Positions 1 through 23,379 of a stretch of DNA of 23,379 nucleotides are shown here, one piece after another. Where the stretch lies: IMG/VR virus record IMGVR_UViG_2802429220_000004. The stretch is one strand, 5' to 3'. The notes beneath the pieces were generated by a model. That model was not told the origin of the DNA and did not search any database. It was given only the letters and a program-made list of their open reading frames with translations. Both the position numbers and the translations under genes were made by a program. Origin of the DNA: a virus. Its lineage: Duplodnaviria; Heunggongvirae; Uroviricota; Caudoviricetes. Every line of letters starts with the position of its first letter. Position 1 is the first letter of the stretch.

Positions 1-194
1 GTTCCTGCTGTCAGCCCCGACCACAAGGCTTTTCCGTGTTCTGTATTATCCGTTTCCGTTGCGGTATACGGCAGCCATACCTGCTCTCCTTTTTCATTCA
101 CCGCATCTTCAAACTGCACCTCGCAGTTTATCCCGCCATTTTCGTTATACGCAGCATTACGAACGGCAATAACACCAGTTACCGTCTCTGCCAT
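1..194 (-). CDS. Hypothetical protein, 5' part only (runs off the window); first gene downstream of the tail fiber
   Basis: ATG at 194 preceded by GGAGGA (complement of 198-203); open to the window edge; N-terminus MAETVTGVIAVRNAAYNENGGINCEVQFEDAVNEKGEQVWLPYTATETDNTEHGKALWSGLTAG; not in the ORF track because truncated; it does not resemble lambda Tfa as I recall it. Confidence 0.55.
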   Translation of the reverse strand, partial: MAETVTGVIAVRNAAYNENGGINCEVQFEDAVNEKGEQVWLPYTATETDNTEHGKALWSGLTAG

Positions 195-211
195 AACTTT
201 TTCCTCCTCGT

Positions 212-1255
212 TTATTTTATACGAATAAACAGTGACTTCCCTGTCGACATCCCTACATATCCAAGGCAACGCCATGTCCCTGACAGAGTGACAGCCGAGT
301 TGTCGAAACTTACATCAGCATCATAAGAAGATGACGGGCGCAACTGGCTGGCTGCAACACTGTCGCCATAGTCTGCTGTGCCTTCGTACATGGCATAAAC
401 CAGAGAACCTATATCCCCCGCACTGACCTGTTGAGCACCTGGTCCAGGATCGCCTTTATCACCTTTCGGACCCTGCGCACCTGCCGGGCCTGCGGCTCCC
501 GTATCCCCTTTAGGTCCCTGTGGCCCTGCCGGGCCTGCGGCTCCCGTATCCCCTTTTGGTCCCGGTGGCCCCGCCGGGCCTGCAGCTCCCGTATCCCCTT
601 TCGGTCCCTGCGGTCCTGCCGGACCTGTGGCTCCTGTATCCCCTTTTGGTCCCTGCGGCCCCGCCGGGCCTGCAGCTCCTGTATCCCCCTTGTCGCCCTT
701 CGGTCCCTGTGGACCTCCCGGGTCGCCCTGCTCACCTTTCGGGCCGGTATCCCCCTTATCGCCCTTGTCTCCTTTATCCCCCTTTGGCCCCTGTGGGCCT
801 GTATCACCCTTGTCTCCCTTCTGTCCCTGCGGACCCGTTGCTCCGGTGTCGCCTTTCGGTCCCTGTGGTCCCACCGCCGTTTCCGCTTTCCTCGCCGCTT
901 CCTCTGCCCTGCTGACAGCCGCATCCGCCGCGTCTTCCAGTTTTTTCAGCGACTCAGGGTAATAAGTGCTGTCCTGCTCACGCAGCAAAAACGCATTCAG
1001 TGTGCCCGGCTCGTCGTCTGCCATGACGTCAATCTCGCCAGCGCATGCCGGCTGACGGCCTTCCACGCACAGGGTCACACGATAACGCCCCGGCTCAACC
1101 TGCATGGTGTAACTGCCTGTTTCCCCTGGCTGACACTCCGCCACCGTGGTGACTATCACCGTCTCACTCGTTCGCGTGGCTTTCAGCTCTATGGTGCAGT
1201 CCGGTACCGGTTTTCCTGTACCATCCTTCAGCACACCTGAAATCTGTACTGACAT
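212..1255 (-). CDS. stf: Side tail fiber protein (lambda Stf-like N-terminal domain) with a central collagen-like Gly-X-Y region
   Basis: N-terminus [17 protein letters not shown]...GTLNAFL parallels lambda Stf ([17 protein letters not shown]...GTLNDFL); about 140 aa of uninterrupted G-X-Y triplets ([16 protein letters not shown]...); ATG at 1255 preceded by a G-rich SD. Confidence 0.85.
446..877. repeat. Tandem 45-bp (and 9/18-bp sub-period) DNA repeats encoding the collagen-like Gly-X-Y region of the tail fiber
   Basis: Near-identical units such as ggtccctg(c/t)ggccc(c/t)gccgggcctgc(a/g)gctcc(c/t)gtatcccct recur head-to-tail; the repeat keeps several frames open on both strands. Confidence 0.85.
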
Positions 1256-1264
1256 ATTCCCCCC

Positions 1265-1293
1265 ACAAAAAAGCCCACCAGAACCGGCGGGCT
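1265..1293 (-). terminator. Terminator-like hairpin plus U-run after lom
   Basis: On the minus strand GCCCGCC-GGTTCT-GGTGGGC followed by TTTTTT. Confidence 0.5.
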
Positions 1294-1319
1294 GTCATAA
1301 CTCTGTGTTACCTGGCTAA

Positions 1320-1919
1320 TCAGAATTTATAACCGACACCCACAATGAAACCGTCAGTGCGCCAGTCGCCACTGCCGGAGCCTTCATAAGCAATATCAAT
1401 GGCCACGGATTCGGTCGGGTTAAACTGCACGCCAGCCCCCCACGCCAGTGACGTGTTGCTGTGGCGACCGTCATCACTTCCGGTCAGCACATCGTGCGTT
1501 TTCCCCTTGTTGTCAGGTACACGGAGATAATCCCCGGAAAAAGTCGACACTCGACTGTAAGCCACACCCACCATCGCATACGCGCTGAACCCTTCATTCA
1601 CGCGCACAGACGGCCCCGCCATCACGCTGAACCAGCGGTTACGAATGGAATCTTCATGCCAGCGGGTATCACTGTAACGGGTAAGCTGGCGATTCATGTC
1701 TCCTGCATAGCTGAATGACGTCACCAGCCCCAGCGTGTCCGTAAATTCATAGCGGTATTTCACGTTGAATCCGGTTAAATCATCACTGCCGGACATATCA
1801 GAATGGGTATGAAGATACCCGGCACTCAGAGTGGAGTGATTCTCTGCTGCACCCGCTGGCGCACCCGCAGCGGCCAGCCAGACGACTGCAGACATAATAA
1901 CAGCACATAATTTACGCAT
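1320..1919 (-). CDS. lom: Lom/Ail-family outer-membrane beta-barrel protein (moron)
   Basis: N-terminal signal peptide (MRKLCAVIMSAVVWLAAAGAPAGAA), C-terminal ...GVGYKF typical of OMP barrels; position directly after J as in lambda; hairpin plus U-run on both sides. Confidence 0.88.
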   Translation of the reverse strand: MRKLCAVIMSAVVWLAAAGAPAGAAENHSTLSAGYLHTHSDMSGSDDLTGFNVKYRYEFTDTLGLVTSFSYAGDMNRQLTRYSDTRWHEDSIRNRWFSVMAGPSVRVNEGFSAYAMVGVAYSRVSTFSGDYLRVPDNKGKTHDVLTGSDDGRHSNTSLAWGAGVQFNPTESVAIDIAYEGSGSGDWRTDGFIVGVGYKF

Positions 1920-1940
1920 AATTACCTCTCGCTTTTCTGC

Positions 1941-1968
1941 AATAAAAAAGGCACCATTTCTGGTGCCC
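1941..1968 (-). terminator. Terminator-like hairpin plus U-run after J, before lom
   Basis: On the minus strand GGCACCA-GAAA-TGGTGCC followed by TTTTTTATT. Confidence 0.55.
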
Positions 1969-1986
1969 TTATATGGGTTATAAAAT

Positions 1987-4900
1987 TCAGCTGATACTGA
2001 TGCCTGCGGTGGCTTTCTTCATCACCACAACCAGCAAATCGCTGATACTTGCTGTGGGATACCAGTTATTCACCAGCCATGCTGACACCGAAAACTCCAG
2101 TGTCATGTGACCGTGACCGGCAGGCATATCAATAACGCCACTGTAAATCAGCGTATTATCCAGCGCGGTACGGTTATAAATTTCAGCACCGTTTTTCCGC
2201 ACTATCAGACGGCATGAGGAGTAAATATCAGTATGCTCTCTCTCATGCTTAGCGCCACTGAATGCCACCGCCGGAATAACAATCTGCCGGTCAAACGGCT
2301 GATCGTCATAAACCCTGACGGTAATGGTCCCTGATGGCCACCGCTCCGGTGCCCGGGAGTCCCGCGGGAAAGCCTTACCCACTGTTTTGACAATATCGCC
2401 TTCAATCTGGTTGGCTGACAGTTTCCCCTTAATCTGACAGTTCTCATTAATCGTGACGTTGTTGAGCGTCCCTGAGTTCGCATTCACACTGCCACTGATA
2501 TCCGCATTTTTAGCGGTCAGCTTTCCGTCCGGTGTCAGGGAAAATGCCGGTGGATTTCCACCACTGGTAATGGTGGGGGCCGTCAGGCGTTTCAGGAACA
2601 CGTCGTTCATGAATATCTGGTTGCCCTGCGCCACAAACATCGGCGTTTCATTCCCGTTTGCCGGGTCAATAAACGCGATACGGTTAGCGGCAACCAGAAA
2701 CTGGCTCAGTTTACCGTCCTCCGTGTCCTCCATGCTGAGGCCAAGCCCGGCAACATAATGCTTACCGTCTTCGGTCTGCTCAATTCTGACGCCCCACATG
2801 GCATTCCATTTATCGTTAGCGTCTTTCCACTCTTTCGAAAACTCATCCAGTCTGCTGGCGTTATCTTCCGTCAGTTCAGCGTTTTCCAGCAGCTCTTTAC
2901 CGAGATGTGTTTTATTAATCAGCCCTTTGTAAAAATTCAGGTAGCCTTCGGCATCATCGCTGGCCCGGCCGACGGCCTCCACAAATGCCGATTTGCCCAC
3001 CAGGTTGACGCTGCGGATATAAAAATAATAATCATGGCCCGGCCTGATATTACTGGCGGCTGTCCAGTACAGCGCCGTGCCAAGATAGCGGGCGGAGGTT
3101 TCAACCTGCCTGATATCCGCAATCTGCTGTTCCGAAAACCAGAATTCAAACTGCACCGTCGGGTCATATACAGCCAGTTTCGGGACCGCCGTTATCTGAA
3201 AATACCCCGGTATCAGTTCAATGGTGGCAGGCGCTGCCGGGGCGTCAATCCGGAACGTGGTGGTGGCAGGTTCGCCCTGCTGGCCATAGCTGTTAATCGC
3301 CCTGACCGTCAGGGTGTATTCCCCGGGCGGCAGACCACTGAAACGGTGCGCCGTGTCTGCGGTGATGGCGGTGGTCACCAGGCGGCTGTTTTCACCGCTT
3401 CCGCTGGTCAGACGCAGACTGAAGCTCACACCTTTCACCACCCGCGGCGTGTCCCATTTCGCCTGCGCCAGATACTGGCCGTCTGAGGCACTCACCTCCA
3501 CCGTGAGGTGCTGCACTGCCGGAGGGATAACGCTGTTCAGGGTGCCTGACTGCGGCTCAAAGCTGGCCCCGTTATCCACGATGGCTTCTTTTTCCGGTAC
3601 GTGCTGCACCGCCGTGATGGCAAAGGTGCCATCCGTGTTTTCCCGGATGGCGACACAACGGAACAGGCGACGACGCAGTGACGGCAGGGAGAGTCCCCAC
3701 ACACCGTATGTCGCCACGCCATCAGGCAGGGTACTGACCTGTATCCGGTCCGGCGCGGGGTGTGCGGTGATGTCCACACTCATCGGCTTACCGCTGCCGT
3801 TAATCAGGTTCACCGTGGCGGTACCGGTCTCCGGCAGTGTCACCTCACGGTCCAGCGTCAGTGTGCGGCTGGCAGCGTCGATGGACAGGATACGTCCGCC
3901 GGTCAGGGTCCCGGCGTAGTCGTTATCACAGATTTCAATGATGTCTCCGGGCGTGTGCCGCAGCCCCTGTGACCCGAGCGTGAAATCCACCGTCTGCGTT
4001 TCCAGCAGTCCGGTCTTTATCACCCACAGTCCGGCACGGTGGGCCTGACCACGACTGGTGCAGCCGAACGCATCCATCTTCAGCAGGTTGCGTCCGTAGC
4101 GCAGTATGGCTTCCGGGTCTTCCACCAGTTCCGTGGAGGTCTGCCAGCCGTTCTGCGGGTCGGTGTAATTCACCTCCACTGCCGTGTGACGGTCCTTCAG
4201 GGCGCTGAAGCTGTAGCGGAACCCCACGCCGTTATCATCCACCACCACATCGCTGTTGGTGTACGGCCACACCACATCCGACGGGCGGTCCTGAACGAAC
4301 GTCAGCGTCTGGCCGTTCCATACCGGCATACAGCGCATCGCCGAGCAGAAATCGCAGAGCACATCCCATGCCTTACGCTGCTGTGACAGGTACGCATTAA
4401 ACGTCATCCGCGGCTCTGTCCCTCCGAAGCCATCCGGGACACGCTGGTCACAGTACTGCCCGATGGCATACAGCGCCCACTTGTCCACATCCGCCGCCCC
4501 CAGACGTTTTCCCATGCCGTAGCGCGGGTGAGTCAGCATGTCCCACAGGCACCAGGCCGGATTGTTGCTGTATGCCGGTTTCAGACTGCCGTCCCAGATA
4601 CCGCTGTAAGTGCGTTTTTCCGGGTCATAGTTTGACGGCACCTGGATGATGCGACCGCGGATATGGTAGTTCACCGTCATCTGCTGGCCACCGAACTGCT
4701 CCGCATCCACCTGCAGCCCCACAATGGCCGTGTTCGGGTAGCACTGTTTCACATCGATGATTTCGGTGTATGACGACCACAGCGTTCTGTTCTGCAGCTG
4801 GTCCGTGGTGCTGTCCGCCGTCTCCCTGACCATCCGGATGTTAAAGGGGCGGGGAGGCAGATTATCCAGAATCACCGACGCCAGAAACTGCGAGGTGGTC

Positions 4901-5373
4901 TTGCCGTTAATGGTGACATCCTTTTCCGTCACCCAGTTACCGTTACGCTGTAACTGAATCAGCAGCCGGACAGAAGCCGGATTACGGTCACCCTGTGAGG
5001 TTGTCTGCACCAGTGACTGTACGCCGAAGGTGACCCGCAGGCGGTCAATGTTCGCGGACGTAATGGTGCGCGTCACCGGCTTTGCCTTCGTCACTTCCAC
5101 GCCCAGTGCGGTTTCAGCTCCGGAGGACTCAAAGCCTTCCGGCGGGGTCTGCTCCTGCTCCCCGGCGCGCCAGACCGCGGTCACACCGTGTATCACGGGA
5201 TTACCGTCCGTGTCCGTCAGCGGGGTTTTGTTCACCAGGATACTCTGCAGTCCCTTCACCGGGCCTTCCACCGGTCCCTCTCCAATCGCATCAATCACGC
5301 TCATCATCTGCGTGGATTTGAGATTATCCTTTGCCTCAACCGGCGTGTGCCCCTTGCCGCCACCTTTGCCCAT
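1987..5373 (-). CDS. J: Tail tip / host specificity protein J
   Basis: Co-linear with lambda J from [22 protein letters not shown] through most of the length; start placed at the ATG for MGKG (5373) rather than the upstream alternative start the track uses (5415); the C-terminal roughly 150 aa diverge from lambda J. Confidence 0.93.
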
Positions 5374-5404
5374 TGTCTCACCCTTTACTGTGATAACTGT
5401 TACG

Positions 5405-5437
5405 CACAAAAACAACAGGCATCCCGGAGGATGCCTG
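5405..5437 (-). terminator. Terminator-like hairpin about 35 nt upstream of the J start
   Basis: Perfect 9-bp stem caggcatcc/ggatgcctg with loop cgga; on the minus strand followed by TTGTTTTTGTG. Confidence 0.45.
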
Positions 5438-5566
5438 TATCATGACTGAATAAAAATTCTGAATTTCTTCACATTCTGAAAAAAAAGACTGTTGCGCTGA
5501 TAAATACGCTGCGTTACTTTTTAGTGCCTGAAAAATAACTCCATAACGTTAATCTTCATCGTTCTC

Positions 5567-5600
5567 TCCCGCAGCTCCGCGATCACTGCGGGATTTTTTT
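5567..5600 (+). terminator. Plus-strand terminator-like hairpin plus T7 run just past the 3' end of I
   Basis: tcccgcag-(11-nt loop)-ctgcggga followed by ttttttt on the plus strand. Confidence 0.4.
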
Positions 5601-5607
5601 ATTCTTT

Positions 5608-6288
5608 TTACCCCTGCCGCCCGATAACCACGACCTTTCCGCCCCCGCCTTCATCACGGGTGCTGATGTCCTGGGATATACGGCGGGAGCCAACCAGCAT
5701 TTCCCCGTAAGGCACCGGCATCGGGTTCCCCTGGGCAATCATGTTATCCAGCGAGGAAAAGTACGTGTTCTGTCTGCCGTTATCCGTTGCGCGGTAATCC
5801 GGTGTTTTTGCCTTCGGGGCCAGCATCTGGGCCACACCGCCCAGAATCATGCTGGCTCCCAGTGAAAACAGCATCGTGGTGGCAGAAAAACCGCCGGCAC
5901 TCAGGGCTGTACCCCATAACGCCATCGAGGCACCGGCAGTGAAGAAAGAGCCCACGATGGCTGCCGCCCCCAGCACAATCTGCAGTCCACCCTTTCCGGC
6001 CCCGGCCAGTCGCGGCACAATGTGGATGACCGTTCCCTCACCCAGCTGTTCGTGAAGACGGGCGTACACCGCCTCCGGTGCCGTGTCCTCACCGCGAATA
6101 CGTATCTGGTACCAGCCTTCGTTCATCTGACGGCGGAATCCCGGCATCTGCATCGACAGGGCACGGATGGCTTCCGCTGCCGTGTTCACATACAGGCTGA
6201 GGCGGCGGCCAAATCGTTGCAAATCCCCGTGAAGGCAGATGCGTGCCAGTGGCGGTGACGCCAGACAGAATGCGTTCGTCGTTGCCAT
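5608..6288 (-). CDS. I: Tail assembly protein I
   Basis: Strong similarity to lambda I (…RICLHGDLQRFGRR…, glycine-rich hydrophobic middle, C-terminal …GGKVVVIGRQG). Confidence 0.9.
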   Translation of the reverse strand: MATTNAFCLASPPLARICLHGDLQRFGRRLSLYVNTAAEAIRALSMQMPGFRRQMNEGWYQIRIRGEDTAPEAVYARLHEQLGEGTVIHIVPRLAGAGKGGLQIVLGAAAIVGSFFTAGASMALWGTALSAGGFSATTMLFSLGASMILGGVAQMLAPKAKTPDYRATDNGRQNTYFSSLDNMIAQGNPMPVPYGEMLVGSRRISQDISTRDEGGGGKVVVIGRQG

Positions 6289-6929
6289 TTTTCGGAATAC
6301 CTCTCCCGTTTACTCAGTTGTTCAGGCAGATGGTGAAGCAGTTCACCGTTGCCGCAGTAAATGGCGGCATGATTGGCCACCGATGCGCCAAAGCAGCACA
6401 GCAGGATATCGCCCGCCTGTGCAGAGGACAGGGGCACCCGGTAAAAGCCTGTGACCGCCATATTGTCCAGGTAAAGGTTCTGACCGTTGCGCCACCAGTC
6501 ATCCTCACGCACAAAATCCGGCAGCGTTATCCCCGCCAGATGGTATGCATCCCGGAACAGGGTGTAACAGTCCGTCACCCCGTGCTCAAAACGACGCCCA
6601 GTCAGGTGCGGCACACAGCGGAATTTGTGAATTTCCCCCCGGCAGACCAGCCACCAGGGCAGGGCACTCTTTATCTGCAGCCGCCGGTCCGCCTCGCTCA
6701 GCCAGGGCAGACCACCGGGGTGGCTGTGAACCAGCGCCACAATCTCCCCCTGCATCTCTGCCTGCAGCCAGTCTTCCGGCGCAATACGAAAATACGCCTC
6801 CGGCTCTGCGGAGATATTCACGCAGGGCTGGTACCGTTCGCCCTCCGGGGTGCCTATCACGAAGCCGCACAACTCCGCAGGCGCACACCGCCGGGCATGC
6901 ACCAGAATCGCTGATTCAGTCTGTGTCAT
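6186..6929 (-). CDS. K: Tail assembly protein K (JAB/MPN metalloprotease-like plus NlpC/P60-like domains)
   Basis: JAMM-like motif VALVHSHPGGLPWLSEAD, downstream Cys/His of an NlpC/P60-type fold; start set at the ATG for MTQTESAIL (6929), just after the L stop; 3' end overlaps the I start. Confidence 0.85.
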   Translation of the reverse strand: MTQTESAILVHARRCAPAELCGFVIGTPEGERYQPCVNISAEPEAYFRIAPEDWLQAEMQGEIVALVHSHPGGLPWLSEADRRLQIKSALPWWLVCRGEIHKFRCVPHLTGRRFEHGVTDCYTLFRDAYHLAGITLPDFVREDDWWRNGQNLYLDNMAVTGFYRVPLSSAQAGDILLCCFGASVANHAAIYCGNGELLHHLPEQLSKRERYSEKWQRRTHSVWRHRHWHASAFTGICNDLAAASACM

Positions 6930-6939
6930 AAAACAGGAT

Positions 6940-7638
6940 TTACTGCGAAAGTTTATTGATGGAAAGGAAACCGCCAAAATTAGCCACCATGCCGCGCATC
7001 TCACACCCGCGCATGCACTTGCTGCATCTGTCCTTACGGATATCGGTGGTGGGTTTATCGAACTCATCCGCCACAGCCCCGCCCGTGTAACCACACTCAT
7101 CAGAGCGGTAGGTCCACATACAGGTATTCGCCAGCATAATGCGACCGGGAAACAGCGCCCCGTCCGTCTCCGTCGGTGTCGCCAGCACAAACGAGGCTGT
7201 CATGGCCGTCAGCTCTGACATCTGCTCCACCACCCAGCGGTCGCTCAGCTCCTGCTCCGGGTCCGCTTCCGGATTGCCCGCCACAAAATTCACCGCATCC
7301 AGAAAACGGGCATACACCCGGCGGCGGACCACCGTTGCCCCCACCAGGCTCTGCAGGTCCTCCGCCATCCCGGTGACCAGACCAAACAGATTGGACACCG
7401 TCAGCGACGGGCGGGCACTGCTGCCCTTCCCGTTCATCTCAAAACCGCTGCCGTCAATCGGGTATACCTGATATTGCCGCCCCTGCCAGGTGACCGCCTC
7501 CCCTTTTTCATTCAGCTCATTGCAGAAAAAATAGCGCTCACCGCCCTGCACCGTCAGGTCAATTTCCCAGAGCACCACCCGCGGTGACTGCTCTGATTTA
7601 ACCGACTCGTTCAGGCTTTCTTCATGAATATTCTGCAT
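6940..7638 (-). CDS. L: Minor tail protein L
   Basis: Co-linear with lambda L including the C-terminal cysteine cluster (…DECGYTGG…CSKCMRGC…) and …NFGGFLSINKLSQ. Confidence 0.9.
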   Translation of the reverse strand: MQNIHEESLNESVKSEQSPRVVLWEIDLTVQGGERYFFCNELNEKGEAVTWQGRQYQVYPIDGSGFEMNGKGSSARPSLTVSNLFGLVTGMAEDLQSLVGATVVRRRVYARFLDAVNFVAGNPEADPEQELSDRWVVEQMSELTAMTASFVLATPTETDGALFPGRIMLANTCMWTYRSDECGYTGGAVADEFDKPTTDIRKDRCSKCMRGCEMRGMVANFGGFLSINKLSQ

Positions 7639-7979
7639 CAGTTCACCACCTGCTCAATCGTACAGCTGAAATCACTGTACCGGGCGTTATCCGTGACGCT
7701 CCACTCCCGGCACACCACCCTCACCGTCCGGTTATGTTTCGGCGGTCGCCACAAAAAGGCACGGTAACCACCATGCCAGGATAAAAATTCATCCAGCCAG
7801 CGCCGGGTTGACTCATCCGTCACCCGGAACACCGCCTGAAACGTCTTCAGTTGAGGATTCAGCCCTGTGGGGCGACGCTGTTCATAACCGTCACCAAACC
7901 GTACCCTCGCCACCGACGGTTTCTCACTCACCTGCATCCCTTCACGCGGGACCAGATGCAGCGTTTTTATCTCAGCCAC
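7638..7979 (-). CDS. M: Minor tail protein M
   Basis: …VRFGDGYEQRRPTGLN… matches lambda M; GTG start at 7979 preceded by GGAGGAA; stop overlaps the L start (TGATG). Confidence 0.85.
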   Translation of the reverse strand: MAEIKTLHLVPREGMQVSEKPSVARVRFGDGYEQRRPTGLNPQLKTFQAVFRVTDESTRRWLDEFLSWHGGYRAFLWRPPKHNRTVRVVCREWSVTDNARYSDFSCTIEQVVN

Positions 7980-10900
7980 TCAGCATTCCTCCGTCACGTC
8001 GCATGGACAGCATCACCGCCTGCACCCGCTGGTCAATCAGCTGCACAAGACTGCCTGCCGCCTCCGGCCCTATCTGGCCATTAGTCCCGTCATTCTGAAT
8101 GGCGATATGGTAGACCGGGGAATACACCAGACCCGCACTGCCGTTCATACTGCCCACCGCTCGCACACCCAGCGAGCCATCCGCCGCCCGGGTCAGGGGC
8201 ATAATGGCTTCAGGACCGGCCTCCCCCATCAGTCCCGCCCCTTTTGCAAAGGCAAAGTACGTGGGCGTATCCACAATACTGTTGCTGTACGCACTCAGGT
8301 TTGCCGAGGTATACACGCCGCCTTTTGCATTGGCCACCGCCCCGCCCAGCCAGTCACCAATGCTGCCGAGAAATCCTCCCGCACCGGACATACCGTTTGC
8401 CGCCGTCTTAATTCCGTTGACAATCGCGGCATTCATAAGAACTTTTGATATTTCCTGCAGCACTGATGAGGCCCAGCTGCGCCATTCCACTTTATTTCCG
8501 TTCAGCATCTCCGTGATGTTATTCACCATCCCTGAGATACCCTCCGTCGCAAGCTGTGCTGCCTGTGAGGCGTAATCGGACGCATTATCCACCCAGTTAC
8601 TGAACCCCTCCTGCAGCCCTTTCTGCCAGTCCGCACGCTGCACATCCGATTCGGCATAAAAGGCTTCCTGCTCTTTCAGACGTTCACTCAGATACTGTGC
8701 ATTCTGCGCCAGAGCCTGTCTGTAAAAATCCTCACTGATATCCCCGGTCTGATACTGAGACTGAAGGTCCGCATCCTTCTGGCGGAAGCTGTCGCGGATC
8801 TGCTGCAACTCCCGCATGCGTTCTCTGGCTCGTTCCCCCTGCCCGTACCCCAGCAGTTCAGCATCATTCGACGCACGCGCAGCCGCATTCTCATTCTTCA
8901 GTGTCTCTTCCCGGGATCGCAACTGTTCCCGGATTTTTTGCTGGTCAATCAGGGCCGCATTACGCAGCAGCTCCTGCTTCTGCATCTCCGTCAGGGTTTT
9001 CAGTTCGCCCTGCGCAGTCTGGTATTTCAGCTTCGCCAGCTCTGTATTCTGCCCCACCAGTGCCAGTTGCTCTTTCTGCTGCTTCAGCAGCCGGGAAAAA
9101 CTGTCTTCCGCTTTTTCCGTCTCTGATTTTCCACCCCGGGATTTGGGTTTATTCGCCTCGTTATTGCGCCAGGCTTCCAGGGCATTACTGATATAACGCT
9201 GTCTCGCCTCCTGATACGGATCACCCACAAAACCGAGGTCATCCGCCGCATACCCCAGCCGGACACGCTCTTTTTCTTCCCCTTTCAGTCTGGACAGGGC
9301 CAGCTCACGCTCTGTTTTTGTCAGGGCACTCTGCTGTTTATCATCCAGAGTGGCCTGTGGCAGCCGTAACGGCACATTCACCAGTCCCTGCCGCTGCTGA
9401 AGCAGTTCATTACCCAGCCCCAGCAGACGGTTGAATTCCGTATGCTGACCATTCATAACCAGCATGGACTGGTACACCTTATTCTGCTCTGCCGCCTGCT
9501 GACGAATTAACGCCACACGACGGTCTTCCAGCCCGGCAAGCACATCCTGAATGGACTGCGCTTTTTCCTGCATCTGTGCCAGACGGGACTGCTCAACGGC
9601 AAGCTGCTCTGTTGCCTGAGCAAGCCCTTCCGTTACGGTCTTCACCGAGGTCAGATGGTTTATCATGAATCCGTCACCGGTCGTCCAGCCCGGGTTCGCC
9701 AGAACATACTGATATCCTGCGATTTTTTCCTGCAGGGATTTCACCCGACTGGCCTGTTCATCAATCAGCCGGTTCTGCTCTGTCAGCGCCGCCCGTGTTC
9801 GTCCTTCATTATCTGAGGCTTCAGGCAAAGACATTGACGGCGTTTTATGCGCGATTTCATCTATCGTCAGTGCATACTGGCGCGCAGACTCCCTGGCCTG
9901 CTCCTGATTCTGGTACAGCGTGTACCACGCTGCAGCCCCCAGCATCACCAGTCCGGGTACGCCACCAACCAGCCCCAGCGCACCGCTCATCAGACGTGAG
10001 CCCACCGCCGTTGTACTGTTCAGCGCATTCTGGGCGGCGCTTCTGGCAGCAATATTTCTGTTCAGGCGTTCCTGTGTGGCCGCCAGACGGGCCTCTGCAG
10101 CAATCTGCATCTCCGTCCCGCGGGCTGCCGCCACGGCCTGCTGAGCACGGTACACGGCTGCCCTTGCCCGCGCCGTGGCAATCTGCGTTCCCCTGAACTG
10201 TGCTTCCGCCAGTGCCACTTCATTACGTGCTGCCGTCACAAGTCCTGCCGTGGCAGACACCGCTCCGGAGGCCATATTGCCAAAGTACCGGGCAACCCCG
10301 ACGGCAACCAGCGCGCCCACGGCTGTTGCCACATTATCAATCTGTCCGGCAACACCGTTCAGCATGCCGGAGAGCGTTTTTGTCACCCCGCTGGCCTCAT
10401 TCGCACCGCCCACCCAGGCCATAAAGGCGTTTTCCACCTTTGTGATACTACTGGAAACCGTTTCCGGCATGGCCGCATATTCATCACGTAATATCCCCAG
10501 CTGGCTGATTAACGCGGGGACCACTTTATCCGCTGTCAGTTTTCCGTCATCCGCCATTGCCTTCAGATCTTTACGGGCCACGCCCATACCCGCAGCCAGT
10601 GCACGTACGATCCGGTCACCACTTTCATTGACCGAATTAAACTCCTCACCACGCAATACACCCTGCGCCAGCGCCTGACTGAACTGGGTGATCACCGAGC
10701 CCGCCTCTGCCGTACTGGCACCGGAGATTTTCAGCCCTGTCGAAATGGCCTCCGTCACCTTCAGCACATCATCAGCACTGTAACCATATTCACGCATCGA
10801 GGCAGCCGAACGGGCAAACAGGGCCGCATTATCCGAAAATGCGGTGCCTGTCCGCTGGCTGATATCCATCAGCACTTTCTGTGATGACGCAAATTCATCC

Positions 10901-11214
10901 GATGACTGCGACGCCTGTTTCAGACGGGCATTCACGGAGCTCCATTCATCCGCCAGCGAAATCAGGTGTCCGGTGGCAAAGGCACCGGCAAACGCACCGG
11001 TCATTCCGACAGCCGAAGCGCGGATTTCCGTCAACTGGCTGTGCAGCTCAGCCAGAGCCCGGCGCTGCTCCCTGGCTGCCGCAGCAGCCTGACGTCCGCC
11101 ATTCTGCAGGGTCCGGTAATATTCACTGCCCATACGGGACGCCCGCTGGATCTCCGACTGGAATGACTGTGAATTTGCCGAAATTTTGATAATCAGTTCA
11201 CGTAACGTCGCCAT
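7972..11214 (-). CDS. H: Tail tape measure protein H (1080 aa)
   Basis: Long alanine- and glutamine-rich coiled-coil protein; C-terminal region (…NDGTNGQIGPEAA…RRDGGMLSG) parallels the lambda H C-terminus; ATG at 11214 preceded by AGGTGA. Confidence 0.9.
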   Translation of the reverse strand: MATLRELIIKISANSQSFQSEIQRASRMGSEYYRTLQNGGRQAAAAAREQRRALAELHSQLTEIRASAVGMTGAFAGAFATGHLISLADEWSSVNARLKQASQSSDEFASSQKVLMDISQRTGTAFSDNAALFARSAASMREYGYSADDVLKVTEAISTGLKISGASTAEAGSVITQFSQALAQGVLRGEEFNSVNESGDRIVRALAAGMGVARKDLKAMADDGKLTADKVVPALISQLGILRDEYAAMPETVSSSITKVENAFMAWVGGANEASGVTKTLSGMLNGVAGQIDNVATAVGALVAVGVARYFGNMASGAVSATAGLVTAARNEVALAEAQFRGTQIATARARAAVYRAQQAVAAARGTEMQIAAEARLAATQERLNRNIAARSAAQNALNSTTAVGSRLMSGALGLVGGVPGLVMLGAAAWYTLYQNQEQARESARQYALTIDEIAHKTPSMSLPEASDNEGRTRAALTEQNRLIDEQASRVKSLQEKIAGYQYVLANPGWTTGDGFMINHLTSVKTVTEGLAQATEQLAVEQSRLAQMQEKAQSIQDVLAGLEDRRVALIRQQAAEQNKVYQSMLVMNGQHTEFNRLLGLGNELLQQRQGLVNVPLRLPQATLDDKQQSALTKTERELALSRLKGEEKERVRLGYAADDLGFVGDPYQEARQRYISNALEAWRNNEANKPKSRGGKSETEKAEDSFSRLLKQQKEQLALVGQNTELAKLKYQTAQGELKTLTEMQKQELLRNAALIDQQKIREQLRSREETLKNENAAARASNDAELLGYGQGERARERMRELQQIRDSFRQKDADLQSQYQTGDISEDFYRQALAQNAQYLSERLKEQEAFYAESDVQRADWQKGLQEGFSNWVDNASDYASQAAQLATEGISGMVNNITEMLNGNKVEWRSWASSVLQEISKVLMNAAIVNGIKTAANGMSGAGGFLGSIGDWLGGAVANAKGGVYTSANLSAYSNSIVDTPTYFAFAKGAGLMGEAGPEAIMPLTRAADGSLGVRAVGSMNGSAGLVYSPVYHIAIQNDGTNGQIGPEAAGSLVQLIDQRVQAVMLSMRRDGGMLSG

Positions 11215-11230
11215 TCACCTTTCTCCGGGC

Positions 11231-11256
11231 AAAAAAAACCTGCCACAGCAGGTTTT
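11231..11256 (-). terminator. Hairpin plus U8 run in the T-H spacer
   Basis: On the minus strand AAACCTGC-TGTG-GCAGGTTT followed by TTTTTTTT, between the T stop (11266) and the H start (11214). Confidence 0.45.
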
Positions 11257-11265
11257 CATCATTAT

Positions 11266-11580
11266 TTATGACATTGCTGCAAGGCTCAGCGCGTCTTCCA
11301 GCGCCGCAAACGGATCCACCTCCGGCTTATCCTCATCCTCGCCCCAGCAGAGCATGGCGTCCTTCAGTGCAACATTCATCCCCTGTGCCCCGAAAACCGC
11401 TTTCACGATCTGTGCATTACGGATATCCCCGCGCTCATCACCCAGCGGGGATACCCTGTCGAACTCCATCCACATCATCGCCTCGCTCGCACTCAGGCTG
11501 TGCCGCAGTTCGGATAAGGTGCGCCCCAGACGGAGCGCAAGTCGCATCAGAAAGCGAATTTCCGGGCGGGCTACTTTTTT
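11266..11580 (-). CDS. T: T segment of the G-T tail assembly chaperone, reached by -1 frameshift from G
   Basis: Open frame offset by -1 from G; joins G at the slippery heptamer A AAA AAG (11580 to 11574 on the minus strand), immediately before the G stop. Confidence 0.7.
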   Translation of the reverse strand, partial: KKVARPEIRFLMRLALRLGRTLSELRHSLSASEAMMWMEFDRVSPLGDERGDIRNAQIVKAVFGAQGMNVALKDAMLCWGEDEDKPEVDPFAALEDALSLAAMS

Positions 11581-11945
11581 CTGGCCGACTCTGCATCAGC
11601 GATCAGTTCCAGTGCCTGACGCAGCAACCGGGCATGTACCGGACCATAGACGGCCAGCACCTGCTCACGGTCGTCCGGAGTGAACACCCGTTGCAGGTCA
11701 GTATCACACAGGACATCGCAGAACAGCGTCACATCCGCTTCCAGGTTACGGCGGGTTTTCGCCACCACCGACAGGGTATCGTCATCCTCTCCATCACCAT
11801 TGAGCACTTCCTGCCACAGATACCAGGCCTCTGCCGAAGGCTCCCGCAGCACCACGCTGACATTTCTCCATTCCGGCACCTTCACCGTTTTATGACGGAA
11901 CCCCGACAGTCTGGCCAGCGCCAGTGTTTTCAGATCTTTTGCCAT
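11571..11945 (-). CDS. G: Tail assembly chaperone G
   Basis: 124-aa acidic protein between the major tail gene and H, ending ...ARKK-TAG on the slippery run; position and size match lambda G. Confidence 0.8.
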   Translation of the reverse strand: MAKDLKTLALARLSGFRHKTVKVPEWRNVSVVLREPSAEAWYLWQEVLNGDGEDDDTLSVVAKTRRNLEADVTLFCDVLCDTDLQRVFTPDDREQVLAVYGPVHARLLRQALELIADAESARKK

Positions 11946-11950
11946 AAGCC

Positions 11951-12667
11951 TTATCCGCCCGCACCATTAACCGTTACTGTACACGCATCAGAGGTAATGC
12001 TCTGCGGCTGTTCTGCAGAATCCGTTACCTCGCAGGTATAAGCCCCCTTATCACCTGACTGCGTATTGGCTTTACTGAAAGTGTCAGTAGTCTGTCCCTC
12101 TACCGGCTGACCATCCTTCTTCCAGGCGTGTTTATAAGGCGGCGTTCCCCCGTTGACACTGACTGACATTGTCAGCAGCGCACCGGTATTCACGGTAAGT
12201 GTCTTCTCCAGATTTTTCACAAACGCCAGCGGTACCACATAGGACACCGGTTTACCCTTCAGGCGAAGTGAAAACGTTGCAGCCACCACGCCGTTGGTAC
12301 CGGATGACCAGGTGTGCTGACGCACTTCCGCCAGGAACTTAAAGCCCTTACCGGACGGAAACTGCACCTTAAACGCATACACCGTGTCATTGTCATAGGC
12401 ATCACGCAGGGCGTTCTGGGCCTGATTCAGATAAAAATTACCCGACATGGAAATCTCGGACGACGCCCCCAGACCGTTGATGTTCTCCTGCTCTGTGGAG
12501 CAGAGCGTGGTCACATCAATATCCTGTTTCTGACCGGCGGTGAACTGGACTTCCTTGATGGTGCAGTCCAGGCGCAGATATTCCGCCTTATCCATAGTTT
12601 CAGCAGTCGCCGGGGCAGATGAAATCATCACCTGCGTCAGCTGTGAGCGTTCATACAAAGCAGACAT
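11951..12667 (-). CDS. Major tail protein with a C-terminal Ig-like domain
   Basis: Sits in the lambda V position; C-terminal roughly 90 aa look like a bacterial Ig-like fold (…TVNTGALLTMSVSVNGGTPPYKHAWKKDGQPV…AYTCEVTD…); start set at the ATG for MSALYERS (12667) with AGGAGG six nt upstream. Confidence 0.8.
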   Translation of the reverse strand: MSALYERSQLTQVMISSAPATAETMDKAEYLRLDCTIKEVQFTAGQKQDIDVTTLCSTEQENINGLGASSEISMSGNFYLNQAQNALRDAYDNDTVYAFKVQFPSGKGFKFLAEVRQHTWSSGTNGVVAATFSLRLKGKPVSYVVPLAFVKNLEKTLTVNTGALLTMSVSVNGGTPPYKHAWKKDGQPVEGQTTDTFSKANTQSGDKGAYTCEVTDSAEQPQSITSDACTVTVNGAGG

Positions 12668-12683
12668 TCTGCCTCCTGATAAT

Positions 12684-12706
12684 AAAAAACCCGCACGCGG
12701 CGGGGT
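12684..12706 (-). terminator. Short GC hairpin plus U-run immediately upstream of the major tail gene
   Basis: On the minus strand CCCGC-CGCGT-GCGGG followed by TTTTTTATTAT, then the AGGAGG SD. Confidence 0.4.
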
Positions 12707-12732
12707 ATGGGTTTTGTAGAAAAAAGAAAAAG

Positions 12733-13077
12733 TCACACCGTGACCTGAAACTCCAGGGTTGCACGGTAACAGCGGTTTTCCGGAATATAGTCCTGCATTT
12801 CACTGACGGATCCCGGGGCCAGCAGCATTATGGCTTCACGGGCGTCCTGACGTATCTGACGCGCCTGCGTCACAGTCCCGGCATAAACGTCTATCTGCAC
12901 CGACACTGAGGACTCCGCCTGCCCGCCCATCACGTCCGCCGACACCGATGAAATCAGGCTGAAAACCACCCACGGAAGCGCCACCGACGGCCTGCCATCC
13001 AGCAGGGGGACCACATACGGGTACACCTGCCCGCCGGCAAGATGCGCCAGATGAGGATACAAATCCGCCTCCGTCAT
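12733..13077 (-). CDS. Tail terminator protein (lambda U-like)
   Basis: Position directly upstream of the major tail gene; …LLDGRPSVALPWVVF… resembles the lambda U FFDGRPAVFDEADFPAV region. Confidence 0.6.
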   Translation of the reverse strand: MTEADLYPHLAHLAGGQVYPYVVPLLDGRPSVALPWVVFSLISSVSADVMGGQAESSVSVQIDVYAGTVTQARQIRQDAREAIMLLAPGSVSEMQDYIPENRCYRATLEFQVTV

Positions 13078-13520
13078 CGTCTCAGTACCTCATCAATGGC
13101 CCGGTTCATCCGCGCAATCGCCACCTGTGCCGCCTGTTCACTGCGCACATCAAATGCCGGGCGCACAAACGGGTGCGGTGGCATATTCACGGTCCCCATT
13201 TCCACAAACCGCCAGTAGAAAGCATTGCGCGGGTTATCCGCCTTCATGGTGTTATCGCTGTTACCGGTGTCCGGATTAACACCCCGGATATGCACACCGG
13301 ATTCCATCCCGCCATCGCGGGAGCGCCGGGAAAGGACCACCACATTGCGGCGCAGTTTTCCCCTGCGTACCGGTGCCCGTGACACCACTTCTTCTTTCAG
13401 CACATTCGCACCCGCACGGGTTGCCTCACGCAGCACCCGGTTATTTTCTGCACCACTCAGAAGCTGCAAATCGCGGCTGATGTCCTCCAGCCCCGAAAAA
13501 TCCAGCAGGGTTTCGATCAT
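13074..13520 (-). CDS. HK97 gp10-family head-tail/tail completion protein
   Basis: …GTVNMPPHPFVRPAFD… is a characteristic gp10-family motif; ATGA overlap with the downstream gene. Confidence 0.65.
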   Translation of the reverse strand: MIETLLDFSGLEDISRDLQLLSGAENNRVLREATRAGANVLKEEVVSRAPVRRGKLRRNVVVLSRRSRDGGMESGVHIRGVNPDTGNSDNTMKADNPRNAFYWRFVEMGTVNMPPHPFVRPAFDVRSEQAAQVAIARMNRAIDEVLRR

Positions 13521-13867
13521 TTTTCACCTCCCAGCCGACAGAGAATTTCCAGACGTCCGCCGGTCGCATCCGGCACGGGCAGCCCGACAACGTTCAGGAT
13601 CCGGTCACGCCAGGGACCACTCAGCACATGAAGTCGTGACGCTGCCGTGATTTCCCGACCGGACTGACCGCGCACCCAGATGCGGATTTCCGCCTGCGCC
13701 ATTTCCGCACCAGACTGCATCCGCTCCCGGCTGCTCCTGCCACGGATATCCGCATGAATTTTCCCGCATGACACCCATTCTTCCGTCATTTCTCCGGCAG
13801 CATTACGGGTTAACACCGGGTTCAGAACACTTATCATCTGTGTCAGACGACCTGCAGATATTGCCAT
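13517..13867 (-). CDS. Head closure / head-tail adaptor protein
   Basis: Roughly 115-aa protein in the connector cluster; overlapping stop/start with neighbours. Confidence 0.6.
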   Translation of the reverse strand: MAISAGRLTQMISVLNPVLTRNAAGEMTEEWVSCGKIHADIRGRSSRERMQSGAEMAQAEIRIWVRGQSGREITAASRLHVLSGPWRDRILNVVGLPVPDATGGRLEILCRLGGEK

Positions 13868-13877
13868 TCCTCCCTCC

Positions 13878-14204
13878 TCATAACACCGTCGGACAACGCA
13901 AATCGTAAATCAGCACGGACACAGAAAACGGCAGTTCCCCCTGCACGAGGTCTTCCCGCTCAGCAAGATCCGGATTCCGGTACAGCATCCCGGTCAGTCG
14001 CATGGCAGCCCCCTTCATCCGGGTTAATGCCTCGCCCGGGATCAGCTCACCGTCCTCACGAATCACTTTATCCCGGCTGCCCTGAATGTAGGCCAGCAGC
14101 ACGGCGGTAGCCTGACGAACCTTGTCCATCAGCATGTCATCATCCGCGTCATGGTCAACACGCAGATGTGCCTTGATCTCTTCCAGTGTCAGTAATGCCG
14201 TCAT
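13878..14204 (-). CDS. Head-tail connector protein (gp6-like)
   Basis: N-terminus MTALLTLEEIKAHLRVDHDADDDML… is typical of gp6-like connector proteins. Confidence 0.7.
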   Translation of the reverse strand: MTALLTLEEIKAHLRVDHDADDDMLMDKVRQATAVLLAYIQGSRDKVIREDGELIPGEALTRMKGAAMRLTGMLYRNPDLAEREDLVQGELPFSVSVLIYDLRCPTVL

Positions 14205-15262
14205 TTTCCGCCTCCTGCATCCCGTCCACGTTTTGCAGCCAGGGTCCAGCCTGATGAATGAGCTTCTCCGGGTTTATCACCGGTCATACTGTTGCAGTGC
14301 CACAGCGAGCCCCCCCACGTCACCGTATCGCCGGGGTGGTAGGTTTCACCGGCTCTGAACACACCGCGGTAGAGCATCACCGGCAGGGAAAATGTTTTTT
14401 CCGTACACTGGCCACTGCTCTGCCGGATCACCACAGAGAACAACCGCTCATCCGTCATGCTGACGTCGATATCCGCCACCCCGTCAACCAGGCATTCCCA
14501 TCCCCGCATCCCGTGCGTTTTTTCATACGCCCGCCAGAGTCCACCCAGGTGTGTGGCATACGTGCCCCGGGGAAAGGATTTTTGATCGTCAATAGCGGGG
14601 AGCACTTCCAGTGCCGTGGCATCACGCCCGTCCTGCGGAGCCGGAAGGGCATTCACCGCCTCCAGAACCGCCTGCTTCAGTACTTCCGGATCGTAATCAC
14701 GACCATCACGCGGAGCAGGGATATGGCTTACGGCCTCTTTCACCATCTGCTCAAGCATCGGACGCACATCATCCGGGGTGAGACTTTTACCGTCCGCCGG
14801 CTGCGGAATATTTGCGACCGCATCATTCACCGCCTGCCTCAGTACTTCCGGATCGTAGTCACGACCATCACGCGGAACAGGAATATGGCTTACAGCCTCT
14901 TTCACCATCTGCTCAAGCATCGGACGCACATCATCGGGGGTGATACTTTTGCCGTCTGCCGGCACCGGTATTTTCGCGACCGCATCATTCACCGCCTGCT
15001 TCAGTACTTCCGGATCATAATCGCGACCATCACGCGGTAGCGGAATGGCCCCCACTGCGTCATCCACCATCGCCTGCAGAACAGGGCTAACCTCATCCAC
15101 CGTCACATGCTTCTGTAACAGAGCGGACAGGGAAGCCAGTTTCTCTTCAAACGCTTGTGCCTGCGCGCTCATCTTCTCCTCAAATGTGCGCTGTAAATCC
15201 GCCAGCACCGTGGCGAATTCTTCTCCCAGGGCACGAATAATGGACAGTTCACGTTCATTCAT
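14201..15262 (-). CDS. Repeat-containing head-module protein (possible decoration or fibre protein): coiled-coil N-terminus, about 2.7 tandem 54-aa repeats, C-terminal possible carbohydrate-binding domain
   Basis: Repeats IPxPRDGRDYDPEVLxQAVNDAVAxIPxPADGKSxTPDDVRPMLEQMVKEAVSH; C-terminal …YHPGDTVTWGGSLWHCNSMTGDKPGE…GWTLA resembles a CBM5/12-type motif; ATGA overlap with the portal stop. Confidence 0.6.
   Translation of the reverse strand: MNERELSIIRALGEEFATVLADLQRTFEEKMSAQAQAFEEKLASLSALLQKHVTVDEVSPVLQAMVDDAVGAIPLPRDGRDYDPEVLKQAVNDAVAKIPVPADGKSITPDDVRPMLEQMVKEAVSHIPVPRDGRDYDPEVLRQAVNDAVANIPQPADGKSLTPDDVRPMLEQMVKEAVSHIPAPRDGRDYDPEVLKQAVLEAVNALPAPQDGRDATALEVLPAIDDQKSFPRGTYATHLGGLWRAYEKTHGMRGWECLVDGVADIDVSMTDERLFSVVIRQSSGQCTEKTFSLPVMLYRGVFRAGETYHPGDTVTWGGSLWHCNSMTGDKPGEAHSSGWTLAAKRGRDAGGGK
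14650..15045. repeat. Tandem 162-bp DNA repeat (about 2.5 to 3 copies) inside the 353-aa gene
   Basis: For example atatggcttac(g/a)gcctctttcaccatctgctcaagcatcggacgcacatcatc starts at 14721 and again at 14883. Confidence 0.85.
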
Positions 15263-16623
15263 TTTTTCAGAATCCCCCTGAACATCGCTTTCACCGCATC
15301 ATGCTCTGTTTCACTGATTGCCTTATTACCGTCAGATGCGCCGTCAGGCGGTTGCGCTAAGGCCGTTTTCCCGGTCGACGCGAACGGATCCTCACGGGCA
15401 TCACGACGGGACAGTGCCTCCAGACTGTAGTTCTGCTGCTGAAGATACAGTGCATCACCGCCGGCCAGGGGCGGCAGGTTCTCCCGTTTACGGGCCTCAT
15501 TGGGCGTGAGAAGCGTATTTTTCACCGCATCCCCCAGCGTTTTCATGCGCCGCTCACTGTCCATTCTCAGCAGCGTGGTGACATCAAATTCTGTACTCTC
15601 GTTTTCCCCCGTTTCCAGCGCCTCATCCAGTAACAGTTCAATGGACTCAATCAGCGTCTGCAGGCACTGGGAATAATACTGCTGCTCCAGCGCCTCCACG
15701 TTGTCACTGGAAGGCGGTTGTCCCACGCCAATCTTGTAGGCCGGGACACGGAACACCGAACAGACAATTTCAGCGGTCATCTTCAGTTGTTCCACCGTCT
15801 GCGCATCCACCGGTGAAAACGTCGTGGGGTTATATTTTGCCCCGTTGCTCAGAATGGCCGTTTTCCCCGCATTTTCGCCGGTATACCCGCTGTCCCAGTT
15901 GCTCTTCAGTTTTTTCGCATTTTCTTCCGTAATACTGCCGGGGATCTCAATCACCCCGGACGGCATGCCGCCATTTCTGAAAAAATACGTCGAATTTTCC
16001 TGAATATGATGCCCCTGCGTGGCGGCCAGCCCGGCGGCATACACCGGCGGCAACCCTATAAGCGGATGAAAAAAACAGTTAAACCGGTCGTGGATCACTT
16101 CCCGGGCAGGCACCGTCACCGCCTCAGTGATCCCGCAGTTCCGGTCCGGCGTGATGCGGTAGAACACTTCGCCGTCATCCGCCACCAGTGGTTCAACCCG
16201 GCTCCAGTCCAGAATGCGCAGTTCTTTGATCTGCCCCCGGGAGTTACGGATTTTCAGCACCACCGTATTGCCGTGACGCAGTTTGGCGTTCAGCCACAGT
16301 TCAAAAAACTGGATGCGGTTCTGCTGGGCGTTGGGACGACGACAGAGGCGGGCAATATCCCCCCGGCGAGTTTCCCTGCGTATCCCCTGCGCATCCGTCT
16401 GCATAAGACGCAGCCGCATTTTGGCGATATCCTGGGATATCAGCGAAATGCACGAAAACACCGCATGAAAGGAGAGGACGGCTTCCGGATCGGCTTTCAC
16501 GCCCTGCTGCCAGGCGCCGGAAAAGGGCTCAGCCACCGCCTGAAACAGGCTGGTCCAGCCCGCCTCTCTTACGTCACGTCCTGATTTCTGGTTTTTTCGG
16601 GTTCGCTGTAAAAGGTTCCACAT
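15259..16623 (-). CDS. Portal protein, HK97 family
   Basis: Size (454 aa) and the …QLKMTAEIVCSVFRVPAYKIG… motif match the HK97-family portal signature as I recall it. Confidence 0.85.
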   Translation of the reverse strand: MWNLLQRTRKNQKSGRDVREAGWTSLFQAVAEPFSGAWQQGVKADPEAVLSFHAVFSCISLISQDIAKMRLRLMQTDAQGIRRETRRGDIARLCRRPNAQQNRIQFFELWLNAKLRHGNTVVLKIRNSRGQIKELRILDWSRVEPLVADDGEVFYRITPDRNCGITEAVTVPAREVIHDRFNCFFHPLIGLPPVYAAGLAATQGHHIQENSTYFFRNGGMPSGVIEIPGSITEENAKKLKSNWDSGYTGENAGKTAILSNGAKYNPTTFSPVDAQTVEQLKMTAEIVCSVFRVPAYKIGVGQPPSSDNVEALEQQYYSQCLQTLIESIELLLDEALETGENESTEFDVTTLLRMDSERRMKTLGDAVKNTLLTPNEARKRENLPPLAGGDALYLQQQNYSLEALSRRDAREDPFASTGKTALAQPPDGASDGNKAISETEHDAVKAMFRGILKK

Positions 16624-16790
16624 TCGCCATGCTCCGCATCACGTTTCTTTTTCTGACCTGCCGGACGTCGCACCGTGATGTACTCCGCCTTTCCCAGGCG
16701 AACCAGCACCTCCGCGCACGGCTGTGCCACATCACGGATATCCCCGGCCCGGGCATCATGCGTGCCCTGCAGATATCGGATCTTTGCCAT
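16569..16790 (-). CDS. Hypothetical small protein (73 aa) between capsid and portal genes
   Basis: ORF in the track; 3' end overlaps the portal start by 55 nt in another frame; no SD adjacent to the ATG, but an AAGGAGGA lies 5' of a strong hairpin. Confidence 0.35.
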   Translation of the reverse strand: MAKIRYLQGTHDARAGDIRDVAQPCAEVLVRLGKAEYITVRRPAGQKKKRDAEHGECGTFYSEPEKTRNQDVT

Positions 16791-16834
16791 AACCTGTTAC
16801 GGGAGGCGCACGCCTCCCGTCCTCCTTATCAGAC

Positions 16835-18772
16835 TCAGCCGCCGGACGCACTGCCGTAGTTCACACCGGTGATCACCGCCACCGCCGCGGTACGGCGACG
16901 ACGCCAGTTGATCCAGCGCTCCGCACGGATGGCCACACTGCCTGTCTGGAACATGGAAACCAGCTCCACCGGCGACGGCGTGGTACTGTCGCCGGTCGGC
17001 TCAGACTGCATTTCCAGTGATGCCTCGCGGGACATATCCACTGCCACGCCGCCGTCATCCGCCAGATAAATATCCGGGGCATTCACCAGCACCAGCTGGT
17101 CACCCACGTACTGGGAGACAATCACCGGCAGCCCCTGGAAGGTCCCCCCCAGCAGGGTCATGTCCGGGTATTCCTTCTGACCCAGCGCATTTTTACGCAT
17201 GGACAGCGCCAGGGCATTGGTGCTGGACATCAGCCAGACCGCACCGGTGGGCTGCAGGTTTGCTGCCACAAACTGTCCAAACGCCGCCTCTGCATCCGCA
17301 TCCGGGTTACCGGTTGATGCCTTGCCCTTCACATCATGGGTGATGGACGCCGGGGAGACATCTGCCACTGCGGCTTTTTTCGGGTCCACAAAGTCTGTGT
17401 CCAGACGCGCCACCACCGCTTCTGCCAGCGCATTACGGACCAGCGCATCAGCTGCCGGACTGGAAAAACGGATCAGCTCTTCCGTCAGTACCGCAATGGC
17501 CGACACCTTCGCATGACTGAAGGTGATGGATTCAAAATCAAACTTCGTCAGGGGTTTTGCCTTACCCTCACCCACCCAGCCGGCAGCACCGCCGGACACC
17601 TGGGCGTGCACACGGATATTGAACGGCACCTGACGAAGTGCAGGGATCCCGCCCTGACCAAATCGCCCGATAATGGTCTGCGGACGCAGGTAATCAATAA
17701 AGTCCTGTGCGTATTCCTGATATTCAGACAGGCTGCCTGCCCACTGCGGATCCGTGGTGGTCCCCGCGCCCACTGCCGATTTCAGGACATGATGCAGACG
17801 ACTGTCATCCGGATACTGACGACGGGCCACTTCCAGGGCTTCAGAGCGGACACCTTTAGCCGCAGCCAGTGATTTGGCAAAGCGGGCGAAGCCAATCCCC
17901 TTATCCAGTTTCTGCTCCACACGGATCACCGGCGCTGAAGCCACCGCGGCCACATTCCCGTTACCGGCCTGTTTCACCGGCTGCGCCGTGGCGGCCTTAC
18001 CGGCTTCCAGTTCACGCAGGCGCTTCAGGTGCGCATCCACCTGACGGATTTCCGCTGCGGTGTTGTCGTAATGCTCTTCCTCCTCCACATCCAGCGTGCG
18101 CCCTTCCTCTGCGGCTTTGGTCATGACCTCCTCAAGGGAGGCTGCCAGCGCTGCACGCTTGTTTTCAAAACTTTTAATCTGTTCGCCAATATTCATTATG
18201 GTCTTTTCCTTATGAAAAACGGTTGTTGACTGTGCCGCAGCGCCGGCAGAAGATGCGATTTTCACCACCGGTTTCCGGTTGCCGGACGCGGCAGAAAACT
18301 GGCGGTCGTAAGATTTAATGGTCCGGATGGTGCATTCCGCATTCGCGGGCACGGTGACGGCAGACACCTCCATCAGTTCCCAGCGCAGAAAATGCAGTCC
18401 GCCTCCGTCCAGAAAGGTGTATTCATGGGGACGGAAGCCCACGGACAGTCCCCTGACCAGCCCGGTCTTAATGGCCGCCCAGGCCTCATCCAGTCGGGCT
18501 GCCAGTTGCGATGGCATATCCGGCACAGGCTTCGCCAGTGTTGCCGTGATTTCCAGCCCTTCGCTGACCCGGCGCACCGTACACTGCCCCACCGGGCGGG
18601 AATGGTCATGCTGCCAGAGAAACGGGATCGCACTGCCGAACTCCGCCCCCTCCGGCTCCAGGATGTCACCATCCCGATCCGGAGAAGGCGTTGACGCAAT
18701 CCCGGTGATCACCCGCTCATCCTCACTGAAGGATTTCACCGTCAGCAGGGAGCAGGCCCGTTTAAGATTCAC
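16835..18772 (-). CDS. Prohead protease (HK97/S78-like) fused in frame to scaffold-like segment and HK97-fold major capsid protein
   Basis: N-terminal …FLWQHDHSRP…ELMEVSAVTVPANAE… protease motifs; middle coiled-coil segment; long C-terminal capsid-like domain; GTG start with AGGAGG five nt upstream; internal in-frame ATG at 18196. Confidence 0.85.
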   Translation of the reverse strand: MNLKRACSLLTVKSFSEDERVITGIASTPSPDRDGDILEPEGAEFGSAIPFLWQHDHSRPVGQCTVRRVSEGLEITATLAKPVPDMPSQLAARLDEAWAAIKTGLVRGLSVGFRPHEYTFLDGGGLHFLRWELMEVSAVTVPANAECTIRTIKSYDRQFSAASGNRKPVVKIASSAGAAAQSTTVFHKEKTIMNIGEQIKSFENKRAALAASLEEVMTKAAEEGRTLDVEEEEHYDNTAAEIRQVDAHLKRLRELEAGKAATAQPVKQAGNGNVAAVASAPVIRVEQKLDKGIGFARFAKSLAAAKGVRSEALEVARRQYPDDSRLHHVLKSAVGAGTTTDPQWAGSLSEYQEYAQDFIDYLRPQTIIGRFGQGGIPALRQVPFNIRVHAQVSGGAAGWVGEGKAKPLTKFDFESITFSHAKVSAIAVLTEELIRFSSPAADALVRNALAEAVVARLDTDFVDPKKAAVADVSPASITHDVKGKASTGNPDADAEAAFGQFVAANLQPTGAVWLMSSTNALALSMRKNALGQKEYPDMTLLGGTFQGLPVIVSQYVGDQLVLVNAPDIYLADDGGVAVDMSREASLEMQSEPTGDSTTPSPVELVSMFQTGSVAIRAERWINWRRRRTAAVAVITGVNYGSASGG

Positions 18773-18789
18773 ATCAGCCTCCTGAAAAT

Positions 18790-18810
18790 AAAAAAACCGC
18801 CGCAGCGGTC
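18790..18810 (-). terminator. Short hairpin plus U7 run between terL and the protease-capsid gene
   Basis: On the minus strand ACCGC-TGCG-GCGGT followed by TTTTTTTATTTT, then the AGGAGG SD. Confidence 0.4.
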
Positions 18811-18835
18811 CATGATGGTTACAGGGTGAACAGGG

Positions 18836-20497
18836 TTATATGAAAAAAACCGCATATTCTTTCTTTTTGGGCTCCGGATTCAGGGACATCAGGGATACCG
18901 CATTGAAAAGCGCCATCAGCGGGTCGATTTTCCCCCGTCCGCTGGCCTGTTTGGTAATAAGGATGGCGTTACCTCTGGGCTCCACCCGGGCATTGCCAAC
19001 GCACCAGGCCATCAGTGGCTGGCCACCATGCACCAGCACCCCTTCAGCCAGTTTGCGTTCGGTGGTTTTGATGGCCCCGCCCAGCTTCCAGCCCTGGCTT
19101 ATCCCCACAACAATTCCGTCGGGGATCCCGGCTTCCGCCAGTGAATCCAGAATCTGCCCCACACCTGACGGGTCAATACCGATATGATCCAGTAACTCAG
19201 CCTCATGAATACGACGCACATACTCCGCCACTTCCGCCGTGTCATCCCCGACCCGACGGACAATCGTCATGTCTCCACAGGCCACAAAATCCTGAAACCG
19301 GGATGCCTCACTCTTCCGTCGGACCACCGCGGTTTCATGCGCCCAGGCATGGCCCCAGCCTAACCATTCGCGGGTCTCCCGATCACGACCAATCACGTAC
19401 ATTCCCAGCAGATCATCCAGGCCCCCGCCGTCAATCCCCACCGTCACCACATCAGCGCGCTGCAGGATATCTTCCAGGCTGACGCGCCTGCCCTGCTGCT
19501 CCCAGAAATCCGCGCCCGCCCAGCGGTCAGAACGCAGGGCAAGGCCAATTTCCACATTGGCGTGTTTTGACATGAAGCCACGAAATGCTTCCTCACCAGC
19601 CTCCCGGGCTTTACGGTACTCCCGGTACAGAAAGGCCTCATCCACCGAATAGCCGAGATTCGGATTGACCATGGCGAGGTTTTCCATCAGCAAGTGAGCC
19701 CCGCTTTCCACCATTTCAGGAGGGTGTTCAAATATCACCGGCAGAAAGTGCGGATCATGAATTTTGCCGTCGCGCACATCCCGGGCGTACTGCAGTTTCT
19801 GTCTGAACACCCCGGCGGGCGGTTCATTCGACTGGGTGGTCGTATACACCACAAACCCTTCCGGGCGGGAGGCAAGGCCGCCTATGGCTTCACGTAACAT
19901 GTCCTCCGCCTTGCACTGCTTGCCAAACAGCCACAACTCATCAATCAGCGTACCCACGGACTTGATACCGGACACCGTATTCGGATCGGCTGCCACCACC
20001 TTCAGGGTGGTGTCTGTCACCCTGTGGGTGATGGTCCGGATATGGGTCTGTACCTGGCAGAGGTCATCCAGATCATCGTCCCGTCGTACCATATCCCTGG
20101 CAGGATTGAAGGCGTTGGCTGCCACCTCCACAGTCGGGGCCAGAATCGTGTAACCCGCCGCCTGCCGCCAGTTCAGTAACAGCGCCGTCATCATGATCCC
20201 GGCGGCCAGTGTGGACTTGCTGTTTTTTTTGGGTATCAGAATGAACACTTCCTTGATATGGCGGACACCGGTCTGCGCATCGTAGGAGCCAAACAGAGCC
20301 GCCACCAGGTCAAACACCCACTGTGCACAGGACTCACCGAACGTCGGGCTGCCCGGTGCATCCACAATCCGCAGTTGTTTAAAAATCGCCAGGGCATGTG
20401 CGGCCTGCTCCGGGTAAATCGGAGACGGAATAATCGACAGCCCCTTTTTCAGGCGCTCTGCCCAGTCCGGGCAGGCCGTGCTCCACACAGGTATCAT
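18836..20497 (-). CDS. terL: Terminase large subunit
   Basis: 553 aa; Walker-A-like …LIPKKNSKST…; acidic nuclease-domain residues; directly downstream of and overlapping the small subunit gene. Confidence 0.9.
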   Translation of the reverse strand: MIPVWSTACPDWAERLKKGLSIIPSPIYPEQAAHALAIFKQLRIVDAPGSPTFGESCAQWVFDLVAALFGSYDAQTGVRHIKEVFILIPKKNSKSTLAAGIMMTALLLNWRQAAGYTILAPTVEVAANAFNPARDMVRRDDDLDDLCQVQTHIRTITHRVTDTTLKVVAADPNTVSGIKSVGTLIDELWLFGKQCKAEDMLREAIGGLASRPEGFVVYTTTQSNEPPAGVFRQKLQYARDVRDGKIHDPHFLPVIFEHPPEMVESGAHLLMENLAMVNPNLGYSVDEAFLYREYRKAREAGEEAFRGFMSKHANVEIGLALRSDRWAGADFWEQQGRRVSLEDILQRADVVTVGIDGGGLDDLLGMYVIGRDRETREWLGWGHAWAHETAVVRRKSEASRFQDFVACGDMTIVRRVGDDTAEVAEYVRRIHEAELLDHIGIDPSGVGQILDSLAEAGIPDGIVVGISQGWKLGGAIKTTERKLAEGVLVHGGQPLMAWCVGNARVEPRGNAILITKQASGRGKIDPLMALFNAVSLMSLNPEPKKKEYAVFFI

Positions 20498-21057
20498 CCG
20501 TTGCCCTCATTATCATTATTCACCACCAGTCGGGGTGGTGGTGGCACCGCAAAACGGTTAGCCGCTTTTTTCGCCGCGTCACCTTTTGCCGATTTTTTAC
20601 CAGCATCGCCTTTTTTATAGTGTGTGAACTGCGCCAGTCGCCAGGCCGCATCCAGTGCCAGTTTCGGGTCAATTATCAGGTTTTCCACCAGGATCCTCCC
20701 CATTGCTTTTACCGGATCTGGAAGACCGTCTTCCATGTAATCAATACTAGGAGATATCACCACGGGCGGTGGCATCTCCGGATTTGTTTCGTCCTGCTGT
20801 GGTATTGCAGCCGCCTCACGGCGACGGGGTTTATCCTCCTGCTCTGATTTTTTCTGCCGGTAAACAGGAACCTCATCCACCTCCACCGTCTCGCCCTGTT
20901 TACGGGCTATAAACGCAAGCACCTCCGGATCTTTTGCCAGCTGCGAGCCTTTAACTCTGGCCGTCTTCGCCGAATAACCTGCCGCAATGGCTGACGCTGT
21001 TTTGTTTTTCCCGGACATGAGCGCCAGCGCAAATTTTCGTTTTTGCGTCGTCAGCAC
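20494..21057 (-). CDS. terS: Terminase small subunit
   Basis: Lys-rich N-terminus (possible helix-turn-helix), Pro/Lys-rich tail; GTG start at 21057 preceded by GGGAGGG (alternative ATG at 21018); 4-nt overlap with terL. Confidence 0.75.
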   Translation of the reverse strand: MLTTQKRKFALALMSGKNKTASAIAAGYSAKTARVKGSQLAKDPEVLAFIARKQGETVEVDEVPVYRQKKSEQEDKPRRREAAAIPQQDETNPEMPPPVVISPSIDYMEDGLPDPVKAMGRILVENLIIDPKLALDAAWRLAQFTHYKKGDAGKKSAKGDAAKKAANRFAVPPPPRLVVNNDNEGNG

Positions 21058-21348
21058 AGTGCCCTCCCGGGGTCAAAACTCTCTCAGCCGGGCATGCATC
21101 AGGCCGTTTTCCCACACCGCGCATACCCCGAATGTTAACTGCTGCCTGGTTAACATTTTCCGAAAAAGTCGGTTAACATTTTTTCCACGCAATAAACTGA
21201 ATTATAAAGATAAAAACAGAAAAAAGGCCGAACAGCCAGTTAACATGTTAACTGGCCTGAAACGGGAATTTTTTCTCTGCATGAGAGGGGGCGCGGTGTC
21301 CGGAGCGATCGTTTTTTTCGCCGGATGATCCCCCCCCCCCGGGGCGGG
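21058..21348. promoter_or_regulatory. Non-coding cos-like region between HNH and terS: GTTAAC-core repeats, 20-bp perfect palindrome, AT-rich core, C11 tract
   Basis: GTTAAC cores at 21134, 21149, 21172, 21239, 21247; palindrome CCAGTTAACATGTTAACTGG at 21236-21255; AT-rich stretch 21186-21235; C11 at 21330-21340. Confidence 0.5.
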
Positions 21349-21714
21349 TCACAGTCCGATGATATCGTCTGCCCTGCCATGACCTCCGGACACCTCCGGC
21401 AGCGTCGGGTCCGGCATACCACCCGCCGCTTCACGAGCAGACTTTTGTCGATGGCATTCGGTACAGAGCGTCCAGAGATTCGTCTCCTCATTACCACCAC
21501 CGAACTGAAGTGCAATTCGGTGATCGAGTTCACTGTCACAGAGGTCAACCACACGACCACAGAGACAGCACTGTCCGGCATCCCTCAGCCAGATATGACG
21601 CTTGAGGGAAACACGTGCACTGCCACTGACACGACGCTGTTCCCCCTTCAGAATATTCACCCGTCGGGTGTTCAGAGTTTTGATTCTGCTCTGGAGTGTA
21701 CGAAGCTCAGCCAT
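21349..21714 (-). CDS. HNH endonuclease (terminase-associated)
   Basis: …CCLCGRVVDLCDSELDHRIALQFGGGNEETNLWTLCTECHRQK… carries the HNH/zinc-finger signature; position directly upstream of the terminase genes. Confidence 0.85.
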   Translation of the reverse strand: MAELRTLQSRIKTLNTRRVNILKGEQRRVSGSARVSLKRHIWLRDAGQCCLCGRVVDLCDSELDHRIALQFGGGNEETNLWTLCTECHRQKSAREAAGGMPDPTLPEVSGGHGRADDIIGL

Positions 21715-21755
21715 GTAAAATCCCCGTCATATGGCAATCAGTAAAGGAAATAAAT

Positions 21756-21956
21756 ATGTCATCGAAAAACCGGACCCGCAGAACCACAACCCGCAATATC
21801 CGTTTCCCCAATCACATGATTGAACAGATCAACATCGCCCTTGAGCATAAAGGGTCCAGTAACTTTTCAGCGTGGGTTATTGAAGCCTGCAGGAGAAGGC
21901 TGGCAACAGATGCAACGCATCTGCGTACGGCCAGCATGACAAATAACGAGAAATGA
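21756..21956 (+). CDS. Arc-like ribbon-helix-helix DNA-binding protein (66 aa); the only credible plus-strand gene
   Basis: ATG at 21756 with AAGGAAAT SD; NIRFPNHMIEQINIALEHKGSSNFSAWVIEACRR aligns with P22 Arc NLRWPREVLDLVRKVAEENGRSVNSEIYQRVMES; AT-rich relative to flanks; lies in a gap not used by minus-strand genes. Confidence 0.65.
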   Translation: MSSKNRTRRTTTRNIRFPNHMIEQINIALEHKGSSNFSAWVIEACRRRLATDATHLRTASMTNNEK

Positions 21957-22148
21957 ACGTTCGGTTTCTTCCACCATCGTACCGGACAGGCGACTATGAG
22001 GGGACAACGCCGCGCTCCGTTAACGCGGTAAACCCCGGTGTGTATCGTTTTTGATTATCCCCGCACACTCGCGCAGAGGAGTCTCCCTGTCGGGCTGCGG
22101 TCTCTGTTAATGAGGGAATACAGCGACGATACGGCGCATCAGCAAAAC

Positions 22149-22616
22149 TTAGTTCAGGCACTGAGTGCGGATATAGTCCTGTGCCCCTTCCAGTTGCTTC
22201 TGCATCGTCATCAGCCGCTCTCTGAGGGTGAAATAATCCCGTGTAACGGTGTCTGCCAGTTGGGGGCCGGTTGCATTATCCACGCGGGCGGTGCCGGTGG
22301 CTTCACGCACGGTACCGGGACAGTTGGCGTTGATGCGCAGGCGCTTACGACCAGCGGCAACATCAGCGCGCAGAGTTTCATTTTCAGCTCTCGCATCGGC
22401 TAATTCCCTCGAGTATCTGGCATCAAGTGCAGCAACATCACGCTGGCGCTGCTGCATATCAGTAATGGTTGCATTCGCCTGTTCCAGCTCTCTGGCTTTT
22501 TTATCGCGCTGCGCTTTGTAGGTGAGCGCGTTGTCACGGTAATGGTTTGTTGCCAGCCACAGCGCACCACAGCCAACCGCCAGGACAATAATCACCACAC
22601 ACAGAACACGGTTCAT
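22149..22616 (-). CDS. Rz: Rz inner-membrane spanin
   Basis: Close match to lambda Rz (N-terminal TM, …[43 protein letters not shown]…TMQKQLEG…). Confidence 0.9.
22211..22396 (-). CDS. Rz1: Rz1 outer-membrane lipoprotein spanin, embedded in the +1 frame of Rz
   Basis: [20 protein letters not shown]… with lipobox Cys; Pro-rich mature part …[30 protein letters not shown] matches lambda Rz1; GAGGGAA SD. Confidence 0.8.
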
Positions 22617-22623
22617 CTCTCTT

Positions 22624-22758
22624 TCACCCCACCAGTCCCGATAACGTCAGGACTCGCCAGGCGGTGGAAAAGAAAATGGCAACCAGCATGACTAAAAATG
22701 AAATGCCGACAAGTACACAGAGGCTCTTCACCAGCGTTATGAGTTTATCTGATATCAT
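22624..22758 (-). CDS. Unannotated small single-TM membrane protein (44 aa) between the Ant-like gene and Rz
   Basis: ATG at 22758 is 11 nt after the upstream stop with a GGGGTGG SD-like element; its stop is 7 nt before the Rz ATG; product [44 protein letters not shown]; below the ORF-track length cut-off. Confidence 0.4.
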
Positions 22759-22769
22759 TAGCCACCCCA

Positions 22770-23264
22770 TCAATCCGCCTTTGTTATTTTCCCTTTGCCT
22801 GTATCAGCCAGGACAAAATCAATCAGCATATTCGCTTCATTTACCAGCGTACGGATTTTTGATACATGCGCGGCTTTAACCTGTTTCCACTCATTCAGCC
22901 CGGTAGCAAACACACTGGCAATATTTTTATCCCGTTTCATGTCAGCACAAGCCTGGTTGAGTTCTTCCATCACGCTCATTTTACGGGGATTAACGACAAA
23001 ACCCTTCGTCCAGTACTCGTAAAGAACATCGTCGCACTCTTCCTGATACCGGATGACCTTATCGCGGATTTCGGGTTTTACTTTGTTGGGATTAATGGTT
23101 TGTAGCCAGCCGGCAAGTTTTCGAAGTGGCATGGACACCATATTGCGTTGTTTCCCATCCTCAGCAACCATAACGATTTCCGTTATAGTTGACGCAAAAC
23201 GCTGTCTTAACTTAGCCAACTGTGATTGCCAGGCCAGCCCCATCCCCGCAACGACAGGTTTCAT
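22770..23264 (-). CDS. Phage protein, possibly antirepressor-like (Ant/KilAC-like); function uncertain
   Basis: 164-aa ORF immediately upstream of the small ORF and Rz; assignment is from recalled gene order in Stx-type lambdoid phages, not a motif match; weak SD at the 23264 ATG. Confidence 0.5.
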   Translation of the reverse strand: MKPVVAGMGLAWQSQLAKLRQRFASTITEIVMVAEDGKQRNMVSMPLRKLAGWLQTINPNKVKPEIRDKVIRYQEECDDVLYEYWTKGFVVNPRKMSVMEELNQACADMKRDKNIASVFATGLNEWKQVKAAHVSKIRTLVNEANMLIDFVLADTGKGKITKAD

Positions 23265-23379
23265 GGGAACGTATGGTTCGCCATTATGGTTAACTACATA
23301 AAGAGAGTTGCCGTGAAACGTAAGCGACTCGTCAGAACCGTATTGATATTTACTGAGAGCTCAGATCAACTTTCCAGGG

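Follow-up and report, generated by a model that had tools for sequence, protein, structure and literature searches.

The open reading frame at 212-1255 of the window, the 23,379-nucleotide stretch of viral DNA that was analysed, very probably codes for a side tail fibre of an E. coli prophage, a lambda-like siphovirus. The fibre would be a trimer consisting of a collar, a collagen-like shaft and a tip, with an array in the shaft that varies by whole units and acts as a joint between modules. Collagen-like prophage fibre proteins, variable collagen lengths and modular exchange have been known since 2012, and the finding is real but ordinary. Three small additions are made here: shaft length changes by whole 45-bp units within one lineage, mosaic breakpoints fall in the array, and the tip is a widespread C-terminal module without a curated family. 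What novelty remains concerns the uncurated tip domain, together with its partner DUF4376, and the conjecture that adsorption may be tuned by unit number. Since the side fibres of lambdoid phages speed up adsorption and broaden the host range, including in phages that transfer genes for Shiga toxin and effectors from one E. coli strain to another, changes in fibre length and swaps of the tip in such genes bear on which hosts can be infected.

Identity and surroundings of the fibre gene

The layout of the gene and of the gene that follows it was as listed below.

212..1255 (-): complete CDS of the putative Stf-like side tail fibre, 347 aa, with the stop codon at 212-214 (ORF list, Pfam, PHROGs and a RefSeq homologue)
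875..1255 (-): PfN/phage_tail_N domain (PF08400), aa 1-127, E 2e-38
983-1255 (-): predicted tail-docking collar, aa 1-91 (PDB 9E7M chain Ta, E 5.8e-27)
aa ~100-127 (-): short helical neck
437..871 (-): Gly-X-Y (collagen-like) domain, aa 129-273, 145 residues, that is 48 triplets plus one extra residue (regex and codon listing)
704..727 (-): interruption G-D-P-G-G-P-Q-G, aa 177-184 (codon listing)
455..679 (-): five-unit 45-bp tandem array, aa 193-267, 75 aa in 225 bp (TRF and in-register codons)
215..436 (-): beta-rich tip domain, aa 274-347, 74 aa, ending in ...GTWRCLGY...LFIRIK
1..194 (-): 5' end of the next gene, a DUF4376 protein ('tail fiber protein', phrog_1141), truncated by the window edge

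The N-terminal region matched PF08400 with 131.8 bits at a Pfam cut-off of 26.6. Among solved structures, the 'tail fiber protein' chain of PDB 9E7M/9MGH, which is the Ur-lambda Stf collar, matched the first 91 residues. The PHROGs matches of the protein were 'tail fiber protein' families (phrog_366, E 4e-76), and RefSeq, in which genes of this type are annotated as a matter of routine, already lists a 99% identical gene as 'prophage tail fiber N-terminal domain-containing protein'. The gene directly follows J (1987-5415, minus strand, eight J-specific Pfam domains) and lom (1320-1919, minus strand, PF06316, E 5.5e-113), lom lying immediately upstream. The same J-lom-fibre order is annotated in the E. 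coli loci L002, L003 and L013, and in lambda stf is likewise positioned after J and lom. The other genes in the window make up a complete lambdoid late region and encode the terminase (small and large), the portal, a fusion of protease and capsid protein, the tail tube, the tape measure, and L and I. The domain matches and the gene order thus agree with the side tail fibre proposed in the preliminary description, and by homology the protein would be located in the virion.

We also considered that the protein could be a bacterial collagen-like adhesin of the Lcl/Scl type expressed by the lysogen, since its best NCBIfam matches were adhesin_Lcl (125.7 bits), SclB (106.1 bits) and SclA (91.5 bits). 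However, these scores lie far under the curated cut-offs of 500, 325 and 400, respectively, and the matches cover the Gly-X-Y region only. Furthermore, the N-terminus is the Stf collar domain with no signal peptide, there is no LPXTG motif, and the gene stands in a late operon after J and lom, with terminator-like hairpins isolating it from lom. An adhesin is therefore extremely unlikely, and the Lcl/Scl identity was rejected on the scores. A scan of positions 1-2100 for sigma-70-like promoters gave none, and independent expression of the fibre gene or of antisense ORFs is unsupported.

Downstream of the fibre gene, the 64 aa of the DUF4376 gene that lie within the window matched phrog_1141 (E 1.3e-16), and a full-length homologue in L001 carries PF14301 (DUF4376) and matched phrog_1141 at 2.3e-80. 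A gp37-like distal tip with a downstream Tfa-type chaperone gene was not found here; the tip has no Pfam match and the next protein is DUF4376.

The collagen-like domain and its 45-bp array

The preliminary description had proposed about 140 residues of uninterrupted Gly-X-Y encoded by tandem near-identical 45-bp units. A Gly-X-Y region of about this size is indeed present (145 residues, PF01391 Collagen with 77 bits versus a Pfam cut-off of 27.2), but it is broken once, at GDPGGPQG, into a run of 18 triplets (aa 129-182) and a run of 30 triplets (aa 184-273), between which the register moves by one residue. This G-x-P-G-G-P-x-G break is present in most relatives. Pro occupies 23 of the 48 X positions, and 22.9% of the residues in the domain are charged. 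Such a sequence is expected to form a collagen triple helix, and by analogy the protein would be a trimer. In textbook collagen geometry each residue adds 0.286 nm, which gives about 41 nm for a shaft of 145 residues.

The tandem 45-bp units are also real, and Tandem Repeats Finder reported a 45-bp period at 457-688 with 5.2 copies, 86% matches, no indels and a score of 331. Each unit encodes 15 aa, with a consensus that starts GA(A/T) and continues for 12 further residues. However, the five units account for only 75 of the 145 collagen residues, and 'near-identical' is too generous for units that agree pairwise at 34-42 of 45 bases (76-93%). In the N-terminal half of the domain (aa 129-192) the coding sequence is a degenerate series of GDK/GPK/GDT triplets with a 9-bp-type repetition, and Tandem Repeats Finder found only weak 9/27/36-nt periods at 743-872.

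The longest exact repeat between adjacent units was 32 nt, and at an offset of 90 (two units apart) it was 23 nt. With units that are only 76-93% identical, RecA-dependent exchange should be limited. No Chi site occurs in the whole window, so that Chi was rejected as a cause of recombinogenicity and any such property would have to come from the homology of the repeats alone.

Copy-number variation among E. coli genomes

When a 1400-bp query was compared by megablast with 5,426 complete E. coli genomes, 13 records matched both query ends, with spans from 1364 to 1629 bp. Loci were fetched from complete E. coli genomes, and their fibre genes were translated and aligned as DNA. The lengths of the protein, the triplets after the interruption and the units of the array were as follows.

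Window, L001 and L011: 347 aa, 30 triplets, 5 units
L002: 362 aa, 35 triplets, 6 units
L013: 362 aa, 35 triplets, 6 units
L003: 335 aa, 26 triplets, 4 units
L005: 350 aa, 31 triplets, 5 units
L006: 353 aa, 31 triplets

The gaps inside the array were exactly 45 bp between L002 and the window and exactly 90 bp between L003 and L002, and exact 45- or 90-bp indels were seen in the array in comparisons with L002, L003, L005 and L013. The window and L002 differ by 6 mismatches in 1044 bp, all of them 3' of the indel, a pattern compatible with slippage or with unequal recombination. Near-identical genes thus carry 4, 5 or 6 head-to-tail units of fixed length and differ from each other by whole units, in the manner of a VNTR. 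The expansion and contraction of the array that had been predicted from the letters alone is supported in this way, and the number of units is not invariant across related prophages.

Relatives with a different C-terminal domain were 367, 397, 412 and 427 aa long, with 15-aa steps between L009 (397 aa), L007 (412 aa) and L008 (427 aa). When 120 database homologues were compared together with the fetched loci, the collagen total ranged from 42 to 159 residues in proteins with the same 74-aa tip and from 24 to 213 residues in the class ending in LFQRIS; more than 20 distinct C-terminal classes follow PfN-Col.

Mis-assembly is common with tandem repeats, and collapsed or expanded repeats in the assemblies could mimic copy-number differences in an array that is actually stable. 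Some short variants, namely P0001 (305 aa) and P0004 (259 aa), stem from contigs of about 1.3 kb in short-read archive assemblies and could be collapsed repeats of this kind. However, the alleles with 4, 5 and 6 units were all taken from RefSeq assemblies of 'complete genome' level, they differ by exact in-frame 45-bp units, and an array of 225 bp is easily spanned by one long read and even by paired short reads. The same alleles also recur in independent isolates, with 6 units in L002 (UK) and L013 (Japan) and 5 units in the window, L001 (Canada) and L011 (UK). An assembly artefact is thus very unlikely, and we take the variation in unit number as genuine.

Open reading frames in other frames

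Four long open reading frames overlap the fibre gene.

409-924 (-), 431-1240 (+), 520-915 (+) and 627-962 (+): other-frame ORFs within 409..1240, 111-269 codons (ORF list)

On the coding strand of the collagen region, T does not occur at codon positions 1 and 2 (0%), and for this reason stop triplets are confined to one off-frame per strand. Seven stop triplets were counted on the coding strand and one on the antisense strand, each strand having them in a single phase, and five of the six frames are open over most of the region. The absence of T at these two codon positions therefore explains the four ORFs, in agreement with the earlier attribution to repeats that keep several frames open; they are spurious by-products of composition and not genes. 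Their length is the one feature that would suit a genuine overlapping gene. Against this, their translations are low-complexity strings of Arg, Pro, Leu and Ser that echo the Gly-X-Y period, their openness follows mechanically from the base composition, and no sigma-70-like promoter was detected in 1-2100. The chance that any of the four is a real gene is close to negligible.

The C-terminal tip domain

No Pfam family matched the tip at E <= 10, apart from noise (DUF6299, E 0.094). An AlphaFold2 model built from ten homologous C-termini was all-beta with a mean pLDDT of 79. When this model was searched with Foldseek against the PDB, nothing was found under E = 1 and no solved structure could be assigned, and the search against BFVD returned many phage tail fibre proteins with TM of about 0.6 and E of about 1e-4.

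A profile search of the tip against 1.84 billion representatives yielded 586 cluster representatives at E <= 0.001. Among the 150 matches listed, nearly all end at the C-terminus or 1-2 residues from it, and the motif ...GTW....G.....LF.RI[SRA] is shared. The shafts that precede the tip are diverse, with collagen adjacent in 12 of 147 among the matches listed. The C-terminal position and the diversity of the shafts indicate a generic fibre tip module.

A tblastn search with the tip domain in 50,697 phage records gave one remote Aeromonas match and no free phage with this tip. Megablast of window positions 1-1400 against the same records recovered only lom and the 5' end of PfN (19% coverage) and no deposited phage with this gene. 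As the tip is not in this collection, the gene is seen in prophages only, some of which are visibly decayed; L001 carries IS insertions, and in L004 a deletion has produced a fusion.

Mosaic joints and module exchange

At the locus L014 the fibre is 670 aa long and its N-terminus is unrelated; it contains a coiled coil, two collagen domains and a segment of the Pf2 type, and its gene has a 'phage adaptor protein' gene as neighbour. This fibre ends in the identical tip domain and is followed by DUF4376. Over window positions 1-538 its DNA shares 99.6% identity, and then similarity collapses within the array. L007 and L010 show the reverse arrangement. They share 87-88% identity with the window from 457 to 1400 (lom end, PfN, Col), have no relation to it from approximately 173 to 456 (tip) and reach 91% identity from 1 to 172. 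Taken together, these breakpoints place the boundary of exchanged modules at the array in both directions. The tip and the DUF4376 gene travel together as a cassette.

These data raise the question whether the variation in unit number, although real, is functionally neutral, the collagen DNA being portable homology for swapping fibre modules rather than a means of length tuning. More than 20 C-terminal classes attached to the same PfN-Col, the breakpoints at or within the array and the identical tip and DUF4376 cassette on the L014 fibre all fit such a role. Recombination partners are plentiful, the number of places matching the 1400-bp query per E. coli genome having a median of 2 and reaching 16. 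Counted against neutrality, Sylvestre and colleagues are said to have found in 2003 that the repeat number of B. anthracis BclA sets the length of the exosporium filament. Binding and biofilm formation scale with repeat number in Legionella Lcl (PMC6460258), and neutrality in the prophage leaves room for length effects of this sort. On the other side, inter-prophage recombination has been proposed as the source of modularity in related prophage genes (PMC3368898). We rate functional neutrality of the unit number as a serious candidate, a little short of an even chance.

Proposed working of the fibre

In the model that we propose for the side tail fibre, the collar (aa 1-91) would dock the fibre on the tail between tube and tip. 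The shaft would begin with the helical neck and continue as a collagen triple helix of about 145 residues and about 41 nm, in which GDPGGPQG would introduce a single conserved kink or shift of register. At the distal end, the 74-aa beta tip would probably start the assembly of the trimer, although the protein lacks the PCoil and PfC domains of the characterised EPclA, and would touch the cell surface or the DUF4376 protein encoded downstream. The array, which encodes the C-terminal half of the shaft, would gain and lose units as a whole, either through slippage during replication or through unequal homologous recombination, because the units share exact stretches of 23-32 nt. Each 45-bp unit would alter the shaft by 15 aa or about 4.3 nm, and the physical length of the fibre would be expected to change with unit number. 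The repeat DNA would also provide homology with the many paralogous collagen fibre genes of other prophages, and through this homology the array would also act as the joint for exchange of N- and C-terminal modules.

A bolder extension, which we regard as unlikely, would make the array a contingency locus in which frequent 4.3-nm unit changes tune the reach of the side fibre to the depth of O-antigen or capsule. In the same extension the tip and the DUF4376 protein would be the two parts of a new receptor-binding cassette, which collagen homology would allow to pass between fibre scaffolds of the siphovirus type and others.

Comparison with known systems

In Ur-lambda, residues 1-91 of StfN form a collar domain that touches gpV and gpM, and three collar domains feed one trimeric fibre via flexible linkers, with four fibres per virion (PMC12617516). 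The protein described here has a collar homologous to that of Ur-lambda Stf (PDB 9E7M/9MGH) and the same gene place, and a trimeric accessory fibre giving faster adsorption would be expected. The two differ in the shaft, for which Ur-lambda Stf uses a hinged alpha-helical coiled coil of about 290 residues, whereas here it is collagen-like. They also differ in the tip, which in Ur-lambda Stf is gp37-like and needs the Tfa chaperone, whereas here it is a 74-aa beta domain with DUF4376 downstream.

B. anthracis BclA and S. pyogenes Scl1/2 are collagen-like surface proteins with polymorphic repeat number. As in these proteins and Legionella Lcl, Gly-X-Y is encoded in the fibre gene by DNA repeats in tandem that vary in copy number from isolate to isolate. 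In the bacterial proteins copy number affects how long a trimeric stalk with a C-terminal globular domain is or how it binds, and for Lcl an effect on binding and biofilm formation is documented (PMC6460258). In contrast to a tail fibre, they are secreted or anchored bacterial proteins and not virion parts.

Collagen-like repeats also separate the domains of host-recognition proteins in Streptococcus thermophilus phage antireceptor/tail fibre genes and in virophage ORF8, where they have been proposed to be recombination hotspots and sites of spontaneous in-frame deletion, and an 81-nt deletion in Guarani virophage is associated with an expanded host range (PMC5601072; PMC7242381). Those hosts and protein families are unrelated to the ones considered here, and their repeats are built from other units, which in Guarani measure 27 nt.

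The closest known system is the set of collagen-like proteins EPclA-D of EHEC prophages, products of tail fibre genes for which the architectures PfN-(PCoil)-Col-C-terminal were defined (Ghosh et al. 2012, PLoS One 7:e37872; PMC3368898). Their Col lengths differ between copies in multiples of three residues, a G-x-P-G-G-P-x-G interruption is conserved, and 22% of the residues in their collagen domains are charged (PMC3368898). Recombinant EPclA (rEPclA) was trimeric, gave a CD spectrum typical of collagen with a Tm of 42 C and looked like a dumbbell in EM, and the modularity of the family was attributed, as a proposal, to inter-prophage recombination (PMC3368898). The protein encoded at 212-1255 shares with the EPcl proteins PfN followed by (Gly-X-Y)n, Pro-rich X positions, about 22% charged residues, the G-x-P-G-G-P-x-G break (GDPGGPQG, aa 177-184) and the place of the gene after J and lom in a lambdoid prophage. 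Unlike EPclA/B, it has no PCoil (an Ala/Ser/Glu-rich coiled coil of about 110 aa), and Col starts at aa 129, right after PfN. It also has no PfC (PF06820), the domain that trimerises the C-terminus there, its own C-terminus (...GTWRCLGY...LFIRIK) giving no Pfam match at E <= 10 and being unrelated to that of EPclA. EPclA as read from L012 (phage Stx2a_WGPS6) has a PCoil of about 120 aa of A/S/E-rich sequence together with PfC, and the absence of both excludes the 212-1255 protein from EPclA. It is closest to the loosely defined EPclC/D group, which has 'different C-terminal regions' and in which PCoil is often missing.

The tip domain and its partners

The 74-aa tip domain of the side tail fibre (window 215-436, minus strand) was found to be a widespread C-terminal module, carrying the motifs G[ST]Y[VL].A, GTW and LF.RI[SRA]. 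It was recovered in 586 representative clusters at E <= 0.001, joined to many shaft types, and no Pfam family was found for it. A new curated family of tail-fibre tips could be founded on this module.

L014 (NZ_AP042598.1, locus 1386-4024) encodes a 670-aa fibre that is terminated by the identical tip domain and the DUF4376 gene. The N-terminus of this fibre is different; the protein also includes a coiled coil, a Pf2-like segment and two collagen domains, and the gene adjoins one for a 'phage adaptor protein'. Tip and DUF4376 thus travel together, as a cassette, from one tail architecture to another.

Rearrangement and decay in related prophages

In L004 (NZ_CP155555.1, locus 586-1653), a deletion of about 600 bp, equivalent to window positions ~153-744 and with microhomology of only a few bases, fused PfN and 14 Gly-X-Y triplets in frame with residue ~17 of the DUF4376 protein. 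The chimeric ORF encodes 355 aa, and the prophage is decayed. The fibre genes of L005 (NZ_CP104788.1, locus 743-1564) and L006 (NZ_CP149565.1, locus 743-1573) are RefSeq pseudogenes described as 'incomplete; missing C-terminus'. Translation of both nevertheless gave an uninterrupted reading frame that begins at the start codon and ends in ...SLFIRIK, 350 aa long in L005 and 353 aa in L006, and the pseudogene calls are probably an annotation artefact due to the repeat.

The closest relative, L001 (NZ_CP062876.1), was 99.2% identical across window 1-1400 and also belongs to a decayed prophage (features at locus 1656-2353 and 4977-7400). An IS66-family element occupies the expected site of J after lom, whereas J is intact in the window, and an IS1 lies beyond the DUF4376 gene.

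A second coding repeat and Chi sites

Besides the fibre-gene array, another in-frame coding repeat was observed (TRF):

14667-15037, 162-bp tandem repeat inside ORF 14201-15262 (minus strand)

It comprises 2.3 copies with 91% matches (score 630), giving 54-aa protein repeats (...PVPxDGxxxTPDDVRPMLEQMVKEAVSHIPxPRDGRDYDPEVLxQAV...), and its copy number could be variable. The ORF lies directly downstream of the portal gene. Its 353-aa product had no Pfam family and matched phrog_1289 and phrog_2271, both labelled 'portal protein'.

The Chi site (GCTGGTGG) was not found on either strand of the whole window (1-23379); with 1.6 sites expected by chance in 23.4 kb, finding none is not statistically remarkable.

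Hairpins around lom

Two terminator-like GC hairpins, each with a T run, were identified:

1272-1293, minus strand, directly after lom
1947-1970, minus strand, directly after J

The former lies about 17 nt ahead of the fibre gene start codon. The hairpins bracket lom in the manner of a 'moron'. In that arrangement, the fibre gene would rely on antiterminated late transcription reading through them.

Follow-up and report, generated by a model that had tools for sequence, protein, structure and literature searches.

A copy of PasB/EcOnc22-24, an already described family of Hfq-dependent prophage small RNA genes, most probably lies antisense to the tail genes in the I-J gap of a lambdoid prophage

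Several small RNAs (sRNAs) that bind Hfq have been described from prophages of pathogenic E. coli. PasB is one of five prophage sRNAs obtained by Hfq RIL-seq in EPEC E2348/69 (Pearl Mizrahi et al. 2021; PMC8550237). It is 83 nt long and is encoded in prophage PP6 on the minus strand of NC_011601.1 (1466343..1466261), between two plus-strand genes (PMC8550237, Table S6). On northern blots it appears as an Hfq-dependent band of 83 nt, deletion of hfq changes its level by -6.8 (log2), and 37 RIL-seq partners were assigned to it (PMC8550237). In a 2026 preprint (Zhu, Shabalina and Storz, bioRxiv 10.64898/2026.05.13.724894) PasB was placed inside an operon of phage structural genes and described as widely distributed. 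From EHEC, three homologous Hfq-CRAC peaks were reported, EcOnc22 in prophage Sp15, EcOnc23 in Sp14 and EcOnc24 in Sp11, all on the plus strand (Tree et al. 2014; PMC4104026, Table S2). EcOnc22 was seen as an RNA of ~85 nt on northern blots and was destabilised without hfq (PMC4104026), and the Sp11 gap, ECs2161...ECs2162, belongs to the most Hfq-enriched intergenic regions, with reads ~100-fold biased to one strand. EcOnc22-24 are mentioned in neither of the two PasB papers (PMC8550237; bioRxiv 10.64898/2026.05.13.724894), so the equivalence is our own; as judged by sequence comparison, the names PasB and EcOnc22-24 appear to cover one family.

We analysed 23,379 nucleotides of viral DNA (IMG/VR record IMGVR_UViG_2802429220_000004), referred to below as the window, which represent a lambdoid prophage with head and tail genes on the minus strand. 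The original prediction described an AT-rich, non-coding gap of 234 bp between the tail genes I and J, and this was borne out by the positions of the I stop and the J start and by the GC profile, with values of 0.32-0.42 over 5400-5600 vs. 0.55-0.70 in the flanking DNA. Homologues of the upstream ORF (5608..6288) are annotated as tail assembly protein in relatives. The two terminator-like hairpins that had been noticed in the gap, one with a U-run and one with T7, were found again by terminator scan and folding. Terminator-like sites numbered five at 5000-6000 vs. 1.1 +/- 1.0 in shuffles, and both gap hairpins fold stably, with z-scores of -2.5 to -2.9. They had been thought to face each other, which is not the case; each is placed to end a transcript leaving the gap, the plus-strand one towards the right and the minus-strand one towards the left. 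Nor is the gap free of ORFs longer than about 12 codons, as had been stated, since two 21-codon ORFs with GTG or ATG starts are present on the minus strand (5378-5443 and 5521-5586); neither of the two is conserved. The repeated attctgaa does occur twice (5456-5463 and 5473-5480), with only the first copy in a conserved element and the second specific to this sequence variant. Coordinates of the features are collected in Table 1.

Table 1. Features of the I-J gap and its borders in the window. An arrow marks positions read on the minus strand.
Feature	Position	Strand	Remarks
I-J gap	5374-5607		between the I stop and the J start; flanked by two minus-strand genes
J start codon ATG	5373->5371	minus	within ORF 1987..5415, read from an internal ATG
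J Shine-Dalgarno AAGGGUGAG	5386->5378	minus	from the sequence
U-rich run UGUUUUUGUG after the junction hairpin	5414->5405	minus	terminator scan reports the following TGTTTTTGTG
Junction hairpin ACAGGCAUCC-UCCG-GGAUGCCUGU	5438->5415	minus	10-bp stem, 4-nt loop; terminator scan and folding
Cassette left edge	5450..5477	plus	holds the CRP-like box
Box TCTGA-ATTTCT-TCACA	5458-5473	plus	AAAAAT upstream, TT downstream
Proposed -35 TTGCGC	5492-5497	plus	weak; 17-bp spacer to the -10
Alternative upstream hexamer GATAAA	5499-5504	plus	TATAAT in E2348/69
Proposed -10 TACTTT	5515-5520	plus	TAnnnT invariant in all 58 aligned cassettes
Predicted sRNA, PasB/EcOnc22 family	5524..5600	plus	~74-77 nt; 5' end estimated within ~3 nt, by extension of the RNA-seq coverage of another strain instead of mapped 5' ends
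Conserved motif ACUCC, anti-Shine-Dalgarno-like	5538-5542	plus	fuller form across cassettes ACUCC(U/A)U
Conserved motif GUUAAUCUUCAU	5548-5559	plus	cassette alignment
Rho-independent terminator of the sRNA	5567..5600	plus	terminator scan and folding
Stop codon TAA of tail assembly gene I	5608-5610	minus	ORF 5608..6288

Results of our comparisons indicated that the plus strand of the gap very likely carries a copy of the known Hfq-dependent prophage sRNA gene family PasB/EcOnc22-24, antisense to the tail genes. The nhmmer profile of the family matched the window only at 5527-5600 (E = 2.9e-19), and the PasB northern probe AATCCCGCAGTGATCGCGGAGCT is the exact reverse complement of plus-strand positions 5573-5595, again its sole match in the window. 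The window and E2348/69 gaps align over their entire length. In E2348/69 the neighbours of PasB encode tail assembly protein I and gpJ, and PasB, read from the other strand, stops 6 nt short of the I stop codon; the window copy likewise occupies the I-J gap opposite to the tail genes, with its end a few nucleotides from the I stop, and it shares with E2348/69 an identical terminator including the probe site, the GUUAAUCUUCAU core, the upstream box and the layout of the proposed promoter. It differs from PasB of E2348/69 in the 5' part (GUGCCUGAAAAAUAACUCCAUAAC in the window vs. UGCCCGAGUAACAAAAACAACUCCUUCAC), in a length shorter by ~6-9 nt and in having GATAAA in place of the upstream TATAAT. 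Like EcOnc22/23/24, it lies in the same gap and on the same strand. Sequence identity of the window RNA amounts to 95% with the Sp15 copy of Sakai and to 78% with PasB of E2348/69. The RNA combines an EHEC-type body with an E2348/69-type terminator loop; three terminator-loop substitutions and a 1-nt indel at the 5' end distinguish it from the Sp15 copy. By homology to the experimentally characterised copies, the product would be an RNA of ~75-85 nt that ends at the 5567-5600 terminator. As the element belongs to a family that has already been described, under two names, the finding is real but not new. The small RNA foreseen for the gap, placed here on the plus strand, has homologues in PasB, documented by northern blot and RIL-seq in EPEC, and in the Hfq-bound EcOnc22-24.

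For the EHEC counterparts we located the I-J gaps of strain Sakai in NC_002695.2 (Sp15, 2902691-2902930; Sp14, 2676622-2676861; Sp11, 2166672-2166911), with the tail genes on the minus strand. The EcOnc22, EcOnc23 and EcOnc24 peaks each fall within the respective I-J gap, on the anti-tail strand and at the same offset in all three. The published EcOnc coordinates refer to an older Sakai record, so that a correction is needed when they are mapped onto NC_002695.2. The shift was measured at AgvB1 (1.94 Mb), where the peak at 1941783-1941835 of the old record corresponds to the Rfam AgvB match at 1941920-1941981 of the new one, and amounts to ~+137 to +146. The shift-corrected EcOnc22 peak covers the PasB-like RNA of Sp15, with the shift measured 0.2-1 Mb from EcOnc22-24, and the peak remains within the gap for any shift from 0 to ~150.

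AgvB itself was considered as an identity for the window RNA and rejected, since its place is the PR' moron site and the window RNA lies between I and J. AgvB and AsxR (Tree et al. 2014) resemble the window element as small prophage RNAs of the Hfq-binding type, in which the 3' terminator module is conserved and the 5' pairing region varies, and in having a fixed insertion site in lambdoid prophages. They differ from it in that site, which is the PR' moron site or late-gene leader, and in sequence, which is unrelated; the Rfam AgvB and AsxR models gave no match in the window. A further difference is that PasB has no known sponge target.

Folding predicted the A/U-rich body of the sRNA to be unstructured, and its 5' stretch is variable among cassettes. 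The terminator is formed by an 8-bp GC-rich stem (5567-5574 paired with 5586-5593), an 11-nt loop and a U7 tract at 5594-5600; with its long U tail it is expected to serve as the Hfq-binding 3' module. The stem was identical in 33 variants, all of them retrieved by that exact stem, so this identity is no test of covariation. RNAalifold analysis of the same 33 variants, retrieved in this way, recovered the terminator only and no covariation.

To describe the gene as a whole we used an alignment of 58 unique cassettes from 120 IMG/VR loci, E2348/69 and Sakai. In every sequence context the homology begins at ~5450. We consider it highly probable that the sRNA gene is a self-contained cassette, ~150 bp in length (5450-5600), that entered the late tail operon in the manner of a moron and is read in the opposite direction; the cassette can be read as an insertion between the junction hairpin and I. 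By this reading, the segment 5440-5520 would hold the promoter and regulatory sites and would not be part of the RNA. Within it, the box shows invariant half-sites, TCTGA and TCACA, among 47 unique cassettes, and the six nucleotides between them vary (ATATCT, ATTTCT, AACTCT, AATTCT, GTTTAT, ATTTAT, TTTTCT). In 1.1 Mb of related loci each cassette contains the box a single time, and one additional match is unrelated; in the 23-kb window the box is the sole match to TGTGAN6TCACA with at most one mismatch.

Assignment of the promoter is less direct. The proposed hexamers match the consensus at 7 of 12 positions, and a strict sigma-70 consensus scan found no promoter for the sRNA, so the assignment rests on conservation and on the published 5' end. 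The invariant TAnnnT follows the box at a conserved distance of 40-41 bp, and the 5' end reported for PasB of E2348/69 comes 6-7 nt after it. Many variants, that of E2348/69 included, have TATAAT 10 bp upstream of TAnnnT, which may represent a second promoter there.

The box is a 16-bp inverted repeat that agrees with TGTGA-N6-TCACA at 9 of 10 positions. In the class I type of CRP-dependent promoter, exemplified by lac P1, the activator site is centred at -61.5. The box centre falls at -61.5 if transcription starts at the inferred position 5527, and, like at those promoters, it would lie upstream of weak core hexamers; unlike at those promoters, the distal half-site in the window is TCTGA. As the left half is TCTGA in every copy and never TGTGA, the bound factor may not be CRP, and we give control of the sRNA by CRP at best an even chance. 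The sRNA Spf (Spot 42) is repressed by CRP. PasB was higher in the non-activating condition, high in overnight static LB and low in DMEM, and Spf showed the opposite pattern between LB and DMEM (PMC8550237). The contrast agrees with activation by CRP and equally with RpoS, FNR, growth- or stationary-phase or low-oxygen control.

Among 5426 complete E. coli genomes, 799 contained homologues of the gap (median, three copies in each carrier), and ~145 phage records, mostly of Stx-converting phages, had them as well, a distribution that leaves little room for chance; EHEC genomes have a median of three and up to seven related gaps. Their location between I and J is strictly conserved. With the gap so widespread, the objection that it might lack conservation in related phages, which the original prediction had itself allowed for, fails. 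The exact gap sequence of the window recurs at an identity of at least 99% in 47 genome records; STEC2018-607, SHP24 and JNEC-KY171 are examples of strains with this gap. In the GenBank and RefSeq records of homologous gaps that we examined, the sRNA gene carries no annotation. Rfam covariance models gave no match in the window at gathering thresholds, and relaxing the cut-off to E <= 10 brought only chance-level matches, including Arrc14 and snoRNAs (the best, Arrc14, with 22.8 bits vs. a threshold of 99, E = 0.31). A terminator-pattern scan of genome contigs was too generic, retrieving unrelated terminators from many phyla (L123-L242), and was left unused.

Tandem arrays of two to four PasB-like cassettes, ~220 nt apart, were seen in 13 of the 120 loci. 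Each cassette of an array has its own box, promoter and terminator, and the 5' parts of the RNAs differ. The 920-nt I-J gap of one locus (L122:7517-8436) contains four cassettes; arrays were also found in L044, L089, L095, L096 and L039, and two cassettes in L035 and L088. The four-cassette L122 array recurs at a coverage of at least 80% in 67 complete E. coli genomes. Cassette arrays are not mentioned in the PasB preprint (bioRxiv 10.64898/2026.05.13.724894).

A second cassette sub-family was recognised in L122 (7834-7990) and in L004, L015, L035, L039, L044, L088 and L089. It has the same TCTGA-N6-TCACA box and promoter layout, with the motif ACUCCUUAA / ACUCCUUAAGGUGACUAUUCG, and a different terminator (CUCCCGU...ACGGGAG followed by a U-run). 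The form of the motif in L035 and L088, ACCUCCUUA, is identical to the 3' end of 16S rRNA. PasB-type terminators were found at two further places, L060:1924 and L114:8325; L060 also has a PasB-like RNA body without the upstream box, and L114 has unrelated sequence upstream of the terminator, with a TTGACG hexamer. These two may be cassette fragments, or the same terminator reused elsewhere. A separate moron-type insertion in the tail operon, absent from the window, was observed in Stx2a_WGPS8 (L001:4609-5613), where an antirepressor and small hypothetical genes lie between the tail genes L and K.

The EPEC and EHEC copies are expressed from the lysogen, bind Hfq, depend on Hfq for stability and form RIL-seq chimeras with dozens of mRNAs. 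By extension, the window sRNA would be made from the weak sigma-70 promoter (-35 at 5492-5497, -10 at 5515-5520), probably with the help of an activator bound at the invariant TCTGA-N6-TCACA box at about -61.5, a placement that resembles class I CRP sites. Pairing would be through the unstructured A/U-rich 5' body, in which ACUCC and GUUAAUCUUCAU are conserved; assisted by Hfq, the sRNA would regulate mRNAs of the host or of prophages in trans, and the likeliest mechanism would be a block of ribosome binding.

The alternative that survives best is an effect in cis, which we regard as unlikely to be the main role. The RNA is fully complementary to ~75 nt of the late I-J mRNA, and RNase III cutting or transcriptional interference could lower the expression of J and of downstream tail or cargo genes, from the own prophage or from related co-resident or superinfecting phages. 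Such a role is suggested by the position of the gene, wholly inside the late operon on the opposite strand and strictly conserved between I and J, and cross-pairing between prophages is possible in EHEC genomes with their median of three and up to seven related gaps. However, the published Hfq dependence and the many trans partners are typical of trans-acting sRNAs, the RNA lies clear of both the I coding sequence and the ribosome-binding site of J, and arrays with different 5' parts fit diversified trans seeds better than a single cis target. The two modes are compatible and not mutually exclusive.

If the gap were a decayed moron remnant or a simple insulator, it would consist of two leftover terminators and the window copy would have no functional product. 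The weak promoter consensus, the loss of the TATAAT of other variants and the database records without annotation would agree with decay. Yet the RNA body shares 95% identity with the copy expressed in Sakai, box, -10 hexamer and terminator have all stayed intact, and the exact sequence is found at an identity of at least 99% in 47 genome records. With all parts intact and this identity to an expressed copy, we hold a dead remnant to be improbable, and an sRNA gene of the PasB family remains our preferred reading.

The other hairpin of the gap, on the minus strand at 5405-5438, is by its form an intrinsic terminator, a GC-rich stem-loop directly adjoined by a U-rich run. One of its stem pairs covaries among variants, from U-A to C-G, and both intermediates occur too. 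The hairpin might end a second sRNA, paired with PasB and starting inside the gap, for example from CAGAAT at 5479->5474 and ending at the 5415-5438 terminator. In favour of this are the strength of the terminator with its U-run, a conserved block upstream of it (5439-5457) and the convergent sRNA pairs described at PR' moron sites (Tree et al. 2014). No conserved -10/-35 pair was found on the minus strand, however; the ~100-fold bias of the Hfq-bound Sakai reads from the Sp11 gap is towards one strand; lambda has a hairpin without the cassette; and some relatives carry a swapped-in, unrelated hairpin at the same position. A second sRNA is accordingly a poor candidate, slightly behind the decayed remnant. 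The original prediction had left both strands open for a small RNA, together with a moron remnant; what stands is a moron-like sRNA gene on the plus strand, probably with transcription of its own, and the minus-strand hairpin most probably does not mark the end of a second one.

Comparison with lambda offers a better reading of this hairpin. The genes I and J of lambda had been taken to be adjacent, which is not strictly so; they are separated by 60 nt (NC_001416, 15445-15504) without a cassette and with a hairpin of their own, AAACCGCC-UGCG-GGCGGUUU, to which the U-rich run UUUUGUCAUUU is joined, shortly before the ribosome-binding site of J (L247:946-1008, corresponding to lambda 15445-15507). 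The lambda hairpin folds at -21 kcal/mol and was not flagged by the simple terminator scan. The window has the same layout, in which the tail-gene strand carries a GC-rich hairpin with a U-rich run immediately before the ribosome-binding site of J; the lambda hairpin differs in its dissimilar sequence and in the lack of an sRNA cassette. To our knowledge, no function has been assigned to it. The presence of an unrelated hairpin in the same position in lambda indicates that the junction hairpin of the window is part of the tail operon and not of the sRNA cassette. By this analogy, its most plausible reading is an ancestral terminator or stabiliser of the I-J junction, through which Q-modified late transcription would pass and which would stop or stabilise non-antiterminated transcripts ahead of J. 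Beside it, a small hairpin (UCAC...GUGA) is predicted at 5374-5398 on the minus strand, with the J Shine-Dalgarno in its loop and 3' arm, and the same is predicted in E2348/69 (L002:2975-2995); by this folding, it could modulate translation of J.

Least probable is a small protein from the tail-gene strand, by which conservation of the core would reflect coding constraint: the 12-codon ORF MKINVMELFFRH (5559->5521), antisense to the conserved RNA core, does have a Shine-Dalgarno-like GGGAGAG 6 nt upstream, and E2348/69 keeps MKINV.ELF with several third-position differences, but roughly a third of the unique variants have ACG in place of the ATG or have lost it by deletion, the downstream indels are not multiples of three, the peptides are alike only in the first four or five residues, and Hfq-bound reads come nearly all from one strand, with EcOnc22-24 listed opposite the tail genes, so the ORF was rejected as conserved neither in start nor in frame.

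The gap is thereby explained by a further copy of an sRNA that earlier Hfq-CRAC, RIL-seq and northern blot work had revealed in EHEC and EPEC. For annotation, the value lies in an sRNA gene that is missing from Rfam and from the GenBank and RefSeq records examined, and the CRP-like box, the cassette arrays, the second sub-family and the shared anti-Shine-Dalgarno-like motif give testable leads to its function. A broader and quite tentative idea, which we think is more probably wrong than right, is that the I-J gap is a dedicated insertion site for modular sRNA cassettes, which share an activator box, a promoter layout and a terminator, have an exchangeable 5' pairing region, and occur singly or in arrays of up to four. 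If this is true, lambdoid prophages would possess a nutrient-gated, recombining set of sRNAs that reprograms host mRNAs, with the box possibly responding to CRP in carbon starvation; being antisense to the tail mRNA, the same set could also interfere with the expression of J in related rival phages.

Follow-up and report, generated by a model that had tools for sequence, protein, structure and literature searches.

ORF X, a 353-codon open reading frame lodged between the portal and head-tail connector genes of a Shiga-toxin-type Escherichia coli prophage, is a real, constrained and separately encoded cistron coupled to the portal stop codon. We propose, at roughly even odds (a probability of about 0.5), that its product is translated on its own as an accessory structural protein of the HK97-type head module, built from a portal-vertex anchor, a spacer stalk and a glycan-binding knob. 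The N-terminal helix would hold X on or close to the portal vertex of the head, the repeats would act as an adjustable spacer, and the CBM5/12-like knob would bind polysaccharide, be it a host surface glycan, a mucus glycan or peptidoglycan; with such a glycan-binding knob, X would be a fibre- or whisker-like adhesion accessory and not an essential component of the shell. In E. coli, the insertion of one G into a tract of five (G5 to G6) turns the two genes into one that encodes a single portal-X polypeptide.

Genomic context of ORF X

The window, by which we mean the whole 23,379-nucleotide stretch of viral DNA that was analysed (IMG/VR record IMGVR_UViG_2802429220_000004), carries ORF X on its minus strand at 14201..15262, where it begins with ATG and encodes a protein of 353 aa (38.5 kDa, pI 4.9). 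Both the ORF itself and its position between the portal and connector genes had been put forward in the original prediction, and both were borne out. On one side lies an HK97-family portal gene of 454 aa (15259..16623, minus strand), in which the Pfam portal domain (PF04860, E = 1.6e-80) is complete at residues 54-382, and on the other a gp6-like head-tail connector gene (Ad1; 13878..14204, minus strand; PF05135), whose start overlaps the stop codon of X by 4 nt. After the connector, also on the minus strand, Pfam matches identify head completion, HK97 gp10-like, gp17-like tail completion and tail tube proteins. Preceding the portal gene, a prohead protease (S78) is fused to an HK97-type capsid protein in one ORF of 645 aa (16835-18772, minus strand; Pfam). 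A 73-aa ORF with no Pfam match (16569-16790, minus strand) shares 55 nt with the beginning of the portal gene, and Enterobacterales relatives keep it, at 46-58% identity, in the interval from the capsid gene to the portal gene.

Long-tailed Stx1a-, Stx2a- and Stx2c-converting phages share 93-96% identity with the DNA of the window. Of 5426 complete E. coli genomes, 1247 contain a match, at a median of 4 sites each; over X, one IMG/VR contig is 100% identical. The element that hosts X is the head module of a Shiga-toxin-type E. coli prophage, and long-tailed Stx1a, Stx2a and Stx2c phages, like related prophages, carry the gene among their head genes. X is under purifying selection in E. coli, where pN/pS is 0.23 over 132 codons of the C-terminal domain and 0.36 over 70 N-terminal codons.

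Split and fused states of the portal-X junction

In the window the portal gene ends in ...ATG TTC AGG GGG ATT CTG AAA AAA TGA, and X begins with an ATG that shares bases with this TGA stop (ATGA overlap, 15259..15262, minus strand), preceded by a run of six A (15262-15267, minus strand). The five-G tract in the final portal codons AGG GGG (15274..15278, minus strand) is part of an AGGGGG that resembles a Shine-Dalgarno site, lies 11 nt ahead of the X start codon and looks like the one that serves X. A sixth G places portal and X in one frame, which continues ...FRGDSEKMNERELS..., and the fused protein of E. coli E2348/69, which reads ...FRGDTEKMTERELS..., corresponds to this six-G reading. The single portal-X ORF is 861 aa long in E2348/69 and 859 aa in phage 2851.

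Among 87 E. coli-type copies (the window together with IMG/VR loci and phage and genome records), the tract is G5 and the genes split in 59, and it is G6 and the genes fused in 28, with both states seen on otherwise identical flanking haplotypes. X is split in three plaque-forming or induced phages, namely BP-4795 (G5, X of 461 aa), Lys8385Vzw (G5, X of 245 aa) and FSL SP-016, the last being a plaque-forming Salmonella phage in which the split junction has no G run (PMC3728262). Sequencing error as the source of the G5/G6 difference was ruled out, given that finished or Sanger-era records show each state (G6 in E2348/69 and 2851, G5 in BP-4795 and Lys8385Vzw). Because each state is found in good-quality records of induced or lysogenising phages, the polymorphism is real. 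Moreover, pN/pS is similar in G5 and G6 copies, keeping in mind that prophage recombination limits the meaning of this comparison. Since the internal ATG and the Shine-Dalgarno are retained, fused alleles may still make free X.

X is neither a portal protein nor a pseudogene, and the labels "portal protein" and "frameshifted" are wrong for the split form. X makes up the C-terminal half, which can be detached, of the RefSeq "portal protein" and bears that name as a stand-alone gene too, and PGAP flags the split locus as a "frameshifted" portal. Pfam gives no PF04860 match in X, the portal domain lying whole in the upstream ORF, and PHROG "portal" matches to X cover either positions 648-859 of an 859-position profile or a 331-position profile that is X itself. 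The gene of X adjoins that of the HK97-family portal (PF04860), and G6 alleles join X covalently to the portal C-terminus, whereas X itself has no portal domain. X carries the portal label because fused portal-X references exist, and the "frameshifted" flag arises when the split form meets a fused reference. The native split portal and X are marked "frameshifted" or "pseudogene" in E. coli chromosomes L004 and L005 and in phage records AP012540 and AP012530. Such mislabelling of the split form may inflate counts of "defective" prophages. The name "gp6-like head-tail connector, partial", borne by Klebsiella, Enterobacter and Salmonella homologues, proved to be an annotation artefact, as these proteins end with the X C-terminus and have no gp6 domain.

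The flag does raise the question of whether the true gene is the single long portal-X, with the G5 copies either frameshift pseudogenes or dependent on programmed -1 slippage on the G5 or the A6 run to produce the fusion. Beyond the PGAP flag on G5 copies, it would accord with this that a -1 shift anywhere from the G run to the stop gives the exact fused frame and that the UGA stop is abutted by the A6 run. Yet G5 is the majority state, at 59/87 copies, and was already recorded, by Sanger-era sequencing, in phages that had been induced or were infective; relatives that lack the G run, such as FSL SP-016, are split; and in distant relatives the two genes either overlap, in one or the other alternative frame, or are separated by a gap. 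A programmed -1 frameshift site was also rejected, as the portal frame contains no canonical X XXY YYZ heptamer and the downstream RNA folding has z = -1.07, the hairpin nearest to the junction lying ~40 nt downstream with a structure that is not significant. Because there is no in-frame heptamer, no fixed frame relation and no significant downstream structure, programmed frameshifting is unsupported, and we regard the single long gene as very improbable.

It is conceivable that the G5/G6 tract, possibly together with low-level -1 slippage, forms a heritable switch between a free glycan-binding stalk protein and one tethered to the twelve portal subunits, an idea that we consider a long shot. 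If it were true, related Stx phages would build two different portal-vertex architectures, and identical haplotypes with both G states would represent recurrent switching, not decay. In the nested lambda genes C/Nu3 and in the lambda G/GT frameshift, two products have a C-terminal part in common, or a short slippery stretch links two frames. In contrast, the join at X is a genomic 1-nt indel polymorphism with no conserved recoding signal.

Family distribution and the native gene arrangement

A search with the C-terminal domain of X against representatives of 1.84 billion proteins returned 5382 clusters at 50% identity (E <= 1e-3). Among the matches listed, nearly all stand alone, measure 200-460 aa and carry the domain C-terminally, and one is a portal fusion of 1237 aa. 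The family thus spans more than 5000 such clusters across Proteobacteria, and no characterised member was found. In 80 loci, each species being represented by a single genome, protease-capsid, portal and X recur in this order, usually followed by a gp6-like connector; the species sampled belong to Enterobacterales, Pseudomonas, Burkholderiales, Marinobacter, Rhizobiales, Sphingomonadales, Caulobacterales and Acetobacteraceae, and X stands downstream of the portal gene at ~70 loci from alpha-, beta- and gammaproteobacteria. In distant relatives the X start and the portal stop overlap by 1, 4, 8, 14, 16 or 19 nt or are separated by a short gap, the overlap falls in either alternative frame, and a GGAG-like motif lies 6-12 nt upstream of X.

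Because stand-alone X is near-universal, the overlaps vary among relatives and FSL SP-016 is split without a G run, the two-gene, translationally coupled arrangement is the ancestral one. The E. coli G6 alleles and the portal-X fusion proteins of Pantoea (L112 and P0144, 1237-1243 aa) are accordingly secondary, independent end-to-start fusions.

Two further observations concern the outlying members of the family. Sphingomonas sp. PsM26 (L157, positions 6204-7177, and L160) encodes a miniature X of 97-104 aa that consists only of the N-terminal helix and the CBM5/12-like module. It lies directly 3' of a lone S78 protease ORF of 217 aa, among non-phage neighbours that include a large methylase-like ORF, and could be either a remnant or some satellite-like element. 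Separately, PF28083.1 is precomputed on X homologues that have the N-terminal and repeat parts.

N-terminal helix and full-length model

Residues 1-52 of X (15107..15262, minus strand) are predicted to form a single long amphipathic helix, which AlphaFold2 places at residues 3-50 with a pLDDT of ~70-79; from the hydrophobic spacing, a coiled coil at this end is plausible. The start motif MNERELSxIxAxxEE is kept in the alignment of Enterobacterales homologues. The full-length AlphaFold2 model is weak (mean pLDDT 62, stalk <50), and therefore only secondary structure was read from it, with no fold search. It contains the helix at residues 3-50, six helices of 12-17 residues separated by low-confidence loops of 12-14 residues, and the beta domain, so that a long helix is followed by segmented helix-loop units of low confidence in a fibre-like layout. 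Homologues share this plan of helix, stalk and beta domain with very different stalk lengths, which range across the family from ~50 to >600 residues.

Repeat stalk and copy-number variation

The stalk comprises residues 53-209 (14636..15106, minus strand), in which A and B sub-repeats of 27 aa each alternate. Tandem Repeats Finder reports an array at 14667-15037 (period 162, 2.3 copies, 91% matches, score 630), which is far beyond chance, and a repeat search found three in-register 162-nt copies at 14655-15140 with identities of 100, 88 and 60%. At the protein level, residues 75-128 and 129-182 each make up a complete 54-aa unit, with half a unit on either side of the pair, and the two complete units differ at 17 of 162 nt, changing 10 codons synonymously and 5 non-synonymously. 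The proposed 54-aa tandem repeats encoded by 162-bp units are thus present, and calling them near-identical was a slight overstatement, since the best pair is ~90% identical. Each 54-aa unit is in turn composed of two 27-aa sub-repeats, each with a helix of 12-17 residues followed by a PxPxDG(R/K) loop, and the stalk is strongly acidic (pI 4.4).

The further expectation that the locus would vary in copy number agrees with the alleles of natural isolates, which differ by whole 54-aa units. Among E. coli phages and prophages, X measures 245, 299, 353, 407, 461, 515 or 569 aa, each length exceeding the one before by 54 aa (162 nt), and a minority of alleles are off-step or truncated (280, 325, 379 and 405 aa). 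By far the longest stalk observed belongs to the portal-X fusions of Candidatus Pantoea communis (L112) and P0144, with some 25 or more repeats, each made of a helix and the motif (L/E)P(D/E)PxPLPDI. In the databases, X and the fused portal appear mostly as "partial" entries, because short-read contigs stop inside the 162-bp repeats. The repeats break short-read assemblies in this way and could also serve as a typing marker.

With respect to a collagen-like trimeric fibre, for which runs of G-X-Y triplets are the hallmark, X has no such runs and contains only isolated DG(R/K)D motifs, none longer than DGRD. Homologues often have short G-X-Y runs (GKDGVDGKDGRD) of 3-5 consecutive triplets that flank the C-terminal domain on both sides. 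Matches of the single sequence to designed helical repeat proteins in the PDB were weak, repeat-driven and not meaningful, and those to NCBIfam QatB and to Pfam families such as TetR_C_35 and DUF6781, which fell far under the cut-offs and lay in the repetitive region, were rejected.

C-terminal domain and its likeness to CBM5/12

Residues 210-353 (14204..14635, minus strand) constitute the conserved core of the family, an all-beta domain that AlphaFold2 models with a pLDDT of 83.9 (C-terminal 149 residues, 31 sequences) and that shows 34 invariant columns in the family alignment. At about residues 297-343 (14234..14374, minus strand) it includes a CBM5/12-like module with the pattern YxxGDxVTWGGSxWxC...KPG...W.LA. 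The Pfam profile CBM_5_12 (PF02839) matches the whole of X at residues 303-325 with E = 0.0019 and 18.6 bits, and the C-terminal domain alone with E = 2e-4 and 21.7 bits, both below the gathering score of 26.2. All 31 of the 31 aligned family members match PF02839 at E <= 0.01 (best 3.1e-7), and many relatives of X carry a precomputed PF02839 assignment. Three aromatic residues (Y308, W321 and W339) do not vary within the family and a fourth, W316, hardly does, and the small three-stranded beta fold of chitin-binding domains is present in the module. The original prediction of a CBM5/12-like C-terminal segment is upheld by the relatives, with X itself under the curated cut-off. Likewise, the profile and structure predictions suggested there as a check do yield a CBM5/12-like fold, although the Pfam gathering score was missed. 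Structurally, the end module of X belongs with CBM5/12.

Structural searches gave a similar picture for the end module. Foldseek with the model of the C-terminal domain found no match in the PDB at E <= 0.001, and the first two-thirds of the domain have no confident PDB counterpart; a PDB profile search gave weak matches to the chitin-binding domains of chitinases and to a contractile-injection-system baseplate protein with the same motif. In the BFVD, the structural neighbours are collagen-repeat phage fibre proteins that carry ChiC_BD modules at their end.

The last ~50 residues of X have in common with the CBM5/12 domains of Serratia ChiB, Streptomyces griseus ChiC, Bacillus circulans ChiA1 and Erwinia EGZ both the small beta fold and the motif Y..GD.V.(W/Y).G..(W/Y)...P....W. 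Unlike in those enzymes, the module of X sits inside a larger beta domain of 140 residues and is accompanied by no enzyme domain. To the collagen-repeat ChiC_BD fibres (BFVD, uncultured Caudovirales) X is alike in its terminal knob (28-34% identity, 1.7-2.7 A, ~60 columns) and in having an elongated, repetitive stalk. However, those fibres are tail-module proteins with long G-X-Y stalks, whereas X is encoded in the head module beside the portal, its stalk is made of helix-loop repeats, and G-X-Y runs are only vestigial.

Location and role in the virion

That the helix anchors X near the portal is suggested by both independent fusions, which join X helix-first to the end of the portal. On which side of the shell the protein would then lie is a matter on which the evidence pulls in two directions. 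An exposed X is favoured by its acidity and by the features it shares with fibres. Yet in a viable phage X is fused to the portal C-terminus, which normally lies inside the capsid, and this speaks for an internal X. An internal X would be a portal-bound minor head protein whose helix docks on or extends the portal crown, in the manner of the P22 barrel or SPP1 gp7, and whose CBM-like domain acts after ejection, for example by binding peptidoglycan, or binds something in the head. The exact fusion to the portal C-terminus, made twice independently, is what this reading would lead one to expect; further, the fused form of the viable phage 2851 and the equal, unrelaxed constraint in fused copies accord with a place inside the head no less well than with a fibre outside it. 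The argument from the fused alleles weakens if free X is still made from the retained Shine-Dalgarno and ATG. The slot directly 3' of the portal is also the gene position of SPP1 gp7 and Mu F-type minor head proteins, which are encoded directly downstream of the portal. Against this stand the lack of similarity to Mu F, gp7 or ejection proteins and an acidity (pI 4.9, stalk 4.4) ill-suited to a place beside packed DNA; moreover, the extreme variation in stalk length, the G-X-Y runs and the CBM knob are hallmarks of external fibres, and a folded beta domain would have to unfold in order to leave through the tail. We consider an internal X unlikely, though a serious contender.

Several helical, elongated proteins at or near the portal or neck offer a comparison of a purely functional kind, among them the P22 portal barrel, SPP1 gp7 and Mu F, T4 fibritin (the neck whiskers) and phi29 gp8.5 (the head fibre). 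X is like SPP1 gp7 in gene position, and like fibritin and gp8.5 in having an N-terminal anchor, a coiled or segmented stalk and a C-terminal knob. No sequence or fold match links X to any of these proteins, and the Mu F domain (PF04233) had no match in X in Pfam, PHROGs, NCBIfam or the PDB. By sequence and fold comparison, X is not a member of the portal, Mu F/gp7 or any known decoration family.

A capsid-shell decoration or head fibre, the possibility raised in the original prediction, here taken as present in many copies on hexamers, trimers or vertices and with the portal fusions as neutral accidents, would share with the portal-anchored accessory that we favour its fibre-like architecture and CBM knob. 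The gene lies between the shell and neck genes, a frequent slot for decoration proteins, with a Shine-Dalgarno of its own, and the Sphingomonas mini-X adjoins a protease ORF with no portal nearby. However, synteny is with the portal and not with the capsid gene, the start of X overlaps the portal stop in nearly every lineage, similarity to known decoration families is absent and the fused alleles are intact and constrained, which makes a decoration protein rather improbable in our view. We deem still less probable, and indeed very unlikely, that X is a non-virion assembly factor, such as a portal chaperone or scaffold-like helper lost before maturation. It is acidic and elongated, helix-rich in its N-terminal two-thirds and co-translated with the portal, as such a helper might be; yet the capsid protein has its own protease and delta-type region, and a conserved CBM-type beta domain, a drifting stalk length and a tolerated portal fusion would all be unexpected for a scaffold.

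In the literature searched we found neither virion proteomics nor a structure for X, and X was not reported in the 2025 mass spectra of phi330, a phage of the same genus (PMC12502783). If X is the exposed glycan-binding fibre proposed here, it could affect the adherence of Stx phages to mucus or cell surfaces; if it is instead tethered to the portal inside the head, it would represent a new kind of portal accessory.

Other features of the window

Three observations were made elsewhere in the window. The protease-capsid ORF has an internal Met (...IMNIGEQIKSF...) where a coiled, delta-like region begins, and this Met could be a nested in-frame start of the capsid protein proper. The major tail tube protein, which is lambda-like (11951-12736, minus strand), has a C-terminal Ig-like domain with Ig_2 and I-set matches, a candidate for a second surface-adhesion module in the same virion. 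Finally, tandem repeats of 45, 27 and 36 nt at 457-872, in the ORF at 212-1255 (minus strand), encode collagen-like G-X-Y triplets; this 347-aa ORF, downstream of a J-like host-specificity gene, is presumably part of a side tail fibre.

Follow-up and report, generated by a model that had tools for sequence, protein, structure and literature searches.

The window, the whole stretch of DNA that was analysed, comprises 23,379 nt of a tailed virus (Caudoviricetes), a prophage of the Shiga-toxin type. On its minus strand, positions 16835-18772 (stop codon included) form a single 645-aa ORF, encoding a 69.1-kDa protein in which an S78 protease, a linker, a delta-like scaffold domain and an HK97-fold major capsid protein follow one another. 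A reading made from the sequence alone (hereafter the sequence-only reading) had proposed a protease, a coiled coil and a capsid domain joined in one frame, and this is borne out by the ORF itself, the Pfam matches and an AlphaFold model; the strand, which had not been stated, is the minus strand, as for all features described below. The full-length product starts with a GTG codon (18770..18772), replaced by ATG in enterobacterial homologues from hosts other than E. coli, and is preceded, with a 5-nt spacer, by the Shine-Dalgarno (SD) sequence AGGAGG (18778..18783), in the place of which homologues keep GGAG or GGAGG. Just 5' of this start lies a terminator-like hairpin with a T-run (18794..18811), the T-run being kept in homologues. 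This hairpin may limit transcription into the long product or occlude its initiation. The fusion gene has as neighbours terL, a 73-aa phrog_829 ORF and the portal gene, none of which is a scaffold gene. An Rfam scan of the window gave no match. Overlapping plus-strand ORFs (e.g. 17336-17872 and 18318-18785) were without support and were treated as GC-driven noise.

The prohead protease domain (aa ~17-150; 18323..18724; pLDDT 80-92) matches Peptidase_S78 (PF04586; aa 48-153, 34.1 bits against a cut-off of 21) and phrog_80 "head maturation protease" (E = 3.5e-42). PF04586 was the sole protease family matched in the ORF, with no ClpP or S49 family match at E <= 0.01. His55 (WQHD motif) and Ser110 (GLSxGF motif) are invariant in 42 diverse sequences of 38-54% identity, as are the columns of E135 and S137; the former two are presumably the equivalents of HK97 His65 and Ser114. 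The C-terminal part (aa ~284-645; 16838..17923) matches Phage_capsid (PF05065; aa 386-635, 54.1 bits against a cut-off of 24.2) and the PDB sequence 9d9w, and adopts the HK97 fold from about aa 284 to 645 in the AlphaFold model, which was built from a 42-sequence alignment (mean pLDDT 80). Foldseek comparison of this model with the capsid proteins of Bxb1, D3 and HK97 gave E-values of 7e-15 to 1e-10 (prob 1.00), with 3qpr and 8fqk among the fold matches. A previous model, based on a 15-sequence alignment, was poor (pLDDT 42) and was superseded.

Between these two modules the model shows a helical hairpin (aa 195-262; 17987..18190) with helices at aa 195-223 and 229-262 (pLDDT 92-95), followed by a disordered stretch (aa 266-283). 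This delta-like hairpin is presumed to be an internal scaffold. A helical N-terminal domain of ~90-100 aa precedes the capsid fold and there is no separate scaffold gene nearby. The protease is joined to it by a variable, disordered, A-rich linker (aa 151-192; 18197..18322) with pLDDT <50, indels and poor conservation among homologues, and it is this linker that houses the putative internal ribosome-binding site. Runs of A7-A8 occur in the linker of many enterobacterial homologues. The idea, derived from them, of a programmed frameshift releasing free protease was set aside, the linker of the window having neither an A7-A8 run nor an X XXY YYZ heptamer in register.

The second start codon postulated in the sequence-only reading, an in-frame ATG (Met193; 18194..18196) in the context ...HKEKTI-M-NIGEQIK..., lies in the same frame as the GTG and shares the stop codon (16837..16835) of the full-length ORF. 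The nested ORF (16835..18196) would encode the delta-like scaffold domain and the capsid protein (453 aa, 48.3 kDa). The SD-like AAGGAAAAG reported 5' of this ATG was likewise located, at 18203..18211 (core AAGGAA at 18206-18211). Its strength is only moderate (anti-SD dG of -6.2), about 11% of ORF positions bind equally well and the site ranks 6th among the 50 in-frame candidate start codons; SD strength in this single sequence is not significant and was discarded as evidence, and the case for the internal start therefore rests on conservation and mRNA openness. The 60-nt segment around the ATG is both the poorest in GC (0.38 vs 0.60 for the whole ORF) and the least folded of the ORF, and its folding energy (-6.1 vs a mean of -18.5 kcal/mol) is in the top 0.5% of such segments. 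By a crude thermodynamic estimate, initiation at the internal site would be roughly 50-fold above that at the GTG start. For phages of this group, the literature searched yielded neither N-terminal sequences nor mass spectra or ribosome profiles.

To assess conservation, 67 different junction sequences were collected from fused homologues with 32-99% identity. The delta domain opens with an ATG in 63 of these junctions and with a GTG in the other 4. An anti-SD dG of <= -5 was found in 65 of the 67 junctions; of the other in-frame ATGs (n = 846), 15.6% reach this value (Mann-Whitney p = 2e-31, which overstates independence because the 67 junctions are related). Every junction (67/67) matches AAGGAGGT over 4 nt or more, and the aligned spacing between the SD core and the start is 4-8 nt in 66/67. 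The GG of the core begins at codon position 3 in 35 sequences and at position 1 in 31, and the core is spelled by 17 different peptides (including KG, KE, EEG, QEG, KEG and RR); being kept in two registers and by so many peptides, it must be constrained at the level of nucleotides. In the K-G linker motif of the enterobacterial sequences, glycine is encoded by GGA in 14 of 16 cases and by GGG in the remaining 2; across these ORFs, GGA makes up only 9.5% of glycine codons. The mRNA surroundings of the junction are open and A-rich, the internal site falling in the top 2% least-structured windows of its ORF in 45 of 67 sequences. At the protein level, 145 fused proteins were inspected, namely that of the window and 144 representatives sharing no more than 50% identity with one another: a Met lies no more than 8 residues before the helix in 130 of them and a Val or Leu in the other 15, as in substitution of the ATG/GTG type.

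The same position marks the beginning of the gene in unfused relatives. Stand-alone capsid homologues (P0202, P0228, P0255, P0258 and P0266) align from their own first residues at Met193; in two Snodgrassella loci (L027 and L030) the protease stop codon is followed by AGAGGA..ATG at the same place, and at a further locus (L099) a TAA directly precedes the ATG. The nearest relatives of every unfused representative are fused. Certain "unfused" proteins in the databases could reflect the choice of a gene caller and not true separate genes. Taken together, the start codon, its SD, the open mRNA and the unfused relatives give strong comparative support to the suggestion that ATG 18196 is a second start yielding a stand-alone scaffold-capsid protein, and we infer that it would be used in vivo.

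The fusion is widespread. A 644-648-aa ORF of 73-99% identity is present in E. coli, Salmonella, Enterobacter, Klebsiella, Serratia and others, including 1254 of 5426 complete E. coli genomes and isolated, plaque-forming Stx phages; in BP-4795 and other Stx phages it is annotated as a single CDS. At E <= 1e-30, more than a thousand clusters (50% identity) belong to the S78 protease-capsid fusion family. Protease sequence lies 5' of the capsid part in 145 of the best 150 cluster representatives (144 when the 376-aa fragment P0246 is left out). No AAA-protease-capsid architecture was found in viral contigs. This recurrence in genomes, phages and cluster representatives makes it all but certain that the single ORF is neither a pseudogene nor the outcome of faulty sequencing or assembly in a phage that truly has two genes, even though odd single fusions do exist (e.g. 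P0001, a 1079-aa TerL-protease-capsid protein from one contig).

The interpretation that we consider probable is that the locus specifies two nested products with one stop codon, 69-kDa protease-bearing and 48-kDa scaffold-capsid subunits, which would co-assemble. It has to be weighed against the view that the ATG and its SD are a relic of the fusion of protease and capsid genes, and that only the full-length protein is made, in which case each capsid subunit would have its own protease, self-removed after assembly. The single CDS annotated in databases is in line with such a relic, as is the usual description of the tripartite genes of Gifsy-2 and MD8 as single products, and, to judge from the unfused relatives, loss of a stop codon could have produced the fused gene. 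Space would be no obstacle either: for 415 copies, residues 1-283 would take up some 40-53% of the procapsid cavity (for T=7 and a radius of 19-21 nm, both assumed), so that a shell of the full-length protein alone, with 415 tethered proteases, is physically possible by this volume estimate. However, a neutral relic should decay, and the surrounding linker has indeed diverged past recognition, with indels, whereas the start codon, SD core, spacing and open structure are kept down to 32% identity, the core in either of two registers and with a bias among synonymous codons. We thus regard a relic start as unlikely.

Still less probable, in our opinion, is that the purine-rich motif and the open region have their effect not at initiation but during elongation or in the protein, for example as a pause letting the protease domain fold, or as a flexible Lys/Gly/Glu-rich site for self-release cleavage. 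The motif does lie where a disordered linker joins two folded modules, Lys/Glu/Gly-rich linkers are common and the protease must cut somewhere near it, but the amino acids that the motif encodes are not conserved (17 different peptides in two registers). Moreover, a role in elongation or cleavage leaves unexplained both the Met/Val (ATG/GTG) codon situated 4-8 nt 3' of the motif in 67/67 junctions and the stand-alone capsid genes that begin at that very codon.

If two nested products are made, ribosomes initiating at GTG 18772 would synthesize the 69-kDa protease-linker-scaffold-capsid protein, and those initiating separately at ATG 18196, where the mRNA is open and A-rich and a second SD is present, would synthesize the 48-kDa scaffold-capsid protein. 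Both could co-assemble into one procapsid shell, because the delta-like domain and the capsid fold are common to them. The long form, probably the minority species, would carry its tethered protease inside, making a separate targeting peptide unnecessary, and the ratio of the two products would set the protease dose per prohead. After assembly, the protease would cut off itself, the linker and the delta domains, and the mature capsid protein alone would remain. The product ratio, co-assembly and cleavage steps are proposed here by analogy with HK97 gp4/gp5, lambda C/Nu3 and HSV-1 UL26/UL26.5. Extension of this scheme to the whole S78 fusion family is a more tentative proposal, for which we see slightly better than even chances: the "fusion" would be a stopless operon junction, with most capsid protein produced from the internal start and read-through from the protease yielding few tethered subunits, and the covalent tether would therefore replace the targeting peptide of the protease. 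On this view the ribosome-binding site inside the gene would always be retained, so that lineages could pass from the fused to the unfused state, or back, through gain or loss of a stop codon.

Nested genes for a protease and a scaffold are well established for lambda (C/Nu3), Mu (I/Z) and HSV-1 (UL26/UL26.5). For the archaeal virus HFTV1, a nested gene (gp17/gp17.5) was shown by ribosome profiling (bioRxiv 10.64898/2026.09.13.751334). All these systems have a long product with an N-terminal protease and a short in-frame product with the same C-terminus; the shared C-terminal part drives co-assembly, and the protease is therefore delivered in sub-stoichiometric amounts. The locus studied here resembles them in having an in-frame internal start codon, a common stop codon and a ribosome-binding site of its own that is kept among relatives. 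It differs in that their nested product is a separate scaffold, the capsid protein being encoded by another gene, whereas here it is the capsid protein with a built-in delta scaffold. There is thus no dedicated scaffold distinct from the capsid protein, and since the nested ORF holds the whole capsid fold, the locus would work like this class yet be a variant of it. The expression of the short form is proven in lambda, Mu, HSV-1 and HFTV1, and here it is deduced from sequence. The analogy with lambda C/Nu3 drawn in the sequence-only reading consequently holds for the nested in-frame logic and the shared C-terminus, but not for the nature of the nested product, which includes the capsid, nor for the protease, which is of the S78 (HK97 gp4-like) and not of the lambda C type.

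In HK97, the gp4 protease and the gp5 capsid protein with its delta domain are encoded by separate genes. The present locus shares with HK97 the protease family (PF04586), the capsid fold with an N-terminal helical scaffold (~100 aa), the lack of a scaffold gene and the position of the protease directly 5' of the capsid sequence. The gene order is different, as here the portal gene lies 3' of the capsid gene. The free HK97 protease is reportedly targeted non-covalently via its C-terminal region, as Duda et al. are said to have described in 2013. Unlike in HK97, no stop codon separates protease and capsid at the present locus, and a covalent tether is therefore possible.

One-ORF arrangements of protease, scaffold and capsid are also found in other temperate phages of proteobacteria. 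The tripartite gene of Gifsy-2 reportedly encodes a ClpP-/lambda C-like protease and a scaffold segment (a description attributed to Effantin et al., 2010, Virology 402:355). Tripartite capsid genes are reported for Pseudomonas phage MD8 (PMC8508860) and for Salmonella phage Gifsy-2 (PMC12315714). The ORF of the window is like these in combining protease, scaffold and capsid, but its protease is of the S78 and not of the ClpP- or lambda C-like (S49/S14) type, and its delta domain has about 90 aa, as compared with the scaffold of about 200 aa given for Gifsy-2/MD8. An internal start is not discussed in the MD8 text (PMC8508860). Protease-capsid fusion genes of other hosts and lineages have the same domain order and are likewise routinely annotated as one gene, and the sources on them make no mention of an internal start. 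We found in the literature no S78 protease-capsid fusion for which an internal start had been reported or tested, though an earlier mention is possible, and no proteomics of BP-4795-type virions. Annotation of the fusion in Stx phages was already known; what is new here is the evidence on the internal start.

In thousands of genomes of phages and prophages, among them the Stx-converting phages of EHEC, protease-capsid fusions carry the annotation of a single product. Read as single products, they pose a stoichiometry puzzle, with one protease per capsid subunit, i.e. about 415 per T=7 head, which the conserved internal start would resolve. If two products are indeed made, they would extend the nested-gene principle known from lambda, Mu, herpesviruses and the archaeal tailed virus to a case in which the capsid protein itself is nested, and genome annotations should list both products. 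In addition, capsids of this type expressed as nanocontainers would need the short form, and the ratio of the two starts would be a control point for the amount of protease packaged. The evidence also suggests how functional internal starts can be recognized: within a linker that has otherwise decayed, the start codon and its SD are retained irrespective of the codon register.

The gene under study is a single ORF of 645 aa on the minus strand, running from 18772 down to 16835 (stop codon included), with a GTG start preceded by AGGAGG at a spacing of 5 nt. Two Pfam domains were recognized in its product above the curated cut-offs: the Caudovirus prohead serine protease of family S78 (PF04586, aa 48–153) and the phage capsid domain (PF05065, aa 386–635), while the 626-position profile of PHROG 617 (‘major head protein’) matched the ORF from end to end (E = 8e-261). 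An AlphaFold model (alignment of 42 diverse homologues, mean pLDDT 80) comprised a beta-rich protease domain (about aa 17–150), a disordered linker (aa 151–191), two long, delta-like helices (aa 195–223 and 229–262, pLDDT 92–95), a second, short disordered stretch (aa 266–283) and a capsid domain (about aa 284 to 645), for which Foldseek matched the capsid proteins of Bxb1, D3 and HK97 with a probability of 1.00. S78 was the only protease family detected in the ORF, and His55 and Ser110 were invariant in all 42 sequences. The domain matches, the model and these invariant residues bear out the sequence-only reading of a fusion between protease, scaffold-like coiled coil and capsid. The internal in-frame ATG (Met193, 18194–18196) and the Shine-Dalgarno (SD)-like AAGGAAAAG upstream of it (18203–18211) were also confirmed, both on the minus strand, which that reading had left unstated. 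In the model, Met193 falls exactly where the disordered linker gives way to the first delta-like helix.

Judged on the window sequence alone, the SD of the internal ATG is unremarkable: with an anti-SD dG of −6.2, its binding is equalled at about 11% of ORF positions, and the site ranks 6th among the 50 in-frame candidate starts. Within the ORF, folding and GC are lowest in the 60 nt surrounding the ATG (GC 0.38 vs 0.60 for the ORF; folding energy −6.1 vs a mean of −18.5 kcal/mol, in the top 0.5% of windows).

Homologues of about 645 aa (73–78% identity) occur throughout the Enterobacterales. When these are aligned, variation is greatest in the linker, which also contains indels, yet Met193 is invariant and opens the conserved block MNIAEQIKSFE. 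A wider sample of the junction, the DNA around the internal ATG, consisted of 67 distinct sequences of fused homologues from bacterial genomes and viral contigs (32–99% protein identity). The start codon was ATG in 63 and GTG in 4 of them. Anti-SD binding of ≤−5 kcal/mol was found at 65 of the 67 junctions vs 15.6% of the 846 other in-frame ATGs of the same ORFs (Mann-Whitney p = 2e-31, a value overstating independence, as the sequences are related). Every junction matched AAGGAGGT over at least 4 nt, with an aligned spacing of 4–8 nt in 66, and in 45 of the 67 sequences the internal site was among the top 2% of windows. What is conserved is the nucleotide motif rather than the peptide. Enterobacterial genes spell it AAA-GGA (Lys-Gly) or AAG-GAA (Lys-Glu), distant, higher-GC genes GAG-GAG-GGC, CAG-GAG-GGC or AAG-GAG-GGC (Glu/Gln/Lys-Glu-Gly), and further spellings include AGG-AGA and ACG-GAG-GCT. 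In total, 17 different peptides cover the motif, with GG at codon position 3 in 35 junctions and at position 1 in 31. The Gly of the enterobacterial Lys-Gly form is encoded by GGA in 14 of 16 cases and by GGG in 2, although GGA accounts for just 9.5% of all Gly codons in the ORFs concerned.

When 1.84 billion cluster representatives were searched exhaustively with HMMER, 1198 proteins reached E ≤ 1e-30, and protease sequence preceded the capsid part in 145 of the best 150, one of the 145 being a 376-aa fragment (P0246). Among 145 fused proteins scored (the window counted, the fragment left out), 130 carried a Met no more than 8 residues ahead of the first delta helix, in most cases 4–5 residues before a conserved Glu, and the remaining 15 had Val (13) or Leu (2) at this position, a pattern that would be expected for ATG/GTG/TTG start codons, unlike an ordinary residue. 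Such comparative evidence argues strongly for the proposal that the internal ATG starts a stand-alone scaffold-capsid protein. That it is a relic start, with the full-length protein alone being made, is physically possible, as 415 copies of residues 1–283 would fill about 40–53% of an assumed T=7 cavity, but this reading gives no account of nucleotide-level conservation within a linker otherwise free to drift, and we consider it rather unlikely.

Five stand-alone capsid proteins of 456–478 aa (P0202, P0228, P0255, P0258 and P0266) were present in the HMMER list, and their first residues align at Met193 and onward. That their nearest relatives are fused proteins suggests that the fused and unfused states have interchanged repeatedly, although some of the unfused proteins may reflect the choices of a gene caller. 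In the DNA, two Snodgrassella loci (L027 and L030) have a protease stop codon, AGAGGA and then the ATG opening MTIEEQI; a viral contig (L099) has TAA directly before the ATG and an SD within the last codons of the protease; and in Acidovorax (L026) the protease and capsid parts are in different frames. The two gene types thus differ essentially by a stop codon and have the capsid-gene ribosome-binding site in common. A role of the junction motif as a pausing or cleavage site would leave the fixed ATG/GTG unexplained and offers no reason for separate capsid genes to begin at the same codon; we regard it as quite improbable.

The idea that the fusion is an artefact deserves practically no credence, being refuted by the prevalence of the gene. 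The window covers a block of late genes from a lambdoid prophage of the Stx type, and the region is 98% identical to BP-4795, 2851, YYZ-2008 and many Stx1a/Stx2-converting phages. The BP-4795 counterpart (ORF56) is a single CDS long annotated as ‘putative major head protein/prohead protease’, further records being labelled ‘major capsid protein’, ‘capsid and scaffold’ or ‘hypothetical protein’. Of 5426 complete E. coli genomes, 1254 contain the junction region, some in as many as 7 copies and invariably inside one ‘phage major capsid protein’ CDS. Given this prevalence and the existing annotations, the protease-capsid fusion is real, common and already known, and not an assembly error.

With the architecture, the conserved start with its SD and the open mRNA observed, we infer that the internal start is used in vivo and that two nested products are most likely made from one gene, a long form of 69.1 kDa (from the GTG) and a short form of 48.3 kDa (from the ATG). 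Both contain the delta domain and the capsid fold and would therefore be expected to co-assemble, with the protease held at the inner surface of the shell via the long form. Once the shell has formed, the protease would excise the delta domains together with the linker and itself, following the pathway established for HK97. Of the two products, the long form is probably the less abundant, because in the E. coli group it has a GTG start, because a terminator-like hairpin able to pair into the initiation region is found just upstream of this start, and because a crude thermodynamic estimate, indicative of direction only, favours the internal site over the GTG about 50-fold. The hairpin, GGACCGCTGCGGCGGTTT with a T-run (18794–18811, minus strand), lies between terL and the protease-capsid gene and ends about 10 nt ahead of the AGGAGG; many homologues likewise have a T-run just upstream of the SD (tttttcgtttcTGGAGG). 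The hairpin could lower expression of the long product or serve as a late-operon terminator needing antitermination.

Lambda C/Nu3, Mu I/Z and HSV-1 UL26/UL26.5 are nested genes whose nested product is a separate scaffold. For gp17/gp17.5 of the archaeal virus HFTV1, ribosome profiling and MS have recently demonstrated the same kind of arrangement, again with a separate scaffold (bioRxiv 10.64898/2026.09.13.751334). The analogy with lambda C/Nu3, drawn from the sequence alone, holds for the nested in-frame logic, shared with all four systems, but not for the product, which here is a capsid protein that carries its scaffold domain within it; a defining trait of the class is therefore missing. 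If the short form is made, as we infer, the gene would be a variant that works like this class. Its sequence families make it an HK97 gp4/gp5-type pair without the intervening stop codon. Protease-scaffold-capsid fusions in a single ORF are described for Gifsy-2 and MD8-like phages, with ClpP- or lambda C-like proteases (PMC12315714, PMC8508860) vs S78 here, and in actinobacteriophages ‘capsid and protease fusion’ is a routine annotation. No mention of an internal start for protease-capsid fusions was found in the texts consulted, and an earlier remark may exist. What is new is the conserved nested capsid start, as opposed to the fusion itself; it would resolve the stoichiometry question raised by such fusions across a very large protein family, and a specialist would find it sensible more than startling.

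Several further observations concern the homologues. In an Arsenophonus endosymbiont (L022, 3000–4930) the gene is broken into at least 4 ORF fragments and is thus part of a prophage undergoing decay in this symbiont of insects; the junction-bearing fragment still reads ...KKESQ-M-TIA... despite the decay. A7–A8 runs are common in the linkers of enterobacterial homologues; in six loci (L007, L008, L009, L012, L014 and L015) they lie 20–30 nt upstream of the internal ATG with in-frame GCA AAA AAA, and frameshifting on such an A AAA AAA-type slippery pattern could in principle free the protease. The window itself has no A7–A8 run. In two proteins of about 1090 aa (P0123 and P0132, mutual identity at most 50%), an AAA ATPase domain (PF00004, aa ~225–340) is fused N-terminally to the S78 protease-capsid unit, and the Met at the start of the delta domain is kept in both. 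No example of this architecture was found in viral contigs; the capsid module may therefore have been domesticated here or serve a purpose outside phages. An E. coli protein of 1079 aa from a single contig (P0001) joins the TerL ATPase domain, protease and capsid domain in one ORF, most likely by a frameshift or assembly error erasing the terL stop codon.

The order of the head genes from terL onward (15259–20497, minus strand), with terS ahead of them, is unusual: terL is followed by the protease-capsid gene, a 73-aa ORF with no function assigned (16569–16790, phrog_829) and the portal gene. In HK97 and lambda, the portal gene precedes the protease and capsid genes. The 454-aa portal ORF (15259–16623) and the next ORF (14201–15262, 353 aa), both on the minus strand, overlap by ATGA and both match the single 859-position profile phrog_2271 (‘portal protein’), and are therefore read as a single protein in some phages. 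The post-portal ORF has 461 aa in BP-4795 (ORF59) vs 353 aa in the window, a difference suggesting that it is truncated here or ends in another C-terminal part.

Follow-up and report, generated by a model that had tools for sequence, protein, structure and literature searches.

A predicted cos site with a TerS-linked octamer array in the HNH-terS spacer of a packaging module shared with Shiga-toxin phages

The spacer between the HNH endonuclease gene and terS in the window (the whole 23,379-bp stretch of viral DNA that was analysed) appears from comparative evidence to be a cos site of the HK97/D3 kind, with the gene order HNH-terS-terL and a 3' overhang. We consider it probable that a lambdoid prophage has its cos site here, acted on by an HK97/D3-type TerL and an HNH nuclease, at which a TerS with an SF6-type HTH docks on an array of five octamers, ATGTTAAC. 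The initial annotation had suspected a cos region here, and the virion ends of the Stx1 phage Lys8385Vzw, transferred by homology, do fall within 21058-21348. In kind the element is an ordinary cos site, and the Lys8385Vzw overhang is already published; the source (PMC7946995) gives that overhang only, without the repeat array. In the literature searched we found no description of the repeat array, of its co-variation with TerS or of the conserved G-tract upstream of the cut, and a string search with the overhang and the palindrome returned nothing relevant beyond PMC7946995.

The packaging module (Table 1) reads HNH, Terminase_2, TerL_ATPase and TerL_nuclease by Pfam, all on the - strand, which is the gene order of HK97 and D3. 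By BLASTP the terL product is 23% identical to HK97 gp2 over 457 columns (E 2e-11) and 21% identical to the TerL of D3 (E 3e-12), and the HNH gene product is the accessory nuclease of HK97-type packaging. The stop codon of the HNH gene precedes the G-tract by 8 nt, and on the other side of that gene lie Rz and an antirepressor-like gene. Spacer and flanks are 84-91% identical to the Stx phages BP-4795, 2851, 1717 and YYZ-2008 and to many Stx1a/Stx2 prophage records; together with Lys8385Vzw (MT225100), these four phages belong to the same family as the window and have the same HNH-spacer-terS-terL module, which is thus carried by many Shiga-toxin phages. The module is present in 1253 of 5426 complete E. 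coli genomes, at up to 8 places per genome, always annotated as a terminase small subunit adjoining an HNH endonuclease, and one IMG/VR contig matches the region at 100% identity. When genome contigs were scanned for relatives, a single TerS query gave no match, whereas a TerS alignment used as query did.

Table 1. Features of the packaging module and of the predicted cos site, in window coordinates (+1 is the first position after the predicted coding-strand cut)
Feature	Coordinates	Strand	Remarks
HNH endonuclease gene	21349..21714	-	Pfam HNH PF01844, 29.7 bits vs cut-off 21.4; relatives annotated HNH endonuclease
G11 tract (C11 on +)	21330..21340	-	ends ~44 nt before predicted cut, last G at -45
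HNH-terS spacer (putative cos region)	21058-21348		291 bp
Right-end core GGACACCGCGCCCCCT	21286..21301	-	ends at predicted coding-strand cut, between 21286 and 21285
Predicted 10-nt 3' cohesive end CGCGCCCCCT (coding strand)	21286..21295	-	homology to Lys8385Vzw ends; other-strand cut predicted between 21295 and 21296
Left-end core CTCATGCAGAGAAAAAATTCCCGTTTCAG with A6 tract	21257..21285	-	+1 to +29
Palindrome GCCAGTTAACATGTTAACTGGC, perfect, 22 bp	21235..21256	.	two overlapping ATGTTAAC in opposite orientation; +30 to +51
AT-rich spacer with T6, T5 and A6 tracts	21183..21234	.	31% GC vs 57% in window
R1, ATGTTAAC in coding orientation	21172..21179	-	67 bp beyond right arm of palindrome
R2, ATGTTAAC	21149..21156	-	23 bp beyond R1; left arm of inverted pair ATGTTAAC-N9-GTTAACAT
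R3, ATGTTAAC on + (GTTAACAT on coding strand)	21132..21139	+	right arm of inverted pair
Leader between R3 and terS	21058..21131	-	ribosome-binding site GGGAGGG at 21068-21062
terS, 187 aa, GTG start	20494..21057	-	Pfam Terminase_2, 36.9 bits vs 26.1, residues 2-59
terL, HK97/D3 class	18836..20497	-	Pfam TerL_ATPase and TerL_nuclease
Protease-capsid fusion	16835-18772	-	Pfam
Portal	15259-16623	-	Pfam

The position of the cut derives from Lys8385Vzw, which PhageTerm assigned to the class cos, with 3' cohesive ends, the genome record terminating in the overhang CGCCCCCCCT (PMC7946995). The right end of that record reads ...GGACACCGCCCCCCCT (over a longer stretch, ...GGGGGGGATCATCCGGCGAAAAAAACGATCGCTCCGGACACCGCCCCCCCT) and the left end CTCACGCAGAGAAAAAATTCCCGTTTCAGGGCAGTTAACATGTTAAC (longer, CTCACGCAGAGAAAAAATTCCCGTTTCAGGGCAGTTAACATGTTAACTGG), and their gapless alignment to the window places the homologous overhang, CGCGCCCCCT, at 21295-21286 and +1 at 21285; the source of this placement is one PhageTerm analysis of one relative, whose spacer matches the family consensus, which is ~86% identical to the spacer of the window. 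Window and relative agree in the five ATGTTAAC copies, the palindrome and the cut-site core; they differ in the overhang (CGCGCCCCCT in the window vs CGCCCCCCCT) and the G-run (G11 vs G7), and the window has lost 1 bp after the palindrome. The right-end core is kept in all clades, satellite-like islands included, and CTCAYGCASAGAAAAAAT of the left-end core is also kept in distant clades. The end of the D3 record offers independent support for the cut position: this linear record has terS first and the HNH gene last, encodes a homologous TerL and ends ...GGGGTGGGGCGGG-N24-GGACACCGCGCCCCCA, and the first 15 of the 16 nt of GGACACCGCGCCCCCA are identical to window 21301-21287, with GGACACCGCGCCCCC as the common core. 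Its G-rich tract ends 40 nt upstream; its left-end sequence and TerS, however, are unrelated to those of the window, and it lacks GTTAAC repeats. The D3 overhang is reportedly 9 nt. By homology, then, the sequence that is cut would be GC-rich and non-palindromic, with the homopolymer on one side and the palindrome, ~30 bp further downstream, on the other. Burkholderia phage vB_E184 was rejected as cos evidence: its record starts just before terS, yet the last gene is a holin, so its ends are uninformative on cos. The cos sites in a paper on a Serratia gold-mine phage proved unrelated and were likewise left aside.

On the packaged side of the predicted cut, five GTTAAC cores (21134-21139, 21149-21154, 21172-21177, 21239-21244 and 21247-21252) span 119 bp, as had been noted at the outset; the 20-bp palindrome described then (21236-21255) extends as a perfect palindrome to 22 bp. 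GTTAAC occurs 8 times in the window against 3.1 expected, a count that 0 of 100 shuffles reached. All five clustered copies share the longer octamer ATGTTAAC (21132-21139 on +; 21149-21156, 21172-21179 and 21239-21246 on -; 21245-21252 on +), found 5 times in the window where 0.40 would be expected and again matched by 0 of 100 shuffles. The array runs from about +32 to +154 relative to the predicted cut, with R1 and the R2/R3 pair at +107 to +154, so that five copies of a short motif lie between cut site and terS where we had taken at least three as the mark of a cosB-like array. The sole promoter-like site in the spacer is on the + strand and is made up of the motif.

The AT-rich stretch of the initial annotation, with the palindrome on one side and the three repeats on the other, is as described; it coincides in part with the 52-mers that have the lowest GC in the window, the one starting at 21173 (21% GC) being tied for the lowest. 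We propose that it is flexible or bent DNA joining proximal and distal TerS sites, and its tracts may bend intrinsically; the suggestion that IHF acts there finds no counterpart, as the IHF consensus WATCAANNNNTTR has no match with at most one mismatch on either strand of 21058-21348. Conservation was counted over 56 distinct relatives of the window family. None of the 38 octamer columns varies, whereas among the other 253 spacer columns 185 are invariant (73%; Fisher p = 1.8e-5, with columns and sequences that are not independent). By part, invariant columns number 21/22 in the palindrome, 27/29 in the left-end core (+1 to +29) and 39/52 in the AT-rich spacer, and the leader is less conserved (49/72 over 21058-21129). 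The terS start region beyond it reads GTGCTGAC.

Pfam, AlphaFold2 and Foldseek agree that the window TerS has an N-terminal HTH of the SF6/SPP1 type (the G1P fold). AlphaFold2 models the N-terminal 55 residues as a four-helix HTH (helices 4-14, 19-25, 33-41 and 44-55), with pLDDT > 90 for residues 1-50, and Foldseek matches this domain best to the DNA-binding domain of SF6 TerS, 4zc3 (target TM 0.85, rmsd 1.6 A, probability 1.00), and further to the full-length TerS of an SPP1-like phage and to PaP3/NV1 TerS. As to the central, ring-forming oligomerisation core expected of this TerS type, the Terminase_2 match spans profile positions 1-58 of 141, and residues 60-187 are modelled at low confidence (pLDDT 43-85, pTM 0.32).

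The sequence of this HTH co-varies with that of the octamers. Among 55 distinct loci whose HTH reads ...KTAR(V/I)KGS, all have five octamers, which are five ATGTTAAC in 54 and four plus one ATGTTAAT in the remaining one (L153). Four distinct loci with ...KSARCKGS have no ATGTTAAC and five ATGTTTAY instead; in these (TerS P0024, P0006 and P0025) the site order is that of the window, with spacings of 66/24/17 vs 67/23/17. Their palindrome is ATAAACATGTTTAY, their R1 ATGTTTAT and their R2/R3 pair ATGTTTAC-N9-GTAAACAT, so both arms of the pair have changed symmetrically. A fifth KSARCKGS locus (L118; P0030) has ATGTTTAC-N9-GTAAACAT within the 92 bp of upstream sequence available. Exact matches to that pattern elsewhere in viral contigs (27 loci, 0 with a TerS relative or cos core) were dismissed as chance. 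The SARCKG-clade TerS proteins read AIEAGYSxKSARCKG where the window TerS reads AIAAGYSAKTARVKG. When the motif types of P0006, P0009 and P0025 were foretold from the HTH before the DNA was looked up, 3 of 3 were correct; among them, P0006 carries the other HTH although its overall identity to the window TerS is 86%. Residues 32 and 35 fall where the predicted recognition helix (33-41) begins, and T32S and V35C are linked with further substitutions, A25E and A30E; the correlation between HTH and motif amounts to two or three independent lineage splits rather than dozens. A third helix variant, SARSKG, occurs in a more distant, compact clade with a mixed GTAAAC/GTTAAC palindrome, indicating that the residue-to-base code is not simple.

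A constant TerL/HNH side together with a TerS side that co-varies with TerS is the signature to be expected of a cosB-like TerS recognition array, and this co-variation makes it most likely that the five octamers are TerS docking sites. The initial proposal that the repeats bind TerS thus gains strong comparative support, all five switching with the TerS HTH. We propose that the window terS product is the reader of the ATGTTAAC sites. The predicted cut lies upstream of the palindrome, so that the palindrome belongs with the repeats, and we propose it as the cos-proximal TerS site of the cosB-like array. TARVKG with GTTAAC and SARCKG with GTTTAY are testable candidate specificity pairs, for a TerS family whose DNA recognition is poorly understood.

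The compact clade (prophages of Kluyvera, Atlantibacter, Erwinia, Serratia, Enterobacter, Citrobacter, Pantoea and others, and Salmonella phage FSL SP-016), whose TerS is 38-47% identical to that of the window, has the same G-tract, spacing and core (GGACACCGCGCCCCCT/CTCACGCACAGAAAAAAT), followed only by a ribosome-binding site and GTAAACATGTTAAC, a single copy at +34 to +47 that includes the terS ATG start codon. Codon 2 of terS is TTA in 18 of 18 members, against 1 of 122 other Leu codons of those genes, and codon 3 is ACA in 18 of 18, while codons 4, 5 and 7-11 vary synonymously; this pattern indicates that the octamer is constrained beyond coding, although selection to keep the translation start free of structure could be part of the reason for TTA at codon 2. 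DNA homology between the compact clade and the window stops exactly after ATGTTAAC, from which it would follow that in the window clade the motif stayed where it was relative to the cut and developed into a perfect palindrome, with ribosome-binding site and start codon (now GTGCTGAC) apparently displaced to ~190 bp further on.

Satellite-like islands present a further variant. One (L111) has an integrase, an AAA_25 primase/helicase, TerS P0067 and a capsid-like gene and lacks terL; the other, of a related type (L112), has HNH, TerS P0054 and a capsid gene. Both keep the G-tract and the cut-site core, and their TerS proteins are 44-46% identical to that of the window, with GWQL in the helix. 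In place of the octamers they have AAGTTACA repeats from about +27, of which L111 has 2 upstream of terS and 3 inside, and L112 5 upstream and 1 inside.

In the mechanism that we envisage, the concatemer would be cut within the GC-rich core GGACAC/CGCGCCCCCT/CTCA, leaving a 10-nt 3' overhang at 21295-21286, and the G-tract 44 nt upstream would belong to the cut-site side. The octamers on the packaged side would form the cosB-like array, consisting of the palindrome, a bendable AT-rich stretch, R1 and the inverted pair R2/R3. As the co-variation suggests, TerS oligomers would use their N-terminal HTH domains to bind this array, and the AT-rich tract would presumably allow the DNA to bend between proximal and distal sites. 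TerS so placed would anchor TerL and HNH at the adjacent cut site and mark the DNA as self; TerL with HNH would then cut 30 bp upstream of the palindrome, and packaging would probably run towards terS.

Alternatively, one could envision the repeats as operators for a regulator of the packaging genes, be it a separate repressor or activator or TerS itself in autoregulation without a packaging role, or the palindrome as an RNA hairpin. Inverted repeats are typical of operators, the motif overlaps the terS start codon in the compact relatives, and the palindrome as RNA would form a stable hairpin (-16.9 kcal/mol, z = -3.9). However, the spacer has no coding-strand promoter-like or terminator-like site, and the Rfam search of it gave sub-threshold noise only and no family. 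The first site, moreover, stays at +30 to +34 from the cut in all clades while its distance to terS ranges from 0 to ~190 bp, and the satellite-like islands pair repeats of their own with a TerS of their own at the common cut site, which is the logic of packaging. We therefore regard a purely regulatory role as unlikely; TerS autoregulation could nonetheless occur alongside packaging recognition.

The initial annotation also offered the palindrome as a nicking site, in effect a cosN, between a cosQ formed by the homopolymer and a cosB formed by the three repeats. A perfect 22-bp palindrome would suit a symmetric nuclease, and this one is located between the homopolymer and the repeats. By homology, however, the cut falls at 21295-21286, and the palindrome, at +30 to +51, is on the packaged side: Lys8385Vzw ends 30 bp upstream of it and carries it intact at +30 of its left end, and D3 ends in the same GC-rich core, so that the Lys8385Vzw ends and the D3 core together indicate that the palindrome is not the nicking site. 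Furthermore, the palindrome sequence follows the TerS clade while the sequences on the TerL/HNH side are constant, and the satellite-like islands, terL-less in the case of L111, have the GC-rich core without the palindrome. A cut at the palindrome thus seems very improbable.

It seems just as improbable that the repeats are functionless leftovers of duplications of the terS start (ATG TTA AC, encoding Met-Leu-Thr). The octamer does coincide with the first terS codons in the compact relatives, the present start GTGCTGAC could be a decayed copy, and the window clade has ~190 bp of extra DNA. Against this, the five copies are fully invariant while 27% of the neighbouring columns vary, all five have switched in concert to ATGTTTAY in another clade, and the upstream copy became a perfect palindrome while losing its ribosome-binding site. 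Least credible is a small protein encoded by the spacer, for although the window ORF list includes a 113-aa + strand ORF (20987-21328) and most relatives have a 24-codon hydrophobic ORF, MLTGCPGIFAVFIFIIQFVVRKKC, from the palindrome ATG to the R1 TAA, the former is intact in only 2 of 56 relatives, and the latter lacks a ribosome-binding site, is frameshifted to 14 codons in the window and differs in others, its hydrophobicity following from T-rich DNA.

Among known systems, HK97 (gp1 TerS, gp2 TerL, gp74 HNH) has the same HNH-cos-terS-terL order as the window. Its cos site yields a 10-nt 3' overhang, and its TerS binds +15 to +29, just downstream of the cut (PMC11331095). It has a GACCGCC core, a G9-ATCA tract precedes the right end by 42 nt, and the TerL is homologous to that of the window. 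The recognition side differs: HK97 TerS has no similarity to the window TerS and is of an unrelated family and fold, whereas the latter has the Terminase_2 HTH; HK97 TerS reads a single 15-bp site within its ring and at the ring exit, and the window has five short sites over 120 bp; and the distance from cut to terS is 49 bp in HK97 and 229 bp in the window. With TerS of an unrelated fold, the HK97 mechanism is not transferable, and its single site read inside the TerS ring was accordingly discarded as a template.

Phage lambda follows the same logic. Its TerS binds DNA through an N-terminal HTH-type domain, and its cos (cosQ, cosN, cosB with R3-I1-R2-R1, gpNu1) likewise runs from an upstream element through the cut to repeats split by bendable DNA and on to terS. 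Lambda nevertheless has a 12-nt 5' overhang, a symmetric cosN, a lambda-type TerL, an IHF site (I1) and no HNH, where the window has a predicted 3' overhang, a non-palindromic cut site and no IHF consensus. Of the lambda-like architecture suggested by the initial annotation, the cosB-like array is kept, whereas the nick site and the IHF analogy are not supported: the order is G-tract, cut, palindrome, AT-rich stretch, three repeats and terS, and the machinery is HK97/D3-like, with a 3' overhang and an HNH accessory nuclease. The fold of the TerS DNA-binding domain is that of SPP1 and SF6 (4zc3, 2cmp, 3zqq), which are in the same Pfam family, and SPP1 G1P recognises a set of short boxes that are distributed across bent DNA to both sides of the cut. 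SPP1 and SF6 nonetheless package by headful (pac), with permuted ends and no HNH partner, whereas the window family has defined cohesive ends.

A broader and more tentative idea, which we rate as possible but somewhat less than probable, is that the octamer array is a swappable packaging barcode, in which two or three recognition-helix residues (T32S, V35C and perhaps A25E) would retarget TerS from GTTAAC to GTTTAY while the TerL/HNH cut site stays universal. If so, co-resident prophages and satellites with private TerS proteins and repeats would each package their own DNA only. Knowing both the cut and the mark of self would allow joint mobilisation of prophages and satellites to be predicted, helps to orient phage records and aids the design of cos-plasmid transduction.

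The homopolymer had been likened to cosQ, which remains plausible for a G-tract that could be a candidate upstream cos element, either cosQ-like (termination) or a positioning site for TerL/HNH. The cut region resembles known cos sites both in GGACACCGCGCCCCC, shared with D3, and in the geometry G-tract-N(40-46)-end, shared with HK97, D3 and phiE125, and HNH-type 3'-cos sites (HK97, D3, phiE125 and the window family) may have a universal, so far undescribed element in a G-tract placed 40-46 nt upstream of the cut, one amenable to the existing HK97 in vitro system. The HK97, D3 and phiE125 records have a G-rich tract that stops 40-42 nt short of the right end; this end reads ...G9-ATCA...GACCGCCGCCAAA in HK97 and ...GGGGAGGGGGG...GGGACCGCCCGCTTC in phiE125. 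Over 58 distinct relatives in the window family the run has 6-11 G, the last of them 43-46 nt from the cut, and the 11 of the window are at the long end of that range.

A G-rich tract precedes the cos end in HK97, D3 and phiE125, phages with HNH-type 3′-cos ends, and in all clades of the window's family; in each case the right genome end lies 40–46 nt past the end of the tract, and a GAC(A)CCGC core comes after the tract, close to that end. We found no description of this tract in the HK97 literature searched. The tract and cut-site core of the window's phage family are also present in small islands (loci L107–L112) whose gene content comprises an integrase, an AAA_25 or D5-type primase, TerS (44–46% identical) and a capsid-like gene, with both terL and portal absent. 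These islands carry private AAGTTACA repeats, part of them within terS, and resemble phage satellites that use their own TerS with a TerL/HNH cut site borrowed from a helper. The island TerS P0067 (from L111) has entries in 244 blocks of the collection.

In the PPompW prophages, the cos G-tract is interrupted by ISEc20, an IS110-family element (GGGGGGG, the IS, then GGGGGATCATCC). Upstream, HNH and the lysis genes are missing, which leaves this cos site divided and the PPompW prophage probably packaging-defective.

In some lineages the repeat unit of the candidate TerS sites exceeds 8 bp: R1, one of three GTTAAC octamers on the terS side of the palindrome, and the right arm of the palindrome share ATGTTAACCACCTTTT in locus L146 and ATGTTAACTGGCT in the family consensus. 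A sixth GTTAAC lies between R2 and R3 in L146 and L153. In the compact relatives (whose terS starts close to the cut), GTAAACATGTTAAC contains the terS start codon, 34–47 nt past the cut, and TerS bound there could also regulate translation of terS itself; 12 of the 16 distinct compact loci tabulated have an additional GTAAACAT before the cut, at about −34 to −27.

Among 5426 complete E. coli genomes, 1253 carry the module at window 20950–21420, at a median of 2 and a maximum of 8 places per genome. Several near-identical cos sites and TerS variants thus share one cell, and cross-packaging becomes a question.

Coordinates of the features (L numbers, related loci compared with the window)
Feature	Location	Strand	Remarks
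G-rich tract	window 21330-21340		
G-rich tract, HK97	L087 788-796		
G-rich tract, D3	L149 385-397		
G-rich tract, phiE125	L150 421-431		
Small island	L111 3446-11944		E. coli GCA_012987925.1
Small islands of same kind	L107, L108		
Small island	L112 6206-8281		
Small islands of same kind	L109, L110		
ISEc20 insertion	L115 1046-2504		PPompW_132418, LC567822.1; corresponds to about 21334 in the window
Extended repeat units (L146) and sixth GTTAAC (L146, L153)	L146 299-436; L153 993-1126		
terS start region, compact relatives	L003 2580-2600; L088-L104		directly upstream of terS
Short ORF from palindrome ATG	window 21246-21202	-	
Protease-capsid gene	window 16835-18772	-	645 aa; Peptidase_S78 + Phage_capsid domains

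The short ORF that opens at the ATG of the palindrome specifies, in 52 of 56 relatives, a hydrophobic peptide of 24 aa (MLTGCPGIFAVFIFIIQFVVRKKC type) and closes at the R1 TAA, and in the window a frameshift shortens it to 14 aa; the ORF probably arises merely from the T-richness of the DNA. Between the portal gene and terL, a single gene of the window combines the prohead protease and major capsid domains; such a fusion is reported for Gifsy-2-like heads, as a passage in PMC12315714 mentions.

Follow-up and report, generated by a model that had tools for sequence, protein, structure and literature searches.

Does the short gap between an ant-like gene and the spanin gene Rz of a lambdoid prophage hold a gene of its own and, if so, to which of its neighbours does that gene belong and what might its product do? 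The question arises from a stretch of 23,379 nucleotides (IMG/VR virus record IMGVR_UViG_2802429220_000004, Caudoviricetes; hereafter the window), which carries the late region of such a prophage on its minus strand in the order insertion-sequence end, truncated ant-like gene (ant'), small ORF, Rz/Rz1, HNH, terminase and morphogenesis genes. A preliminary description of the window, made from the sequence alone, had drawn attention to a 44-aa ORF filling a 153-bp spacer, with a plausible SD and a short charged N-terminus followed by one hydrophobic helix, and had suggested a part in lysis control or an addiction-type function.

The structural elements of that description proved accurate. The ORF lies on the minus strand at 22624–22758, where it runs for 44 codons from an ATG (22758–22756) to a TGA stop (22626–22624) and occupies 135 bp of the 153-bp gap between the ant stop (22772–22770) and the Rz ATG (22616). 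Complete ATG-to-stop ORFs of at least 44 codons occurred in 1.1% of shuffles of this spacer (n = 20,000). An SD-like GGGGTGG (minus strand, 22762–22768) stands ahead of the ATG, with a pairing energy to the anti-SD of −6.5 kcal/mol. The Kyte–Doolittle 19-residue maximum, 2.82, falls on residues 13–31, and these codons (minus strand, 22666–22722) make up the predicted transmembrane core, where the C, V, V, G, I and F positions do not vary in alignment A1. AlphaFold2, supplied with the family alignment, returned a single continuous helix over residues 2–43 of the 48-aa form (mean pLDDT 87, rising to 90–95 in the core).

The charges around this helix are distributed unevenly. The N-terminal flank carries an aspartate and two lysines, both lysines being conserved, while the C-terminal flank of 12–14 residues has 0–1 charged residues, so that two conserved positive charges ahead of the helix face 0–1 behind it. 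From this asymmetry we infer an N-in/C-out topology, in which a short cytoplasmic N-terminus, M(I)SDKLITL.K, would lead into the strongly hydrophobic helix and a mostly uncharged periplasmic tail of 10–13 residues. The predicted helix and the comparative data presented below agree in pointing to a real gene for a small single-pass membrane protein. Lipoprotein identity was ruled out: measured against the lipobox pattern [LVI][ASTVI][GAS]C after a signal peptide, the ORF has no lipobox, its sole cysteine being preceded by K-S-L, K-I-L or K-T-I, with L or I rather than G, A or S at position −1.

The reading frame is open beyond the ATG at 22758, reaching a further ATG at 22770 (48 aa) and a TTG at 22773 (49 aa), and the upstream ATG (22770–22768) overlaps the ant stop as TGATG. 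In the window, both ATGs have SD-like elements of near-equal strength (−7.1 and −6.5 kcal/mol). Relatives without ant, however, start precisely at the equivalent of window position 22758, as MSDK..., each with its own SD (AAGGGAGGA, at −11.3 kcal/mol, TAAGAGGTA, GGGGCAGGG and TTAAGGAGT); four unrelated upstream contexts each place an SD ahead of this same ATG, at −5.8 to −11.3 kcal/mol in contexts other than that of the window. In nine loci of the ant class, moreover, an in-frame TAG or TGA separates the upstream ATG from the conserved one. Because ant-less relatives begin at this codon with SDs of their own, and because of the stops in the nine ant-class loci, the conserved start is probably the ATG at 22758. 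The 48-aa RefSeq model (WP_000539792.1) would then be four codons too long, its N-terminal extension MGWL (minus strand, 22759–22770) probably not belonging to the conserved start, and the 49-aa TTG model XECs191 probably begins too far upstream as well. The longer form from the ATG at 22770 could nonetheless be used in the window itself. A dual-start M1/M5 motif of the kind found in holin/antiholin pairs was considered and rejected, as the additional codons bring in no charged residue and the nine loci break them with stops.

Contrary to the preliminary description, the ORF is not unannotated: the gene itself is already known, catalogued as a hypothetical protein or one without assigned function. 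E. coli chromosomes that are 100% identical to the window over 22100–23320 carry it in RefSeq as the 48-aa CDS WP_000539792.1 (‘hypothetical protein’), and in phage BP-4795 the same gene is ORF50, while the older, original VT2-Sakai record has no annotation of it. The profile of PHROG 4906 (unknown function) was matched over its full length (E 5.4e-30, residues 1–48 on positions 2–49 of 49), and divergent relatives matched at E 2e-23 and 1.6e-19. PHROG 4906, WP_000539792.1, BP-4795 ORF50 and XECs191 are thus one protein, with listed starts 4–5 codons upstream. Searches of Pfam, NCBIfam and PADLOC gave no match (PADLOC: 0 families at E up to 1), nor did a sequence profile search of the PDB.

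XECs191, whose sequence equals that of the ORF apart from the TTG-start residue, is among the 465 intergenic ORFs with RIBOseq signal listed by Hücker et al. (2017, PMC5597208) for E. coli O157:H7 Sakai. In the data given there for LB, it has a transcriptome RPKM of 30.0, a translatome RPKM of 12.6, an RCV of 0.43 and a coverage of 0.55. The product was predicted in that study to be located in the inner membrane, with 1 TMH, and the classifier used there called the ORF ‘real’ (PMC5597208). This RIBOseq signal is weak and comes from uninduced cells, at a locus that is multi-copy in Sakai, and its low level is consistent with spontaneous induction. A literature search by accession, phage ORF name and topic found no functional study of the protein, and the ORF is not mentioned in a Stx-phage genomics paper (PMC8136144) or in a spanin survey (PMC6139136). 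What is new here is the corrected start, the incidental nature of ant as a neighbour, and the invariable coupling of the ORF with a spanin gene in lysis cassettes that otherwise differ.

The family is confined in range and common within it. A word-indexed search returned only E. coli and Stx-phage proteins (69–100% identity), and a profile search of 1.84 billion representative proteins gave 27 matches, all of them members of the ORF family or mis-called extensions. Neither distant relatives nor a parent protein appeared among those 1.84 billion, and since all 27 matches belong to its own family, the ORF does not represent a piece of some longer protein. It occurs in 1749 of 5426 complete E. 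coli genomes (about a third), at up to 11 places per genome, and in 276 phage records, compared with 299 records that carry Rz at ≥80% identity. A scan of GTDB species representatives, run with a narrow pattern whose reach does not extend to the divergent subfamily, gave one match, in a 328-bp contig labelled ‘Xanthomonas pisi’ (NZ_JPLE01000251.1, locus L084). At the protein level, the ORF on this contig is 93% identical to its counterpart in E. coli phages, and the match most likely reflects assembly contamination.

Comparison of 257 related loci, drawn from viral contigs, phage records and genomes, indicates that the ORF is maintained by selection. The ORF is intact at 43–44 codons in 256 of them, even though nucleotide divergence reaches about 25–30%. 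Its length varies only through gain or loss of one whole codon, at codon 2, and one locus has a read-through extension. Given at least 104 substitution events, and with 4.1% of single changes creating a stop, the probability of encountering no stop is ~0.012. Across 40 distinct DNA haplotypes, mean pairwise divergence was 0.39 at synonymous and 0.14 at non-synonymous sites. Nei–Gojobori dN/dS between the three main subfamilies was 0.25–0.39, against 0.78 and 1.11 when the alignment was read in either alternative frame. On a common set of loci, the ORF had a value of 0.36 versus 0.50 for a 52-codon stretch of Rz, a neighbouring gene established by experiment. The N-terminal half is near-invariant between subfamilies that are ~60% identical, while conservation of the last codons (GLVG) may reflect an embedded ribosome-binding site and not the peptide. 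We regard the ORF as almost certainly a genuine protein-coding gene.

Our comparison also shows which neighbours are constant. At every locus with enough flank, the ORF follows the endolysin and lies immediately before the spanin gene, and this placement does not change with the kind of holin (two types), endolysin (three types) or spanin (several types). The holin is an S21-type pinholin or the combination of Phage_holin_8 and holin_3_7; the endolysin is a SAR lysozyme, a phrog_315 endolysin or a phrog_465 M15-like endolysin; and downstream stand Rz/Rz1 (in two N-terminal classes and a mosaic form) or a phrog_7528 lipoprotein. In the window and most Stx phages the order is S21-type pinholin, SAR endolysin, ant, ORF, Rz/Rz1. 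Loci of the E. coli ED1a type have the same holin and endolysin, followed by a terminator-like hairpin, a 60-aa orfA (phrog_1115), the ORF and Rz/Rz1; a variant of this order places a 156-aa ORF and a further membrane ORF of ~31 aa ahead of the ORF. Elsewhere the order is ant, ORF, a 28-aa ‘...IRWW’ membrane ORF, a Dam-like methyltransferase and Rz. In phiP27-like loci, finally, Phage_holin_8 and holin_3_7 are followed by a phrog_315 or phrog_465 endolysin, orfA, the ORF and a 60-aa phrog_7528 lipoprotein; here Rz is missing and the ORF belongs to a divergent subfamily, MSDSIIKLARILCVVVGLSFS..., about 60% identical to the others.

These arrangements uphold one part of the position given in the preliminary description and overturn another: the ORF does lie inside a lysis cassette, with an endolysin upstream and a spanin gene downstream, but ‘wedged between Ant and Rz’ does not describe it, ant being interchangeable. 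We consider ant an incidental neighbour because ED1a-type loci, of which there are about 80, all without ant, have the 60-aa membrane ORF in its stead. Judged by gene order, the ORF is a fixed component of the far end of the lysis cassette in one large group of E. coli phages, and its supposed link to the antirepressor gene ant is accidental. The possibility that it is what is left of the absent C-terminal portion of a complete Ant was rejected for related reasons, as it is present in loci without ant and forms a family in its own right.

Several other genes occupy the interval between endolysin and Rz in these relatives. Among them, small ORFs with a single helix and no assigned function make up at least two further families: orfA (phrog_1115) and 28–33-aa ORFs of the IRWW type. 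Such orfA- and IRWW-type ORFs lie at 3895–4076 in locus L086, 2398–2499 in L182 and about 3900–3998 in L181, and downstream of the ORF in L140 and L156. Those ending in IRWW fall in phrog_4493, phrog_3246 and phrog_6632. In Stx2c phages that lack the ORF, an unrelated 33-aa membrane ORF of this IRWW type (phrog_6632) abuts Rz instead. By eye, the N-terminus of the ORF weakly resembles the 28-aa ‘...IRWW’ ORFs (7 of 28 identities), in sequences whose transmembrane composition makes scores unreliable. In L169–L171 the small membrane ORFs are separated from Rz by an inserted gene for a 255-aa Dam-like DNA methyltransferase (e.g. 4271–5038 in L171), a further cargo gene inside the lysis cassette.

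Recombination has also shaped this region. Breakpoints of recombinant loci fall within the ORF and within Rz, and the N-terminus of Rz stays linked to the 3' half of the ORF. A mosaic Rz was seen in 18 locus entries (some representing the same contig twice; e.g. L060, L068 and L164–L167), in which the N-terminal transmembrane part is that of the window Rz and is joined, right after the membrane anchor, to a P22/HK97-like periplasmic part with a different embedded Rz1. The adjacency of ORF and spanin gene could be simple linkage within a mosaic module. Phages whose Rz is less than ~70% identical (lambda, P22 and HK97 types among them) have endolysin R directly against Rz, with no such ORF, so that spanins in general can work without it. 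That the ORF accompanies several kinds of holin, endolysin and spanin speaks against a tight interaction with any one specific partner.

The junction between the ORF and the spanin gene is close in every class. In the window, the ORF stop lies 7 nt before the ATG of Rz (minus strand, 22149–22616; 155 aa; Pfam PF03245, E 1.3e-46; phrog_13, E 6e-74), an i-spanin gene in which the 61-aa o-spanin gene Rz1 is embedded in the +1 frame (minus strand, 22211–22396; it has a lipobox and is annotated in relatives as Rz1 lipoprotein precursor). The SD-like element for Rz, GGTGGGGTG (minus strand, 22625–22633; −6.4 kcal/mol, spacing 8), lies inside the last codons and stop of the ORF. In the second N-terminal class of Rz, the ORF stop overlaps the GTG start of Rz as GTGA, and in phiP27-like loci the lipoprotein ATG follows ~4 nt past the ORF stop. 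Since the ribosome-binding site of the spanin gene lies in the last codons of the ORF, the two are probably translated in a coupled manner.

The window itself may not retain a working cassette. Its last 59 bases (23321–23379) form the terminus of an insertion sequence of the IS66 family (ISCro1-like), with 97–99% identity to the ends of loci that bear the annotation IS66-like ISCro1 family transposase. The adjoining ant-like gene (minus strand, 22770–23320; P22_AR_N and ORF11CD3 domains) is 5'-truncated, being cut at about codon 6, and homology to the intact 189-aa gene of relatives ends at 23320. With the insertion sequence in the ant-like gene, the holin and endolysin genes are separated from ant'-ORF-Rz in this prophage, and the lysis cassette may be defective. 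On the other side of Rz, there is a plus-strand ORF (21696–21956) whose product is listed, for identical DNA, as a YlcI/YnfO family protein, and a gene for an HNH endonuclease (minus strand, 21349–21714) lies beside the genes for the small and large terminase subunits, which is the layout of phages with HNH-assisted cos packaging.

We consider it somewhat more probable than all other explanations together that the ORF is a genuine late-operon gene whose product assists lysis from the inner membrane, at the spanin step or close to it. This product would be a late-expressed accessory lysis factor. Small lysis peptides outside the holin–endolysin–spanin scheme are exemplified by the phiKT gp28 ‘disruptin’ and the Mu gp25 ‘releasin’, and disruptin is cationic and amphipathic. 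The ORF has no homology to either, and its peptide is, in contrast, a classical hydrophobic TMD. Such peptides are nonetheless a precedent for essential lysis roles of short lysis-cassette ORFs that had earlier escaped annotation (see also PMC9239132).

Among the alternatives, a lysis-timing modulator of the antiholin or holin kind, a role that the preliminary description had also named, whose helix would act on the holin or pinholin or on membrane energisation independently of the spanins, seems unlikely. It draws on the fact that the ORF encodes a small single-pass membrane protein in a lysis cassette. Small membrane proteins of lysis cassettes also include holins, antiholins and accessory proteins such as lambda S105/S107, S21 68/71, T4 RI, P1 LydB/LydC/LydD and P2 LysA; some proteins of this kind cross the membrane once and have a purely modulating role, and accessory one-TMD holin-like regulators have been described in other phages, mycobacteriophage LysF1b being one example. 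The ORF, however, has no sequence similarity to these proteins and no match to any holin family in Pfam, NCBIfam or PHROG. Holin architecture combines a TMD with a highly charged hydrophilic C-terminal domain, whereas the ORF has one TMD and a C-terminal flank without such a tail; on both sequence and architecture, its product is not a holin. The gene also lies downstream of the endolysin and not beside the holin, the two-start arrangement considered above resembles holin/antiholin pairs in neither charge nor conservation, and the occurrence of the ORF with at least two unrelated holin systems (S21-type; Phage_holin_8 with holin_3_7) makes a specific holin partner unlikely.

We see a small chance of a more specific function: that the ORF product is a dedicated inner-membrane partner of spanin systems or, in phiP27-like prophages and together with orfA and phrog_7528, part of a minimal non-canonical outer-membrane-disruption module. 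As a partner, it might serve in regulation or assembly and be co-translated with the i-spanin. In the phiP27-like prophages (L183–L224, e.g. 2801–3323 in L194; 2170–2683 in the phiP27 locus, L259) the cassette ends with orfA, the ORF and the lipoprotein, without Rz. Judged by its position, the ORF sits there in the slot expected for an i-spanin. For phiP27, Kongari et al. (2018, PMC6139136) named the 60-aa phrog_7528 lipoprotein as the o-spanin and a 64-aa TTG-start ORF (20348–20542) as the i-spanin, with the shortest periplasmic span of all systems. We found the latter ORF to be antisense to a 90-aa phiP27 ORF and missing from relatives.

Like Rz-type i-spanins (lambda Rz; PF03245), the ORF product has an N-terminal transmembrane helix, for which a like N-in/C-out orientation is predicted, and a gene in the distal lysis cassette; this gene is directly upstream of either Rz/Rz1 or the phrog_7528 lipoprotein, and thus adjacent to an o-spanin lipoprotein gene, and in phiP27-like loci its place directly ahead of a putative o-spanin lipoprotein is the i-spanin slot of a ‘separated’ architecture. 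Its periplasmic part, however, measures 10–13 residues, compared with roughly 100 residues with coiled coils in Rz-type i-spanins, it has no similarity to PF03245, and in the window it is followed by a complete Rz/Rz1 pair. The shortest i-/o-spanin pair given in the survey totals 62 residues, and most are far longer (Kongari et al. 2018, PMC6139136). Identity as an Rz-type i-spanin was therefore rejected, a periplasmic tail of this length being too short to bridge the periplasm. We retain the broader idea of a spanin partner because the ORF always lies at the spanin gene, whatever the holin and endolysin, and because of the i-spanin slot in phiP27-like loci.

The tight junction with the spanin gene would also be expected if the ORF were only a coupling leader, translated to bring ribosomes to the spanin start past a long untranslated or moron-filled gap, with a functionless peptide. 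In every class its stop lies 7 nt before the downstream start or overlaps it, with the SD in the last codons, and the Stx2c phages, in which a different small ORF abuts Rz, fit this scheme likewise. Yet a pure leader needs no conserved transmembrane helix, and the peptide is under purifying selection (dN/dS ~0.3), with an N-terminal half that has barely changed between the divergent subfamilies. We therefore consider it rather improbable that coupling is the only role of the ORF.

We give similarly little weight to a moron membrane protein expressed from the prophage, whether a small toxin or addiction element, a superinfection-exclusion protein or another lysogenic-conversion factor. Type I toxins are found among small hydrophobic peptides of this size. 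The ORF product shares with such toxins (Hok, Ldr, TisB, Ibs, ShoB) its length and a single very hydrophobic helix; some ribosome footprints were recorded in uninduced lysogens; and the R-to-Rz interval is an insertion hotspot, having received ant, the Dam-like methylase and other small ORFs. The expression signals point elsewhere. No sigma-70-like promoter was found on the coding strand in the three loci scanned (window, ED1a-type and phiP27-like), and a consensus scan of 21900–23379, which a non-canonical promoter might escape, gave no promoter-like site on either strand. The ORF and its surroundings matched no Rfam family (E up to 1), and neither an antisense RNA nor an antisense promoter was seen. 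In ED1a-type loci, a strong terminator-like hairpin (14-bp stem and T-run; L086, 3828–3860) separates the SAR endolysin gene from orfA, so that the genes beyond it, including Rz, would, on established lambda biology, need Q-antiterminated late transcription. The ORF is presumably expressed from such a late transcript, and the low footprint level fits spontaneous induction. Unlike type I toxin genes, the ORF is co-directional with a late operon and, wherever enough flank is available, never stands outside a lysis cassette. The toxin or addiction function offered in the preliminary description thus finds no promoter, Rfam RNA, PADLOC match or stand-alone copy to back it.

That the ORF is no gene at all, having arisen by chance within a conserved non-coding spacer, might be argued from its shortness, its restriction to E. 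coli/Shigella phages and its want of a Pfam or NCBIfam model, but this is very improbable, being largely refuted by the comparative data on conservation, selection and start sites.

Our preferred explanation of the ORF remains an accessory function, exerted in the inner membrane around the spanin step. Most Shiga-toxin phages have the gene within the cassette that sets the time of lysis, and with it the release of toxin and phage, in an R-to-Rz interval that holds several families of unstudied small membrane ORFs. If its product modulates the spanin or holin step, it would be a new component of the best-studied lysis pathway and would offer a handle on Stx release.
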